Of a stretch of 64,000 nt of DNA, positions 1 to 64,000 are shown in pieces. The DNA comes from an uncultured Gemmatimonadaceae bacterium (GTDB lineage: Bacteria; Gemmatimonadota; Gemmatimonadetes; Gemmatimonadales; Gemmatimonadaceae): NCBI GenBank assembly GCA_963817955.1, contig CAWFQK010000001.1, positions 160,001 through 224,000 on the forward strand. The letters run 5' to 3'. Both the position numbers and the translations under genes were made by a program. The notes beneath the pieces were generated by a model. The model was not told the origin of the DNA. It was given only the letters and a program-made list of their open reading frames with translations, and made no database searches. Numbering within the stretch: the stretch's first letter is position 1; every line of letters begins with the position of its first letter.

Positions 1-624
1 TATGTCGCCGGGCTCGATGAAACCTTCGAAGGCGGTGTGCTCGCCACGATCGCCGCCCTGGTACCGGCGAACGGTACGCTCTTCGTGAGCAGCAGCATGC
101 CGGTGCGCGACCTCGACTCGTTCGGCGCCGGCGACGCGCGTCCGCTGCGCGTTCTGGCCAATCGTGGTGCCAACGGCATCGATGGTGTGGTTTCGACCGC
201 GCTCGGCGCTGCCGCGGCAGCACGCGAGCAAGACAGTGGCCCGCTCGTGCTGGTGATCGGCGACATCGCGTTCTATCACGACATGAACGGGCTGCTGGCC
301 GCCAAGCTGTACGCGCTCGACGCGACAATCGTCGTGATCAACAACGACGGCGGCGGCATCTTCTCGTTCCTGCCACAGGCGGCACATCCCGCCCACTTCG
401 AGGAACTCTTCGGCACACCACACGGGCTGGATTTTGCGCCCGTGGCGCAACTGTACGGCGCCTGTTATTCGCGCGTCGACGATGACGCATCGTTGCGCAC
501 GGCTGTGACGGCCGGCATTGCCGGAAGAGGATTGCGCATCGTGGAGATGCGCACGAATCGGGAGCGCAACGTGGTGCTGCATCGCGATGCGTGGGCCCGT
601 GTCGCGGCTGCACTCGCCGGGTGA
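1..624 (+). CDS. menD: SEPHCHC synthase MenD, C-terminal part (5'-truncated by window)
   Basis: SSMPVRDLD, ANRGANGIDGVVST, GDIAFYHDMNG, NNDGGGIF, FGTPH motifs; first gene of men cluster. Confidence 0.95.
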   Translation, partial: YVAGLDETFEGGVLATIAALVPANGTLFVSSSMPVRDLDSFGAGDARPLRVLANRGANGIDGVVSTALGAAAAAREQDSGPLVLVIGDIAFYHDMNGLLAAKLYALDATIVVINNDGGGIFSFLPQAAHPAHFEELFGTPHGLDFAPVAQLYGACYSRVDDDASLRTAVTAGIAGRGLRIVEMRTNRERNVVLHRDAWARVAAALAG

Positions 625-1466
625 CCACGCCACCACACGCGGATCGCCTGATCGACGTCGGAGACGAGCTGCGTCTCCATGTCGTGGTCGCCGGGCAAGG
701 GCCAGCGGTCGTGCTGTTGCACGGCTTCACCGGATCAGTTCGCACCTGGACACCGCTGTCGTCGCGCCTGGCGAACGCCTGCACGACGATCGCCATCGAT
801 CTCCCGGGGCACGGAGCGTCCACGGCGCCCGTTGATCCGTCGCGCTATGCACTGACCCGGTTCGCTGATGACGTCTGTCGTGTGCTCGACGTGTTGGACG
901 TACCGCTGGCGACCATCCTCGGCTATTCCATGGGCGGACGTGCCGCGCTCCAGATTGGTTTGCGGTATCCGGCGCGGGTGAAGGCGCTCGTATTGGAGAG
1001 CACTTCTCCAGGTATGCTCGACGTGGACGAGCGCGCCGCTCGCGTCGGGACGGACAACGAACTGGCGATGGCGATCGAGCGCCATGGCATTCCAGCATTT
1101 GTCGATCGCTGGGAGCGTCTGCCGTTGTGGGAAAGCCAGACGTCGCTCTCTGATGCTGTTCGTGCAGGTCTGCGGGCGCAGCGATTGGAGAACGACGCAC
1201 GCGGACTGGCGAACAGCCTGCGCGGAGCCGGTGCGGGCATCGACACACCAGTGGTCGATCGCCTAGCCGCACTCCGTGTGCCCGTGCTGCTCCTGGCCGG
1301 CGCGCTGGACACGAAATACGTGACGCTCGCGCGACTCATGGAGCGCAGGCTGCCCGAGGCGCGTCTGGCCATCGTCGCGGGCAGTGGGCATGCCGTCCAT
1401 CTCGAACGACCCGAGGAATTCGCTCGCGAAGTGGAGCAGTTCCTCGTCACCGTCCAGACGCGATAA
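621..1466 (+). CDS. menH: SHCHC synthase MenH (alpha/beta hydrolase)
   Basis: [34 protein letters not shown] at 621 overlaps menD stop (GTGA). Confidence 0.92.
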
Positions 1467-1503
1467 GTTGCGGCATGACACGAGGAGACCGAGAGGAGAT
1501 TGC

Positions 1504-2325
1504 ATGACCGTTGAGTGGAAGACCATCAAGCAGTACACCGATATTCGCTATGAGCGTACCGATGACGGCGTCGCAAAGATCACGATCAACCGGCCCGAGG
1601 TGCGCAACGCATTCCGGCCGGAAACCGTCGCCGAGTTGATCGACGCATTCAATCACGTGCGCGACGACATGACGACCGGCGTGGTCCTTCTCACCGGCGA
1701 AGGCGACCTCGCGTTCTGTTCCGGCGGCGATCAGCGCGTGCGCGGTCACGGCGGCTACGTCGGCCAGGATCACGTTCCGCGGCTCAATATCCTCGACGTG
1801 CAGAAGCAGATCCGATACCTGCCAAAGCCGGTCATCGCGGTGGTGGCGGGGTATGCCATTGGCGGCGGCCACGTGCTGCATCTCGTCTGCGACCTGACGA
1901 TCGCCGCGGACAACGCGCGCTTTGGCCAGACTGGACCGCGCGTCGGAAGCTTTGATGCAGGGTATGGCGCGAGTTATCTGGCGCGTGTGGTGGGACAGAA
2001 GAAGGCGCGTGAGATCTGGTATCTCTGCCGGCAGTATGGCGCGCAGGAAGCGCTGGACATGGGACTCGTCAACACCGTGGTACCGCTCGCGCAGCTCGAG
2101 GCGGAGTCGCTGCAATGGGCGCGCGAGATTCTCGATAAGAGTCCCACCTCACTGCGCTTTCTCAAGGCGGCGTTCAATGCGGACACGGATGGCCAGGCCG
2201 GCCTGCAGCAGTTCGCCGGCGACGCGACCCTGCTCTACTATCTCACAGAGGAAGCAAAGGAAGGACGAGACGCATTCCTAGAGAAGCGCAAGCCGGATTG
2301 GTCCAAGTTCCCCCGCTTCCCGTGA
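1504..2325 (+). CDS. menB: 1,4-dihydroxy-2-naphthoyl-CoA synthase
   Basis: [41 protein letters not shown] upstream of ATG 1504. Confidence 0.97.
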
Positions 2326-3239
2326 GCGCGGTGTCCGCTCCAGCTCCTTCCCCGGTGGGTGCCTGGCTCCTGGCATCGCGGCCAGCCACGTTGCCTGCGG
2401 CCGCGGTTCCCGTGTTCGTCGGGGGCGCGGTGGCCATCGAGGAAGGGGTCACGTTTCGGCCGCTGGTCTTTGCCGCGACACTGGTGTGTGCGCTGCTCAT
2501 TCAGGTCGGCACCAATTTCGCCAACGACTACTCGGATTTTCATCGAGGCGCCGACCACGACGGGCGCCTCGGTCCCGTGCGCGTAACACAGAGCGGATTG
2601 ATCAGCCACGAATCGGTGCGACGTGGGATCGTCGTCGCATTCGGTCTGGCGGGGCTGCTCGGCTTGTATCTCGCCTGGGTAGGCGGCTGGCCAATCGTAG
2701 CCATTGGTGTGTTCTCCATCCTTGCCGGACTGGCGTACACCGGCGGTCCGTGGCCGTTCGGCTACCACGGGCTGGGCGACGTGTTCGTGTTCGTCTTCTT
2801 CGGGGTGGTCGCCGTCACCGGCACGGCGTACCTGCAGACCGGTGCGTGGAGCGCCTTCGCGCTCGCGGTATCGGTGCCCATTGGCCTGCTCGTTACGAAC
2901 ATCCTCGTCATCAACAACCTGCGAGACCTGCCCACGGATCGCGCGGCGAACAAGCGAACGCTCGCCGTGCGCATGGGGGATCGCGCGACACGTGCGCAGT
3001 ACGCGCTGTTCGCCGCGCTCGCCTACGTCGTACCGGCAGCACTCGCGTTCAGCGCACCGTCGCGCCGATGGCTGCTCCTGTCCTGGCTCACCTTGCCTGT
3101 GGCCGTCAACCTGACGCGCCAGGTGCTCGGCGGCCTCGCGGGGCGTGAGCTCAACCCCATGCTCAAGCGCACCGGCCAACTGCTCCTCGCCTTCGGCGTG
3201 CTGCTCTCGATCGGATTACTGCTCGGCGCCCGCCGCTGA
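2322..3239 (+). CDS. menA: 1,4-dihydroxy-2-naphthoate polyprenyltransferase
   Basis: [34 protein letters not shown] motifs; multi-TM; GTGA overlap with menB. Confidence 0.93.
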
Positions 3240-3255
3240 CGCGTTTGTCCGCACC

Positions 3256-4794
3256 ATGAGCATTCTCGCAACGCCCCTTCCGGACTGGCTCGCCTATCGC
3301 GCCGCGACGATGCCAGATCGCACGGCGCTCGTGTCGGGCGGCCACACCTGGACGTTCAGCCAGCTCGACGCCGACGCCACGCGAACGGCGCGCCAGCTCG
3401 CGACGTTCGGAATCCGTGCGGGTGATCGCGTCGCAACCGTGCTGCACAACGGTGCGGGTCCGGCGCTGCTCGCGCACGCCGCGCTCCGTCTGGGCGTGGT
3501 CCTCGTGCCACTCAACGTGCGGCTCAGCGAGGCCGAACTCGCTTGGCAGCTCGACGATGCAGCGGCCCGTCTGCTCGTGGTGGAGGGACGCACCGCGCTC
3601 GCGATCGACGCGGCGCGCCGCGAACGCAGCAACCTCGGTATCGTCAGCCTGGACGCGAGCGGGGCAGCCATTGTCGGTGGCTCGACGCTCGAGCAGCGCC
3701 AGGAAGCAGACGTCGCCCTGCGACTGGTGCACGACGCCAGCGACGTGCTGGCGCTCATCTACACCTCGGGCACGACCGGACAGCCGAAGGGCGCGATGCT
3801 CACTGTTGGCAACCAGTGGTGGAGTGCGATCGGCTCGGCGCTCAACCTTGGTACGCACAACGACGATCGCTGGCTCGCCTGTCTCCCGCTCTTCCATGTG
3901 GGCGGCTTGTCGATCGTTTTCCGCACCGCGATCTACGGGACGACGGCCGTTGTCCACGACGGCTTCGACGCCGACGCCGTCAACCATGCGATCGAGCACG
4001 AGCAAGTGACGATGATCTCCGTGGTGGCCGTGATGCTGCAGCGCATGCTCGACGCCCGCGGCGATCGGCCATATCCAGCATCTCTGCGTTGCGTGCTTCT
4101 CGGTGGCGGGCCGGCGCCACGCGCGCTGCTCGAGCGCTGTGCCGCGCTGCACGTTCCGGTCGTGCAGACGTATGGGCTTACCGAGACGTCGTCGCAGGTA
4201 GTCACGCTCCCCCCAGAGGACGCACTGCGCAAGCTCGGCTCGGCGGGGCGGCCGTTGTATCCCAACGAGCTCCGCATTCTGCGCGACGACCACAGCGTGG
4301 CGGACCCCCGCGAAACGGGCGAGATCGTCGTTCGCGGGCCGGTCGTCATGGCGGGCTATGCCAGCCGGGCCGACGCCACGGCGCTCGCACTTGTGGACGG
4401 CTGGTTACACACGGGCGACGTGGGCAGCGTGGATGAAGAGGGGTTCCTGTACGTGCACGATCGCCGAGACGATCTGATCGTGACCGGCGGGGAGAACGTC
4501 TATCCCGCCGAAATCGAAGCCGCGTTGCTCGCTCACCCACTGGTCGCCGAGACCGGGGTGATCGGCGTTCCAGACGCGACGTGGGGACAGCGCGTTGTTG
4601 CGGTCGTGCGGCTCAGGGCACCGTCCACTGCAGACGACTCGGCGGTACGGGAGCTGCTTTCGGCGCACTGCCGAACACGGCTCGGCGGATACAAAGTACC
4701 GAGCGAGATTCGCCTAGTCACGGAGCCGCTTCCGCGCACCGCATCAGGCAAGCTGCGGCGCACCGCCTTGCGCGACGCCGCGGCAGATCACTAG
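3256..4794 (+). CDS. menE: o-succinylbenzoate--CoA ligase
   Basis: YTSGTTGQPKG AMP-binding loop, SAIGSALNLG, TYGLTETSSQ, LPRTASGK; last gene of men operon. Confidence 0.92.
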   Translation: MSILATPLPDWLAYRAATMPDRTALVSGGHTWTFSQLDADATRTARQLATFGIRAGDRVATVLHNGAGPALLAHAALRLGVVLVPLNVRLSEAELAWQLDDAAARLLVVEGRTALAIDAARRERSNLGIVSLDASGAAIVGGSTLEQRQEADVALRLVHDASDVLALIYTSGTTGQPKGAMLTVGNQWWSAIGSALNLGTHNDDRWLACLPLFHVGGLSIVFRTAIYGTTAVVHDGFDADAVNHAIEHEQVTMISVVAVMLQRMLDARGDRPYPASLRCVLLGGGPAPRALLERCAALHVPVVQTYGLTETSSQVVTLPPEDALRKLGSAGRPLYPNELRILRDDHSVADPRETGEIVVRGPVVMAGYASRADATALALVDGWLHTGDVGSVDEEGFLYVHDRRDDLIVTGGENVYPAEIEAALLAHPLVAETGVIGVPDATWGQRVVAVVRLRAPSTADDSAVRELLSAHCRTRLGGYKVPSEIRLVTEPLPRTASGKLRRTALRDAAADH

Positions 4795-4818
4795 CACCCA
4801 CCATCACACGAAATCATC

Positions 4819-5661
4819 ATGGCACACATTGCGTTTCTCGGAACGGGCCTGCTCGGTAGCGCCTTCGTGGAGGCCGCGGCCAAGCGCGGCGAGCAGATCA
4901 CGGTATGGAACCGCACGGAATCCAAGGCGCAGGCGTTGGAGGCGTTCGGCGTGACCGTGGCACCGACGCCGGCCGACGCCGTGCGTGGCGCCGCACGTGT
5001 GCATCTCGTGCTCAAGGATGACGCGGTAGTCGAGAACGTCATTGCGGCGCTGCGGCCCGGCCTCGAGCGCGACGCCATCATTGTCGATCACAGCACCACG
5101 CAACCGGCGCTCACGGCGGTGCGCGCCAGGCGGTTGAATGGCGAAGGCGTTCGGTACCTGCACTGCCCAGTATTCATTGGGCCTGCCGCAGCACGCGCGG
5201 GACAGGGCACGATCTTGTGCTCCGGTCCGCAGGTGCTGTTCGACGCGGTGAAGGACGACGTCTCCAAGATGGCGCAACGGCTCGAGTATTTCGGCGAGCG
5301 GCCCGATCTCGCCGCCGTATACAAGCTGTGTGGCAATGCCTTCATCATCGGCATCACCGCGCTCGTCGCCGATGTCTTCGCGGTGGCGCGCGGCGCCGAC
5401 GTTGCGCCGACCGACGCACTCAACATCATCGATTTCTTCAATCCATCCGGAGTCATCGCCGGACGCGGCAAGGCGATGGCGAAAGGCGACTACGCGCCCG
5501 GCTTCGAGCTCTCGATGGCGCGGAAGGACGTGCGGCTCATGCTCGAAACGGCCGGGCCCGACCAGGCAGTGGCCCTGCCGGCCATCGCAGCCCGTATGGA
5601 CACACTCATTGCCGGCGGCTACGGAAGCGCCGACCTCGCGGTGTTGGGCAAGACGACGTGA
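4819..5661 (+). CDS. NAD(P)-dependent oxidoreductase, beta-hydroxyacid dehydrogenase family
   Basis: GTGLLG Rossmann motif, WNRT, DHSTT, catalytic K in YKLCGN, KDVRL. Confidence 0.85.
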   Translation: MAHIAFLGTGLLGSAFVEAAAKRGEQITVWNRTESKAQALEAFGVTVAPTPADAVRGAARVHLVLKDDAVVENVIAALRPGLERDAIIVDHSTTQPALTAVRARRLNGEGVRYLHCPVFIGPAAARAGQGTILCSGPQVLFDAVKDDVSKMAQRLEYFGERPDLAAVYKLCGNAFIIGITALVADVFAVARGADVAPTDALNIIDFFNPSGVIAGRGKAMAKGDYAPGFELSMARKDVRLMLETAGPDQAVALPAIAARMDTLIAGGYGSADLAVLGKTT

Positions 5662-5677
5662 CGGACGGACGGCGCAC

Positions 5678-6193
5678 GTGAGGATTGTCGGAGGCAAGTT
5701 CGCCGGACGCGACCTCACGTCGCCAAACGATTTTCGCGTCCGACCCACCGCGGAGCACGTGCGCGCGGCCATGCTCGATATGCTCGCCGCCGACGTGAAG
5801 GACGCACGCGTGCTCGACCTGTTCGCTGGGACGGGCGCACTCGGACTGGAGGCGATCTCGCGCGGCGCCAAGAGCGCCGATTTCGTGGAGTTCCGTCCGG
5901 CAAGCCTGCACGCGCTCAAGGCGAACATCGCCGTGCTCAGGCTGCTCGATCGCACGCGCGTATTCAAACGCGATGCCCTGCCATTTGCCGGTGCACTCCG
6001 ACCCGGAAGCTACGACATAGCGTTCGCCGATCCGCCATACGATTCGCGGATGCTCGACCGGGTGATCGACACCTGGCGCGAGACCAGCTTCGCGCGCGTA
6101 CTCGTCGCTGAGCACGCCCGGACCCACGAGCTGCCGAAGGGCGCGGAGCGCCTCACCATCGACGATACGGTCGTTACGATCTATCGGGCGTAG
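5678..6193 (+). CDS. rsmD: RsmD-family 16S rRNA (guanine966-N2) methyltransferase
   Basis: RIVGGKFAGR start, VRPT, LDLFAGTGALGLEAISRGA, DPPY; GTG start at 5678. Confidence 0.88.
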   Translation: MRIVGGKFAGRDLTSPNDFRVRPTAEHVRAAMLDMLAADVKDARVLDLFAGTGALGLEAISRGAKSADFVEFRPASLHALKANIAVLRLLDRTRVFKRDALPFAGALRPGSYDIAFADPPYDSRMLDRVIDTWRETSFARVLVAEHARTHELPKGAERLTIDDTVVTIYRA

Positions 6194-6221
6194 CAGACAC
6201 CTATCGGGCGTCGCCAGACAC
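6181..6221 (+). repeat. Imperfect 20/21-bp tandem duplication spanning the rsmD stop
   Basis: CTATCGGGCGTAGCAGACAC followed by CTATCGGGCGTCGCCAGACAC. Confidence 0.8.
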
Positions 6222-6231
6222 TTGCGTGAAT

Positions 6232-6268
6232 TATACCCGGGTGATATCTACCTGATATTACCCGGGCA
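6232..6268. promoter_or_regulatory. Pair of TACCCGGG palindromic boxes, putative operator
   Basis: TACCCGGG at 6234-6241 and 6259-6266 in AT-rich DNA about 25 nt upstream of the DUF2239 gene. Confidence 0.5.
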
Positions 6269-6291
6269 CAATCAACACACAGGTATCTAAC

Positions 6292-6870
6292 ATGGAAGAC
6301 GTCACCACTTTCACCGTGTTCGCCGGCCACCGGCAGATCGCCTTCGGCTCGTGGGCGAGCGTCCTCGAGCAGACGAAACGGCACCTCGACGCCGGCGGCG
6401 AGCAGGTACTGATGTTCGAGGACCAGACCGGCCGTCAGATCGACGCCGACTTCAGGGGAACGCTCGACGAGGTGCTCGACCGTGCCGGGGCCCGGACCGC
6501 CAAGCCTGGCCCTGGTCGGCCAAAGCTCGGCGTCATCAGCCGCGAAGTGTCGCTGTTGCCTCGGCACTGGGACTGGCTTGCCGAGCAGCCGAATGGCACG
6601 TCGGCCACCCTGCGCCGTCTCGTCGAGCAGGCACGGAAGAACGAGCCGAAGGCGCGGCGGGTGCGCGACGCGACGTACAAGTTCATCTGGTCGATGGCCG
6701 GCAACTTCGAGAACGCCGAAGAAGCCATGCGCGCACTCTACGCCAGAGAGGATGTGCGGCTCGAGCAGCTCATGGAATCGTGGCCGAGCGACATCCGCGA
6801 ACACGTGCTGCGACTATTGGCCGAGGCGTGGCGGATGGAGACAGAAGAAGCGGCCGCTGGTACCATATGA
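6292..6870 (+). CDS. DUF2239 family protein
   Basis: GPGRPKLGVISREVSLLPRHWDWLAEQPNGTSATLRRLVE, AGNFENAEEAMRALY, WPSDIREH. Confidence 0.85.
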   Translation: MEDVTTFTVFAGHRQIAFGSWASVLEQTKRHLDAGGEQVLMFEDQTGRQIDADFRGTLDEVLDRAGARTAKPGPGRPKLGVISREVSLLPRHWDWLAEQPNGTSATLRRLVEQARKNEPKARRVRDATYKFIWSMAGNFENAEEAMRALYAREDVRLEQLMESWPSDIREHVLRLLAEAWRMETEEAAAGTI

Positions 6871-7027
6871 CCGAGCTCGATCACTGGGGTTCAGGGCCCA
6901 GCCCGTTGTATACAGAATGTAATCGAACCTTTATGAAATCCTAACCTAGACCCCGACGCGTCGTGTGGCACGGCGGCGTGTCGGATGCTTTTCGCGACGA
7001 CGAACCTGTCCTGTTGGGATTGTCGTC

Positions 7028-7810
7028 ATGATACACATCTTCGGCCCACGCGTGCCGCGCACACGCCGCTTCGGCGGCACAGCGGTCAGTACGTTCGTAC
7101 ACGTCGGACTCATCGCCTCGGCGGTCATGGCCACACAAAGCACCGGCCCGCTGTCACGCGCGGCGGTTGGCATCACCAAGGAACATCTCATCGTCGTCAC
7201 ACCGGCGCTGTTCATGAGCGCGCCACGCCGCGAACGCGCACCCGCTCCCACGCCGTCCCGCGCGCACGCGGCGATGCCGGCAGCGCGGGGGCCGGTTGCG
7301 AACCCGTTGAAGTTCGCGCTTCCCGACGCGACCGCCATGGCGGCTCTCGGCAGTATGACCTTCGACGTGCCGAAGGTCGATCTCGACGCCGGTGTCGACA
7401 CGCTCACCCGTGCATGGCTCGACGCGCCGGCCGACGTCGTAGCGGGCATCAGGAGCACGCTACCCACCGATCTGATCGGCAACCGCGCGCAGCCGCGTGC
7501 CGCCGGCGCGTACTCCGTGGACATGGTGGAGAGCGCCGTCGCGCCACTCCCCGACAACCCGAAGCCAGACTACCCGCCGTCACTCCTCTCGGCGGGAATC
7601 GAGCAGGAGTTCCGCGTCGAGTTCGTGGTGGACAGTACGGGCCGCGTGGACGAGCACACGGTGACGATTCCGAGCAGCGTCCACTATTTGTTCGCCGAGG
7701 CCGTGCGCGTGGCGCTGCACGCGTCGCGCTATCTGCCGGCGCGCCTCGCCGGAGAACACGTGTCACAACTCGTATCACAGGAATTCAAATTCCACATTGC
7801 GAACCGCTGA
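7028..7810 (+). CDS. TonB-like energy transducer protein
   Basis: N-terminal TM with SxxxH (STFVH), Pro/Ala linker, C-terminal PDYP...VEFVVDSTGRVD...RYLPA TonB_C-like domain. Confidence 0.7.
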   Translation: MIHIFGPRVPRTRRFGGTAVSTFVHVGLIASAVMATQSTGPLSRAAVGITKEHLIVVTPALFMSAPRRERAPAPTPSRAHAAMPAARGPVANPLKFALPDATAMAALGSMTFDVPKVDLDAGVDTLTRAWLDAPADVVAGIRSTLPTDLIGNRAQPRAAGAYSVDMVESAVAPLPDNPKPDYPPSLLSAGIEQEFRVEFVVDSTGRVDEHTVTIPSSVHYLFAEAVRVALHASRYLPARLAGEHVSQLVSQEFKFHIANR

Positions 7811-8095
7811 TCAGCGCGGTGCGCGAGGAATGGGCGTCTCGCGCATCGCGGCCTGATAGGCGAAGGTGGCGAACGCAATGGCCGCTTCCTTCACGTCCTC
7901 CGGCCGCATGCGTTCCATGGTGTCCATGTTCGTGTGGTGGACCGCTTCGGTCGGCGGACCGGTGCGCACGGGACGGGCGCCGACCTGAGGGGCAGGCGTG
8001 TACGGCGTCGCCGGCGCACCGGGCGACGTGGGGTTGATCCGATCCTCGGCGACAGTGGGAGCGAAGGCGGCGAGCAAAGCAAAGCGACGCAACAT
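7811..8095 (-). pseudogene. Internally deleted M28-type peptidase remnant
   Basis: Signal-peptide-like MLRRFALLAAFAP joined after a short linker to HHTNMDTMERMRPEDVKEAAIAFATFAYQAA, a typical M28/carboxypeptidase Q C-terminus; only 94 aa. Confidence 0.55.
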
Positions 8096-8199
8096 ACTTG
8101 GTGAATGCACTGGGTGAACGTGGACGCGTTCGAGGCGGACTAGCTTCAGCGTGCGCTGCACGTTACTTGTGCATCAGCCCACCCGTCTACCCGGCTGTC

Positions 8200-9093
8200 A
8201 TGTCGTACGCCGATTTCGTCGCCTTCCGGCGCTCCCTGCCCCGCACACCCCGTCTTGAGCGCCAGACCGTGAGGGCGCGTGGAATCTCGTTCGCGGTGTT
8301 CAGCAGCCCGCCAGTCGGCTCTGCGCCGCCACTGGTCTGCATCAACGGCGGAATGCTCTACGATCACTCCATGCTCTGGCCCGCGCTCTCGCCGCTGGCC
8401 GCGACGCGCCAGGTGATTCTGTACGATCAGCGTGGGCGTGGCGAATCGACGACCCCTTCGCAGTCTGCCGAGGCGACAATCGACGACGATGCGGCCGACG
8501 TGGGCGCATTGCGCCGCGCGCTCGGCATTCGTCGTTGGGACGTGATCGGCCACTCCTGGGGCGGCGGGATTGCCATGCTCGCCACGGCGGCCGACAGCGC
8601 CGGGGTTCGGCGCCTTGCACTCGTCGATCCTGTCTGGCCAACGAGCGGCTGGATGGCGCCCCTCCGGCAGAACATTCTCGCTCGCCTCGCGGGCGAGCAG
8701 TTCGAAGCCGTCGCTCACATCACTGAGGACGCGCTCGGCACGGCTGATCCCACGCTCCACAGCGCCTATAGCCGGGCCGTCTACCCGGCCTGGTTCGTGG
8801 ACACCGAGCTCGCGGCGCGATTCGCTCCGCCCCACGCTCTGAGTGAGACCGGCACCGCTATCCTCGCGCGATTAAGACGCGAAGGATACGATTGGCGCGA
8901 CCGCCTCCGTGGCGTACAGACTCCCGCCCTGGTCGTGCACGGAGAGCAGGACCCTTTACCTCTAGCGATTTCATCCGATAATCCGTATATGGTTTTGAAC
9001 GCCCGCGTTGTCGTGGTTCCCTCCTCCGGGCACATGCCGTTCTGGGAAGCACCTGGGCATTTCTTCTCCCTGATCGACTCCTTCCTGCAGTAA
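8200..9093 (+). CDS. alpha/beta hydrolase (proline iminopeptidase-like)
   Basis: INGG, YDQRGRGES, GHSWGG nucleophile elbow, HGEQD, SGHMPFWE. Confidence 0.85.
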   Translation: MSYADFVAFRRSLPRTPRLERQTVRARGISFAVFSSPPVGSAPPLVCINGGMLYDHSMLWPALSPLAATRQVILYDQRGRGESTTPSQSAEATIDDDAADVGALRRALGIRRWDVIGHSWGGGIAMLATAADSAGVRRLALVDPVWPTSGWMAPLRQNILARLAGEQFEAVAHITEDALGTADPTLHSAYSRAVYPAWFVDTELAARFAPPHALSETGTAILARLRREGYDWRDRLRGVQTPALVVHGEQDPLPLAISSDNPYMVLNARVVVVPSSGHMPFWEAPGHFFSLIDSFLQ

Positions 9094-9139
9094 CCCCTCC
9101 TGAACGCGACTGCCCGATATCGGGCAGGATCCTCTCGGT

Positions 9140-9889
9140 ATGAAGCGAACTGCTCTCCTGCTGGCTTCGCTTGCGCTCGGATCCCTTCTGCTGGGCGCGA
9201 CACGAAAGTCCACGCCAGACACCAGAACGCCGTCCGCGATGCGCTATACCAGCGTGTCGACGGGTTCAATTGCCCACGTACTGGCCGCGGTGGTCTCGTC
9301 GGCCAAGATCGGCGACGACAAGCGTGCCATCGCCCGACGTAAGCTCAGGGCGAGCGAAGCGGGCACTTACATCGGCGAGATCCTGGACGAACGCGATTGG
9401 GCCATCTCGCACTGGCGCGACCGCCGCGACCGGCCGCTCACTGTCTGGATCCAGCCGCAATCGTCCGTGACGGATTTCACACCCGAGTACGTGTCTCGCG
9501 TGCGTGCCGCATTCGAAGAGTGGGACGCGCTGCAGATTCCGCTGCACTTCTCGTTCGTGCGTGATTCGGCGGCCGCCGAAGTCCACGTGAACTGGATTGA
9601 CCATTTCGACCAGCCGATCAGCGGACGCACACGCTGGGAGCGCAGTGCGTCCTGGGAGATCACTGAGGCCAACATTGTTCTCGCGGTACACCACCATGAG
9701 GGTGGACAGCTCGACAACGAGTCGATGCGCGCAATGGCGCTCCATGAGATCGGTCACCTCCTCGGCCTCGATCACACGACCGACAGCCTGAGCATCATGG
9801 CGCCGAAAGTACGCGTGCGGCAGATCACCGCGACTGACAGTGCGACGGTCCAATTGCTCTACGCGCTGCCCATGGGGCCGATCCGCTAG
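9140..9889 (+). CDS. Matrixin (M10) family zinc metalloprotease, secreted
   Basis: Signal peptide; HEIGHLLGLDH; Met-turn SIMAP. Confidence 0.88.
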   Translation: MKRTALLLASLALGSLLLGATRKSTPDTRTPSAMRYTSVSTGSIAHVLAAVVSSAKIGDDKRAIARRKLRASEAGTYIGEILDERDWAISHWRDRRDRPLTVWIQPQSSVTDFTPEYVSRVRAAFEEWDALQIPLHFSFVRDSAAAEVHVNWIDHFDQPISGRTRWERSASWEITEANIVLAVHHHEGGQLDNESMRAMALHEIGHLLGLDHTTDSLSIMAPKVRVRQITATDSATVQLLYALPMGPIR

Positions 9890-9919
9890 GCCGGAACCGA
9901 TCTTGCCTCGCTGGCCGGT

Positions 9920-10870
9920 ATGGATGGCGAGACGCAATATGACGTCGGTATTGTTGGCGGCGGCCCCGCCGGCCTGAGCGCGGCGGTCTGGTCGGCGCGC
10001 TATCTCCACTCGGTGGTCCTCGTCGATAGCGGCGACCCACGAAACTGGCAGACACTCGGTGTCCATGGTTACCTCGGCGCCGAGGGCATTTGCCCGGCCG
10101 AGATGCGCCAGCGCGGTCGCGAGACGTGCCGCCAGTACAACGTCGATCTCATCGACGAGATCGTGCTCCGCGCTGAAAGACGTGACGACGACGACTTCCT
10201 GCTCTGCCTACAGGGCGGCCGGCGCGCGCGCGCGCGCCGGCTGCTGCTGGCGATCGGTATCCGCGACGTCTGGCCGGACATCCCCGGGCTCGCGCATGTT
10301 TACGGCTCCGATGCACACGTCTGTCCCGATTGCGACGGCTACAGCACGCGGGGTAAGAAGGTGGTGGTCATCGGCCATGGGCGGCGCGCGGTGGGGCTGG
10401 CGCTCAACCTCACGACCTGGACGAGCGACATCATCATCTGCACGAACGGCCGCCCCGCCGACATCGACGACCCGGAGTACTGCCAGAAACTCGACGCGCT
10501 GAACATTCCCGTGCTCACCGAGCGCGTGACGAGCGTACGCGAGGATGGCCAGGGCATCCACTGCCTGATGCTCGAAGGCGGCATGCAGCTCGACACCGAC
10601 AAGATCTTCTTCACCATTGCTCAGTATCCGGCGGACGATCTCGGTGTGCAACTCGGCTGCGAGCGCGACGAGGAAGGAAACGTCATCGTGGACAGACACG
10701 GCCAGACGTCCGTGACGAACGTGTTCGCCGCTGGCGACATCACGCCTGGCCCGCAGTTAGCGATCGTGGCGGCAGCCGGTGGGGCGATCGCCGCGTTGGC
10801 AATCCACAAGTCGCTGGTGCCGGAGGAGCGAAAGCTCACTCCGCGCACGCATGCTACCAGCGCACGGTAA
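9920..10870 (+). CDS. Thioredoxin-reductase-like FAD/NAD(P) oxidoreductase
   Basis: GGGPAGLSA, CPDCDG redox pair, TSVTNVFAAGD. Confidence 0.88.
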   Translation: MDGETQYDVGIVGGGPAGLSAAVWSARYLHSVVLVDSGDPRNWQTLGVHGYLGAEGICPAEMRQRGRETCRQYNVDLIDEIVLRAERRDDDDFLLCLQGGRRARARRLLLAIGIRDVWPDIPGLAHVYGSDAHVCPDCDGYSTRGKKVVVIGHGRRAVGLALNLTTWTSDIIICTNGRPADIDDPEYCQKLDALNIPVLTERVTSVREDGQGIHCLMLEGGMQLDTDKIFFTIAQYPADDLGVQLGCERDEEGNVIVDRHGQTSVTNVFAAGDITPGPQLAIVAAAGGAIAALAIHKSLVPEERKLTPRTHATSAR

Positions 10871-11894
10871 TCTTCCGCGGCTTCTTGTCGCGTACCACCT
10901 GCAGGGTGACGGCGCGATCCGCCGCACGCTGCGCCACTTCTCGTTGAAGATCGGTGAGGCCCACCACGGGATGGCCGCCAACGGAAACAATCACGTCGCC
11001 GCTGCGCAATCCGGCCTTGTAGCCTGGCGACGATTCCGGCGCCTCGCTCACCAGCACTCCACGCTGGAGCTTGAGTGCCTTGGCCAGATCGGGGTTCACG
11101 GTGGTCAGGCTGGTGCCGAACACGCCTTCTCGCCAGATCATCATCACGGCGGGATTCGGCCCGTCGGCTGGAACAGGAAGGCCTTTTAGCATCAGCCGCA
11201 TCGGAGCGCCATGCAGGTCGTCCTCACCCAGACGCTCGACGTTTATCTCCTGCGGCAGCCCGTTCAAGTCACGACGGCGAATGGTGACGCGCGCGGTCGC
11301 CTTGGCTACGGTGACCGGATAGTCTTTGGTTTCGCCATCACGGCGCACCGTGACGACCAGCTTTTTTTCCGGTACGAGAAGCTGCGTGAGGTTCAACTCG
11401 CGCCGCACCACGTCCAAGCCGTCGTACGCGAGGAGCAGATCGCCAGGGGCAATTCCGGCCCGCTGTGCCGGGGAATCTGGGTCAACCGAAATGATGAGCG
11501 GATACTCGATGTACCGAATGAAGTGTCCGGCGTCGGTCATCGCTTCTTCGTGCAGCCCCTGCGCATAGATGCCAATCGAGCCACGTGGCATCAGGGCGTC
11601 GTTCACCATGATACGCGGCACGGGCAGCACGGCACCGATGAGTGCGTTGATCTTGCTTCGCAGCTCCACCCACGTGCGCGATCCAGTTTGCTCCTGCTCG
11701 AAAAGACGCATCAACGTGTGAATGGAGTCGAGCGCTGCTGGCGTGGGCATACGGACCAGCCCGGTGTCACGTCTGGTCGGCGCCACGGCGCCTTGAGCAG
11801 CGAGCGGCAGCGCGAGCGCACAGGTGCACGACATCGTGAACAGAGCGGCGGCGGCGCCGCGCGACATGACGGTTCCCATCGCGGTACTTCCCAT
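10854..11894 (-). CDS. Secreted tandem PDZ-domain protein
   Basis: Signal peptide; two PDZ motifs (SPAQRAGIAPGD, SPGYKAGLRSGDVI); TAATG coupling to the upstream gene. Confidence 0.8.
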   Translation of the reverse strand: MGSTAMGTVMSRGAAAALFTMSCTCALALPLAAQGAVAPTRRDTGLVRMPTPAALDSIHTLMRLFEQEQTGSRTWVELRSKINALIGAVLPVPRIMVNDALMPRGSIGIYAQGLHEEAMTDAGHFIRYIEYPLIISVDPDSPAQRAGIAPGDLLLAYDGLDVVRRELNLTQLLVPEKKLVVTVRRDGETKDYPVTVAKATARVTIRRRDLNGLPQEINVERLGEDDLHGAPMRLMLKGLPVPADGPNPAVMMIWREGVFGTSLTTVNPDLAKALKLQRGVLVSEAPESSPGYKAGLRSGDVIVSVGGHPVVGLTDLQREVAQRAADRAVTLQVVRDKKPRKITVRW

Positions 11895-12604
11895 TAATAA
11901 GTGGTGATGCGCATGCTGGCCGGCATCACCGTGTTGAGTTGGCGCAGGGTTGCCTCACGCTGGCCTAGTGTGGTGAGGTAGTAGCCATTGATCACCGGAT
12001 CGTACGGCGCCTCGTTGAGCGCCTCGCCCATCACTTGGCGCGTGCGGTCGAGCGCGGCGAGCCGCGTACGCATGGCGGCTGGGCTGTCGCTCGGCTTCCC
12101 TGCCGTGTCCTGCTGCGCCAGGAATGCGGTAGCCGTCTCGTATTCCGCCTGGGACTGCTGCTGGGCGGCGCGCGCCTCTTCGATCGACCTGAAACGGGCC
12201 GTCGAGTCGGCAGGAGATGTCGCGGCGACATTGCTGGAGCCGTCGTTGACAGGCAGTGCCGGAGCACCCGTGGTGTAGCGTCCGAGCATCATACCGCCCG
12301 CCACGAGCAACACCGCAGCCGCTGCCTGGAGCCAGGGACGTCGCACGTGCCGTGCACGAAAGTGCAATCCACCACCGGCGGCAATGACGCCGTCGGCACG
12401 GAGCGCTGGCGCCAACGTCTCCCACCTCGTCAGCGGGCTACCAATACGCGCCAACTCGTTCGACGACAGCTCGGCGAGACTCCGGTACATCGACCGCTCT
12501 CGCCCGCACTCGGCGCAAGTCGCGAGATGCACCAGCTCCGCCACGGTTGGCGCTTCGTCCACGAGCGCCGCTAGTCGTTCAGTAGGCAGGTGCGACATGT
12601 TCAT
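11894..12604 (-). CDS. Zinc-binding anti-sigma factor (ZAS), single TM
   Basis: HLATCAEC = HxxxCxxC; TM AAAAVLLVAGGMML; directly after the ECF sigma gene. Confidence 0.8.
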   Translation of the reverse strand: MNMSHLPTERLAALVDEAPTVAELVHLATCAECGRERSMYRSLAELSSNELARIGSPLTRWETLAPALRADGVIAAGGGLHFRARHVRRPWLQAAAAVLLVAGGMMLGRYTTGAPALPVNDGSSNVAATSPADSTARFRSIEEARAAQQQSQAEYETATAFLAQQDTAGKPSDSPAAMRTRLAALDRTRQVMGEALNEAPYDPVINGYYLTTLGQREATLRQLNTVMPASMRITTY

Positions 12605-13184
12605 TCTCTTGACTCGGTGAGCTAACCTCTTTCACGTCTATGAGATGCGCCAACATTTTTCTCAGCTTCGCGCGCGCCTTGAACAGCTGTGACTTGGACC
12701 CGCCGGAAGTGATGCCGAGCTCCTCGGCAATCTCCTCGTGCGTGTAGCCTTCCACGTCGTGGAGCATGAACACGGCACGCGCGCCCGGCGCGAGCTTCGC
12801 GGCGGCCTCGTCAATCGATTGCGCGATGTACGCCCGTTCGTGGTCCGGTTCGACGAACGCACAGTCCTCGGCGACATCCACCTCGATGGCCTCGAGCCGT
12901 CGCGTCTTCCGCAGTGCGTTGAGCGTGCGGTTCACTGCGATCCGGTGCGCCCAAGTGCCGAACTGCGAGTCCCCTCGGTAGCTTGGCAGCGCGCGGAAGA
13001 TCTGGATCCAGACTTCCTGCGCGATGTCCGCCGCTAAGTCCACGTCTCCCCCCACCAGGCGTCGCACGACCATGTCGATGTGAGGAGCGTGCCGGGTCCA
13101 GAGAGCCCGGAGCGCACCTTCATCGCCACCAATCGCCCGGCGGATGAGAAGAGGTTCGTGATCCATGTTCGTAGAGTTGGTCAC
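12579..13184 (-). CDS. ECF RNA polymerase sigma factor
   Basis: Region 2 DIAQEVW...FGTWAHRIAVN; region 4 HDVEGYTHEEIAEELGI...SKSQLFKAR. Confidence 0.93.
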   Translation of the reverse strand: MTNSTNMDHEPLLIRRAIGGDEGALRALWTRHAPHIDMVVRRLVGGDVDLAADIAQEVWIQIFRALPSYRGDSQFGTWAHRIAVNRTLNALRKTRRLEAIEVDVAEDCAFVEPDHERAYIAQSIDEAAAKLAPGARAVFMLHDVEGYTHEEIAEELGITSGGSKSQLFKARAKLRKMLAHLIDVKEVSSPSQENEHVAPAY

Positions 13185-13207
13185 GGGAAGCGCCCGGAGG
13201 GTTTACT

Positions 13208-13233
13208 GACGGCGCTCATGCGGTATCGTTACA
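13208..13233 (-). promoter_or_regulatory. Putative ECF-type autoregulatory promoter
   Basis: Minus strand TGTAAC-N16-CGTC about 25 nt upstream of the ECF gene; fits the AAC/-35, CGT/-10 ECF pattern. Confidence 0.6.
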
Positions 13234-13485
13234 TCTCACGCCCTAGCTCGTCGTGCGGTTGACGGACAGTACGTCCGTGGTCTCCATCTTGCCACAGGGA
13301 ATGCGCGCAACGATTGTGACCTATCGCACAGTACTTTGGTCGGACAAAGTGGATTCCTACCCCCGACCGATACTTCTAAACAAGAGCACGCTTTCTGCAT
13401 TCGCCGGCCCAACGGGCCTCGTCCGTTTTCACTAGCGTCTAGCATTAGCGGCAACTCGCCGTCTAGCGCCTAGCAAGGTTCTGCC

Positions 13486-14895
13486 GTGCTGTCCCTGCTG
13501 CTCTCCGCAATTACGATCGCCACCAGCTTTGGCGGCGGCGGCCTTCCGGTGAAGGCTCCGCGCACTGTTGGTATGTCCGCCGAGCGCCTGGCCAAGATTG
13601 ACCACGTCGTAGAACGGGGAATTTCGGCGGGCGGATATCCTGGTGCGGCAGTCGTCGTCGGGCGGCGGGGCGCGGCGGTGTGGGAAAAGGGGTTCGGCAA
13701 GCTGAGCTGGGAAAAGAGCAGCACGCCGGTGTCCGCCGATCACACCATTTACGACCTGGCGTCTCTGACCAAGGTCGTCGGGACCACCACGGCCCTCATG
13801 GTGCTATATGATGAGGGCAAGATCCACCTCGACGATCCGGCGTCGAAGTACGTTCCGGCATTCTCGGGTGGCGAAAAGGACCGCGTTACGCTGCGGATGT
13901 TGCTCGAGCATCGCTCCGGCCTTCCTGCCGGACGCGACCTCTGGCGTATTGCCCACACCCCCGACGAGGCGCGCGCAGCCGTCATTGCGACGAACCTCGT
14001 CTGCAAACCCAACGAGTGCTACGAATACTCCGACCTCGGCGCCGACATGCTCGGTTTCGTCGTCGAAGCAGCCAGCGGCGAGCCGTTGGACAAGTTCCTC
14101 GAGGAACACGTGTGGCAGCCGCTGGGGATGACGGACACATTCTTTCGTCCCAGCCCCTCTCTGCGAGATCGCATCGCTCCCACGGAGGTCGCTCCCCCGC
14201 GCGGTTACCCGCTGCAGGGCGAAGTGCACGACGAAAACGCGTATGCACTCGGCGGGGTAGCGGGTCACGCGGGTTTATTCAGCACCGCGAATGATCTGTC
14301 GGTCTTTGCGCAGATGATGCTCAACGGCGGCGAGTACGCCGGCACTCGCCTCATCGCCGACTCGACCATCGCGCTGTTCACCAAACGTGCAGCCGGCACG
14401 CGCGCGCTCGGCTGGGACACCTGCGGCGGCTCTGGGAGCTGCGGCAAATACCTCGGCGCCAATGCCTACGGGCACACCGGCTTTACGGGCACGTCCATGT
14501 GGATGGATCCCGAGCGCGACATGTTCGTGGTGTTGCTCACCAATCGTGTCCACGAAGCGAGAGCCAAGCGTCCGGCAAAGGTGATTGCCGACGTTCGAGC
14601 CGATCTCGCCGACGCGGCCGCGCTGGCGGTGACGGATTACGCCGATGGCCCCATGGCAATGCCGGCGAAATTCCGGGCCGACAAAGCCGTCGATTGGAAC
14701 CGGCCGGAGCGGCGAGCACACGTCCGGCACGCATCGTCGAAGAGGAGCAGCGCAAAGAAGGGCAGCTCCAAGGCATCCGCCAAGAAGCGAAGCTCGAATT
14801 CTGGCGTGGCAAAGAGCCGGTCGTCGAGCAGCACGACGGCGAGCGCGAAGAAGAGCAAGGGGCCGAGTACCGCCAAGAAGAAGCTGCGGAAGTAG
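13486..14895 (+). CDS. Serine hydrolase, beta-lactamase/AmpC-like family, with basic C-terminal tail
   Basis: ASLTK (SxxK), YSD, VHDENA, GHAGLFS, HTGFTG; signal peptide; K/S-rich tail. Confidence 0.88.
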   Translation: MLSLLLSAITIATSFGGGGLPVKAPRTVGMSAERLAKIDHVVERGISAGGYPGAAVVVGRRGAAVWEKGFGKLSWEKSSTPVSADHTIYDLASLTKVVGTTTALMVLYDEGKIHLDDPASKYVPAFSGGEKDRVTLRMLLEHRSGLPAGRDLWRIAHTPDEARAAVIATNLVCKPNECYEYSDLGADMLGFVVEAASGEPLDKFLEEHVWQPLGMTDTFFRPSPSLRDRIAPTEVAPPRGYPLQGEVHDENAYALGGVAGHAGLFSTANDLSVFAQMMLNGGEYAGTRLIADSTIALFTKRAAGTRALGWDTCGGSGSCGKYLGANAYGHTGFTGTSMWMDPERDMFVVLLTNRVHEARAKRPAKVIADVRADLADAAALAVTDYADGPMAMPAKFRADKAVDWNRPERRAHVRHASSKRSSAKKGSSKASAKKRSSNSGVAKSRSSSSTTASAKKSKGPSTAKKKLRK

Positions 14896-14934
14896 ATCGA
14901 CGCGGCGATCGCGAAGCCGAACTGCTCCCACAAC

Positions 14935-15432
14935 ATGTCCAAATCGCTCGACGCCCCCGGCGGCACAATCGCCCGTTGGTGGAACCGCCTTTCCAAGCTG
15001 CCCGGCGGCCGGCGTCTGTTCAGCATGATGATTGGGCGAATGGCGCCGTATACCGGCACGATCGGTGCGCGCATCGAGGAGCTACGCCCCGGCTATTCCC
15101 GATGGACGCTGCGCGATCGGCGGCGGATACGGAACCATCTCAACTCCATCCACGCCGTGGCGCTGGTGAACTTCGCCGAAGTGGCGAGCGGGACGGCCAT
15201 GTTGGTGACGCTTCCCTCAAACGTGCGCGGCATCGTGACGGACTTATCGATCACGTACTTGAAGAAAGCGCGCGGCACGCTGACAGCGGAGTGCCGCTGT
15301 AGCGTGCCAGAGGTGCGGGGCGAAACGTCGGTCGCCGTGCCGGCCGAAATCCGTGATTCCGCCGGCGATGTGGTGGCCCGTGCAACCGTGACATGGCGTT
15401 TGGCGCCGCACGACACGCCGCACGACACATAG
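14935..15432 (+). CDS. Hotdog-fold protein (DUF4442/PaaI thioesterase-like)
   Basis: [29 protein letters not shown]. Confidence 0.8.
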
Positions 15433-15479
15433 ATCACTCCCCCACAACTGCCCTTGACGGGGGCAGTTATTGTTCGAAC

Positions 15480-16199
15480 GTGCCCACCTCATCAATCCTG
15501 AACGTCACCGCTTGGGCGTCGCTCGCAGCTATCGCCGCGGTGCTGGGACCGTTTCTGATAACCAGCCGAGAGTCGTCTGCGGCTGCACGGAGCCTGGGTC
15601 TCGCCAGCGCACTCGCCGCGGGCGCCATGCTCGGCGTCTGTTTTCCGTTGATGAGCGTCGGTCTGGCGCGCGCGGGCGTGAGCGCAACGCTCGGCGCAGT
15701 GCTCGGAATAGCCGCGAGCTATGCGACGCACGTGCTGCTGGGTGTTGGGGCCGACGATCCGGCGATGTATCCCAAACGCGCGGTGACGGCTGGCGCGTTG
15801 CACTCGGCGCCCGAAGGCGTGGCGATCGGCGCGGCGATGGCGGTTGGCCCGCGATTCGGTCTATTCCTCGTCGCGACGCTCGCCGTGCATAACATCTGGG
15901 AAAGCCAGGTGCTCGGCTCGCAGCTGCTCGCCGGCGGCGAGACCCGAACGCGCGCCGCGGCATTTGGTGTGTTGACCAACATTCCGCAGGTGCTGTTCGC
16001 GGGCGCCGTATACGTCGTCGCGATCGCCGCACCAATGAGCGTGCCGTTGTTTCTCGGCATCGGATTCGGGGCGCTCACGTATCTGTGCTTCGCGGAACTG
16101 CTTCCGGAAAGCTACAAGACCACGGGACGCACGAGCATCGCGATGGTCGTGAGTGTGGCTGCGGGCGTCGTTGCACTCCTCGGCGGAAGCACCCGATGA
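15480..16199 (+). CDS. ZIP-family metal transporter, divergent copy
   Basis: Multi-TM; HSAPEG and HNIWES, ELLPE; start codon uncertain. Confidence 0.7.
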   Translation: MPTSSILNVTAWASLAAIAAVLGPFLITSRESSAAARSLGLASALAAGAMLGVCFPLMSVGLARAGVSATLGAVLGIAASYATHVLLGVGADDPAMYPKRAVTAGALHSAPEGVAIGAAMAVGPRFGLFLVATLAVHNIWESQVLGSQLLAGGETRTRAAAFGVLTNIPQVLFAGAVYVVAIAAPMSVPLFLGIGFGALTYLCFAELLPESYKTTGRTSIAMVVSVAAGVVALLGGSTR

Positions 16200-16948
16200 A
16201 TCTGTGGTTCGCAGCGCACCCCGTCACACACGTATTCTTCTTTGCAGCCCTGACTGCGCTCGCGACGGGGCTGGGTGTGCTGCCGTTCATCTTCCTCCGA
16301 ACCATGTCGCTGCGCACGGTGGCGTTCGCGAACGCCATTGCCGCGGGGCTGATGCTTGGCGCGAGCTTCGGCTTGCTGATCGAAGGCACACGTCACTCTG
16401 GATGGGAGACGTTTCTCGGCACGAACGTCGGCATCCTGTTCATTCTCGCCACGCAGCAACTGCTCGGCGGGCAACACCACGAGAGTGAGTTTCTCGGCGT
16501 GCGCGGAGCCGGGGCCAAGCGCATGCTGCTCGTGATCATCATCATGACGGTGCACTCGTTCGCCGAAGGCGCCGCGGTCGGTGTTTCATTCGGCGGCGGA
16601 GCGACGCTCGCCGTCGCGATCACGCTTGCGGTAGCGGTGCATAACATACCGGAAGGTTTGGCGGTGAGCGCCGTGATGCGTCCGCAGGGTGCGAGTCTGT
16701 TGGCGTGCCTGGGATGGAGCATTTTTTCATCGCTCCCTCAGCCCATCGCGGCTGTGCCTGCCTTCCTATTCGTCGCGCGCTTCTCTTCGGCACTCCCGTA
16801 CGGACTCGGATTCGCCGCCGGAGCGATGATCTTCATGGTGCTGGTCGAGCTCTTGCCGGAAGCCTACGAGCAGGCGTGGTCGCGCAGCGTCGCCGCGGTC
16901 ACGGCGCTGACCCTCGTCGGCATGCTGTTGATGCAGAAGTATTTATAG
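16196..16948 (+). CDS. ZIP-family metal transporter (ZupT/GufA-like)
   Basis: TALATGLG, HSFAEG, HNIPEG, FAAGAM, ELLPE; ATGA overlap with the previous gene. Confidence 0.88.
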   Translation: MNLWFAAHPVTHVFFFAALTALATGLGVLPFIFLRTMSLRTVAFANAIAAGLMLGASFGLLIEGTRHSGWETFLGTNVGILFILATQQLLGGQHHESEFLGVRGAGAKRMLLVIIIMTVHSFAEGAAVGVSFGGGATLAVAITLAVAVHNIPEGLAVSAVMRPQGASLLACLGWSIFSSLPQPIAAVPAFLFVARFSSALPYGLGFAAGAMIFMVLVELLPEAYEQAWSRSVAAVTALTLVGMLLMQKYL

Positions 16949-16960
16949 GGTCTTCAATTT

Positions 16961-17072
16961 GCCTGTCATCCTGAGCGAAGGCCTGTCATCCTGAGCGAGG
17001 GCCTGTCATCCTGAGCGAAGGCCTGTCATCCTGAGCGAGGGCCTGTCATCCTGAGCGAAGCGAAGGATCTCT
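16961..17072 (+). repeat. Five tandem 20-bp REP-like units ending in a complete REP
   Basis: GCCTGTCATCCTGAGCGA(A/G)G x5, then CGAAGGATCTCT; no spacers. Confidence 0.92.
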
Positions 17073-17082
17073 GCGAGCGGCC

Positions 17083-17385
17083 CAACAGCTTTTAACGCAG
17101 AGGTCGCAGAGAACTGCAGGAGAACGGCAGAGGACCGTGAAGGATTGTCTCGCCTGGAAGTCTTGGCTGATGCCGTCGTGACGCTCCGATGGTATCGCCC
17201 AGGTCGTGATCACCAACGATACAAGCGGAATGATTGTGGACTCGGCAATCACGGTTTATTCCACTGATACGCGCTTCCCTCTTCCGTACGCTGACAGTTC
17301 TCTCTTGCAGTTCCCTTTTGCAGTTCTCTCGCCGTTCTCTGCAGTTCTCTTGCAGTTCTCTGCGACCTCTGCGTTAAAGCTGTTG
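17083..17385. mobile_element. TIR-bounded non-autonomous element, copy 1 (probable GxxExxY-cassette relic)
   Basis: ~42-bp TIR CAACAGCTTT(T)AACGCAGAGGTCGCAGAGAACTGCA; internal TGCAGTTCTC repeats; paralogue at 47985-48348. Confidence 0.75.
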
Positions 17386-17425
17386 CGCCGTCTGCGTTAA
17401 ATCGCTGTTGCCCGGATTAACAAAC

Positions 17426-18115
17426 ATGTCAGTTCTCGTAATCGACATCGGTGGCACCACCGTGAAGTGCCTTGCGTCTGGCCATCGCACTCCGGTGCAG
17501 ATACCATCCGGACCCCGGCTCACGCCGCGCGTTCTCGTGAACGATGTCCTGGCCGCCACGGCCGGCTGGCAATACGACCGGATCTCCATTGGATATCCCG
17601 GCCCCGTCCGCGGCAACAAACCGGCGCGCGAGCCCTGGAATCTCGGCGCGGGCTGGACGGGCTTTGACTTCGCCAAGGCGTTCGGGCGTCGCGTGCGGGT
17701 CGTCAACGATGCATCCATGCAGGCACTCGGCAGCTATGCCGGCCGCAAGATGCTCTTCCTGGGACTCGGCACGGGACTCGGCACCACGCTGATCTGCGAC
17801 GGTGTCGTCATTCCCATGGAGCTCGCCCATCTGCCGTACCGCGATGGACAATCTTATGAAGACTTCCTCGGCGTCGCCGGCCGGGAGCGACTCGGCACGC
17901 ACGCGTGGCGGAAGCACACATTGAAGGTCATAGACCTTTTCATGGCCGCATTCCTGGCAGACTACGTCGTCCTCGGCGGCGGCAACGCGCAGAATATGGG
18001 TGAGCTGCCGAAATACGTGCGGATTGGAAGCAACACGAATGCGTTCAAGGGCGGCTTTCGGTTGTGGTCAGACACGTCTAGCGAACGAACCCCTGAATCA
18101 GTTCCGCGGCGATGA
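17426..18115 (+). CDS. ROK-family sugar kinase (polyphosphate glucokinase-like)
   Basis: IDIGGT, GYPGPV, VVNDA, GLGTGLG, ELAHL, LGGGN. Confidence 0.85.
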   Translation: MSVLVIDIGGTTVKCLASGHRTPVQIPSGPRLTPRVLVNDVLAATAGWQYDRISIGYPGPVRGNKPAREPWNLGAGWTGFDFAKAFGRRVRVVNDASMQALGSYAGRKMLFLGLGTGLGTTLICDGVVIPMELAHLPYRDGQSYEDFLGVAGRERLGTHAWRKHTLKVIDLFMAAFLADYVVLGGGNAQNMGELPKYVRIGSNTNAFKGGFRLWSDTSSERTPESVPRR

Positions 18116-19154
18116 GCAGTACCACAATGATCTCCAGGAGCTCGGCGCGAACGACTTGTGCTTCCGCGTTCAGCATGGTGTAGGTATCGCGAAAGATCTG
18201 GAGCTTGCGATCGATGCCGCGTCGCCAGGCTCGCTCGCGAAACAGCTCCAGTGCCGCGCCATAGACGCGCGCCAGGTACACGTCGTCCGTCACCTTGAAT
18301 GCGTTGTCCACGCGCTCGACGACTTCCGTAATCTCGGTCACGCGCGTCTGCAGTTCGGCCAGCAGTGGCCGGATGGTGCGCGTGATGGGCCTCCAGCGCT
18401 GCCGGCGCGCGGCAATCCGGCCGTACAACGCCGGCAGTTCCGCGTCGAGCTCGGCGTCGTACACGCGCAGCTCGAGGAGTTGCGCGTTTGCGAATTCAAG
18501 AACGAACTCCACATCCTCATCGGCAGCGCGCGGCTCGACAACCAACGCATTGTCCCACGTGAGAATCGCGAGATCGTCTGCATAGAACGAGAACCTGTTC
18601 GCCAGCAGATCCTGACGCGCCGAGGCCGCCAACGGACGGGTTTCGCCGACCAGGAGGGCCACGAGTTGATCGTCCGTGGGCGCGGCGTGCCCGTCGTCGC
18701 TCTCGAGCGTATCGACACGAAACACGATGTAGTCTTCAGTGACCGGAGCGACGAGCGGTCGCTCGACCGCGGCACGGATGCGGTCGAGCAGCGCGGCAAG
18801 CTCTGTGTCAAACGTGGCGGCGACGTCCGCGGACTTGTCGACGGCGCTTCCAAATCTCGTGTACGCTTCCCATGAAGCGGCGTCGGGGGCCTCGACCGTG
18901 AGCCGGAGTGAGCACACGCCAAAATCGAACAACTGGGCCGAGAGTCGCGCCTGGCGAGGCTGGTCCCCAACGACAATGGTGCGCTGGCCGAGCGACGCGA
19001 ACAGCGGTGGATTATGGATCTGAAACGTCTGCGCCTCGCTGCGCGCAGGGCGCGAGCGGCCGCGCGTCGCGTCGCCAAGCATCCTCGAGACACGGTCGAG
19101 GTCGATGGCGTATCCAATGTCGTAGAGACGGTAAGCCGCCGCGCTGCCGCGCAC
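18078..19154 (-). CDS. Conserved hypothetical membrane protein (possibly RMD1/DUF155-like)
   Basis: 358-aa ORF with good codon bias; LEFANAQLLELRVYD, DVYLARVY, C-terminal LEIIVVLLI TM. Confidence 0.65.
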   Translation of the reverse strand: MRGSAAAYRLYDIGYAIDLDRVSRMLGDATRGRSRPARSEAQTFQIHNPPLFASLGQRTIVVGDQPRQARLSAQLFDFGVCSLRLTVEAPDAASWEAYTRFGSAVDKSADVAATFDTELAALLDRIRAAVERPLVAPVTEDYIVFRVDTLESDDGHAAPTDDQLVALLVGETRPLAASARQDLLANRFSFYADDLAILTWDNALVVEPRAADEDVEFVLEFANAQLLELRVYDAELDAELPALYGRIAARRQRWRPITRTIRPLLAELQTRVTEITEVVERVDNAFKVTDDVYLARVYGAALELFRERAWRRGIDRKLQIFRDTYTMLNAEAQVVRAELLEIIVVLLIAAELIQGFVR

Positions 19155-19228
19155 CTTTCCACTCCGGTGTGGTGATTCGTGTAGGCGGGCTGTACGTCAA
19201 TAGCCATGCCGGCGGCTAGCTTCATCAC

Positions 19229-19789
19229 ATGCTCGTATCCGATGCCATTCAGCAACGCCGCTCGATCAAGCGATTCGCCCCTCAGCCCGTGTCGCGGGAC
19301 GCGATCGAGACGCTACTCACCGCTGCGGCCCTCGCGCCGAACCATCGTCTCACGCAGCCCTGGCGCTTCTATGTTCTTGGGCCCGAAGCACGGTATGCGT
19401 ATGGCCTCGCGCTGGGTGAACGGAAGGCGCGCAAGATCGAAGATGCCCAGGGCGCGCGTTCCGTGCGGGACACTGTCGCCGCCGAGCACCGTGCGTTGCC
19501 CTGCATGATCGCGGTCGCGGTCGTGACGAATGAGAATCCCGAGATCCGCGACGAAGACTACGCGGCCACGATGATGGGCATCGAAAATCTCGCGCTCATG
19601 GCCGTCGAGCTCGGATTAGGAACCCACATCAAGACCGGCGGCGTGATGGCAGATCGTGCGGCGCGCGACGCGGCCGGCGTGCGCGACGGGGAGCGCATCG
19701 TTGCGATCATCAATCTCGGTGAACCCGCGGACGTCCCCCCGCCGAAAACGCGCGAACCGGCATCCACGTACACGACGTGGATGCCGTGA
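19229..19789 (+). CDS. Nitroreductase family protein
   Basis: RRSIKRF, APNHRLTQPWRF, LGLGTHIKT. Confidence 0.88.
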   Translation: MLVSDAIQQRRSIKRFAPQPVSRDAIETLLTAAALAPNHRLTQPWRFYVLGPEARYAYGLALGERKARKIEDAQGARSVRDTVAAEHRALPCMIAVAVVTNENPEIRDEDYAATMMGIENLALMAVELGLGTHIKTGGVMADRAARDAAGVRDGERIVAIINLGEPADVPPPKTREPASTYTTWMP

Positions 19790-19852
19790 CCTGAAGCGCG
19801 CGAGGTCCGCTACATCCAGTGCCAATACGTCGGAGAACCTACTCTATCGAGG

Positions 19853-20413
19853 CTAACCCCGCAGGTTTCTCGCCCATCCCCCACGTCCACGCCCACCGCC
19901 ACCGCCAAGGCCACCACCCTGTCGCCCTCGCATCATCCACGCGTCCGCCTGCTGGTCGGCGGTGAGTACGCTCAGCGCGTCGCGAATGTCGGCGCGTCGT
20001 TGATCGCGTAGACGCTCGAGGTCGGCGACGGCGACGGGCGGCCGTACAGGCTGGACGCCCGCGCCCCGTCCGCGCCCCGTCCGCATCAGAGAGTCCATGC
20101 GCGCGCGCATAGTCCGGCGCTCATCCGCCACACGGCGCGCCACAGCTGCCAACCGCACGACCTGTTGATCCGTCAGCTTCAGCTCAGCGGTGTGCGCGAG
20201 CAGTACGCTCACCAATGATGGACCGGGCCCCTGCATGCCTGGCGGCCCCTGCATTCGAGGCGGCCGCTGCATTTGCGGCGCCATCATCTGTCCTCGTCCC
20301 TGGCCAAGTTGTGCGCCTGGGCGCGGTGGACCGCCAGGCTGCTGCGCAATCGCGCTCGACGCCGTCGCGATCGCGACGGCCAACGCGAGTCGACTCATCT
20401 GTCGGGACAACAT
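19853..20413 (-). CDS. Spy/CpxP-like periplasmic protein
   Basis: Signal peptide, Gly/Pro/Met-rich segment, LKLTDQQ and VLTADQQ (LTxxQ) motifs; GGAGG RBS upstream of ATG 20413. Confidence 0.7.
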   Translation of the reverse strand: MLSRQMSRLALAVAIATASSAIAQQPGGPPRPGAQLGQGRGQMMAPQMQRPPRMQGPPGMQGPGPSLVSVLLAHTAELKLTDQQVVRLAAVARRVADERRTMRARMDSLMRTGRGRGAGVQPVRPPVAVADLERLRDQRRADIRDALSVLTADQQADAWMMRGRQGGGLGGGGGRGRGGWARNLRG

Positions 20414-20528
20414 GTTTGCTTCCTCCGGAATTGAATCGTCCAACCCTGTTCCTGCCTGCACCCTGATTGACACCACCACCGGTGGCCTCACTCCATTCTC
20501 AATGCAGGGAGCCTGCCCGGCTCGTCGA

Positions 20529-21350
20529 TCAGGCCGGCACCTCGGGATCGGGATGTCGCACGACACCGAGTGTGGGACTGCTCGGACTCGCCTGCGATCG
20601 CACAGGCATTCGACCTGCGCAGTATGCCTCGTGTCCGGCGCGAACGGCCATCGCGAACGCACTCGCCATTCGCACCGGATCTCTTGCTTCGGCCAGTGCG
20701 GTATTCACGAGTACTGCATCCGCTCCCAGTTCCATTACCTGGGCCGCTTCGCTCGGCACGCCGAGACCGGCGTCCACCACGACCGGTACCGTGCCCTCTT
20801 CGAAGATGATCTCGAGATTCGCGCGCGTGAGCACGCCACGCCCGGAGCCGATCGGCGACGCCAGCGGCATCACCGTCGCGCACCCGACCTCGGTCAGACG
20901 GCGGGCCAACACGGGATCGGCCGGTATGTATGGAAGAACGATGAATCCTTCCTTCACGAGAATCTCCGCCGCGCGAAGCGTTTCGACAGAATCCGGCAAC
21001 AGATACTTCGCGTCTGGAATGACCTCGAGCTTCACCCAATTGGTTTCCGTCATCACGCGGCCGAGTCTCGCGACACGAATTGCTTCGTCCGCCGTTCGGC
21101 ACCCGGCGGTGTTTGGCAGCAGCTGGAAGCACGCGATGTCGATGGCGTCGAGAATGCCCACATGACCCGTCGCGCCGATCTCGACCCGCCGAACGCTCAC
21201 GGTTACGATTTCCGCCCCGCTCGCGGCGATCGCTTCGCGCATCACGGAAAAATCCTTGTACTTGCCGGTGCCCACCATCAGGCGGGACGTGAACGTGCGA
21301 CCCGCGATGGTGAGTCTATCCGCAGCGCGTTCGCTATTTAATGTTGTCAT
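20529..21350 (-). CDS. thiG: Thiazole synthase
   Basis: [38 protein letters not shown]. Confidence 0.96.
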
Positions 21351-21353
21351 ATT

Positions 21354-21538
21354 TCATCCCCCCTGCATCATGGTGACGATCTCGATGACATCGTGTTCGG
21401 TGAGCGGTGTGTCCGGTAGCTGGCCGCGACGGTGAATCTGGTCGCCGTGCATCACGACGACACGGCTCTGATCCACCTGTAAATCGTCGAGTAGCGCGTG
21501 CAACGTCAGGCCATCGCGGCACGGGTGCTGTGTCCCAT

Positions 21539-21548
<10 letters not shown>
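21354..21548 (-). CDS. thiS: Sulfur carrier protein
   Basis: 64 aa, VNG near start, C-terminal GG; directly upstream of thiG. Confidence 0.92.
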
Positions 21549-24900
<3,352 letters not shown>

Positions 24901-25002
24901 AGGCTGGAATCTAAGGCCGCGGGCGACGGATGCCAGCAGACGCCCTCGACAGAGCAGAGTTGAAACGAATGGCGACGCTCGTGAACGCGTCAGGGCTTCG
25001 AT

Positions 25003-26691
25003 CTAGGGCTTCGATCCAAGGTCGCGCAGTTCGTCCGCCGCGCCAAGCACGTAGCCGATCTCACGCGACAGCACTCGCGCCTGCTGCGTGGCGCTTGTCA
25101 GGCCCCCAAGGGCCGAATCGAGATCCGATGAGCGCACCTTGAACATGTCGAGCGCAACGTTCCGAAGCAGCAGACCGGCGGTCTCGTACTGTTCCAGCAG
25201 CGAGGCGCGCGCGCGAACGAGCTCGCCACTCGTGTGCCCCTCGAGGCGTTGCAGCGCCGTCCCGAGGGCGACAACCCGCGCGAAGAGCGCGTCCGCCGTG
25301 CCCTTGACATCGGGCAGCATTTTGCGCTCGGTATCGGTCAGCGCGCCGAGTAAGGTGTTCACAGTTTCATGATCGACCATCGCTTGGCGGAGGACGCCCC
25401 CGAACGGCCCGTTGCGCACGTCGTCGGTGACACCTCCGCCCAATGCCGCGACGGCGCCTCCAGCCGAAAGCGCCGGATCGGCAGATGGCAACGTGCCGCT
25501 CAAGATGTTGCCGAGCGACGCGCCGTCCGCCATGAGGCGCCCCATCTGGTTCACGATACCGAGCCCCATGCCAAGGACCGGGAATGCAAACCACCAGAAG
25601 CCGTGCCCGCCGGTGGTCGCATAGTTGATACCGAACAGGAAGAGGCTCGTACCGGCGTAACTGACGAGGCGTCCGCGAAACCGGCGCAGTCGTTCGGCGA
25701 GCGGGCGATCGAGCCCGCGGGTTTCCCGGCGCAGGGCGCGCGAGTCCCGGCGGGTCGGCCGTTCTATCGCCCGAGTGACGATTGGCGGTAGCACTTCGCG
25801 CGTCGAGCGGCTGAGCGGACGAGCCGGCTCCAGCGGCGTGAGCGGCGCCCCATCGAGCGCTGCAACCAATGCAGCACCATCGGCGAACCTATTGCCGGGA
25901 TTCTTCTCGAGGAGCCGCATCACGATGCGCTCGAGATCATCTGGCACATCGACACGCCGTTGCCGCAACGGCACCGGCGTCTCCATCACCTGCTTCATCA
26001 TGATCGAGGGCGTGTTGCCTCCGGAAAATGGCGGCACTCCGGCGAGCATCTGATATGCCACCGCGCCCAGCGAGTACAGATCAGAGCGACCGTCGACCTC
26101 GGTGTCGCCGGCACATTGCTCGGGAGACATATATGCCGGCGTACCGAGCGCCGCGCCAGTTGCGGTGAGACGGGACCCGCCGTCATCCTCGCTCGCCGCG
26201 CGCGCAATCCCGAAGTCGGTGACCAGCGCGCGACCCGACTCCGCATCAAGCAACACGTTGTCCGGCTTCACATCGCGGTGCACGACGCCACGCGCGTGTG
26301 CGTACGCCAGCGCGTCGGCCACCTCGCGCAGGATGCGCCGGGCATCCGCGACAGGTAGCGCACCTGTGCGTCGCAACCGGTCGCCAACGCTCTCGCCCTT
26401 CACGAGTGCCATGACGAAGTACACGAGCCCGTCGCGCTCATCGACGGAGTAGATCGGCACGATATTCGGGTGGCTGAGCCGCGCGTCCATCTCGGCTTCG
26501 CGCAGGAAACGCGAGCGAATGTCGGCGCGAAACGCGAGATCGGGCGGTAATAGCTTGATAGCCACGGCGCGTTTGAGCCGTGTGTCCTGGGCGCGATAGA
26601 CGATCGCCATGCCGCCACGCCCGATCTCGCTCTCCACTTCGTATGCCGGGCCGAGGGCTCGTCCGAGTCGAGACTGGAGGTCGGTTTCCAT
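25003..26691 (-). CDS. Hanks-type Ser/Thr protein kinase with two TM helices and helical C-terminus
   Basis: GRGGMA, VAIK, HRDVKPDN, DFG, GTPAYMSPEQ; LFLFGINY...WWFAFPVLGMG 2TM-like segment. Confidence 0.92.
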   Translation of the reverse strand: METDLQSRLGRALGPAYEVESEIGRGGMAIVYRAQDTRLKRAVAIKLLPPDLAFRADIRSRFLREAEMDARLSHPNIVPIYSVDERDGLVYFVMALVKGESVGDRLRRTGALPVADARRILREVADALAYAHARGVVHRDVKPDNVLLDAESGRALVTDFGIARAASEDDGGSRLTATGAALGTPAYMSPEQCAGDTEVDGRSDLYSLGAVAYQMLAGVPPFSGGNTPSIMMKQVMETPVPLRQRRVDVPDDLERIVMRLLEKNPGNRFADGAALVAALDGAPLTPLEPARPLSRSTREVLPPIVTRAIERPTRRDSRALRRETRGLDRPLAERLRRFRGRLVSYAGTSLFLFGINYATTGGHGFWWFAFPVLGMGLGIVNQMGRLMADGASLGNILSGTLPSADPALSAGGAVAALGGGVTDDVRNGPFGGVLRQAMVDHETVNTLLGALTDTERKMLPDVKGTADALFARVVALGTALQRLEGHTSGELVRARASLLEQYETAGLLLRNVALDMFKVRSSDLDSALGGLTSATQQARVLSREIGYVLGAADELRDLGSKP

Positions 26692-26809
26692 CCCCAAAGA
26701 TGCGTCATGCCGCACGGAATGACACTACCTCTCAGCAACGTCCGGTATTTCGGGGAGCGACGGCGCACGCGTCCTATCCCGCGCGACCATGCTCCGATAA
26801 GATTCCGGC

Positions 26810-28045
26810 ATGACGGCCGCCTCCGCGCCGCACTTTCCGACCCCACGCCCGAACGCCGCGTTGATGGCGACACTTGGCGTCGTCAACCGCTGGTTGATTC
26901 TCCGTGGGCATTTTCGAGTACGCCATCTCGATCTGCCGCGCGCGGACCGGGACCGCCTCGCCGGCGCCGTCAATCCGGGCACCGCGGCGTTCCTCGGCCC
27001 GAACCATCCCGAGTTCGGCCTCGACTGGATGCTCGACAAGGAGCTGTCCACGTTCGTTGCGCCACGCATGGCTGCCTGGGCGTCGCACGACATCATCGCT
27101 ACGGCGCCGGCGTTCTGGACGCGCAACAATCTCGTGTCGCATCGCGGCGGCGCGGCGGCGTTCGAGTACTCGGTAGCATGGGCACTCGCCGGCCATGGCG
27201 TGCTGCTGCACCCTGAAGGCATGGTGCGGTGGACGTCGGACGTTGTACACCCGCTCTTTCCCGGGATCGCCGACATGGCCGCCGAGGCATGCGGGCGGAT
27301 CGGATCAGGGCGCGACGGCCGGCCCGTGTTCATCGTGCCGCTCGTCTGGAAGCTTCGCTACACGCAAGACGTGACTGCCGGCATGCATGCCGACATGGAC
27401 GTGATCGAACGCGAGCTCGGTCTTCCCAGTGGGTATCGCGCGAGCATCGCGGCGCGGTTTCGTACGTTGCAGGAACGCACGCTCATGCGACAGATGACGC
27501 GCTTCGGCTTCGAGACACGCTCCATCGAGCAGCTCGGCTTCTTCGCGGCCCAGGAGGCATTCCGCGCTGCGTTGATTCACGATCTCGAATCACGCCACAC
27601 CGTGCAGGCAAGCGACTCGGTCGAGCGCACCCTGTACCGGCTGGAAAGGGTTGTACAGACTCCCGACGATCGCGCCCGCGCCCGAGAGGCTGGCCGGCTC
27701 GGCGGATTCAGCAGAGCCACGTATGGCGCGCCGACGCTGACGCAGGAACACGTTGCCGAGAGTCTGAAACGGCTGCGCGCCGATCTGGTGCGGCGCGGAC
27801 GACGGAACGCCATACACAACGCGCTGCCCACCCCATACGGCACCCGTGTGGCGCACGTGCGCGTACCAGAACCCATACTCGTAGACCCAGCGGCGGCCGC
27901 GGCCGATGGAGAGGAGCGCGCGACCTATGTCGCGTCGCTGCTCGACCGCGCGCGGACGGCGATGCAGCAAACGCTAGACGACATCAATCGCGCGATTGCG
28001 CCGGCGGTGGATCCATTCCGCCATCCCAATCCGTTCTCCGACTGA
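26810..28045 (+). CDS. PlsC-like glycerolipid acyltransferase family protein
   Basis: NHPEFGLD (HxxxxxD-type block I), HPEG (block III), IVPL. Confidence 0.65.
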   Translation: MTAASAPHFPTPRPNAALMATLGVVNRWLILRGHFRVRHLDLPRADRDRLAGAVNPGTAAFLGPNHPEFGLDWMLDKELSTFVAPRMAAWASHDIIATAPAFWTRNNLVSHRGGAAAFEYSVAWALAGHGVLLHPEGMVRWTSDVVHPLFPGIADMAAEACGRIGSGRDGRPVFIVPLVWKLRYTQDVTAGMHADMDVIERELGLPSGYRASIAARFRTLQERTLMRQMTRFGFETRSIEQLGFFAAQEAFRAALIHDLESRHTVQASDSVERTLYRLERVVQTPDDRARAREAGRLGGFSRATYGAPTLTQEHVAESLKRLRADLVRRGRRNAIHNALPTPYGTRVAHVRVPEPILVDPAAAAADGEERATYVASLLDRARTAMQQTLDDINRAIAPAVDPFRHPNPFSD

Positions 28046-28164
28046 CGATTACAAGGTCTCCGTGCCCCTTCCCGGCCGTCGGGATGCCCTGATCGCACAA
28101 AGAAAACCGGATCTTCGGGAATTTGTGTCTGGGTGATTTCGGGCGCGCCTCGAGGACCGGCTGT

Positions 28165-29281
28165 TCATTTACCGTGCATACAGGCACGCCGAGTGGCGTA
28201 CTTCACGATTGGACGCGGGCTCGGCGGTGACGCCTCGGTCCACAGGAGCACGGTGCGGCGACCGTCAGCGGCAAGCGCGGGGACACCGACGGTCACAGTG
28301 GCTGGGTCGATCGGAACGGTGGTCGTGCCCGCCGCGGTAATATCGAGTTCCGTGAGCGCGAGTCGTCCATTGGTGATGCGGTCGAACACGAGTGTGACGC
28401 CGCCGCAACTGGCGATCGCGCTGCACAACGAGCGTTGGCGACAGAACGGGCGAGCCATTCGCCGCATACACGCGCGCACCGGGGTGCCACGTGCGTCCTC
28501 CGTCGCCGGACGAGATGCTGAACAGCGATCCCGCATCACCCGGTGTGTCGGGGTCGGGATGCACGACGAGCATTTCAAGCGAATCGCGACCGGTTGCAGC
28601 GATCGCGGCATATGCCGCCACTCCGCCGGCCACATGCCGGCGCCAGGTGTGCGCGGCACGCGTGAACACGGCAATATGAGGCGCGGTGTCCGCCGGCCAG
28701 ACGGGCATCGCGACGTAAAGCACACCATTCGCGTCCATCGTCACCACGCCGTCTTCGGCGCCCCAATCGACTCGCTCGCCGCGAACCAGCTCCTCGGCCC
28801 GACTCCACTCGCGGCCATTCCAGTCCGCGTGCCAGACCGACGTGACCCGACCCGGCCAGGCCGATTGCGGCGTCGCGGGGCCCGGTCCGTCGGCCCAGAA
28901 GAGGTGGTAGAGGCCCGCTCGGTCGACGATGCCCTTCGGATAGGCGAACAGAAAGTCGCCGACCGGTGCACGCAGCGCGCCCCCGGCCTCCTGCATGACG
29001 AAGAGCGGCGTGCGACCAACCGTCACGTCAGCGTCGATGGCAAACAGGTTCGCCGCGACGATGAATCCGTCACGCCCGATAGCGAGCGACGGCCAGCGCA
29101 ACGAATAGCCGGAAGGAATGCCTCGGAGAGTATCGACGTCGGTCCAGCCTCGCGAACGCAGCGTGACCTCGCGAGTGACTGGCGCGCTCTGCGCCGTGAC
29201 TTGTGCAGGGAGCGCCACAGAGAGGGACCCCCAGACCACTGCCGCAGAGGCGACCGTCAGGCGCCGGCGATTCATGGTCAT
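28165..29281 (-). pseudogene. Secreted beta-rich hypothetical protein split by a frameshift near 28400-28430
   Basis: Signal peptide MNRRRLTVASAA, Asp-box-like SGDGGRTW; protein-like sequence continues in another frame (GGVTLVFDRI...VKYATRRAC). Confidence 0.5.
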
Positions 29282-29541
29282 GCGTACGTGATCGGGGGGT
29301 GGGGCGCGAGAACGGTGGGCAGCCGCTGGCGGCGATGAGTGCCTTTGCTCGATGCGGAACCTGGACTCAGCGCATTCGTTCAGCAAGACCTCGAGTGCAT
29401 GAATTCGCGAGAACGAACCCGGCTCATCGGTCTCGCCCGGAACCCCAACCCGGACTCGCAAGTACAACTGTGCAACAACGCACTGACGAAGGTCTGCGAC
29501 GGCGCGGCGTCGGTGCCCGACAATTCTCGATGGGAGCTGTT

Positions 29542-30039
29542 ATGCGAAAGATTGCACTGTTTGCAGCATTTGCAGTTGTCACGGGCGCAACCGTCGTACA
29601 GGCACAAGCCACGGGCGGGCGGGCTGGTGGGCAGCGCGGAATGGGCATGGGACGCGGCATGGGCGCCGGTGGCGGGATGATGATGGATCAAATGCTGTTC
29701 AAGGACATCACGCTCACCGACGCGCAGAAAGCGAAGATCAAGGAGCTACGCGAAGCCGACCGTGCGAAAATGGAGGCCGAGCGCACTCAACCGAAGGCGC
29801 GCGCCGAGATGGAAGCGCTTCGCGATGCACGTCAGAAAGGAGACACCGCGACCGCCAGGCGTCTGATGCGCGAACAGCGCGAACGGATGCAAACGCAACG
29901 CAACGAGCAACTCTCTGATTTGCGTGCCATTCTCACGGACGATCAACGAAAGCAATTCGACGCCAACACCGCCGCGATGAAGGAGCAAATGGGTGAACGC
30001 GGGATGGGACGCGGCATGCAGCGACCGCCGGAGCGCTAA
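29542..30039 (+). CDS. Spy/CpxP family periplasmic protein
   Basis: Signal peptide, GM-rich segment, ITLTDAQKAKI and ILTDDQRKQFD motifs. Confidence 0.82.
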   Translation: MRKIALFAAFAVVTGATVVQAQATGGRAGGQRGMGMGRGMGAGGGMMMDQMLFKDITLTDAQKAKIKELREADRAKMEAERTQPKARAEMEALRDARQKGDTATARRLMREQRERMQTQRNEQLSDLRAILTDDQRKQFDANTAAMKEQMGERGMGRGMQRPPER

Positions 30040-30161
30040 TACTTGCCTTCAGATACCTTGCCGGGCGGCACACGGTGGATTGGACTCCGTGTGTTGGCCG
30101 GCTGGATGTCGCTGGCGGCTCCGTAGCGGTCGGGCCGCCAGTCGGCAAGGTTCGAGTTTCC

Positions 30162-30199
30162 AGTTGTGAGTTGTGCGTTGTGAGTTCCTGACACTCACA
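30162..30199. repeat. Short heptamer tandem repeat (AGTTGTG)n with inverted ACTCACA
   Basis: AGTTGTG AGTTGTG CGTTGTG AGTT ... ACTCACA between convergent genes. Confidence 0.55.
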
Positions 30200-30373
30200 T
30201 GCCTTACTGCGACGGCCCAGCTGCAACACCGATCGAGGCAGCAGCAACTGACCTGACCAGCGCGATGATCGTGCTGGTGGGGCGGCATGTCTCGTGACCG
30301 AGGCCGCAAGTGGAGTGCATTGATGCTTGCGCGATACCAGGACATATCGGCTAGGCAGCAAATGACATGAAGT

Positions 30374-31576
30374 CTATGCTGCCATTCGCTGTGCTCCGGC
30401 CCAAGCCAGCGCTTCCAGGTACAGCGGCTGCAGTGTGGCCGGCTCGATGCCGAGTGCAGTAGCCGCGGAGCGCACGTCAGCCCACCCGCCTGCGACGTAC
30501 GTCTCCACCAGATGAAGCGCCGCGCCGAGAAAGTCGTCGCGGCTGATGAGCGCCCCGCGGATATCGGGTGCGAGTTGCATGGAATCGCATAGCACGTCCA
30601 TCGGAATCTCGAGAAGCTCGTCGATCACCGAGAGCATGCCGACGAGGAACAGCGGCCCCTTCGCGGTGCGCACGCGCATTGGATCGGCAAGCAGCTCGCA
30701 CATGCGCGCGCGGACCAAAGCAAGGTGGACGAGCTCGGCCTGTACACCCGTGTCCTTGCCGTCGGTCACGAGGAGCACGGTCAGCCAGCGCGCGAGTGGC
30801 TCGCGTCCCAGTAGTCGGAGCGCGTGCCCGATCGACCAGATCTCGCGGCCGCCCATTGCCGCCGAGTTCACCATGCGCAGCAGCTTGTACGACAACCCGA
30901 CATCGCGGCGAAGGAGTTCCTCGATCTCGCCGTCGGTGGCGTTCGGATCGCGCACCAGCTTGAGCACGCGAAAAGTCAGAACGTGCTCGATGCCGATCTC
31001 CCGGCGCACGTAGCTCTCCGGCGCCGAGAAACGATAACCCTGGAACAGATCGATGCCGAGTCGCGCGCAGTGTTCGCGCTCGCCGCGATGCTGCACGTTG
31101 ACGGCGAGCAGGCGCGCTTTGTGACCCCGCAAGGCCGGCTCGAGCGCCGCCAACTGCTCACTGGTGATCGCGGCGACATCGAGCTTGACGACGCTACAGA
31201 GGTCGAGAAAGCGCGGCGCCTGCATCGCATCGTGCACGTGCGTGGACAGTCGATAGCCGTTCGCAACGAGGGATTCGCAAGACGTGCGGATCTCCGGGTC
31301 AGCCGCGAGCGCCGACGGCACTTCGATGATGACCCGATCGGGCGGCAGCATGGGCAGGGACCGACGCACGAGCATGTCGCGGTTGACCGGAACGAACACG
31401 GTGTGATCGCCCACGACGCGGTCGATGCCGATGTCGAGGAACAATTCCGTGACCATTTCCTCCGCTTGAGGCTCGTCGTGATCGTCGCCCTTCTTGGAGC
31501 CGAGGAGGGCGAGATCATAGGCGAAAATATTCTCGTTGCCGTCAAACACCGGCTGCCGCGCGATAAAGAGGTTCAT
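30374..31576 (-). CDS. EAL-associated HDOD domain protein (YuxH-like), degenerate EAL
   Basis: FIARQPVFD start, LFQGYRF, DVGLSYKLLRMVNSA, RARMCE, FLVGMLS. Confidence 0.85.
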   Translation of the reverse strand: MNLFIARQPVFDGNENIFAYDLALLGSKKGDDHDEPQAEEMVTELFLDIGIDRVVGDHTVFVPVNRDMLVRRSLPMLPPDRVIIEVPSALAADPEIRTSCESLVANGYRLSTHVHDAMQAPRFLDLCSVVKLDVAAITSEQLAALEPALRGHKARLLAVNVQHRGEREHCARLGIDLFQGYRFSAPESYVRREIGIEHVLTFRVLKLVRDPNATDGEIEELLRRDVGLSYKLLRMVNSAAMGGREIWSIGHALRLLGREPLARWLTVLLVTDGKDTGVQAELVHLALVRARMCELLADPMRVRTAKGPLFLVGMLSVIDELLEIPMDVLCDSMQLAPDIRGALISRDDFLGAALHLVETYVAGGWADVRSAATALGIEPATLQPLYLEALAWAGAQRMAA

Positions 31577-31694
31577 CGGATTTGAGTATCGGCCTCCGTG
31601 GTGAGCTCTTTAGTGAAGAGAGCTGGCTATGTCGCGACCGGCCGTTGTCTTGACCGCGGCGGCGGGCCGCCAAAATGGCGGTGATGAGGGACTT

Positions 31695-32114
31695 GCGGCG
31701 CGCGTGAGCTCGCCAATCACACCTGTAGGTCATGCGAACGCGTCCGTGACTCGACCAATCGGGCCTGCTATGTCGCTGAACGTCGCCGTAACTCGCCCAA
31801 ACGGCAAAAGAGTTCGAAAAATCGGGCCCGTAGCCCGCCCGATCGGGCCCGTAACCCGCCTGATCGGGCCTGTAGACCACCCGGAGCGCAACGTAACGGT
31901 GCCGAACGACCCCGTAGGCGCTCCGAACGACTCCGGTAGCAGCCAAATCGGCAGATGAAGGCGACCAAACGTGGTGTAAGAGCAACCCAACGGGGTGATT
32001 GAGCAGGTGAACGGGGTGATTGAGCAGCTGAACGCACCGCTGGAGCAGGTGAACGTACCGGTTGAGCAGGTGAACGTACCGGTTGAGCACCTGAGACGCC
32101 GAATAGAGGGACTG
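31695..32114. repeat. Degenerate 21-nt-period array (~20 units)
   Basis: In-phase units at 31716, 31737, 31758, 31821, 31842, 31863, 31989, 32010, 32031, 32052, 32073, e.g. ATCGGGCCCGTAGCCCGCCCG and AACGTACCGGTTGAGCAGGTG. Confidence 0.8.
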
Positions 32115-32284
32115 GCCTGCCGGATGGCAGGCCCGTTCCACTTCCTATACCAACTGTGCGTTACGCTGCGGCAGCCGTTGGCGGTGCCATGCCGGCCGTA
32201 GAACCAACCGCGGCGGTGTTCGCGGTTGTATTGGCGACAGCGACATCGACGAGCGAAGTCGTATCCGGCTGCGCGCCCGTCACT

Positions 32285-34450
32285 TCAACGCCCAGGATAC
32301 GCCTTCGTCACGCGTTCGAGGGCCCGCACGGTACGCAGGCCGGTGAGCGTCGAGTCGGGCATGAGGGGCGGCGCGTCACCAATCTGCCAGACCCACGTGT
32401 AGCGACCTTCAGTCATCGGCAACACGACGACCCACGCATCCCCGCTCTTCGTGGCGGGAATGGGGCTCCGCAGGAAATCTCCGCCCAGCGTTACCCGCGT
32501 CGCGTTGCCGGTTCGGGCGACCGGGAGGCTGAAGCGCACCGCCGACTCGCCCCAGTGACGCGTCAGAAGAAAGTGATAGTCGGGATCGACATGGACCTCG
32601 GTCACCACGCCGAGACCTTCGACGTTCACCGTATCGGCCCGCTGCGAGAGATGGAGTATCTGGCGCGACGTTCCGGCAGCAGTCGTCAACGCGATCTCCA
32701 GCTTTGGCAAATCGAACAGCTCGCCGGGTTGCACCTGCGTCACGATCAACCGGCGACCGTCGTCGTCGAGGCGCGCTTCGACATCCGGGATGTATCTGCT
32801 CGTCAGCCATGGCATGACAAACGAAGACATGCTGTGGCCGGCCGCTGCCGACCAGGCCGCGATCAATTCCTCATAGCCGCCCGGTCCCTTGCCCAAGCCA
32901 TCGATATACGAGTGCATGCCGCGGTCGAATGCCGTATCGCCCATGACATAATTGCCGGAATACAAGATCCATGATCCCTTGCGATAATGGATCGTTCCGT
33001 TGTCATAGTCGCCAAGGATGCTCTGATTGCCCTCGAACCCGCCGGTGAAGCCGCGGCGATCGTTGCCTACGGCGTACAGGTCGCGCTGCCGCTCCCAGAA
33101 CGTATGCTCGTCGTTCGCACCATACTGCGCGTACAACATCAGCGCTTCCACGTACGTCGCCCAGGCTTCGTGCAGGAAATTCGAGCCTCGGCCCGTGCCG
33201 TTCAATGTCCATGCATGCCCCGTCTCGTGCGCGAATGTCTGCGATGCCGGCGAACCAAGCTGCCCACCGTCCGCACCGGACACCGCGGCGTTGTTGATGC
33301 GCACGACAAAGCCCCCCGAGCCCAGCGTCCGATCCTGGACGACGGCCATGTATCGCGATGGAGACTGCGGCTCGCCGAACCGCGGCGTCAGCACGTCATA
33401 CACGCGCTTGGTGACGGTGGCGAGTGAATCGTGTGAATATTGAAAACCCGGTCCGGTGAAGGACTCGAAGCGAAAGCCGGCGTACTCTGTGGTCCTCGGC
33501 CGCCAGTCGCGATCGAAGATCAGCGCGAGCAGGAACGCCGGGTGCACACTCCGCGCGTACACGGTGCGCACACCGTGGCGAACGGTGTCGGTCTGCGGCA
33601 CGGTGGTCGTGAGGTAATATTCGGACGGGATCTGCACCGTGGCCGAGATCTGCGCCAGGTCGTTGGCGCTGAGGTAGTCGAAGAACGGATGCCACACGTC
33701 GGTGTTGTGGAATGCCCCGTACGCCGGAGGCGGCGCAGCAGGATTGTCCGCCCCCGCGCGCGTCGAGCGACTCGCAGCCAACGTATACGACAGAACGAGC
33801 CGCGACTGCTCGGCGACGGAGGCGTTCACCCACAGCACTCCGCCACCAAACGCATACTTCGCCGGCGCGTCGTCGATCGACACATCCTGGAGTTGCACCG
33901 CACTGTTGAGCCGGACGCCGAAGCCATACGGCGCGCGGACCGTGATGTCCAGCGTGTCCAGCACCTGGATGCCCGTGGACGGCGTCACGATCACGTGTAG
34001 GCGCTGTGACCGCACGTAGTTCCCGCTGTCGAGTGGAATCTGATGGACAATCCGCCAGCCGTCAGCCGTGTCGCGGGCCTCGTAGAAGCCCGAGAAATGA
34101 CGCGCACCATTGGTCTCGTCCGCGCCGTCGGTCACGCTGCGACTCGCACGCCCGCTGGGCAGCACGACGCCCCCGAGCAGCAGAACCGCCCGGTGCGGTT
34201 CTTTCCAGATGACCTGCGCCAGTTCAGTCCGTCTCGACCCCCGGGCCTCGCGCATGAAGACTCGACCGGCCGAATCCGGGTAGATGGCCGCGAACTCATC
34301 AGCGGTGCCCGCCGAGAACACCTGCATGACCTGCGTTGCGAGCGCCTCGGGTGATGGCGCCGCACGCGCATGCACCCGTGGAGCGGGCGATGCGGCGCCC
34401 ACCCCAATCACCGCGGCAACCATGCCGAGTACTGAGAACTTATTGAGCAT
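32285..34450 (-). CDS. Secreted M1-like zinc aminopeptidase with C-terminal beta-sandwich
   Basis: Signal peptide; HETGH...LHEAWATY; YRKGSWIL. Confidence 0.8.
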   Translation of the reverse strand: MLNKFSVLGMVAAVIGVGAASPAPRVHARAAPSPEALATQVMQVFSAGTADEFAAIYPDSAGRVFMREARGSRRTELAQVIWKEPHRAVLLLGGVVLPSGRASRSVTDGADETNGARHFSGFYEARDTADGWRIVHQIPLDSGNYVRSQRLHVIVTPSTGIQVLDTLDITVRAPYGFGVRLNSAVQLQDVSIDDAPAKYAFGGGVLWVNASVAEQSRLVLSYTLAASRSTRAGADNPAAPPPAYGAFHNTDVWHPFFDYLSANDLAQISATVQIPSEYYLTTTVPQTDTVRHGVRTVYARSVHPAFLLALIFDRDWRPRTTEYAGFRFESFTGPGFQYSHDSLATVTKRVYDVLTPRFGEPQSPSRYMAVVQDRTLGSGGFVVRINNAAVSGADGGQLGSPASQTFAHETGHAWTLNGTGRGSNFLHEAWATYVEALMLYAQYGANDEHTFWERQRDLYAVGNDRRGFTGGFEGNQSILGDYDNGTIHYRKGSWILYSGNYVMGDTAFDRGMHSYIDGLGKGPGGYEELIAAWSAAAGHSMSSFVMPWLTSRYIPDVEARLDDDGRRLIVTQVQPGELFDLPKLEIALTTAAGTSRQILHLSQRADTVNVEGLGVVTEVHVDPDYHFLLTRHWGESAVRFSLPVARTGNATRVTLGGDFLRSPIPATKSGDAWVVVLPMTEGRYTWVWQIGDAPPLMPDSTLTGLRTVRALERVTKAYPGR

Positions 34451-34602
34451 GTTTTGACACTGCCGCGGCCGAGCTACAGCGCGTTCCTCACCCGGCGGGC
34501 GCGGTCACATTCTTGGAGGGGACTACTACTACCGACGCCTGGATCACGGGTCGCGCAACGCCAGCGTCATCCGCAATCGTCACTCGATCGGGGCTCGCGC
34601 GC

Positions 34603-35700
34603 TCAACCCGACCCCTCGATCACGCCCCACGCCCCAACGCTCACTTCATCGACAATCCGCTGGTACTCCACACGATTCTCCATCAGCAGATTCGCCATAC
34701 GGTGTTCCCCGAAGCGTCGCAGGTGCGTCGCCATCATGCCGTCCCACCGGAGGTCCAACCGCTCCTGGAGCGCCAACCACTCCTTCGGCTGCGTGCCTTC
34801 GGGAAATGTCTGCGTGGCGCTCAGTCCATGCGTCCGCTCGATCGCCGTCATCGCGCGCGTCAGACGAGCGCATTCGCGGTCGACATCCCGCAACTCCAGG
34901 ACAACGTCGCTCACGATGCTATCGAGAAGTCCGAGCGACTCTTCGTAGGTGATGACTCCGAGCTCGCGCACGGTCTGCACCGCTGCCACGCCCGACGGAA
35001 CACCTTCGTTCCACATCACGTCAACGAACGCATGCCATTCCCTCACCGCTTCCCTGGAATTCTCCGTCGCCGACAATCCCACGATCCGCTCGCTGATGCG
35101 GACGACGGTTCTCGGATCCGGATCCGACTGAACATCCACCGCCTCCGGCGGCTTGTCGTCGACGAGCGTCAGCGATCCCTCGGCGCACAGCAGTCCATAC
35201 GCCTCGGGCCGGTCGAGCAGCATTTCGGCAAGACCAAACTCTCCGCGCGCGCGGTGAAACTCGGCTTCGAGCTCCTTCATTCGCCGCGCGATGGCCGCAT
35301 GGAGCTGTTCCTCATGCCATTTCGCCTGTGCTGCCGCGGTACCCTGCTTCGCGGCGTCACCGGCGTGCAGCGTCCAGTCAACCAATTCATTGAGGCGCCG
35401 CTGCAACTCGGCGTCATTGTCGTGGTACTCGTCCGAGCCGAGGTCATACAGCGACTGGAAAAGGTAGGCCGCTTCACCAGCGTCGAGCGTGTCCAGGTCA
35501 CGCAACGCCTGCGCGGCAGCGAATGCCGCGTCCCGGTACTCCCCCGACTTCTCGGCGCGATCGAGGAATTGCTCGAAGCGACGCTCTGATTCCGGTTGTG
35601 TTTCCGCGTCCGCGATCGCAGCGAGCGACTTCATTGCGGCGGTCACTCGCTTCCACGGCGGACGCACGGCAACGCCGGCAATGTTCGGTGAATTGGACAT
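34603..35700 (-). CDS. Hypothetical helical protein made of two homologous halves
   Basis: 365-aa ORF from ATG 35700; internal similarity AAQALRDL/AVQTVREL and GEFGLAEMLL/GEHRMANLLM. Confidence 0.7.
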   Translation of the reverse strand: MSNSPNIAGVAVRPPWKRVTAAMKSLAAIADAETQPESERRFEQFLDRAEKSGEYRDAAFAAAQALRDLDTLDAGEAAYLFQSLYDLGSDEYHDNDAELQRRLNELVDWTLHAGDAAKQGTAAAQAKWHEEQLHAAIARRMKELEAEFHRARGEFGLAEMLLDRPEAYGLLCAEGSLTLVDDKPPEAVDVQSDPDPRTVVRISERIVGLSATENSREAVREWHAFVDVMWNEGVPSGVAAVQTVRELGVITYEESLGLLDSIVSDVVLELRDVDRECARLTRAMTAIERTHGLSATQTFPEGTQPKEWLALQERLDLRWDGMMATHLRRFGEHRMANLLMENRVEYQRIVDEVSVGAWGVIEGSG

Positions 35701-35743
35701 ATTGAACTCCGGTTCGGTGCGTGGTCCGCCGGCGTACCCCCGC

Positions 35744-36034
35744 CTACCGCGTGGACAGCCGGACCTTTCCGGTACCGCCGCGCTTGGTCTTGCGCACGAT
35801 GATGTCGACGTCTTTGCCGAGGCGCGTGAGCGTGCGGATGAGCCGCTCCGCCGAGAACCCTCTGACATGGCCAGTCACCATCAGCGAAACCTGCGATGGA
35901 GCGTCGCGGATGATGTACGCCGCCTCCTGTTGTGTGAGTTCCCGTTCTTCGAGAATGCGCGAGACGGCCTTGGCCAATTCCGCCTTCGGAATGAGCTGCT
36001 CGACTCGTTTTCGCGGTCTGCGTGCCTTCGCCAT
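35744..36034 (-). CDS. XRE-family HTH protein (HTH_37/HigA-like)
   Basis: KAELAKAV...LTQQEAA...SQVS...FSAERLIRTLTRLGKDVDIIV; AAGGGG RBS. Confidence 0.85.
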   Translation of the reverse strand: MAKARRPRKRVEQLIPKAELAKAVSRILEERELTQQEAAYIIRDAPSQVSLMVTGHVRGFSAERLIRTLTRLGKDVDIIVRKTKRGGTGKVRLSTR

Positions 36035-36122
36035 GGTTTTTCCCCTTGAATGAATGAATGCTATATGAAGAATACCAGGAAACGTCGCGATCCGCCATAC
36101 TGGACATGGGACAACGCGATGC

Positions 36123-36153
36123 CCTGTCATCCTGAGCGAAGCGATGGATCTCT
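36123..36153 (+). repeat. REP-like repeat
   Basis: CCTGTCATCCTGAGCGAAGCGATGGATCTCT, same family as 17041-17072. Confidence 0.88.
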
Positions 36154-36667
36154 GTGAACGAAGAGCTAATGTAGAGACGCGAAGGGCGGCCAGGGTGGGC
36201 GGCGGCGAGCGGGGGGATGGCGCAAGCGATCGGGATGACGGGTGACTGTGATCAGTCATCAGTGCGGAGTTCTCAGACCTCAGTGACTGAGGACCCCGAC
36301 AGCCCTCGATTGGGCGAACAGACCCACGACCATCCACCCCCCAATCAGACGCGCGGCCGCGAAAGCCGACCCGAGCGAGGAGCCGTCGCCTTGTCGCGCG
36401 ACTGACGACTGACAACCCACCACTGGCCACTGACGACCTCACCCGCTGTCCCGATCGCGAGATCCCGCGTGTCGCTGCGGACCCAGTCTCAACGGTTCGG
36501 CGGTCCTCTGCGCTCTCCCCGGTAACCAGCTTCTCCACGGCCCCAGGAATCATCCATTCGCGCGCTCATCTCCGGGATGACCCTCCTTCGAGGTAAACGC
36601 GATTGAACTGGCATCAATTACGCTGGCAGGCATGTGCGTGTTCGAATCCGGCCGCCCCGCCGGTCAG

Positions 36668-36699
36668 AGAGATCCTTCGCTTTGCTCAGGATGACAGGC
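36668..36699 (-). repeat. REP-like repeat, inverted partner of 36123-36153
   Basis: AGAGATCCTTCGCTTTGCTCAGGATGACAGGC. Confidence 0.88.
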
Positions 36700-36703
36700 A
36701 CCG

Positions 36704-36738
36704 CGTGTCTCGTGTCTCGTGTCTTCGTGTCCCGTGTC
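36704..36738 (+). repeat. Heptamer tandem repeat (CGTGTCT)x5, imperfect
   Basis: CGTGTCT CGTGTCT CGTGTCTT CGTGTCC CGTGTC. Confidence 0.8.
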
Positions 36739-36768
36739 ATCGAACCCTCGCGCAGGTCACATTAGATC

Positions 36769-38409
36769 ATGGCCGAGTTCTATCAGGACGTACCCCGCCT
36801 CGACGACCAGTACGAGAGCGACCAGCTCCTGCGGCAGTACCTCCGCTGGCGCCTGCCGTCGTCCATGCTCGCCGAGATCGAGCCCGAGCTCCAGCGCCTC
36901 GGCGCGCGCGCCGCGACCGACATTCTCGCGCTCGGCGACGCCGCCGAGTCGGAGCCACCGCGACACGTGCCGTACGACGCTTGGGGGCGCCGTATCGACG
37001 AAGTTGTCGTGTCCGACGCCTGGCGCGAGCTCGACCGCATTTCCGCCGAGGAAGGCCTCGTCGCCACAGCGTACGAACGCCAGCATGGCGCGCAATCGCG
37101 CGTGCATCAGATGGCAAAGCTGTATCTCTTCCACGCCTCGTCGGCGACATACAGTTGCCCCCTTGCCATGGGCGATGGCGCGGCACGATTCATCGAGGTG
37201 TACGGCGGGGATGACGCCTGCGCACGTGACGCATTCGAGCATCTCACAACGCGCGACCCGGCACGGTTCTGGACCTCCGGCCAGTGGATGACGGAGCGCA
37301 CCGGCGGGTCCGATGTAGCGACCACGTCGACCATTGCGCGTTGGGACGAGGAGGCGAGAACGTTCCGGCTGTACGGCACCAAATGGTTCACCTCAGCGAC
37401 GTCGTCACAGATGGCCATGGCGCTCGCACGCATCGAGGGTGGCCCGTTGGGCGGCCGCGGCTTGAGCGTATTCCTCATCCAGCTGCGAAACCAGCAGGGT
37501 GCGCTACGCGACATCCGCGTGAATCGGCTCAAGGACAAGCTGGGCACGCGCGCGTTGCCGACGGCAGAGCTGACGCTCGAGGGCACGCCGGCAGTGCTGA
37601 TCGGGGGCGCGGGCAACGGCGTGCGGAAGATTGCCACATTGTTCAATGTCACGCGCATCTACAACGCCGTCGCCGCCGTATCGGGCATGCGCCGCGCTAT
37701 CGCACTGGCGCGCTCGTATGCGACTCGTCGCGTGGTGTTTCGCCAAACACTCATCGAACAGCCACTCCACGTTGAAACGCTCGCCGAGTTGGAGGCCCGT
37801 TTTCGCGCGTCCTTCCTGCTCACGTTCCAGACCGTGGAGCTGCTCGGCAAGGAAGAAGTGGGAGAAGCGAGCGACGCAGAGCTCGCGATTCTTCGGCTGC
37901 TCACGCCCGTCGCCAAACTGTACACGGGCAAGCAGGCCGTCGTCGTCGCGAGCGAGGCGCTCGAGGCGTTCGGCGGCGCGGGGTACATCGAGGATACCGG
38001 GTTGCCACGGCTGCTGCGCGACGCACAGGTACTGCCGATCTGGGAAGGAACGACCAACGTGCTCAGTCTCGACGTGTGGCGGGCCATTGAGCGGACTGGC
38101 GCGTTCGAGCCATGGCTGGCCAACGTGGACGAGCGGTTATCGGCGGTAACAGGCGGAGCGCTCAGTAGCGCCGTGGGTCGCGTGAGCGATGCGGCGGCGC
38201 GGGTTGGACGCTACGTCGCGCGGGCACAAACCGACGCGGCACGCCAGGCCGGCGCGCGGCGGTTGGCGTTCGCCATCGCGCGCGTGACTGCGGCGGTGGG
38301 CCTCATGGAATACGCGGCCTGGAATGGTGCGGACACTGACGCCATGAATGTTGCCCTGCGCTGGACCGACCGCGACCTGGCGCCGGGGCTCACAGCGCCG
38401 CGCGAATGA
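36769..38409 (+). CDS. Acyl-CoA dehydrogenase (AidB-like)
   Basis: CPLAMGDG, GQWMTERTGGSDV, GTKWFTS, LKDKLGT, IWEGTTNV. Confidence 0.92.
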   Translation: MAEFYQDVPRLDDQYESDQLLRQYLRWRLPSSMLAEIEPELQRLGARAATDILALGDAAESEPPRHVPYDAWGRRIDEVVVSDAWRELDRISAEEGLVATAYERQHGAQSRVHQMAKLYLFHASSATYSCPLAMGDGAARFIEVYGGDDACARDAFEHLTTRDPARFWTSGQWMTERTGGSDVATTSTIARWDEEARTFRLYGTKWFTSATSSQMAMALARIEGGPLGGRGLSVFLIQLRNQQGALRDIRVNRLKDKLGTRALPTAELTLEGTPAVLIGGAGNGVRKIATLFNVTRIYNAVAAVSGMRRAIALARSYATRRVVFRQTLIEQPLHVETLAELEARFRASFLLTFQTVELLGKEEVGEASDAELAILRLLTPVAKLYTGKQAVVVASEALEAFGGAGYIEDTGLPRLLRDAQVLPIWEGTTNVLSLDVWRAIERTGAFEPWLANVDERLSAVTGGALSSAVGRVSDAAARVGRYVARAQTDAARQAGARRLAFAIARVTAAVGLMEYAAWNGADTDAMNVALRWTDRDLAPGLTAPRE

Positions 38410-41368
38410 AATGCGCAATGCGTCTGAGGAGATCTGACTGGGGCGGCACGAACGCGTTCAGTTCCGTCTGGTTCTCGATCCACTGACTGCGAGCCATCAG
38501 CTCGAAGAGATCGGCCAGTCCGGCGGAGGCGGCCAGTCCGGAAACGATGAGGGTCGTCTCGGCGTCGGACACGATCCCGCGCGTATCCTGGTTCTGCGTC
38601 CCGAGGCTGAAGTAGAAGCTCATGCGCTTCCGCTCGCTCTCCGGCAGAGTCTGCTCGTACCCACGAAAGAGTACATCCGCACTGCGCGCCGCTGTTGAAT
38701 CGATGTCCGGGTTCGTCCATCCGAGCTGCTCCTCGAAACGCGCCGTGATCTGCGACTCGACGCGAATGGTCCGCGCCAACACCACATCCCAGCCTGGTTG
38801 CCGAACCAGCGCCGCGATCGCGCCAGGCCGCGCGACGAGCTGCGACTTCTGATGGAGCTGCGGAGCGCGTGGCTTTTCGTCATGTGCCAACGCGGTTGCG
38901 TCTTTGCCCGTCGAGGCGGTCGCTTCGGCCTGCTGGAGCACCGCCAGGGTCTGGTCGTCGAACGGGATGACGGCACGGATCCACGGTGCGCGCACGAGTC
39001 CCTGCCGTACCTCGCGTGCGCGGCCTGCGGCGTCATCCACCTGCGCGTGCGCCGCGAACACCGCCACGCGTAGATCGCCGCCGGCGCCCTGGATCTGTGG
39101 GGCGAGCAAACGGCGTACATCCAGGAGTCGTTGCAATACGTCATGCTGCAACGCCATCAACGGTGCCTGCGGACTCGGCGCGTTCGCCTCCGCAGGCGCG
39201 ATCACATACACGCGGCATCCGCGAGCGGCGGCACCGGCCAACATCCCCGCCCAGGCGTTGCTGAGCCACATCGGGTCGGGAACGATGATCACGCTCCCTG
39301 GCGGCGCGAGATCATACAGCATGGCGCGCGCGACCGACGATTCCTTCGGCGCAAATCCAACCTCGTTGTTCACCTGCAGCGTCCGGCCAACGTAGTCACC
39401 GACGTTCATGCGGTCTTCCTCGCCCCGAACGCTCGCGACCGCGCGTAGCGGCACTGGAATGTCCGCCTCCGAGAAGCCGTTGCGGATGAGCGCAATTCGC
39501 ACCGCGCGACGCACCTCGAGTGTCGCCGGGCCGCGCAGACGGTATCCGCGGTCTTCCCACGTCGCGCTCGCGTAGTGTTCGCCAATGCCCACACCCATCA
39601 GCAACATGGCGCCGCGGTAGGGATCGGCCTCGTTCAAATCGTAGAACACGATCTTGCGGTGGTCCCGCATGACGTTGTCCGGCGTGAACGGCAGCCCGGG
39701 AATGATGTGACTGCTGCGGAAGGAGAAATCGCTCTGCTCCACGATGTTGACGTGCACCTTGATCAGGCCTCGGAGCCAACGCTCACCTTCGCCGCTCGCC
39801 GCCGCCGCGGCCTGCAACCGCGTCGACGAAGCGACGGCGGCGCGGAGCGCCGTTTGGCGGGCACGTAGATGCGCTTCGCGCTGGCCGCTGTCGCCGCGCA
39901 GACGCATGGAGGCGTGCAGCGGGTCTTCCAGAATCGTCATCCACAGCCGGTTGTCGCGTGGCTCGTAGAAGAACTGATCCTGTAGAATGACATAGGTGGG
40001 AAACACACCCGTGCTGTCGTAGCGCTTCACAGCCGCGGTCAGTGCCGGCAAGTAGGCATCGGCCACCATGCTGTACCCGATGTTGTCGATCGCGCCCGAC
40101 ACGCGCCGCCCGGTGAAGTCGTGCGTCCAGAGGACGTGATAGTCTCGGGCAGCATAGATAGAGCGGGCAATTTCCAGCGGCAGATCGGAGGTCCGGAGAT
40201 AAGTGAGCGCGTTGCGGTCGGTGAACGGGTGGCCGACGGCCCGCGCGATGAGCGAGTCCAGCTTCGCCTGTCCGTCGTAGTCCGCGGGCTCGAGTGCGAG
40301 CTTCAGCGGCAGCCAAACGAGCCGTGAATCCTTCGCATCGCCGAGCAAATCGCCATTCACGCGCCCAATGACGTTCATCCAGTCCGCAAAGGCGGACAGC
40401 AGCGCCGGCTTCGCCGCCGCGGGTGCATTCGAGGAGTCGTTCAGCCACCGCCGCATCTCGGCGGTCGCGGCGTTGGTGAGCGGGGTCAGGTCTCTCGGAT
40501 CAGCCTTCGCTTGTCCGAAGAGCGAGTCCAGCGGGAGCACGACGCGGTCGAATAGCGCGATGCGTCCGCGATGCACGACTCGCCGTGCGGTCGCATCGTC
40601 GCTGACCGAGCCGAACAGTTTCACGAGCCCCGCGTCGTAGAGCGCCAGCGCCTGAGTGTACCCCAATCCGGTACGTGCGATCGTCCGCACCGCGCGATCC
40701 GAGTAGGCGTTCGTGTACCCGGCAATCGCGTCAACAGCCCTGATGATATCGTTCAGCGGCGCCCCGGCAGGTGCCGCCCGAACGGGTACCGTCAATTCGT
40801 TTGGGGAGGACCCGCTCGACAAGTGGACGTCGGATTGACGTGGCCGCGTACGGCCGGCGAGCGGCTGGAAGAGCGGAACCGTGAGGCCAATGGAGACGGA
40901 TTGGGAGCGTGTCGGCAGCCAATCGACGCGCACCATGCTTCCGTGGGTGAGGATTCCACCGCGTAGAATGGCGCTCTGAAAGCTGAGAATCGGGGCGACA
41001 TTGCCCGGGCGGGCGTTCCAGTCTATTCCCGCCGACAAGCCCAGCGCACGGGCTGTCGCGAACAGATGTCCGCCCAGCGCAGCTCCATCTCTATCCGCTA
41101 CATACGCTTCGCCGGTGATGCCGAGCAACCCAGCGACTGGATCGACCAACGCGCGATAGACGCCATAGCCCAGCGACACACCGGTTCCGCCGGTCATTCC
41201 CCGCAACGAGGCGAGCGCGCTTGCCTCCTGTTGCCACTGCACTGGCTGACCGATGGAGAAAGGCAGCGCACTCCCGCTCTGCGCGTGCGTAACAACGGGC
41301 CACAGAGCGATGTATGTCACGAGTAGCACCACTCGGCCGATACTCTGTAGCATCGCGGTCGCCTCCAT
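38390..41368 (-). CDS. Large secreted phospholipase D superfamily protein
   Basis: Signal peptide; HRKIVFYD (HxKx4D), second HQK and GTQN; N-terminal beta-strand-rich region. Confidence 0.65.
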   Translation of the reverse strand: MEATAMLQSIGRVVLLVTYIALWPVVTHAQSGSALPFSIGQPVQWQQEASALASLRGMTGGTGVSLGYGVYRALVDPVAGLLGITGEAYVADRDGAALGGHLFATARALGLSAGIDWNARPGNVAPILSFQSAILRGGILTHGSMVRVDWLPTRSQSVSIGLTVPLFQPLAGRTRPRQSDVHLSSGSSPNELTVPVRAAPAGAPLNDIIRAVDAIAGYTNAYSDRAVRTIARTGLGYTQALALYDAGLVKLFGSVSDDATARRVVHRGRIALFDRVVLPLDSLFGQAKADPRDLTPLTNAATAEMRRWLNDSSNAPAAAKPALLSAFADWMNVIGRVNGDLLGDAKDSRLVWLPLKLALEPADYDGQAKLDSLIARAVGHPFTDRNALTYLRTSDLPLEIARSIYAARDYHVLWTHDFTGRRVSGAIDNIGYSMVADAYLPALTAAVKRYDSTGVFPTYVILQDQFFYEPRDNRLWMTILEDPLHASMRLRGDSGQREAHLRARQTALRAAVASSTRLQAAAAASGEGERWLRGLIKVHVNIVEQSDFSFRSSHIIPGLPFTPDNVMRDHRKIVFYDLNEADPYRGAMLLMGVGIGEHYASATWEDRGYRLRGPATLEVRRAVRIALIRNGFSEADIPVPLRAVASVRGEEDRMNVGDYVGRTLQVNNEVGFAPKESSVARAMLYDLAPPGSVIIVPDPMWLSNAWAGMLAGAAARGCRVYVIAPAEANAPSPQAPLMALQHDVLQRLLDVRRLLAPQIQGAGGDLRVAVFAAHAQVDDAAGRAREVRQGLVRAPWIRAVIPFDDQTLAVLQQAEATASTGKDATALAHDEKPRAPQLHQKSQLVARPGAIAALVRQPGWDVVLARTIRVESQITARFEEQLGWTNPDIDSTAARSADVLFRGYEQTLPESERKRMSFYFSLGTQNQDTRGIVSDAETTLIVSGLAASAGLADLFELMARSQWIENQTELNAFVPPQSDLLRRIAHFIRAAL

Positions 41369-41616
41369 GTGGTACGTGGTCGCTGGTATCGCCGTCCCAA
41401 CGTCGAACTCGCCAATCAGCGAGCAAGAGGCGTGCTGAACGCTGGGTGACGGGGGCCGCGCCAGATCGTCATCATTTGTTCACAGGTCCGGCGCCACCCT
41501 TCAGTTCATGGCCAACCAACCATTTCGCGCGCTGATCGAGCCTGCGAACACGAAGTGCTCGAGGCAGAACACCGCCGCGTCGCGCTCGCGCTCACCAACC
41601 TGCGCGCGGGCACGTA

Positions 41617-44600
41617 ATGTCGATGCTCTCTGTTGACGCATTCGATGGCGCAAGCCCGGTCCAGAACATGTATCGCATCATGTTCCAGGACCACCCACAA
41701 CCAATGTGGGTGTACGACGCCGATACGCTCGCATTCCTCGCCGTGAACGAGGCCGCCGTGCGCCGCTACGGGTATTCACGCGCCGAGTTTCTGCGATTGA
41801 ACATCCGGAACATCCGGCCCGAAGAAGATATCGATGCGTTCCATACCCTGTTCAAGACACCGTTCCCCGCCACGGTGAATCATGGTGTGTGGCGGCACCG
41901 CACCAAGAGCGGGAGTATCATCGACACTGAAGTCATGTCCGCCGCGACCACGTTTAGCGGACGCGCCGCACGCATGGTGCTCGCCCAGGATGTCACCATA
42001 CAATTGCGCGCCGAACGCCTTCAGGCACGCGCCCTTGCGACGATCGAAGCGATCGTCGAGGCGTCGCCGCTGGCGATCGTGGGGATGGACGCGGCACACC
42101 ACGTCACGATCTGGAACCCCGCGGCGGAGCTGCTCTTCGGGTGGCGGCGCGACGAGGTCCTCGACCGTCCGCTCCCGTATCTACCAACAGGCCACGAGCA
42201 GCAGTTCCAACACATCGACCAAGAGTTGGCCACCGGTAACAAAGTGGTCGGCGTCGAAACCAAGCGCGTGCGCAAGGATGGCGCGACCGTTGATGTACTC
42301 CTGTCCATCACCGCGCTACCCGCTGAGGACGGCGGAGCGCCCGGCGCGGTAGCGCTGTTCGTCGACATCAGCGCGCGCAAGCTCGCCGAGGAATGGACAT
42401 TGACGGCGCTCTCTGCCGCGGACACCGAGCGGCGTCGGCTCGAGGCGGTGCTCGAAGCGCTTCCCGTCGGCGTCTGCATCGCCAATCTGGACGGGGTGCT
42501 GACACAGGCCAACAGCGAATCCTGCCGCATCTGGGGCAGCTCGATTTCTCATCCCACGAGCTTCGCCGAGCTCACAAAGAACAAAGCCTGGCAGGCGGAC
42601 AGCGGCGAAGCGCTCGCGCCCGGCGACTGGGCGGTTGCGCGTTTGTTGCGTGGCGATCGAGTGGACCAAAGCGAAGTGCTGGAGATCGAACGAGCGGATG
42701 GCACACACGGCTTCGTGTTGAATTCCGTTGCGCCCATCATCGGGGTGGATGGGAGTATGGCGGGCGTCGTGAATGTGAATGTGGACGTGACGGCGCAGCG
42801 TGAGGCAACCCGCGAGCGGGAGCGCCTCCTCTCGAATCTCGAATGGGAGCGGCAGCGCCTGGCGACACTCTTCCAACAGGCGCCGGCGTTCATCGCCGTG
42901 CTGCGCGGCCCGGATCACATCTTCGAGCTGGCCAACGACGCCTACATGGAGCTGGTGGGCGACCGCCGCGCAATCATCGGCAAGCCCGCCGCTGAGGCAT
43001 TGCCGGAGATCGTCGAGCAGGGCTTCGCGCGCGTGCTCGACGAGGTCTATGCCACCGGCAAGGCCTTCACCGCGAATCGCATGCGCGTGTGGCTGCACCG
43101 CATTCCAGGCGGTGTCCCCGAAGAGCGTTTCTTGAACTTCGTGTACCGGGCCATGGAGGAAGTCGACGGCACGCGATCCGGCATCCTCGTCCATGGGGTG
43201 GACGTGACGGAGCACGTGCGCGCCGGCGAATCGCTGGCGCAGAGCGAGGAACGTTACCGAACGCTCGTGGAGCTGTCGCCGGATGGAATCGTGATTCACG
43301 CCGACGGCATCATCGTATTCGCGAACGCCGCCGCTGCTCGCATGGCCCGCGCTCAGCGGTCCGGGGATCTGGTGGGAAGACCAGCGATGGACTTCGTCAC
43401 ACCCGAAAGCCGTTCGGTGGTGGCAGAACGTTGGGCCGCTATGGCGGCGGGAGGCGACGCCCCGGCCATGGAACAGCAGTGGCGTCGACTGGACGGCCGA
43501 ACGACCTACGTGGAAGTCACGTCGACACCGCTCCACTTCGACAACCAGCCGGCCATTCAGACCATCTTCCGCGACGTCACCGAACGGCGGAACCTCGAGG
43601 AGCAGTTGCGCCAATCACAGAAGATGGAAGCCGTTGGCCGACTTGCCGGCGGCGTGGCGCACGACTTCAACAACATGCTCACCGTGATCAAGGCGAACGC
43701 CGAGTTCCTGTTGGGCGAGAGCGTGCCGGGTGACGAGCGGTACCGCGATGCACTGGAGATTCGGAAAGCGGCCGAACGCGCGGCGGCGTTGACGCGCCAG
43801 TTGCTGGCGTTCTCGCGTAAGCAAATTCTCAAGCCCCAGTTGCTCGACATGAACGAGATCGTGTCTGGCATCCTGCCCATGGTCTCGCGTCTCGTCGGCG
43901 AAGACGTGCTCATCGAGCATCATCTGGCGGCGGGCGAGCTGCTCGCCATGGCGGACCCGGGGCAGATCGAGCAGGTGATTCTCAATCTCATCGTGAATGC
44001 GCGCGACGCCATGAAGCACGGCGGCTGCCTGACCATCGAGACCGCCGCGGTCGATCGTCTACCGCCCAACTGTGACACGGGGCCGGACGAGCGGCGCGGC
44101 CCGTATGTCCTGCTCGCGATCCGGGACACCGGCATCGGGATGAACACGGATGTGCAAGCCCGCGCGTTCGAGCCGTTCTTCACCACCAAGGCGGTGGGCG
44201 AAGGGACCGGGCTTGGGCTGTCCACCGTCTATGGTATTGTCAAGCAATCGGCCGGGCACGTCACCGTCACGTCGGCGCCGGGCGCTGGCACCACGATCTC
44301 CGTCTACCTGCCTCGCGCCGATGAGCGCGGCGTTGAACGCGCCAAGCCGCGGGCGCCGGTCGTGCTGCAGCCGGCGGCGACCGGCACCGTTCTGCTCGTC
44401 GAGGACGAAGACTCGGTCCGCGCCGTGGTCCAACGCGCGTTGTCTTCCTGTGGCTACACGGTCCTGGCCGCGAACGGTGGCCATGAGGCCCTGTCGATTC
44501 TCGAACAGCACGGCGACGACATCGAGCTCGTGCTCACCGACATGATCATGCCCTATATGACGGGCCGCGCCCTCGTCGATACCGTGCACGCGACGCATCC

Positions 44601-44769
44601 CAACATGCCAGCGCTCTACATGTCCGGCTACACCGACGCCGAGATCGTGCAGCGTGGCGTGCTCGACCCCGGCGTCTCCTTTCTGCAGAAGCCGTTCACA
44701 CCAGACGCCGTCTGTGAAGCGGTCCGCGCCGCGCTTGCGGCGGCCGGCCGCACCAGTGACCATGGATGA
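41617..44769 (+). CDS. Multi-PAS hybrid sensor histidine kinase/response regulator
   Basis: About five PAS-like domains, GGVAHDFNN, NARDA, FFTTK, GTGLGL, REC (VEDE, TDMIMP, KPF). Confidence 0.95.
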   Translation: MSMLSVDAFDGASPVQNMYRIMFQDHPQPMWVYDADTLAFLAVNEAAVRRYGYSRAEFLRLNIRNIRPEEDIDAFHTLFKTPFPATVNHGVWRHRTKSGSIIDTEVMSAATTFSGRAARMVLAQDVTIQLRAERLQARALATIEAIVEASPLAIVGMDAAHHVTIWNPAAELLFGWRRDEVLDRPLPYLPTGHEQQFQHIDQELATGNKVVGVETKRVRKDGATVDVLLSITALPAEDGGAPGAVALFVDISARKLAEEWTLTALSAADTERRRLEAVLEALPVGVCIANLDGVLTQANSESCRIWGSSISHPTSFAELTKNKAWQADSGEALAPGDWAVARLLRGDRVDQSEVLEIERADGTHGFVLNSVAPIIGVDGSMAGVVNVNVDVTAQREATRERERLLSNLEWERQRLATLFQQAPAFIAVLRGPDHIFELANDAYMELVGDRRAIIGKPAAEALPEIVEQGFARVLDEVYATGKAFTANRMRVWLHRIPGGVPEERFLNFVYRAMEEVDGTRSGILVHGVDVTEHVRAGESLAQSEERYRTLVELSPDGIVIHADGIIVFANAAAARMARAQRSGDLVGRPAMDFVTPESRSVVAERWAAMAAGGDAPAMEQQWRRLDGRTTYVEVTSTPLHFDNQPAIQTIFRDVTERRNLEEQLRQSQKMEAVGRLAGGVAHDFNNMLTVIKANAEFLLGESVPGDERYRDALEIRKAAERAAALTRQLLAFSRKQILKPQLLDMNEIVSGILPMVSRLVGEDVLIEHHLAAGELLAMADPGQIEQVILNLIVNARDAMKHGGCLTIETAAVDRLPPNCDTGPDERRGPYVLLAIRDTGIGMNTDVQARAFEPFFTTKAVGEGTGLGLSTVYGIVKQSAGHVTVTSAPGAGTTISVYLPRADERGVERAKPRAPVVLQPAATGTVLLVEDEDSVRAVVQRALSSCGYTVLAANGGHEALSILEQHGDDIELVLTDMIMPYMTGRALVDTVHATHPNMPALYMSGYTDAEIVQRGVLDPGVSFLQKPFTPDAVCEAVRAALAAAGRTSDHG

Positions 44770-46357
44770 GCCAATCTACGAGCTGCTGTTCGAAGAGAGC
44801 CCGCTGCCAAAGTGGGTGATTGACGAGACCACGCTGTGTTTTCTCCGCGTCAATCACGCGGCGATGGAGCTGTACGGATATTCGCGCGAAGAGTTCCTGA
44901 CCATCACGCTGGCTGACATCAGTCGTGGTCAGTCCGCAGAGGATCTGCGACGGCGCTTTGCGACACCCGCGCACGGGCTCCACATCGGTCTGGTTCGCCA
45001 CCGCACGCGGGACGGCCGGGAAATACAGGTAGACGTCGTCACGCGCTCACTCGTGTATCACGGCCAGAGTGTGCGGGTCGCCGTGATCACCGACATGACG
45101 GAGCGCCTCCAGCTCGCGGAGGCGGCGCGACAGGCAGAGCAGATCGCCGACCAGGGAAGGCGCATGGAGGCGGTGGGCCAACTCGCCGGCGGCATCGCCC
45201 ACGATTTCAACAACATTCTCACTGCCATTCGCGGATACAGCGAAATCGTACGCAACGCCCTCCCCGTGACGCATCCCGTTCAACCGGAACTGTTCGAGAT
45301 CTTGTTGTCCGTCGATCGCGCGGCCGCGCTCACGCGCCAACTGCTCGCGTTCAGCCGCCGACAGGCCGTGCGACCCGATTACCTGAACCTCGCGCCGGTC
45401 ATCTATGACATGGAGACCATGTTGCGCCGCGTGCTCGGCGAACGGGCGGAACTCGTGATCCGAATCGCGGACACCGCCCAGAGCGTCGTGGCCGACCGGT
45501 CGCAGATCGAGCAGGTCATCATCAATCTCGTCACGAACGCCCGCGACGCGATCGACAGCGCGGGCGTGGTGCTCATTCGGGTGGACGATGCCAACCTCGA
45601 CGAGACGTTCGCGGCGCAGCACCCCGGATCGGTGCCCGGTCATTATACTTCCATCACGGTGGAGGACACGGGGCATGGCATGCGACCAGAGGTGCGCGAA
45701 CGCGCATTTGAGCCTTTCTTCACGACTCGAGCGGTGGGCGCAGGGTCGGGGCTCGGGCTGTCGACCGTGTACGGGATCGTGAAGCAATCCGGCGGGTACA
45801 TCACCGTGGACAGCTCCGTGGGGGATGGAACTCGCGTCCAGCTGTGGCTGCCGGTCGCGCCAGAATACAGCCGGGATGACGAATCGTTGTCGGTAGAACT
45901 CGCCGCGCTCAATGGCATGCCGGCCGGCGTGAGCGAACGCAGGCAACACACGGCGCTGGTGGCCGAAGATTCGGCGGCGGTGCGCACCGTCGTGCGGCGC
46001 TCGCTCGAAGCGAACGGGTATGACGTTCTGGAGGCCGAGGATGGGATCGCGGCCATTGAAATGATGCGGCGCACGACGAACGTTGATCTGGTCATTACGG
46101 ATCTGCGAATGCCGCGCATGGGCGGACGCAAACTGATCACGTCGCTGCACGAGCTCGGATATCGGCCGGCACTGCTCGTCATGAGTGCGTATTCACGCGG
46201 CGCCGATCAGCCACAACCTGAGCTGCCGCCGGTCGCGGTCTTCCTGGAAAAGCCGTTCACGACGACCGCGTTGCTCGCCGCGGTTGAGCGGGCGCTCGAG
46301 CAGCACCGTCTGCAAGGCGACCTGCTTGTATCACGATTGCACCAGGAGATTCCATGA
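44762..46357 (+). CDS. PAS hybrid sensor histidine kinase/response regulator
   Basis: [30 protein letters not shown] 44762 overlaps the upstream gene. Confidence 0.93.
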
Positions 46358-47895
46358 TTCCAACGATGCCATCCGTGCAGGAATCGCTGGCGGCGATGGT
46401 TGAATTTTCGGACGACGCGATGATGGGCCTGACGGTTGATGGCATCGTCACCAGCTGGAACGACGCGGCCGCGCGGATGTACGGCTTTGCCGCCACGGAC
46501 ATGATTGGCCGGAGCGTGCTGGACATCGTGCCGGCGGAGCTGCACGACCTGGAGCGGCGCAGGTTGGCCGCGGCCGCCGGCGGAACGCGCGTTGGCAGTG
46601 TCGAGACGTCGCGCGCCCGACGCGACGGTACGCGGCTGGCCGTGTCGTTGAGTCTGTTTCCCGTACCGTCCATGGGACGGAGCGTGAGCGGTATCGTTGC
46701 CATCGAGCGCGACCTCACGCAGCAACACGCCCTCGAGTCGCAACTCCTGCAAGCCAAGCGGATGGAAGCCGTGGGCCGCCTGGTTGGCGGCGTCGCGCAG
46801 GAATTCAACAACATCAACACCGCCATTCTGGGGTTGGTCGAATTCGTCGGCGAACGGCTGCCCGATCGCTCCGAGGCGCGCGCAGATCTCAACGAGATCA
46901 CGAAGCAGGCCATGCGCGCTTCGCGCCTGGCCCGGCATCTGTTGGCATTCGGTGGCCGGCCGGCGCTCGCGGCACACCCCGTCTCGCTGGACGATCTGTT
47001 GCACGCTATGGAGCCGCTGCTCGGGCGGTTGGCCAGTGAGGGCGTGTGGCTCTCGCTGGATCTGGCGCACGATGGCGCGCACGTGCTCGCCGACGAATCG
47101 CAGCTCGAGATGATCGTCTTCGACCTATTGGTCAACGCGTCGCACACCGTAGGCGACCGCGGCACCATCCTGCTATCCACACGCACGCGCGTGATCGGCG
47201 ACACGTCGTTGACCTCGCGCGCGGGTGTGCCGAATGGCGAGTATGTGGAATTGACGGTGCGTGACTCGGGTCCGAGTTTCGGGTCCCGCTCCGGCAGCGG
47301 CTCTGGCTCTGGTTCCGGCGCCGGCAACGCTGCGCGGATTGAGCGGGACGTGTCGATGGTCTCTGGCGTCATACATCAACTCGGCGGATATCTGCTGACG
47401 TCGACCACCGAGCCGTCCGACACCGAAGTGAGCGTGTTTCTTCCGCTGGCCGCGGCAAGCGAGACCGAGCGTGCTCCAGCGGAGGCATCGGTCGGTGACG
47501 TGCGGGGGAACGAGACCATTCTCGTGGTGGAAGACGAGAATGCCGTGCGCGACGTGATCGTCCGGGGGTTGCGAGCCAACGGGTACAACGTGATCGAGGC
47601 GCGAAGTGGCGAGGATGCGTTGGCGGTCGCTGGAGACTACGCCGCACCGATGCATCTGGTGGTGAGCGATGTGGTGATGCCACAGATGGACGGGCGCGAG
47701 CTCTTCGACCATGTCCGTGCATGGTATCCGCACATCCGCTTTCTGTTCATCTCCGGCTACACGCGCGGCGTCATCACCGGCCAGCAGTTGCAGGGCCCGT
47801 TCACCGGCTTCCTAGCCAAGCCATTCAGTGTGGACGATCTCTGCGCCAAGGTGCGCTCGCTGCTCGACGCCACGCGACCGCCAGACGAACCTTGA
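46354..47895 (+). CDS. PAS - degenerate histidine kinase - receiver protein (pseudokinase)
   Basis: H-box GGVAQEFNN (His to Gln); F and G2 boxes replaced by a GS-rich run; intact REC; ATGA coupling. Confidence 0.88.
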   Translation: MIPTMPSVQESLAAMVEFSDDAMMGLTVDGIVTSWNDAAARMYGFAATDMIGRSVLDIVPAELHDLERRRLAAAAGGTRVGSVETSRARRDGTRLAVSLSLFPVPSMGRSVSGIVAIERDLTQQHALESQLLQAKRMEAVGRLVGGVAQEFNNINTAILGLVEFVGERLPDRSEARADLNEITKQAMRASRLARHLLAFGGRPALAAHPVSLDDLLHAMEPLLGRLASEGVWLSLDLAHDGAHVLADESQLEMIVFDLLVNASHTVGDRGTILLSTRTRVIGDTSLTSRAGVPNGEYVELTVRDSGPSFGSRSGSGSGSGSGAGNAARIERDVSMVSGVIHQLGGYLLTSTTEPSDTEVSVFLPLAAASETERAPAEASVGDVRGNETILVVEDENAVRDVIVRGLRANGYNVIEARSGEDALAVAGDYAAPMHLVVSDVVMPQMDGRELFDHVRAWYPHIRFLFISGYTRGVITGQQLQGPFTGFLAKPFSVDDLCAKVRSLLDATRPPDEP

Positions 47896-47920
47896 CAGAC
47901 TGTTGAACTACGAGTGAATC

Positions 47921-47974
47921 GCCAGTCATCCTGAGCAAATAAGCCTGTCATCCTGAGCGAAGCGAAGGATCTCT
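47921..47974 (+). repeat. Partial plus complete REP-like repeat
   Basis: GCCAGTCATCCTGAGCAAATAA GCCTGTCATCCTGAGCGAAGCGAAGGATCTCT. Confidence 0.88.
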
Positions 47975-47984
47975 ATGACCGATT

Positions 47985-48348
47985 CAACAGCTTTGAACAC
48001 AGAGGTCGCAGAGAACTGCAAGAGAACTGCAGAGGACCGTGAAGGATTGTCTCGCGTGGGTGTCTTGGGTGATGCCGTCGTGGGGCTCCGATGGTATCGC
48101 CCAAGTCGGGATCATCAACGATATAGGCGGAATGTTTGTGGACTCGGCATCCACGGATCATTCCACTGATACGTGCTTCCCTCTTCCGTACGCTTACAGT
48201 TCTCTTTGCAGGCCCCTTTTCCAGTATTCTTTTGCAGTTCTCTTTTGCAGTTCTCTGCAGTTCTCTTTTGCAGTTCTCCTGCAGTTCTCTTTTTGCAGTC
48301 CTCTGCAGTTCTCCTGCAGTTCTCTGCGACCTCTGCGTTAAAGCTGTT
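47985..48348. mobile_element. TIR-bounded non-autonomous element, copy 2
   Basis: Colinear with 17083-17385; expanded TGCAGTTCTC(T/C)n tract at 48232-48325. Confidence 0.75.
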
Positions 48349-48472
48349 CGGCCGCTCCGCGTTCAAACGCTGTTCCGGCCCTCGAATTGATGCGCATGCC
48401 CTCGAGCTTCTGACTCCTGTCCAGCACTATTTCAACAGTCTGTTAACGCGCGGCGGCTCCCGCGCACCGTGA

Positions 48473-49573
48473 CTACGGCCGTCGGCCGCTCGGACCAGGC
48501 GCGTGGCCGCGCGGCACACCGAACGGCTGACGCGGCGCGTCCTGTCTCGGCTCGTGCCGGGATTCTGCACCCGGGAATCCATGCGCGCCGCTGCGATACA
48601 CGATGATCGGCGCCGGATAGACATACGGATAGGTCGCGTATGGCGAGTACATGCTGGCACCGTACTCCGTTGGATATGCTGGATACGCTTGCGCCTGGTA
48701 ACAGCCGGCGGGCGGGCAGACGTACATCGTCGTCATCTGCGGCGGAGCGTTCGCGTAGATGTCCGCATTCTGGCTCGGCGCAGCATATTGCGCATCCTTG
48801 TCGCGCGGCGTCGCGCCAAGCATGGCCTGCAGCACCGATGCCGGTAGATTCGCCCGCGCCAGCAACGTCGCCTGCTCGGTATTGAAGTCAAAATGCTGCT
48901 CGCTCGCGATGAGCCACGACCGCACCACAGCGGAATCCGCGATGCGGAGCGCATCCATCACGTCATCGATCGTGATCGGCGCCGTGGCGGCCGCACGCGC
49001 CGTGGCGATCGCCAGCCGCTGCTGAGCAATCGCGTGAGCAGTGCTGGCCGAAAGCTCCTCCGGCGGGTCTACCTCGTGTAGACGGCTGACGGACACGATC
49101 GCGCCGCCGCCCGATCGCACCGAGCCAACCCGAAGCCAGTCGCCTCGCGGGGTAAACGCAAATAGCGTGGACGAACTTCCGCGCGTTCCGCCGCACGCGT
49201 AATTGGCGCGCACGTATGCGCGCCGCGCGCCGGCAGCCCAGCTCACCGATTCCGTACCGCTGCAGCCTTGGCCGTCCAGCGGCTGCGCGCGTCCCATGGC
49301 GTCGAGCCGCTCACGTGACACCTCGCGTCCGTGCAAGAACGTGAGCACATCGACCACGCGCGAACCAGCGACGGGAACGACGCACGTCACACTCGACGAC
49401 GACGTGCCGCCGCTGCCGGGTAACGAATCCGGCGCCCAGCAACCGAGCCACGCCGTCCAGCGGCGGTCGGGATTTACCGCGGTAGCTTGGCCGCGCGCCG
49501 AGTGCGCCACGGAGCCACCGACAGTGAACGCCGCCGCAAACAGCAGGCTGGTAAGTCCGACGTGGTGCCGCAT
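48473..49573 (-). CDS. Secreted hypothetical protein
   Basis: Signal peptide, WTAWLGCW, paired Cys, Tyr/Pro-rich C-terminus. Confidence 0.75.
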   Translation of the reverse strand: MRHHVGLTSLLFAAAFTVGGSVAHSARGQATAVNPDRRWTAWLGCWAPDSLPGSGGTSSSSVTCVVPVAGSRVVDVLTFLHGREVSRERLDAMGRAQPLDGQGCSGTESVSWAAGARRAYVRANYACGGTRGSSSTLFAFTPRGDWLRVGSVRSGGGAIVSVSRLHEVDPPEELSASTAHAIAQQRLAIATARAAATAPITIDDVMDALRIADSAVVRSWLIASEQHFDFNTEQATLLARANLPASVLQAMLGATPRDKDAQYAAPSQNADIYANAPPQMTTMYVCPPAGCYQAQAYPAYPTEYGASMYSPYATYPYVYPAPIIVYRSGAHGFPGAESRHEPRQDAPRQPFGVPRGHAPGPSGRRP

Positions 49574-49639
49574 GAGTCCGGTCCGGTTCGCCTATAATGG
49601 ATGCATATAGCACGGACCGTGGTAGCGCCAGACGCGAGG

Positions 49640-51124
49640 CTACCGCACGAGCGTCGACGGCGGATCGCTCGGAACCCAGAGCGTGAACGTACTTCCAACG
49701 CCCGGCGTGCTCGTGCAGGTAATCGTCGCACCGAGCGCGCGCGCCAGCCGCTGACTGATCGCCAGTCCGATTCCCGATCCCTCAGCCGCGTCGGGATTGA
49801 AGCGCGTGAATTCACGGAAGATCAGATTCTGCCGTTCCGGTGGAATGCCGGGTCCATCGTCGGTGACGACGACGGCCACCCAGCGTCCGAGTCGTGGCGC
49901 CTCGCCGTCGTGGACAAGGTGTGTTCGAACGCTGATACTCCCATCCGCTGGGGTGTATTTCACCGCATTGGAGATCAGGTTCGCGAGAATCTGGCGCACG
50001 CGCGCGCGATCCGACTCGACGACGACCGAGTCGTGGTCGTCATCACCTGGCCCCAGCAGTCTGATGCTGACACGCTTCGCATGTGCGGCCGCGCGAAATT
50101 CCTCGACGATCTCGCGGGTGGTGGCGCCGATGTCGACGCGCTCTCGCTGGATCATCAGCTGCCCCGCCTCTGCACGCTCGATCTCCATGAGATGCAGGAC
50201 CAGATCGAGCGCTGTGCGGATGCACCGGCGCGCGTGCCCCACACTCTCCGTCTGTGCCGACGACATCTCGCCGAACGCGCCGAGCTCCAGCAATGACAGA
50301 TAGCCGTCGGCTGCGCCCAGGGGGTTCTTCAGATCATGTGTGAAACCACGAACGAGCCGCTCATGGCTCTCGATGACCTGCTTGCGGTCGGTGACGTCCT
50401 CGGTAATGGTGGCGCTGCGGTAGATCTCACCTCCCGCGTTGCGCACGGGAAAGCCGCGACTCCATACCCAGCGCTGCTCGCCATCCGGGCGCACGACGCG
50501 GAACTCCACGTCATACTCGCCGTGCGATGAGCCGGCGATAGCCTCGCGCACCCGGTCGCGGTCGTCGGGATGCACGCCGTCGAGGATCGCGAGCGGATTG
50601 TCGTACAGGTCCGTGCGCGGCCGGCCCCAGATACGCTCGTACGCGGAGTTCACGAAGAAGATTCGCGTACGTCTCGCGTCGCTGAGCGAGACCACGTCGT
50701 GCAAGGCCTCCGCGATCTCCCGGACGAGTTCCTCGCTCACGTTCGCGAACTGCTCCGCACTCATGACTTCAATGGCAACGTAGCGCTCGTTCCCCTCGAC
50801 CCAGGCGTCGTGTCCAGCCGGGATCGTGTACGATTCGCCCGCCACAACGGTTCGTTCTGCCCCATCGTTCATGCGCACGCGGATGCGCCCAGAAATGGCA
50901 TATCCCACGTGAGGAACCTGGCACGAGTCCGTCTTGACCACCGGCTTGATGCATTCCGACCAGCGCCAACCCGGCTCGAAGATGAAACGGCCGAGGGTAA
51001 AGCCATCGAACCGAACGACATCGACCCGACTCTTGTCCAGCCTACGAACCTCGTCGGGCGAGTCGTGCGATGTCACTACGAGTTCACTTACGCCCACTGA
51101 AGTCGGTATGTTCTGCTCGGGCAT
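49640..51124 (-). CDS. Cupin-PAS histidine kinase
   Basis: Cupin (PGWRWSE, CQVPHVGY, IPAGHDAWV); PAS (VHPDDR); H-box THDLKNPL; NAVKY; DDGPGI; GSGIGL. Confidence 0.88.
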   Translation of the reverse strand: MPEQNIPTSVGVSELVVTSHDSPDEVRRLDKSRVDVVRFDGFTLGRFIFEPGWRWSECIKPVVKTDSCQVPHVGYAISGRIRVRMNDGAERTVVAGESYTIPAGHDAWVEGNERYVAIEVMSAEQFANVSEELVREIAEALHDVVSLSDARRTRIFFVNSAYERIWGRPRTDLYDNPLAILDGVHPDDRDRVREAIAGSSHGEYDVEFRVVRPDGEQRWVWSRGFPVRNAGGEIYRSATITEDVTDRKQVIESHERLVRGFTHDLKNPLGAADGYLSLLELGAFGEMSSAQTESVGHARRCIRTALDLVLHLMEIERAEAGQLMIQRERVDIGATTREIVEEFRAAAHAKRVSIRLLGPGDDDHDSVVVESDRARVRQILANLISNAVKYTPADGSISVRTHLVHDGEAPRLGRWVAVVVTDDGPGIPPERQNLIFREFTRFNPDAAEGSGIGLAISQRLARALGATITCTSTPGVGSTFTLWVPSDPPSTLVR

Positions 51125-51331
51125 TTGGAAGTCGTGTGGCCAGCAAGGGTAGAAACACTACGAGGCCCGTCACTGCAGCGTGGGCAGAGCCCATCGCACG
51201 ATCCGAATATCGTCTTCAAGTACAGAGTTCGTTAGCCGAAATGGCCAGAGTTAGCAAAGAACGCGCAAGTCACCCGACATTGCGTACTGGAATTTCGGCG
51301 TGTGTCTACGCAAAAAGGGCGGCCCCCCGCT

Positions 51332-51739
51332 TCACCGCCTCCGTAGCTGCAATGCCTCGATCGCCGAATGTATCCCGGCGTCGGTGAGCATGGCTCTACC
51401 CGTGATCGTGGAATCGGCACCCATTGTTCCCGCCACCGACAACGACCGTGTGGCGTTCATGGCCGTCAGTACGAACGCCAACGACGTCCCTGTCCGGAAG
51501 CCATCGATCACGATCCCGCTGTCAATGCAGGCGGCCGTGCATCGCGAGCGCGCACCAGTCCACGTTCCGAACAGAATGCGACTGTCCACGCGCTCGGTCA
51601 TACGCAGCACCACCTTGCTGTAGGCCGCCGTCGTTCCGGTCCAGGCGCCGTCCATGGGGGTGAAGACGGTCACCGGCGTATCTCCACCGCAACCAAACAG
51701 GAGAGCGAAGCTCAGGCCCGCACGACTGATCTTGCGCAT
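51332..51739 (-). CDS. Hypothetical lipoprotein
   Basis: MRKISR...LLFGC lipobox; GAWTG beta-rich body. Confidence 0.6.
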   Translation of the reverse strand: MRKISRAGLSFALLFGCGGDTPVTVFTPMDGAWTGTTAAYSKVVLRMTERVDSRILFGTWTGARSRCTAACIDSGIVIDGFRTGTSLAFVLTAMNATRSLSVAGTMGADSTITGRAMLTDAGIHSAIEALQLRRR

Positions 51740-51895
51740 ATGCTTGCTCGTAGAGGAGTGGTGGTTCATTCCTCCTATGCGTAGATGTCGGACCAGAGCC
51801 CATCCACTGTAGTTCGCCGGGCCGAATGTCGGCCGATGCAGGACATTGAGCGGAATTCATAAGCGCGCGTCAGCCGCAGCCGCGCGTCCAGAGCA

Positions 51896-51923
51896 CGAAC
51901 GGCCGTCTGAGGACGGCCGTTCG
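51896..51923. terminator. Perfect 12-bp hairpin, possible terminator
   Basis: CGAACGGCCGTC-TGAG-GACGGCCGTTCG, 25 nt downstream of the 51949 stop; no clear U-tract. Confidence 0.45.
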
Positions 51924-51948
51924 CCGTTCGTCGCCGATCCCCTATCGG

Positions 51949-52290
51949 CTATCGCGCCGGAACAACGAGCCCAACCCGCTTCCCCCGCTCGATTTCGACG
52001 TAGTCGGTCGCTTCCTCGACCTGTCCAGCCGGCCGCGCGAAGAATTTGATTTGCCCCTCGCCGAGCATGAAGTCGGGAACGCGCAGCGTCGAATCAGTCA
52101 ACGCCGCAACGACACCGAGTCGTACGTCACGCATGCCCTGCTCCGCGTAAATGGTCACGGGAACATTGCGGTCGTTCTCCACCTCGACCAGAGCGATTTC
52201 GGTCGAGTCGACCGCGGCCGGCGGCGCACTCGCGGCCGGTCGCCCAACCGCGAAGAAGGGAATGACGAACAGTGTGAGTATGCTGACCAT
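51949..52290 (-). CDS. Small secreted hypothetical protein
   Basis: GGAGAGG RBS, signal peptide, VEVENDRNVPVTIY beta-sandwich-like body. Confidence 0.7.
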   Translation of the reverse strand: MVSILTLFVIPFFAVGRPAASAPPAAVDSTEIALVEVENDRNVPVTIYAEQGMRDVRLGVVAALTDSTLRVPDFMLGEGQIKFFARPAGQVEEATDYVEIERGKRVGLVVPAR

Positions 52291-52611
52291 GATGTCCTCT
52301 CCGTTGTGTGGCGCCAGCGGCGCGTTGACGTTAGTTCGTCTGCACCGAATGACGGAGCGCGATCACGGTCGTTAACGGATCTCACAACATCTTAGTGTTT
52401 CGTTAACTATTCAATCAAAGGTTTATTGCGGCGCCGCGCTTGCTGAGATTGCTTACCACCGCTGCTCGTTCCATGCTGACGGCGATCCGGAGGCCGTGCT
52501 TTCGCCACAACCGAAACGGCGCTCACTGAACCCAACAGCATCAAAACGATACACATTCGCAATCCGCGCCGTTCGATGTCGATGCTCCGGACAACCAGTG
52601 AAGGAGCCGCA

Positions 52612-52788
52612 ATGTCAATAACTCACGCAGACGCGATCACCCCAGCACAGACTGGCCGTCAGGCCAGAACGAACGTCGCGGATGCCCAATCTCAGCGAAG
52701 TCGCTTTCAAGATTCTGTTCATATCAGCGATGCGGGCCGCGCCAAGGCGGCAAGCGGAGACACCGATGGAGACAGCGACGGAAAGTAG
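52612..52788 (+). CDS. Small protein with DSVHIS motif and acidic tail
   Basis: AAGGAG RBS at 52601-52606; QDSVHISDAGRAK; GDTDGDSD. Confidence 0.55.
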   Translation: MSITHADAITPAQTGRQARTNVADAQSQRSRFQDSVHISDAGRAKAASGDTDGDSDGK

Positions 52789-52845
52789 GGCCGCGCCAGC
52801 CAATGCTGGTCTCGCGCCATCGATAGATTTTCGAGAGACGATTCG

Positions 52846-54792
52846 TCAGACCGCCGCGCACCGCGCCGCCTGAGCGTCCACAATGGCGCGCAGTAAGGAT
52901 GGCGCGGCGAACGGCTTCTGCACGAATACCGCCCCCGTCGGAAGTGCACCACTGCGTATCACCGCGTCATCCGTGTATCCCGACATGAGCACCGCCGCAA
53001 ACGTAAATCCCGCCTCACGCAGGGCGGAGATCAGCGCCGGCCCGTTCATCTCCGGCATCAGGGCGTCCGTCACCACGATGTCCATGGGCGGCGCGGCGGC
53101 ATGCGCCATGTCCAGCCCCTCACGCCCATTACACGCCTCGAGCACCGTATAGCCCCCTTCGACCAGCATTCGCTTCGCGACGGCACGCACCTGCTCGTCG
53201 TCTTCGACGAGTAGGACCACTCCCTTCGCCATCGGCCTCTCGGGCCGGACGGCGGCAGTCCCTCCCGAGTCCAGGACGTCGCGCTCGGCTCGAGGGAGCA
53301 AGACGCGAAAGCGCGCTCCGTTGCCCGGCGAGCTGTCGACCTGAATGAAGCCGCCGGACTGCTCCACGATCCCGTGCACCGTCGCGAGGCCGAGGCCGGT
53401 TCCCTTCCCTTGCTCTTTGGTCGTGAAGAACGGCTCGAACACTCGACGTCGCGTCTCCTCATCCATTCCTTGCCCCGTGTCGACCACGGTCAGCGCGACG
53501 TAATCGCCGGGTACCGGTTCGTTGGCCACGCCGCCGAGGGCCGCACCCTTGGACTGGATGCGCAGATTCGAGGTGCTGATCGAGAGCGATCCACCCCCCG
53601 GCATCGCGTCGCGCGCATTCACCGCCAGGTTCAGCAGCACCTGCTCGATCTGTGTCCGGTCGGCGAGCACCCGGTGCAAGCCACCGGCACACTCCACGGT
53701 CAGCGTGATATGCTCGCCGATCAATGGGCGCAGCATGCTCTCCATCGCGACACAGACCACATTCAGATCGAGCACGCGCGGCGCGAGCACCTGCTGCCTG
53801 CTGAACGCGAGCAGTTGGCGCGTGAGTGATGTGGCGCGCACAGCGGCGCGCACGATCTCGTCGGCGTCGTCGTGCATCGGGCTCGCCGGATTGAGATCCT
53901 CGCGCAGCATTTCGGCGTGCGCACTGATGATGGTGAGCACGTTATTGAAGTCGTGCGCGATGCCGCCGGCCAAGCGCCCCACGGCCTCCATCTTCTGCGA
54001 CTGGCGCAGCCGCTCGTCGCGCTCCCGCAGGGCTCGCTCGGCCTCCGCAGTAGCCTTCGCTCCAGCAATGATCCGGCGCGTCAACGACATCCCAATCAGC
54101 ACGAGAGCGATCGCCACGACCGTCGAGATGGACAGCAGGACCTCGCGCAAAGTGCGCGTGGCGTCGCGCAGCGCACCCGAAAACAATTGCGTCATGGAGC
54201 TCAGCATCAGATCGTCATGCTCGATCTGATTGAGCTCGCGCTTGACCGTCAGGGTCTCTCCGCGGGCGTGCGCAGCCACGAGTCGCCCAAGGCTGGCGTC
54301 GATCGAATCGATCAGTACGTCAGCCCGCATCCAGATCCTCGCCGCGCGCGCAATGTCGCTCTCGCGACGGGCAATCCGGTAGTAGGCCGCCATGAGGTCC
54401 GCGTCCTCCGGATCGTTGCCACCGCGGACGAATGCTGCGGTAGCGGCACGATGGTCTGGGCGATCACTCTCCAGGATATCGCGAGCCTGTCGGTCCCCAA
54501 GGGAGATCTCCCGCGCGCGGGAATAGGCGGCGAGATCGGCGCTATCACCGGTATTGACGAACCGCTCAATGGCAAGAACGCCGTCCTTCTGCGCCCGCGC
54601 CCAAGTGCTCTCGCCGCGATTGTACGACGAAACCGTGAGCATTGCGGTCATGCCGACGTAGAGCAGCGCGAGCAGCAACCCAATCGCGGCCGGGAACGCC
54701 AACGCCGCAGGACCCGGCGATGGGTTCGTCAGAATTCGACGGAGGGACTGACGGAATAGGCGAAATGACTGGCTGGGAGGGAGGGGGCCCAT
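52846..54792 (-). CDS. Membrane-bound hybrid sensor histidine kinase/response regulator
   Basis: Two TM helices, [11 protein letters not shown] sensor, [27 protein letters not shown]. Confidence 0.93.
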
Positions 54793-54907
54793 GAAGATGA
54801 CAATGGTCGGCGTCGACCGAATTGGTCAGGAAAGGAGGGATTGAGAGAGTCTCGGTCGATCTGACGGTCGGGTTAGGGGGTGGAATGACTGGTTACTAGA
54901 TGAAATC

Positions 54908-55259
54908 TGACGGCGCGAACTGCTAACGGCGCTGACTCCCTGACGGCGCTGACTCCCTAACGGCGCTGACTCCCTAACGGCGCTGACTCCCTAACGGCGC
55001 TGACTCCCTGACTGCGGCTTACGGCGGCTTACTGCGTTTGCGGCGCTGACTCCCTGGCGGCGGTTACTGCGCCAGCATCGCTGACCGATCCGAGGTCGCG
55101 TATTGAAGGTGGCCTTACGTCCGCCGTAAGCCGCCGTTCGCGCCGTAAGCCGCCGTCAGGGAGTTGGCGCAGTCAGGGAGTTAGCGCCGTTCGGGAGTCA
55201 GCGTAGGTAGGGAGTCAGCGCCGTCAGGGAGTCAGCGCCGTTAGCAGTTCGCGCCGTCA
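54908..55259. mobile_element. Palindromic 17-mer element, copy 1
   Basis: Arms of (ACGGCGCTGACTCCCT[A/G])n and their reverse complement around a unique core at 55064-55126. Confidence 0.85.
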
Positions 55260-55805
55260 ACACTTCTCGTGTTCAGACCAATTTCTTACCATCTCCCGTT
55301 GCGATTCAGTCTGCGGCGATCCCGACCCTTGCAGCGAGCGAATCTTTGCGGGCGACATCGTCCGGAATAATTCGGTGACCTGACGCAGCGCTTCATCGCC
55401 AGTGACGCCCTGTCGAACGAGCCAGCATCCCACCACTGTACCGGTGCGACCGACCCCTCCCCAGCAGTGAACGTAGACCACCCGTCCGCGATCTACCTCC
55501 GCAGCGATATGGTCGAGGATCTCAAGCATCTCACTGTGGGAAGGCACATCCATGTCGCGGATCGGCATGCGCAGATACGACACGATAGCGCCGGTTCTCG
55601 CCGCGATGTCGTGGAGCATCGGCTCGTACGGCTGCAGTGGGTCCTGCGTCGTGGTGAGATCGACGAACGAGTTGACCCCCGAATCGAGTACGAGGAGCAG
55701 CCTGGTGAGCGCGGTCCTCTCGGAATGCGCACCGGGATACTCGCCCGCGGCGATCCGCCGGTCGGGGAGCCAGTATGAATTGGGAATTGGTGGCGGGTGT
55801 TTCAT
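55257..55805 (-). CDS. Dual-specificity/tyrosine protein phosphatase
   Basis: AGEYP, PIRDMDVP, VHCWGGVGRTG (HCx5R), SPQTESQ. Confidence 0.9.
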   Translation of the reverse strand: MKHPPPIPNSYWLPDRRIAAGEYPGAHSERTALTRLLLVLDSGVNSFVDLTTTQDPLQPYEPMLHDIAARTGAIVSYLRMPIRDMDVPSHSEMLEILDHIAAEVDRGRVVYVHCWGGVGRTGTVVGCWLVRQGVTGDEALRQVTELFRTMSPAKIRSLQGSGSPQTESQREMVRNWSEHEKC

Positions 55806-55943
55806 GAGACATCACCGCGAGGCGAACTCGAGGATGGTGAGAGAGCGGACATTGGCATCGTTTGAAAATTCGCCATGTGTTCCCACTCGGGCAAATCTGT
55901 CCCCAGTTGCTACCTGATCTCTTCGAAGAAGCCGCGACTACAA

Positions 55944-55987
55944 TTGACCTCAAACTGTCGGTACTTGACCTCAAACTGTCGGTACTT
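55944..55987 (+). repeat. Perfect 21-bp tandem duplication
   Basis: TTGACCTCAAACTGTCGGTAC x2. Confidence 0.9.
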
Positions 55988-56384
55988 CATGCGCCGGCTC
56001 CAGTTCGATGACCGGCGGGGTAGCGAAGAGTTGCGAGGTGACCAGGGTCGTGCACCCACCCGGCTACGAACGCGTCCGCGGTTGCGGTCCCCGCCAGCTG
56101 CATCGCGATGTTCTCCCCACTCCGTCGAAGCGGCCGCCGACTGCGCAAACACGCTCGGCGGGAGTGACATGTTCGGGTATCGGCGATGTGTGAGAGAAGA
56201 AGTGGTACTGCCCCATGGCTCGGCTGTGGCATTCCGCGGCGACGCCGAGCGTGTCGCTCCAGCATAGCGCCGATCGGCCATTGCGTTTCCGAACCGCATT
56301 CACGCGCTCATGAATCGCCTGGATGAGCGCCGTTGATTGCGCCATCGCTCGACACTGGAAGACTGTCGAATCGTCTCGTGCCAT
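55987..56384 (-). pseudogene. CAP/SCP domain gene, frameshifted and truncated
   Basis: VNAVR...AAECHSRAM...FFSHTSP...VG|ENIA...GWVHDPGH across two frames; join at a G4 run, 56115-56118. Confidence 0.7.
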
Positions 56385-56796
56385 GGTGCAACTACCACGA
56401 GGCGACGAAGATGATGATCGCGCCTCTGATGCCAATCGTGCTGGACATGTCTGGTGTTCTGACAGTCGTTTGCGCAAGGTATATGAGGTGCTCGATGTCG
56501 ACCGTGAGCGGACCTGGCTATCGTCGCCAGGCGAAGTTCAGCGCAATGGACTGCTCGGTATTCCGCACACAAGATCTGTCACACGATTTGAAGTTTCAAT
56601 TGTTTCGCAGCAAGAGTGATCGATATGGAGTTCTCAATTGGGGAATGGCTACAATCGGATCTGGAGGAAGCAGCCAGGATGTTCTCGGATGAAGTAGGCA
56701 GGAATGCTCTCGGACGAAGCGGCTAGGCTGTTCCCGCTGGTCTGAGGTTGTCCGCGCCGTTACCAACCAATTCCGCCTCTGCGCTGTCCAACTGTC

Positions 56797-59331
56797 ATGC
56801 TCGCTCAACCTCTCCTCGCTCGCTGGCGCGATTCGCTGGCCCAGGACCTCCGCTACTCGCTCCGCGGTCTCCACACACGCCCGGGCTTCGCCCTCATCGT
56901 CGTCTTCACCATTGCACTCGGCGTCGGCGCCGATGCGACGATGTTCGGTGTCCTCGACCGAATCCTTTTCCGCGCGCCGGACCAGATCCGCGATCCCGAT
57001 CGCGTGGTACAGGTCGAGACGCATTCTGCCGGATCCGCGTATTGGCAGTCGAGCTGTTCCTACGCGACGTACACCGATTTTCGCGATCAAGCGGCGGGTT
57101 TCGACGGCGTTGCCGCCACGTACTCCGGGGGATATTTCCCGTTGGATCGTGGGTCGAGCGCGTCTCGCGTCGCGGGTTCGCTCGTGTCGAGCAGCTTCTT
57201 TTCAACGCTCGGCGTCCGCCCGGCGGCGGGTCGCTTCTTCTCGGCCGACGAGGACAACGTTGCCTCTGCAGGAAACGTCGCCGTCATCGGTTACGGATTC
57301 TGGCAGCGGCATTTTAACGGTCGTGAGAGCGCGCTTGGGCAAACGCTCAACATTGGCGTTCAGCGGTACACGGTAGTCGGTGTCGCGCCCAAGGGGTTTA
57401 CCGGCGTCGATCTCAATGATGTAGACGTCTGGCTGCCGATCACCGCTCCGTCCGGGTTGCGCTTCGACAACTCGCCGGGCTGGACGAAGAACCGCCACGC
57501 GAATTGGCTGCACATCGTGGCGCGACTCAAAGGTGCGGAATCCGTGCAGCTCGCTACCCAGCAGGCGACTGCAGTGCATCGCGGGGCGCTCCGGCAGCAG
57601 ATCGCGGAGGACCCGAAGGCCGCACGATATATCAAGCCGGATTCCGAGAGCGTGGTGCTCGCGTCGCTCATCCCGGGCAAAGTCAGCCCGGGAATGAGTG
57701 CCATCGGCCATAGTGTGAAGGTATCGCAGCTGCTCGGTGTCGTCTCGCTGATCGTGCTGATCATCGCCTGCGCGAACGTGGCAAATCTACTGCTCGTTCG
57801 CGCGTTCAACCGTCAGCGCGAGATCGTCGTGCGGCTCGCCCTCGGCGTCAGTCGCGGCCGACTCATCACCCAACTCTTGGTCGAAGGCCTGGTGTTGGCG
57901 ACGCTCGGCGGCGGCGGCGCATTGCTCGTCGCACACTGGACTTCCCAGTCGGTGCGGATCTGGTTGCTCGGCGCGGGCGCGTGGACGGCGGAGGCTGTGG
58001 ATGGGCGACTGCTGGCGTTCACCGCGGTGGCGACACTGGTCACCGGGTTGGTGACGTCGCTCGTGCCCGCGCTCCGCGCGAGCCGCACGGATCTCGCGCA
58101 GGCGCTCAAGCAGGGAGTTCGCGAAGGCGGAGGACAGCGCTCGCCACTGCGCGCCGCACTGCTCATGCTACAAGCGGCGCTTGCCATCGTGATGCTCACC
58201 GGCGCGGGACTGTTCATTCGAAGCGTACAGAATGTCAACGCGCTGCCGTTTGGCGTAGACGTGGACCACGTACTCGTTGCCGACATCGCGCACGCGAGCG
58301 CCGGGCTCACGACCGAGGAAGCGCGCCGCCTGTATGACGACTTCAATCGGCGCGTTCGCAGTGTGCCCGGCGTGAAGTCGGCGGCGGTGACGATCGGATT
58401 GCCGTTCGGACTGTCGTGGAGCACCAGCGTTGCCGTTCCGGGCCGAGTGCTTCCGAAAACCGAGCAGGAGCCGGTGCAGTACGCCGTCACGCCAGACTAC
58501 TTCACCACGATGGGAATCCGTCTGCGCGGCGGCCGTGCGTTCACGGTGGGCGACCGGATGGGCACGTTGCCGGTGGCAATGATCAACGAAACGATGGCGA
58601 CGTTGTACTGGCCGAACCAGAATCCGGTGGGTCAGTGCGCCAAGATCGACGCGGACACGATGCCATGCACCACGATCATCGGCGTGGTGGGAAACACGCG
58701 CCGTCAGAACCTCGTGGAGGGTCTCGTTCCGCAACTCTACCGCCCACTCGATCAGCTACCGACGTCGGCAATCGATCACACGGTCTCTCACTTCGGCTAT
58801 GAGCTGGTGGTCAAGACCGACGGCGACCCGGCGCGCCTGGTCGAACCGGTGCGCCGCGCGATCCACGCTGCTGCCGCCGTGGTGCCGTACGCCAACGTCC
58901 GCCCGATGCGCGATCTGCTCGATCGGCGCATGCGTTCCTGGCAACTCGGCGCACGGGTCTTCTCGGCTTTCGGCGCCCTCGCGCTCGTCCTCGCGGCGGT
59001 CGGGCTGTACAGTGTACTCGCATTCACGATCGCTCAACGGACGCATGAATTCGGACTGCGAGTTGCGCTGGGAGCCCAATCGGCGGACATCGTTCGCGTG
59101 GCGTTAGCGACCGGCCTCGCGCCGGTCGTCGGCGGAATCGTGGGAGGGGTATTGCTGTCGCTTCTATCGGGGAAGTTCGTTGCCGGGTTGTTGTTCGGGG
59201 TGTCGCCACGTGATCCGATGGTATTGGCGGGAGTGGCTGGGATTCTGTTGGTGACCGGGATAGTCGCGAGTGTGGGGCCGGCTTTGAAGGCGGGGAGGGG
59301 GGATCTGGTTCGGGTGCTTCGGGAGGAGTAG
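56797..59331 (+). CDS. Duplicated MacB/FtsX-type ABC permease (ADOP-like orphan permease)
   Basis: QDLRYSLR, IACANVANLLL, REIVVRLALG, QRTHEFGLRVALGA. Confidence 0.93.
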   Translation: MLAQPLLARWRDSLAQDLRYSLRGLHTRPGFALIVVFTIALGVGADATMFGVLDRILFRAPDQIRDPDRVVQVETHSAGSAYWQSSCSYATYTDFRDQAAGFDGVAATYSGGYFPLDRGSSASRVAGSLVSSSFFSTLGVRPAAGRFFSADEDNVASAGNVAVIGYGFWQRHFNGRESALGQTLNIGVQRYTVVGVAPKGFTGVDLNDVDVWLPITAPSGLRFDNSPGWTKNRHANWLHIVARLKGAESVQLATQQATAVHRGALRQQIAEDPKAARYIKPDSESVVLASLIPGKVSPGMSAIGHSVKVSQLLGVVSLIVLIIACANVANLLLVRAFNRQREIVVRLALGVSRGRLITQLLVEGLVLATLGGGGALLVAHWTSQSVRIWLLGAGAWTAEAVDGRLLAFTAVATLVTGLVTSLVPALRASRTDLAQALKQGVREGGGQRSPLRAALLMLQAALAIVMLTGAGLFIRSVQNVNALPFGVDVDHVLVADIAHASAGLTTEEARRLYDDFNRRVRSVPGVKSAAVTIGLPFGLSWSTSVAVPGRVLPKTEQEPVQYAVTPDYFTTMGIRLRGGRAFTVGDRMGTLPVAMINETMATLYWPNQNPVGQCAKIDADTMPCTTIIGVVGNTRRQNLVEGLVPQLYRPLDQLPTSAIDHTVSHFGYELVVKTDGDPARLVEPVRRAIHAAAAVVPYANVRPMRDLLDRRMRSWQLGARVFSAFGALALVLAAVGLYSVLAFTIAQRTHEFGLRVALGAQSADIVRVALATGLAPVVGGIVGGVLLSLLSGKFVAGLLFGVSPRDPMVLAGVAGILLVTGIVASVGPALKAGRGDLVRVLREE

Positions 59332-59333
59332 AG

Positions 59334-59761
59334 GACAGCGCGAAGCGCTGACGGCGCGAACGGCTGACGGCGCTGACTCCCTAACGGCGCGAACGGCTGA
59401 CGGCGCTGACTCCCTGACGGCGCCGACTCCCTGACTACGCCAACTCCCTGACAGCGCTGACTCCCTAACGGCGCTAACGCCCTGACGGCGGCTGACGGCG
59501 GCTGACGGCGGCTTACTGCGTTTGCGGCGCTGACTCCCTGACGGCGGTTACTGCGCCGGCATCGCTGACCAATCCGAGGTCGCGTACAGAAGGTGGCCTT
59601 ACGTCCGCCGTTCGCGCCGTTCGAGCCCGCCGTAAGCCGCCGTCAGGGAGTCAGCGCCGTTAGGGAGTTGGCGCCGTTAGGGAGTTAGCGCCGTCAGGGA
59701 GTCAGCGCCGTCAGGGAGTCAGCGCCGTCAGCCGTTCGCGCCGTCAGCGCTTCGCGCTGTC
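59334..59761. mobile_element. Palindromic 17-mer element, copy 2
   Basis: TIR GACAGCGCGAAGCGCTGACGGCGCGAACGGCTGACGG; core 59548-59610; lies between convergent stops. Confidence 0.85.
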
Positions 59762-61553
59762 AACCCATCACGCGATTTCGGCCCGCCCCCTTCGCCTCAT
59801 ATAACTTCCCGTCCGCCTTTTCCAGCGCCGCCCAAGCATTGTCGCCCGCCATTCCATCGGCGAGCCCGATGCTGATGGTGACGCGAAGGCCGGTGGCAAT
59901 CGTGGCCCAGTCGTACCGTTCGATGGCCGCGCAAATGTCGTCACACACGCCACGCGCGTCGATGAGGGTGGTCTCGACAAAGAGCAATGCGATCTCCTCA
60001 CCGCCGTACCGCGCGACGACGTCGACCCGCCGAGTGCGTTCGTGAAAGATCTTGGCGACCGTGCGCAGGACCTGGTCGCCTATGGCGTGCGAGAATTCGT
60101 CGTTGATGCTCTTGAATCGATCGAGGTCGGCAAGCGCTATCGTGAGCGGGTGCCCGAATCGACGCGATCGCTCCCATTCGATGGGCAGCCGCTCGTCGAG
60201 ATCCCGACGATTGCGAAGCCCGGTGAGTGCGTCTTCGCGACTGCGGCGCTCGAGCTGGATGGCCTGCGCTTCCAACTGCCTCACCAGTTGCGACTTTTCG
60301 GCGTTCGCCGCGTCCAGCTGCGCGTTTCGTTCTCGGAGGAATTTGGCTTCGCGCTCTTTCTCCCGTAACTCCATCTGCACCATGGCGCTCAGCACCCGTC
60401 GCTCGGCGTCCGCGCCCCGTAGCTCCTCGTGCAGGGTATGGTACTCCTTGAAGTGCCGGAGGGCGGGCTCCCCCTGACCGAGGGTCTCGTATACGGTGAA
60501 CAGCGCCCGATGGATGTCGGCCCGCTGTTGGCGCGATCCGCCCGCGCGGTTGACAGCGAGCGCCTCCATCAGCGACGTCAACGCCGCGTCATGTTGGCCA
60601 ATACGCGCGAGCGTTTCACCGATCTGAAGGTGCGCCTCCGCATGATGGCCCCCGAGGTGCCGCGCCTCACTCGTGGCGTGGACCTCCTGGAGAATGCTGA
60701 GGGCGCCCTTGAAATTGCCGGCGTCGCGGCGGAGCAGCGCGATGTTCTCCAGGATCTCGACTTCGGCGTCGGCATGGCCTGCTTGGCGTGCGAGCTGCAG
60801 GCCGGCATCATAGTGCTTGAGGGCAACGTCAGGATTGCCCAGACGAGCATAGGCAAAGCCGACGTTGCTCTGGGCGAGCGCGGCATTCAGGGTCTCGCCG
60901 CGGCTCAGATAGTCGGCCAAGGCGCGCTCATGAAAGTGCAGGGCCTCGTCGTCCTGTCCAAGCGCTCCGAGCGCCGAGCCGATGTTATGCACGGTCCAGG
61001 ATATTCCCTGGTTGTTACCGAGTTCCTCAAAGAGGTCGGTGCTTGCGCGGTACTGTTCGAGGGCTGGCGCGATCTCGCCCGCGACGGCATGGACACCGCC
61101 TAGTGCGCAGCGCGTTTCCGCTTCACCGGCTTTGTCGCCAAACTCGCACTGGAGCTCGAGCGCGGTGAGGTAGAATCGAGCGGCTTCGTAGCAGTCGCCG
61201 AGACTCTGATGCACGCGACCCAGGACGGTGAGCGTCGCGGCGCGCTCTGTCGTCTCGCCGAGTCGATCGAAAATCGCGCACGCGGCGGTCGCATCCTGGA
61301 GGGCACCGTCGAGATCGAGCAGCCGTGATCGGCACGCCGCACCCGCGCGCAACGCCCGTGCCTCCCCATGGCGATATCCGGCGGCGCGAGCGAGGGATAA
61401 TGCCTCTGCCGCCAGAGACAGTCCGTCAGCCCCGCCGGTAAACCGCATGGCGTCGGCGCGGGTGGTCAGCGCATCAATATGCTGCGCGACGTCAAGGGTG
61501 ACGCCTGCAGCATTGCTTCCCTCATATGACGTACTGAGGTCAAGCTGCTCCAT
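59760..61553 (-). CDS. TPR-containing diguanylate cyclase
   Basis: TPR-like helical repeats; DALTGLRNRR, DLDRFKSIND, RRVD I-site, RYGGEEI; ATG 61553 chosen because the longer ORF starts inside a repeat. Confidence 0.9.
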   Translation of the reverse strand: MEQLDLSTSYEGSNAAGVTLDVAQHIDALTTRADAMRFTGGADGLSLAAEALSLARAAGYRHGEARALRAGAACRSRLLDLDGALQDATAACAIFDRLGETTERAATLTVLGRVHQSLGDCYEAARFYLTALELQCEFGDKAGEAETRCALGGVHAVAGEIAPALEQYRASTDLFEELGNNQGISWTVHNIGSALGALGQDDEALHFHERALADYLSRGETLNAALAQSNVGFAYARLGNPDVALKHYDAGLQLARQAGHADAEVEILENIALLRRDAGNFKGALSILQEVHATSEARHLGGHHAEAHLQIGETLARIGQHDAALTSLMEALAVNRAGGSRQQRADIHRALFTVYETLGQGEPALRHFKEYHTLHEELRGADAERRVLSAMVQMELREKEREAKFLRERNAQLDAANAEKSQLVRQLEAQAIQLERRSREDALTGLRNRRDLDERLPIEWERSRRFGHPLTIALADLDRFKSINDEFSHAIGDQVLRTVAKIFHERTRRVDVVARYGGEEIALLFVETTLIDARGVCDDICAAIERYDWATIATGLRVTISIGLADGMAGDNAWAALEKADGKLYEAKGAGRNRVMG

Positions 61554-61650
61554 CCTACTGTTCAGCCCATCCTGGTCGTCGGTCACAACTGTGCTCCGCC
61601 GGATCATCCCACGTCGGGGTATAGTAGCGTTTGCTAGTGACAATTCCAAG

Positions 61651-62047
61651 GACGGCGCGAACGGCTGACGGCGCTGACTCCCTGACGGCGCTGACTCCCT
61701 ACCTACGCTGACTCCCGAACGGCGCCAACTCCCTGACTGCGCCAACTCCCTGACGGCGGCTTACGGCGGACGTAAGGCCACCTTCTGTACGCGACCTCGG
61801 ATTGGTCAGCGATGCCGGCGCAGTAACCGCCGCCAGGGAGTCAGCGCCGCAAACGCAGTAAGCCGCCGTAAGCCGCAGTCAGGGAGTCAGCGCCGTTAGG
61901 GAGTCAGCGCCGTTAGGGAGTCAGCGCCGTTAGGGAGTCAGCGCCGTCAGGGAGTCAGCGCCGTTAGCAGTTCGCGCCGTCAGGGAGTCGGCGCAGTCAG
62001 CCGTTCGCGCCGTTAGGGAGTCAGCGCCGTCAGCCGTTCGCGCCGTC
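61651..62047. mobile_element. Palindromic 17-mer element, copy 3 (core inverted)
   Basis: Core 61764-61826 is the reverse complement of the cores of copies 1 and 2. Confidence 0.85.
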
Positions 62048-64000
62048 AGAGACGCCACTCTCTCTACCCTCCCCTCAACCGGTTGTCCCGACACCCCTCC
62101 AATCACTTTCGCATACTCCTCCACTTGCCTCCCATACCGCTCGTATCTCGCCGACCATCCAGCATCGTCGACAACGTCGGTCTTCCAGTCGACCACACTC
62201 CATCCATCCGGGCCAACCGCGGCGGCATCGATCACGCCTTCGGTGATCGTCTCGACGCCATCACGCTCGGCACTTGCCATGATCGCTAACTCCACATGCA
62301 GCGTGCCGGCTGCCGTCAGGGCTTCCCACGATTCCGATTCCGCCGTTCGTTCGATCAGAGGATAGAGCGCCGCCGACAGCTCTTCGTCCAACCGCTCCTC
62401 GATCGCTACGGCACGCGCGAAGGCGAGGAGCGAATCGCCCCGGCGGCCGCGGCCGAGTGCTGCGAGGCAACGATGAACGGCGGTTCCCCAGGCGGTTCCA
62501 AGTCCCGTTCCATGCGTTGGGCTTTCTGCCGCGACTCGGTCTTCCATTGCGCCCTTTGCTTCCTCAGTGACGGTCACGAAGCGCAGGGATGGCGTGGCGG
62601 CGACGCGAATGCGGGCGGCTGCGTCGTCGGTCGCCTCCATCAGCGACTGGGTGGTGCGGTCCATACACTTGCGGCCGGGAGCGGACTCTACCTTCAGCTC
62701 TTTGGGAATCGCATGCTCATCGAGCATCGGGGCCAGCGGCCGCCACATGGAGTTGTCCAGCTTGGGGGTCGAACTCGTAGCGACTTCACACTGCGCCACA
62801 TAGAGCTCCCGCTTCGCTCGAGTCGCCGCGACGTAAAGCAGACGGGCTCTTTCTGCGTCCTGAAAGCGCGACTCCAGTTCCGCCATGTCGGCCCACTCCG
62901 GCGGCTGCGCCAGCACGTGAGTGTTGTGACCCTGTTGATGGGTGATGGACAAACCTCCCCTGGCACCACCGCTCTCACCGCGCGAAATGTGCACGCGCGG
63001 CTCGAACACCTTTCGGTCGACAGGTTCTGCAAGAATGACCACGTCGGACTCGAGACCCTTTGCCTTGTGCAGATTCATTACGCGCACGACATCGGTGCGG
63101 CCCGGGCGGAGCGGAGCGTCGGCCGCCTCGGCTCTCAGAATGGTTTCGAGGTATTCCATTGCGTCCGGAAGGCCATTCGCCCCCGCCACGGCCGATTCGC
63201 GTAGTGACGCAAGCAGATGGAGCAGCGCACCAGCGCGTGTTTCCCCGAGCGGCTGCGCCGCGGCGTGCAAGAGCAGACCACTCTCGTCCAGAATGCGTTC
63301 GAGAAGAATGTCCGCGGGATGACGTTGCGAGGCTTTCCACCACTCGTGTAATTGCAGCAGCGCGCGGGCTGCTGCGTCGGCCTCGTCGAGTGGCCGATGG
63401 CTGACGGAAAAGCGAATGCCGCGCTGTGATGCGTTCCACAGGTCCGCCGGGCTCATACCAAAGAACAGTCCTTCGAGCGCCGCCACGACGGCAATCGTAT
63501 TGTCCGGATCGGCAAGGGCGCGCAACACCACGAGGAGCTCGCGCAACTCATGCTCCTCTACCAGGCGCGCCCCTGTGGTCGCAACCGGAATGTTTCGCTC
63601 GATGAGCGCACGGGCGTACTGTTCGATGGGCGTCTTGGTCGCGGTGAGCACCATGAAATCGCCGGCTACCTTTTCGCCTTTCGCAATCCTGCCGGCGATG
63701 AAGCTCGCCACCATTGCTGCATCCAACTCGATGACGGCACCCTTTGCTCGCCCAGGTGGACGAACGGCGTATGTATAGACGCCGTCCCTTCCTTCCGGCT
63801 CGTGCTGGGTCTCCATGGGGCGATACGCCGCTTGTTCCGGCGTGGCCATCGCCGGAAACACTTCTGAGAAGTGGCAATTGACCACGGCTTCAACGGAACT
63901 CACCGAGCGGAAATTCGACGTGAGCGGCAGCACGACGCCGAACGCCTCCATGCGGCGTTTCACCAGCTCGTACGTCTCGATGTCAGCACGACGAAATCGG
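61930..64000 (-). CDS. UvrD/AddA-like helicase-nuclease, C-terminal part (5'-truncated by window)
   Basis: RFRRADI, LTSNFRS, MNLHKAKGLE, RLLYVAATRA, GTAVH, GVID...VVDWKT nuclease domain. Confidence 0.9.
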   Translation of the reverse strand, partial: RFRRADIETYELVKRRMEAFGVVLPLTSNFRSVSSVEAVVNCHFSEVFPAMATPEQAAYRPMETQHEPEGRDGVYTYAVRPPGRAKGAVIELDAAMVASFIAGRIAKGEKVAGDFMVLTATKTPIEQYARALIERNIPVATTGARLVEEHELRELLVVLRALADPDNTIAVVAALEGLFFGMSPADLWNASQRGIRFSVSHRPLDEADAAARALLQLHEWWKASQRHPADILLERILDESGLLLHAAAQPLGETRAGALLHLLASLRESAVAGANGLPDAMEYLETILRAEAADAPLRPGRTDVVRVMNLHKAKGLESDVVILAEPVDRKVFEPRVHISRGESGGARGGLSITHQQGHNTHVLAQPPEWADMAELESRFQDAERARLLYVAATRAKRELYVAQCEVATSSTPKLDNSMWRPLAPMLDEHAIPKELKVESAPGRKCMDRTTQSLMEATDDAAARIRVAATPSLRFVTVTEEAKGAMEDRVAAESPTHGTGLGTAWGTAVHRCLAALGRGRRGDSLLAFARAVAIEERLDEELSAALYPLIERTAESESWEALTAAGTLHVELAIMASAERDGVETITEGVIDAAAVGPDGWSVVDWKTDVVDDAGWSARYERYGRQVEEYAKVIGGVSGQPVEGRVERVASLTARTADGADSLTARTADCADSLTARTANGADSLTALTP

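Follow-up and report, generated by a model that had tools for sequence, protein, structure and literature searches.

The question raised by this locus is why the DNA on either side of long palindromic elements is depleted of cytosine on one strand, even where it encodes protein. The window examined is a 64,000-nucleotide stretch of contig CAWFQK010000001.1 (positions 160,001 to 224,000) from an uncultured Gemmatimonadaceae bacterium (GCA_963817955.1), and all positions below are relative to its first base. For approximately 100 nt on each side of the hairpin repeats the strand reading towards the repeat is C-depleted and G-rich, including inside genes; these tracts are referred to here as halos. 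A sequence-only reading had described a repeat-anchored, local and strand-polar effect and had proposed a mutagenic process as its cause, and we examine both proposals below.

The window contains three such elements, E1 to E3 (Table 1). E1 is a member of a family (family A) comprising 20 arms at ~14 loci in the genome, based on blastn and a motif scan. These are multi-copy, non-coding, MITE-like palindromes of 350-520 bp with terminal inverted repeats and arms that are 89-98% complementary. The E1 arms are 119 nt long and 92% complementary, those of E2 are 90-98% complementary, and E3 matches E2 at 83% identity on the opposite strand. E2 RNA folds as a single long hairpin, at -350.6 kcal/mol (z -24.5 relative to shuffles). 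Sampling of 24 genomes from the genus gave related copies in 14, and 16 genomes from two sister families gave none. No target-site duplication was visible at the element junctions read, no transposase domain was identified among the 57 distinct neighbouring proteins scanned, and neither cargo nor a transposase was found between distant arms. U-tract terminators are absent from E1, E2 and E3, the five terminator-like sites in 54700-62300 all lying elsewhere; a consensus scan revealed no sigma-70-like or outward promoters in the elements, and Rfam returned only two sub-threshold, chance-level matches in 54500-62500, none above the gathering score. We rejected the possibility that the flanks are a hidden extension of the palindrome, as left/right duplex energies for eight elements ranged from z -1.5 to +1.3 relative to shuffles.

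Table 1 Palindromic elements and their flanks in the window, with GC skew by distance from the element
Feature	Position	Strand	Description	GC skew
E1	54908..55259	.	Interrupted palindrome; arms of tandem 17-nt units and terminal inverted repeats	
E2	59334..59761	.	Between convergent permease and TPR-GGDEF genes	
E3	61651..62049	.	Core inverted relative to E1 and E2	
E3 arm part	61930..62049	-	Translates as the final 39 codons and stop of the helicase ORF	
E1 left halo	54770..54907	+	G-rich, C-poor; upstream region and first codons of minus-strand sensor kinase gene	0.44 (0-100 nt), 0.39 (100-200 nt); peak 0.58 in 80-nt window
E1 right halo, weaker	55260..55460	-	Dual-specificity phosphatase 3' end (Pfam), coding strand C-poor	0.20, 0.21, 0.12 (successive 100-nt bins)
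E2 left halo	59121..59333	+	Final ~70 codons of MacB/FtsX-type permease	0.56 (0-100 nt), 0.42 (100-200 nt)
E2 right halo	59762..59869	-	Final ~35 codons of TPR-GGDEF gene, within GGDEF domain	0.46
E3 right halo	62050..62350	-	Strongest in window; 3' end of AddA/RecB-like helicase gene	0.66, 0.25, 0.24 (100-nt bins); peak -0.74 on + strand
E3 left flank	61551..61650	+	TPR-GGDEF 5' side; no halo	-0.13

All seven base counts made by hand in the sequence-only reading were reproduced exactly. They comprise 10 C (with 34 G) in 87 nt at 54821-54907, 15 C and 56 G in 111 nt at 59221-59331 versus 20 C in 60 nt mid-gene at 57841-57900, and, on the right-hand sides, 12 G in 71 nt at 55260-55330, 17 G in 99 nt at 59762-59860, and 12 G with 54 C in 110 nt at 62051-62160. 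The seventh, 11 C and 14 G in 50 nt at 61601-61650, had been taken as a weak effect; the count is correct and there is no effect, this flank of E3 being one of two exceptions among 20 flanks. Chance, miscounting or an assembly artefact can practically be dismissed as the source of the skew, given that the counts are exact, that the flanks are extreme when set beside 40,000 random windows and 1,772 gene tails, and that the pattern was replicated in 89 flanks of nine other genomes. Nor do accurate reads remove it: short-read contigs are identical letter for letter at 59151-59368 and 62128-62278, across two halos, these contigs coming from public soil runs that may include the source sample. Four public soil or sediment runs contained only scattered, read-length contigs of this DNA at a depth of 2-3.

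Genome-wide, the effect is stronger than had been claimed: 18 of the 20 outer flanks of family A are G-rich and C-poor on the inward-reading strand, and the fraction of C on that strand rises from 0.14 beside the element to 0.32 at 200-300 nt, the decay with distance that a metaplot had been expected to reveal. On the outward strand, C is 0.35-0.45 and G 0.14-0.15 within 50 nt; the excess of C over G begins right at the edge of the element and is greatest, with a skew of 0.51, at 25-50 nt. The halo decays over ~100-200 nt, nothing is seen beyond ~300 nt and there is no kilobase-scale tail. For 13 of the 20 outer flanks the 100-nt GC skew was matched by ≤0.16% of 40,000 random windows, and for 12 of these 13 by ≤0.06%. 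Element-free gene ends are not similarly depleted (n = 1,772; flat profile, C 0.31, skew 0.03-0.06), and the genome controls led us to reject a general property of gene ends, convergent pairs or 5'/3' intergenic DNA. The orientation of the adjoining gene makes no difference, with a skew within 50 nt of 0.50 at gene tails and 0.46 at gene heads (gene calls were crude and start-codon calls imprecise); elements lying between two gene heads number only three, too few for a transcription-free comparison. The halo is mirror-symmetric, its polarity switching at the element, and at solitary arms it is present on the outer side only. The repeat-anchored, local and strand-polar nature of the effect is borne out by its decay over ~100-200 nt, its mirror symmetry and its indifference to gene orientation.

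Such a pattern would also arise if a G-rich-then-C-rich switch existed beforehand and elements inserted or survived only there, an insertion or retention bias that we consider improbable. It is favoured by the occurrence of element-free switches that are themselves polar (27 G>C versus 4 C>G, counted as adjacent skew regions ≤60 nt apart without repeats, although elements contain some of the 27), and by the retention of the outer halo at solitary arms. Small hairpins were observed at several of these switches. Among 27 transketolase orthologues, five have a tail skew of at least 0.30, and three of these five lack an evident downstream element, again as insertion bias would have it. Against it, suitable sites are rare, a skew of at least 0.4 being reached by 9 of 2,553 repeat-free gene tails compared to 10 of 268 tails with repeats downstream; 22 of the 27 transketolase orthologues and all nine rng tails with a short spacer have no skew; and the two halo-less junctions are element junctions nonetheless. 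It also leaves the origin of the skew unexplained.

The compositional change itself is a swap of G for C with some gain of A, and not an enrichment in AT: GC content within 100 nt is 0.54-0.61 versus 0.64, barely lower, and there is no T>A skew (TA skew -0.03 to -0.07 within 100 nt). At four-fold sites in gene tails beside a second repeat family (family B), C gave way to G and A but not to T, and NNY sites were unmoved; in the halos of other species A is likewise up and T is not. The point made in the sequence-only reading that deamination alone does not suffice was confirmed, and we rejected pure cytosine deamination because the T>A skew is missing and because, in a toy substitution model, raising C>T alone cannot raise G. 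Loss of C is equal across all dinucleotide contexts and no k-mers are enriched in halos beyond composition, by which a Chi- or KOPS-like polar motif was also rejected, no G-rich k-mer exceeding the compositional expectation.

A further candidate is selection for a purine-rich inward strand, as R-loop- or G-quadruplex-prone DNA or as a G/A-rich RNA platform (SD-like, GGA) upstream of the hairpin. The inward strand has a purine fraction of 0.60-0.67 within 75 nt, the genome-wide avoidance of G runs vanishes in the halo (observed/shuffled 0.56 in the genome versus 1.04), and GGGA ranks first among 4-mers, if weakly (z 2.8), all of which point in this direction. However, G runs are no more frequent than composition predicts (79 observed, 76 expected), by which G-quadruplex selection was rejected, no motif stands out, and the halo is equally present at gene heads, whose sense transcript does not correspond to the inward strand. 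We regard purine-strand selection as quite improbable.

Within genes, the halos are accommodated mainly by codon choice. The loss of C had been placed mainly at third positions, and indeed two of the final 36 permease codons end in C (24 in G, 7 in T and 3 in A), whereas 0.41 of codons in the rest of the gene are C-ending. Across coding flanks the shift affects third and synonymous first codon positions and leaves the second untouched (C2 0.27 to 0.26). In transketolase and rng tails the amino acid sequence is kept while the codons change, and the suggestion that the process diversifies C-termini was not borne out, both protein tails being conserved despite recoding. In the TPR-GGDEF protein the Pfam GGDEF match extends to residue 658 of 661. 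For the helicase beside E3, the search for orthologues across 30 other genomes of the genus gave a single distant match; a metagenome scan for the TPR-GGDEF protein recovered 80 loci, the best at 48% identity, with no close strain.

The same polarity extends beyond family A. It is weaker in the 321 flanks of family B (skew 0.18), in the 89 flanks of related elements from the nine other species, and at unique hairpins, where it increases with stem length. Ordered by palindrome size, the skew is 0.01 for unique 9-bp stems, 0.11 for stems of at least 20 bp, 0.18 for family B and 0.45-0.5 for family A. Unique hairpins between convergent genes have a skew of 0.137 ± 0.021 (n = 52 flanks) compared to 0.03-0.07 otherwise. 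Family B flanks have a skew of 0.192 at a gene tail with nothing opposite and 0.159 between two tails, and are less skewed when non-coding (0.10) than when coding (0.17-0.20). Hairpins with T-rich tails are as skewed as those without, and mutual exclusion of U-tract hairpins and skew was not seen.

The mutagenic proposal, generalised to an element-anchored, strand-polar mutagenesis or a scar of damage and repair, is in our assessment unlikely, though less so than the two alternatives above. The palindrome would suffer repeated nicks or breaks, through cleavage of a hairpin or cruciform or through a transposase, and the flank would be resected or re-synthesised off one strand, with damage or polymerase bias accumulating at selection-free sites. 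Long palindromic repeats in this bacterium would then be chronic sites of strand-polar processing, where nicking or breakage and then re-synthesis of a short patch, through a transversion-prone polymerase or strand-specific base damage, rewrites all silent sites within ~100 nt on either side; we doubt this, too, while giving it some weight. Mirror-symmetric polarity that is indifferent to gene orientation and neighbour context, and an effect that grows with palindrome size, speak for it, and the two halo-less junctions could be young ones. Genes for SbcD-like, SMC-like and AddA/RecB-like proteins are present. There are precedents in yeast, where inverted repeats raise mutation in flanking genes via breaks, Sae2-dependent resection and Pol zeta (PMC3681665), and damage to single-stranded DNA falls mainly at cytosines (PMC3799438). 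However, the expected C>T signature is missing, C going mostly to G and A, and in the toy model raised C>T alone cannot raise G; the halos span ~100 nt, where resection covers kilobases; they are just as strong at solitary arms, which are unable to form a hairpin, as at full palindromes; and the non-coding flanks of family B are less skewed than the coding ones. No nuclease or polymerase gene bracketed by the same repeats, which the sequence-only reading had anticipated, was found among the scanned neighbours, nor was a reverse transcriptase. As to cause, nothing demonstrates mutagenesis as opposed to selection on composition.

The reading we prefer, tentatively and at slightly less than an even chance, is that the halos are composition-defined, transcription-insulating, rut-like tracts of the kind that load Rho. 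Element RNA at a gene end forms a highly stable stem-loop that lacks a U tract, and the ~80-100 nt of RNA leaving the element in either direction is C- and pyrimidine-rich, G-poor and nearly structureless, as a rut site is by definition. Rho would release transcripts that cross the hairpin before they read far into the neighbour, and trimming would then shorten them to the protective hairpin. Read in one direction, the rut would be the antisense of the opposite gene's final ~30 codons. Because the elements sit between genes, these codons, along with some residues, would be pushed to G- and purine-rich choices.

Several observations are consistent with Rho loading. In E. coli, PMC6061677 (Dar & Sorek 2018) places rut sites of ~80-90 nt directly downstream of stable stem-loops lacking a U tract, reports a mild enrichment of C over G at these sites and, citing Peters et al. 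2012, states that the C/G ratio is higher on the downstream side of REP elements. The outward C-over-G polarity and the position of the halos fit that placement, and their decay over ~75-100 nt is near the rut length given there. The 80-nt outward RNA of family A is largely unstructured (mean MFE -10.0 versus -24.3 kcal/mol at 320-400 nt away; 20 flanks), adjoining in E2 a stable hairpin, with no U-tract terminator at the three elements. The halo is compositional, with neither k-mer enrichment nor dinucleotide context, and is a G/C swap rather than AT decay, with no T>A skew. The replacement of C by G and A but not T beside family B makes the outward RNA more pyrimidine-rich and is not a deamination signature. 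At unique hairpins the greatest skew is found when the other side has a gene reading in, and proteins are conserved while their codons change. Rho itself is encoded (PF07497 above cut-off at C2:841513-841734, plus a second ORF); its action at these elements is what we infer.

Other results fit Rho loading poorly. The halos of both repeat families hardly depend on whether a called gene reads across the element; E3 has its strong halo upstream of the element with respect to the sole annotated transcript, while the downstream flank has none; and hairpins with T-rich tails are as skewed as those without. The increase of skew with palindrome size is not predicted, and the model requires selection to have fixed ~15-20 silent changes in each flank of most copies of a mobile element.

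Should the halos load Rho, mobile palindromes together with factor-dependent termination would set the codons, and some residues, in the final ~30 codons of neighbouring genes, terminators would be readable from sequence alone in the poorly studied Gemmatimonadota, and the mild signal of E. coli would become a strong, testable rule. Should they instead be mutational scars, palindromic repeats would mark chronic sites of damage or repair in bacterial chromosomes, a new local mutational force and the equivalent in bacteria, over a short range, of break-associated mutation clusters. In either case, extreme local GC skew near repeats is not to be equated with horizontal transfer or a replication landmark.

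Among known systems, diversity-generating retroelements resemble the present case in changing the final ~100 nt of a gene beside a hairpin. They differ in that here C rather than A is affected, both flanks and non-coding DNA are involved and proteins are conserved; the scanned neighbour proteins contain no reverse transcriptase domain, and there is no template repeat, the flanks being unique sequence. REP/BIME elements, which Espeli et al. are said to have linked in 2001 to termination and mRNA stabilisation in 3'-UTRs, are another comparable system. As far as the consulted portion of bioRxiv 10.64898/2026.03.23.713779 goes, they act as 3'-UTR terminators and mRNA stabilisers, with termination partly Rho-dependent, and like the present elements are extragenic palindromes found in many copies at the ends of genes, frequently between convergent pairs; they belong to another sequence family, the elements described here having 17-nt tandem units and much longer arms, and that portion does not report recoding of flanking genes. 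The mutation clusters at resected breaks in yeast share a polarity switch at a structure-forming site, with cytosines hit on the strand ending 3' at the break, although they are dominated by C>T and kilobase-scale, whereas the halos span ~100 nt, gain G and A, and have no T>A skew. The nearest parallel is with the Rho-dependent 3' ends of E. coli, for which PMC6061677 describes a gene-end hairpin without a U tract, an unstructured C-over-G tract of ~80-90 nt downstream and an association with REP elements. Enrichment there is mild, while here the skew reaches 0.5-0.7 on both sides, the final ~30 codons of the neighbours are invaded and recoded, the hairpins are MITE-like palindromes of 350-520 bp, and dependence on Rho is putative.

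The three interrupted palindromes of the window, E1, E2 and E3, have arms built of tandem 17-nt units with a common terminal inverted repeat at their ends and 89-98% complementarity; the E2 RNA folds into one hairpin (-350.6 kcal/mol, z -24.5). The AddA/RecB-like helicase ORF enters the E3 arm for 39 codons and stops inside it (61930-62049, minus strand), so E3 gives the helicase a repetitive C-terminal tail. Near this palindrome cluster and the helicase gene, 5-9 kb past the window end, lies a possible SbcCD-like hairpin nuclease pair (C1:228906-233170; C1, C2 and C4 are contigs of the same genome), in which a metallophosphoesterase gene with weak SbcD/Mre11 N-terminal matches overlaps one for a 993-aa protein whose sole match is an SMC-type N-terminus.

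Palindromic elements and annotated genes, in window coordinates
Feature	Position	Strand	Basis
E1, interrupted palindrome	54908-55259		
E2, interrupted palindrome	59334-59761		
E3, interrupted palindrome	61651-62049		
Hybrid sensor kinase	52846-54792	-	Pfam
Dual-specificity phosphatase	55257-55805	-	Pfam
MacB/FtsX-type permease	56797-59331	+	Pfam
TPR-GGDEF protein	59760-61745	-	Pfam
AddA/RecB-like helicase	from 61930	-	NCBIfam, best matches AddA/RecB, below cut-offs

The flanks carry an element-centred halo, about 100 nt that are G-rich and C-poor on the inward strand, which reads toward the element. A recount exactly reproduced all seven hand counts on which the sequence-only reading had based its strand-polar C depletion, as well as its 2 of 36 permease codons ending in C. 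A scan of the genome (4.53 Mb, nine contigs, 64% GC) placed 20 arms of this 17-mer family (family A) at about 14 loci. Averaged over 20 outer flanks, inward-strand C and G were 0.14 and 0.35 at 0-25 nt from the element and 0.15 and 0.45 at 25-50 nt; C was 0.20 at 50-75 nt and 0.24 at 75-100 nt, and beyond 200-300 nt both bases stood at 0.32, with no skew (G over C on the inward strand) past ~300 nt. The skew was positive in 18 of 20 flanks, the exceptions being the E3 left flank and one on contig 4, and for 13 of the 20, no more than 0.16% of 40,000 random windows had a skew as large. Element-free gene tails, the control named in the sequence-only reading, were flat (C 0.31, skew 0.03-0.06; n = 1,772, from our own crude gene calls), and so was a set of convergent element-free tails (0.042, n = 752). 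A skew of at least 0.4 occurred in 19 of 2,821 tails, 10 of them among the 268 with repeats downstream. Short-read contigs from public runs were identical to two halos, and these controls requested in the sequence-only reading all bear the observation out.

The 17-mer elements are strongly clustered: nine arms fall within 38 kb (C1:214-252 kb) and seven within 26 kb (C4:1133-1159 kb). The genes around them belong to signalling (kinases, GGDEF, permeases), and no transposase gene lies close by. At C4:1133675 the stop codon of another gene lies inside an element terminus, and the flank there has no halo. Even element-free tails show a small same-sign shift over the final 33 codons (four-fold C 0.40 to 0.357; AGR 4% to 8% of Arg codons), of which hidden hairpins or terminators may be the source. 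A long (GGT)n microsatellite at a gene start (C1:419590-419700) gave a scan skew of 1.0.

Family A skew was 0.50 in gene tails reading in, 0.46 in gene heads reading away and 0.28 in non-coding flanks, and at solitary arms the halo was confined to the outer side. In coding tails third-position C fell from 0.43 to 0.20 while G rose from 0.34 to 0.46 and T from 0.11 to 0.21; first-position C fell from 0.28 to 0.18, second positions were unmoved, and Arg codons went from 88:4 to 15:15 (CGN:AGR). GC content was nearly unchanged and C loss was equal across all dinucleotide contexts. Halos held no k-mers above composition expectation, and an element's two flanks showed no complementarity beyond composition. 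Cytosine deamination on an exposed strand would give T gain and a T>A skew, neither of which was found in halos, and in a toy substitution model C>T alone does not suffice to raise G, in agreement with the earlier remark that deamination alone does not fit. The inward strand has a purine fraction of 0.60-0.67; that some other selection acts on this purine-rich strand seems quite improbable.

A second, abundant modular family (family B; 205 blocks of heptamer arrays plus a conserved core, e.g. C1:455184-455700, C4:578346-578900 and C2:85141-85265) repeats this polarity in weaker form: across 321 clean flanks C was 0.25 and G 0.36 at 0-25 nt, with baseline regained by ~125-150 nt. The family B core carries its own ~45-nt inverted repeat, and some edges have long poly-G tracts. 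More than 20 further repeat families of this genome showed no halo. At unique perfect hairpins the skew grows with the length of the stem: it was 0.01 for 9 bp and reached 0.11 for ≥20 bp. Related elements of the 17-mer type were present in 14 of the 24 genus genomes sampled and in none of 16 from two sister families. In nine of these 14 genomes, from other species (40 loci, 89 flanks, boundaries cruder), skew was 0.11-0.16 inside 75 nt, fell to -0.01 at 200-300 nt and was positive in 67 flanks.

Orthologue comparisons indicate that the skew is labile, resides at silent sites and is tied to downstream content. The transketolase gene adjoins a family B element and has a conserved protein tail; its last 150 nt have a skew of 0.51 and a third-position C of 0.14. 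Among 30 loci, 27 other genus genomes were scored (two ran off contig ends, one tail was non-homologous), and skew was below 0.30 in 22. Downstream DNA was inspected at 10 loci, including all five skewed orthologues, two of which have other palindromic repeats directly past the stop and three none. At rng-rplU the protein tail is identical and codons differ with downstream content: mean rng tail skew was 0.03 with a spacer of ≤73 nt (9 genomes) and 0.18 with an insertion of ≥200 nt (16 genomes, this one included), counts that are not independent because the genomes are related. The proposed diversification of neighbouring C-termini thus finds no support: in both genes the tails are conserved and only codons change. 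Across 29 genus genomes the promoter region of rplU (GTTGACACAAC ... TAGCTTTACAGGCT type) hardly varies; in this genome a palindromic element abuts its -35 box (C4:306420-306871), and many relatives have a 400-700-nt insert between rng and rplU with short tandem arrays at its borders. Among element-free switches, 27 were G>C and 4 were C>G, an excess that makes insertion or retention bias a candidate reading; that elements insert or persist only at skewed sites is nonetheless improbable as the whole explanation.

We tentatively read the halos as rut-like, Rho-loading tracts, a possibility we hold at somewhat less than even. E1, E2 and E3 have no U-tract terminators, outward RNA from halos is nearly structureless, and the skew at unique hairpins is strongest between convergent genes. 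Rho is encoded, two ORFs with its RNA-binding domain lying at C2:841513 and C1:65298 (641 and 610 aa). A transcript passing the element hairpin would meet an unstructured, outward C-over-G tract on which Rho could load. Against this reading, and in favour of a scar left by structure-triggered, strand-polar mutagenesis or repair at palindromes, the halo of both families is independent of a gene reading across, the E3 halo is on the wrong side for rut, hairpins with T tails show no less skew than the rest, and the skew depends on palindrome size, which Rho loading does not explain. Such a scar has precedents in yeast (PMC3681665, PMC3799438) but is rather unlikely: the substitution spectrum of the halos, their short range and their presence at solitary arms all count against it.

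Searches of the literature on SbcCD/palindrome flank mutagenesis, Gemmatimonadetes repeats, clustered ssDNA mutation, ImuB/DnaE2 spectra, REP/BIME with Rho, and bidirectional Rho terminators yielded no account of genes recoded next to bacterial repeats. For E. coli, the C/G signal that follows REPs is already published. Passages of PMC6061677 describe Rho-dependent transcripts ending just past stable stem-loops without U tracts, with rut sites directly downstream that are mildly enriched in C over G, and a raised C/G ratio downstream of REP elements; bioRxiv 2026.03.23.713779 presents REPs as partly Rho-dependent terminators and stabilisers. The position, length and composition of the halos, and their lack of structure, match these E. 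coli ends, and by this analogy a stem-loop plus rut architecture would fit them better than cytosine deamination.
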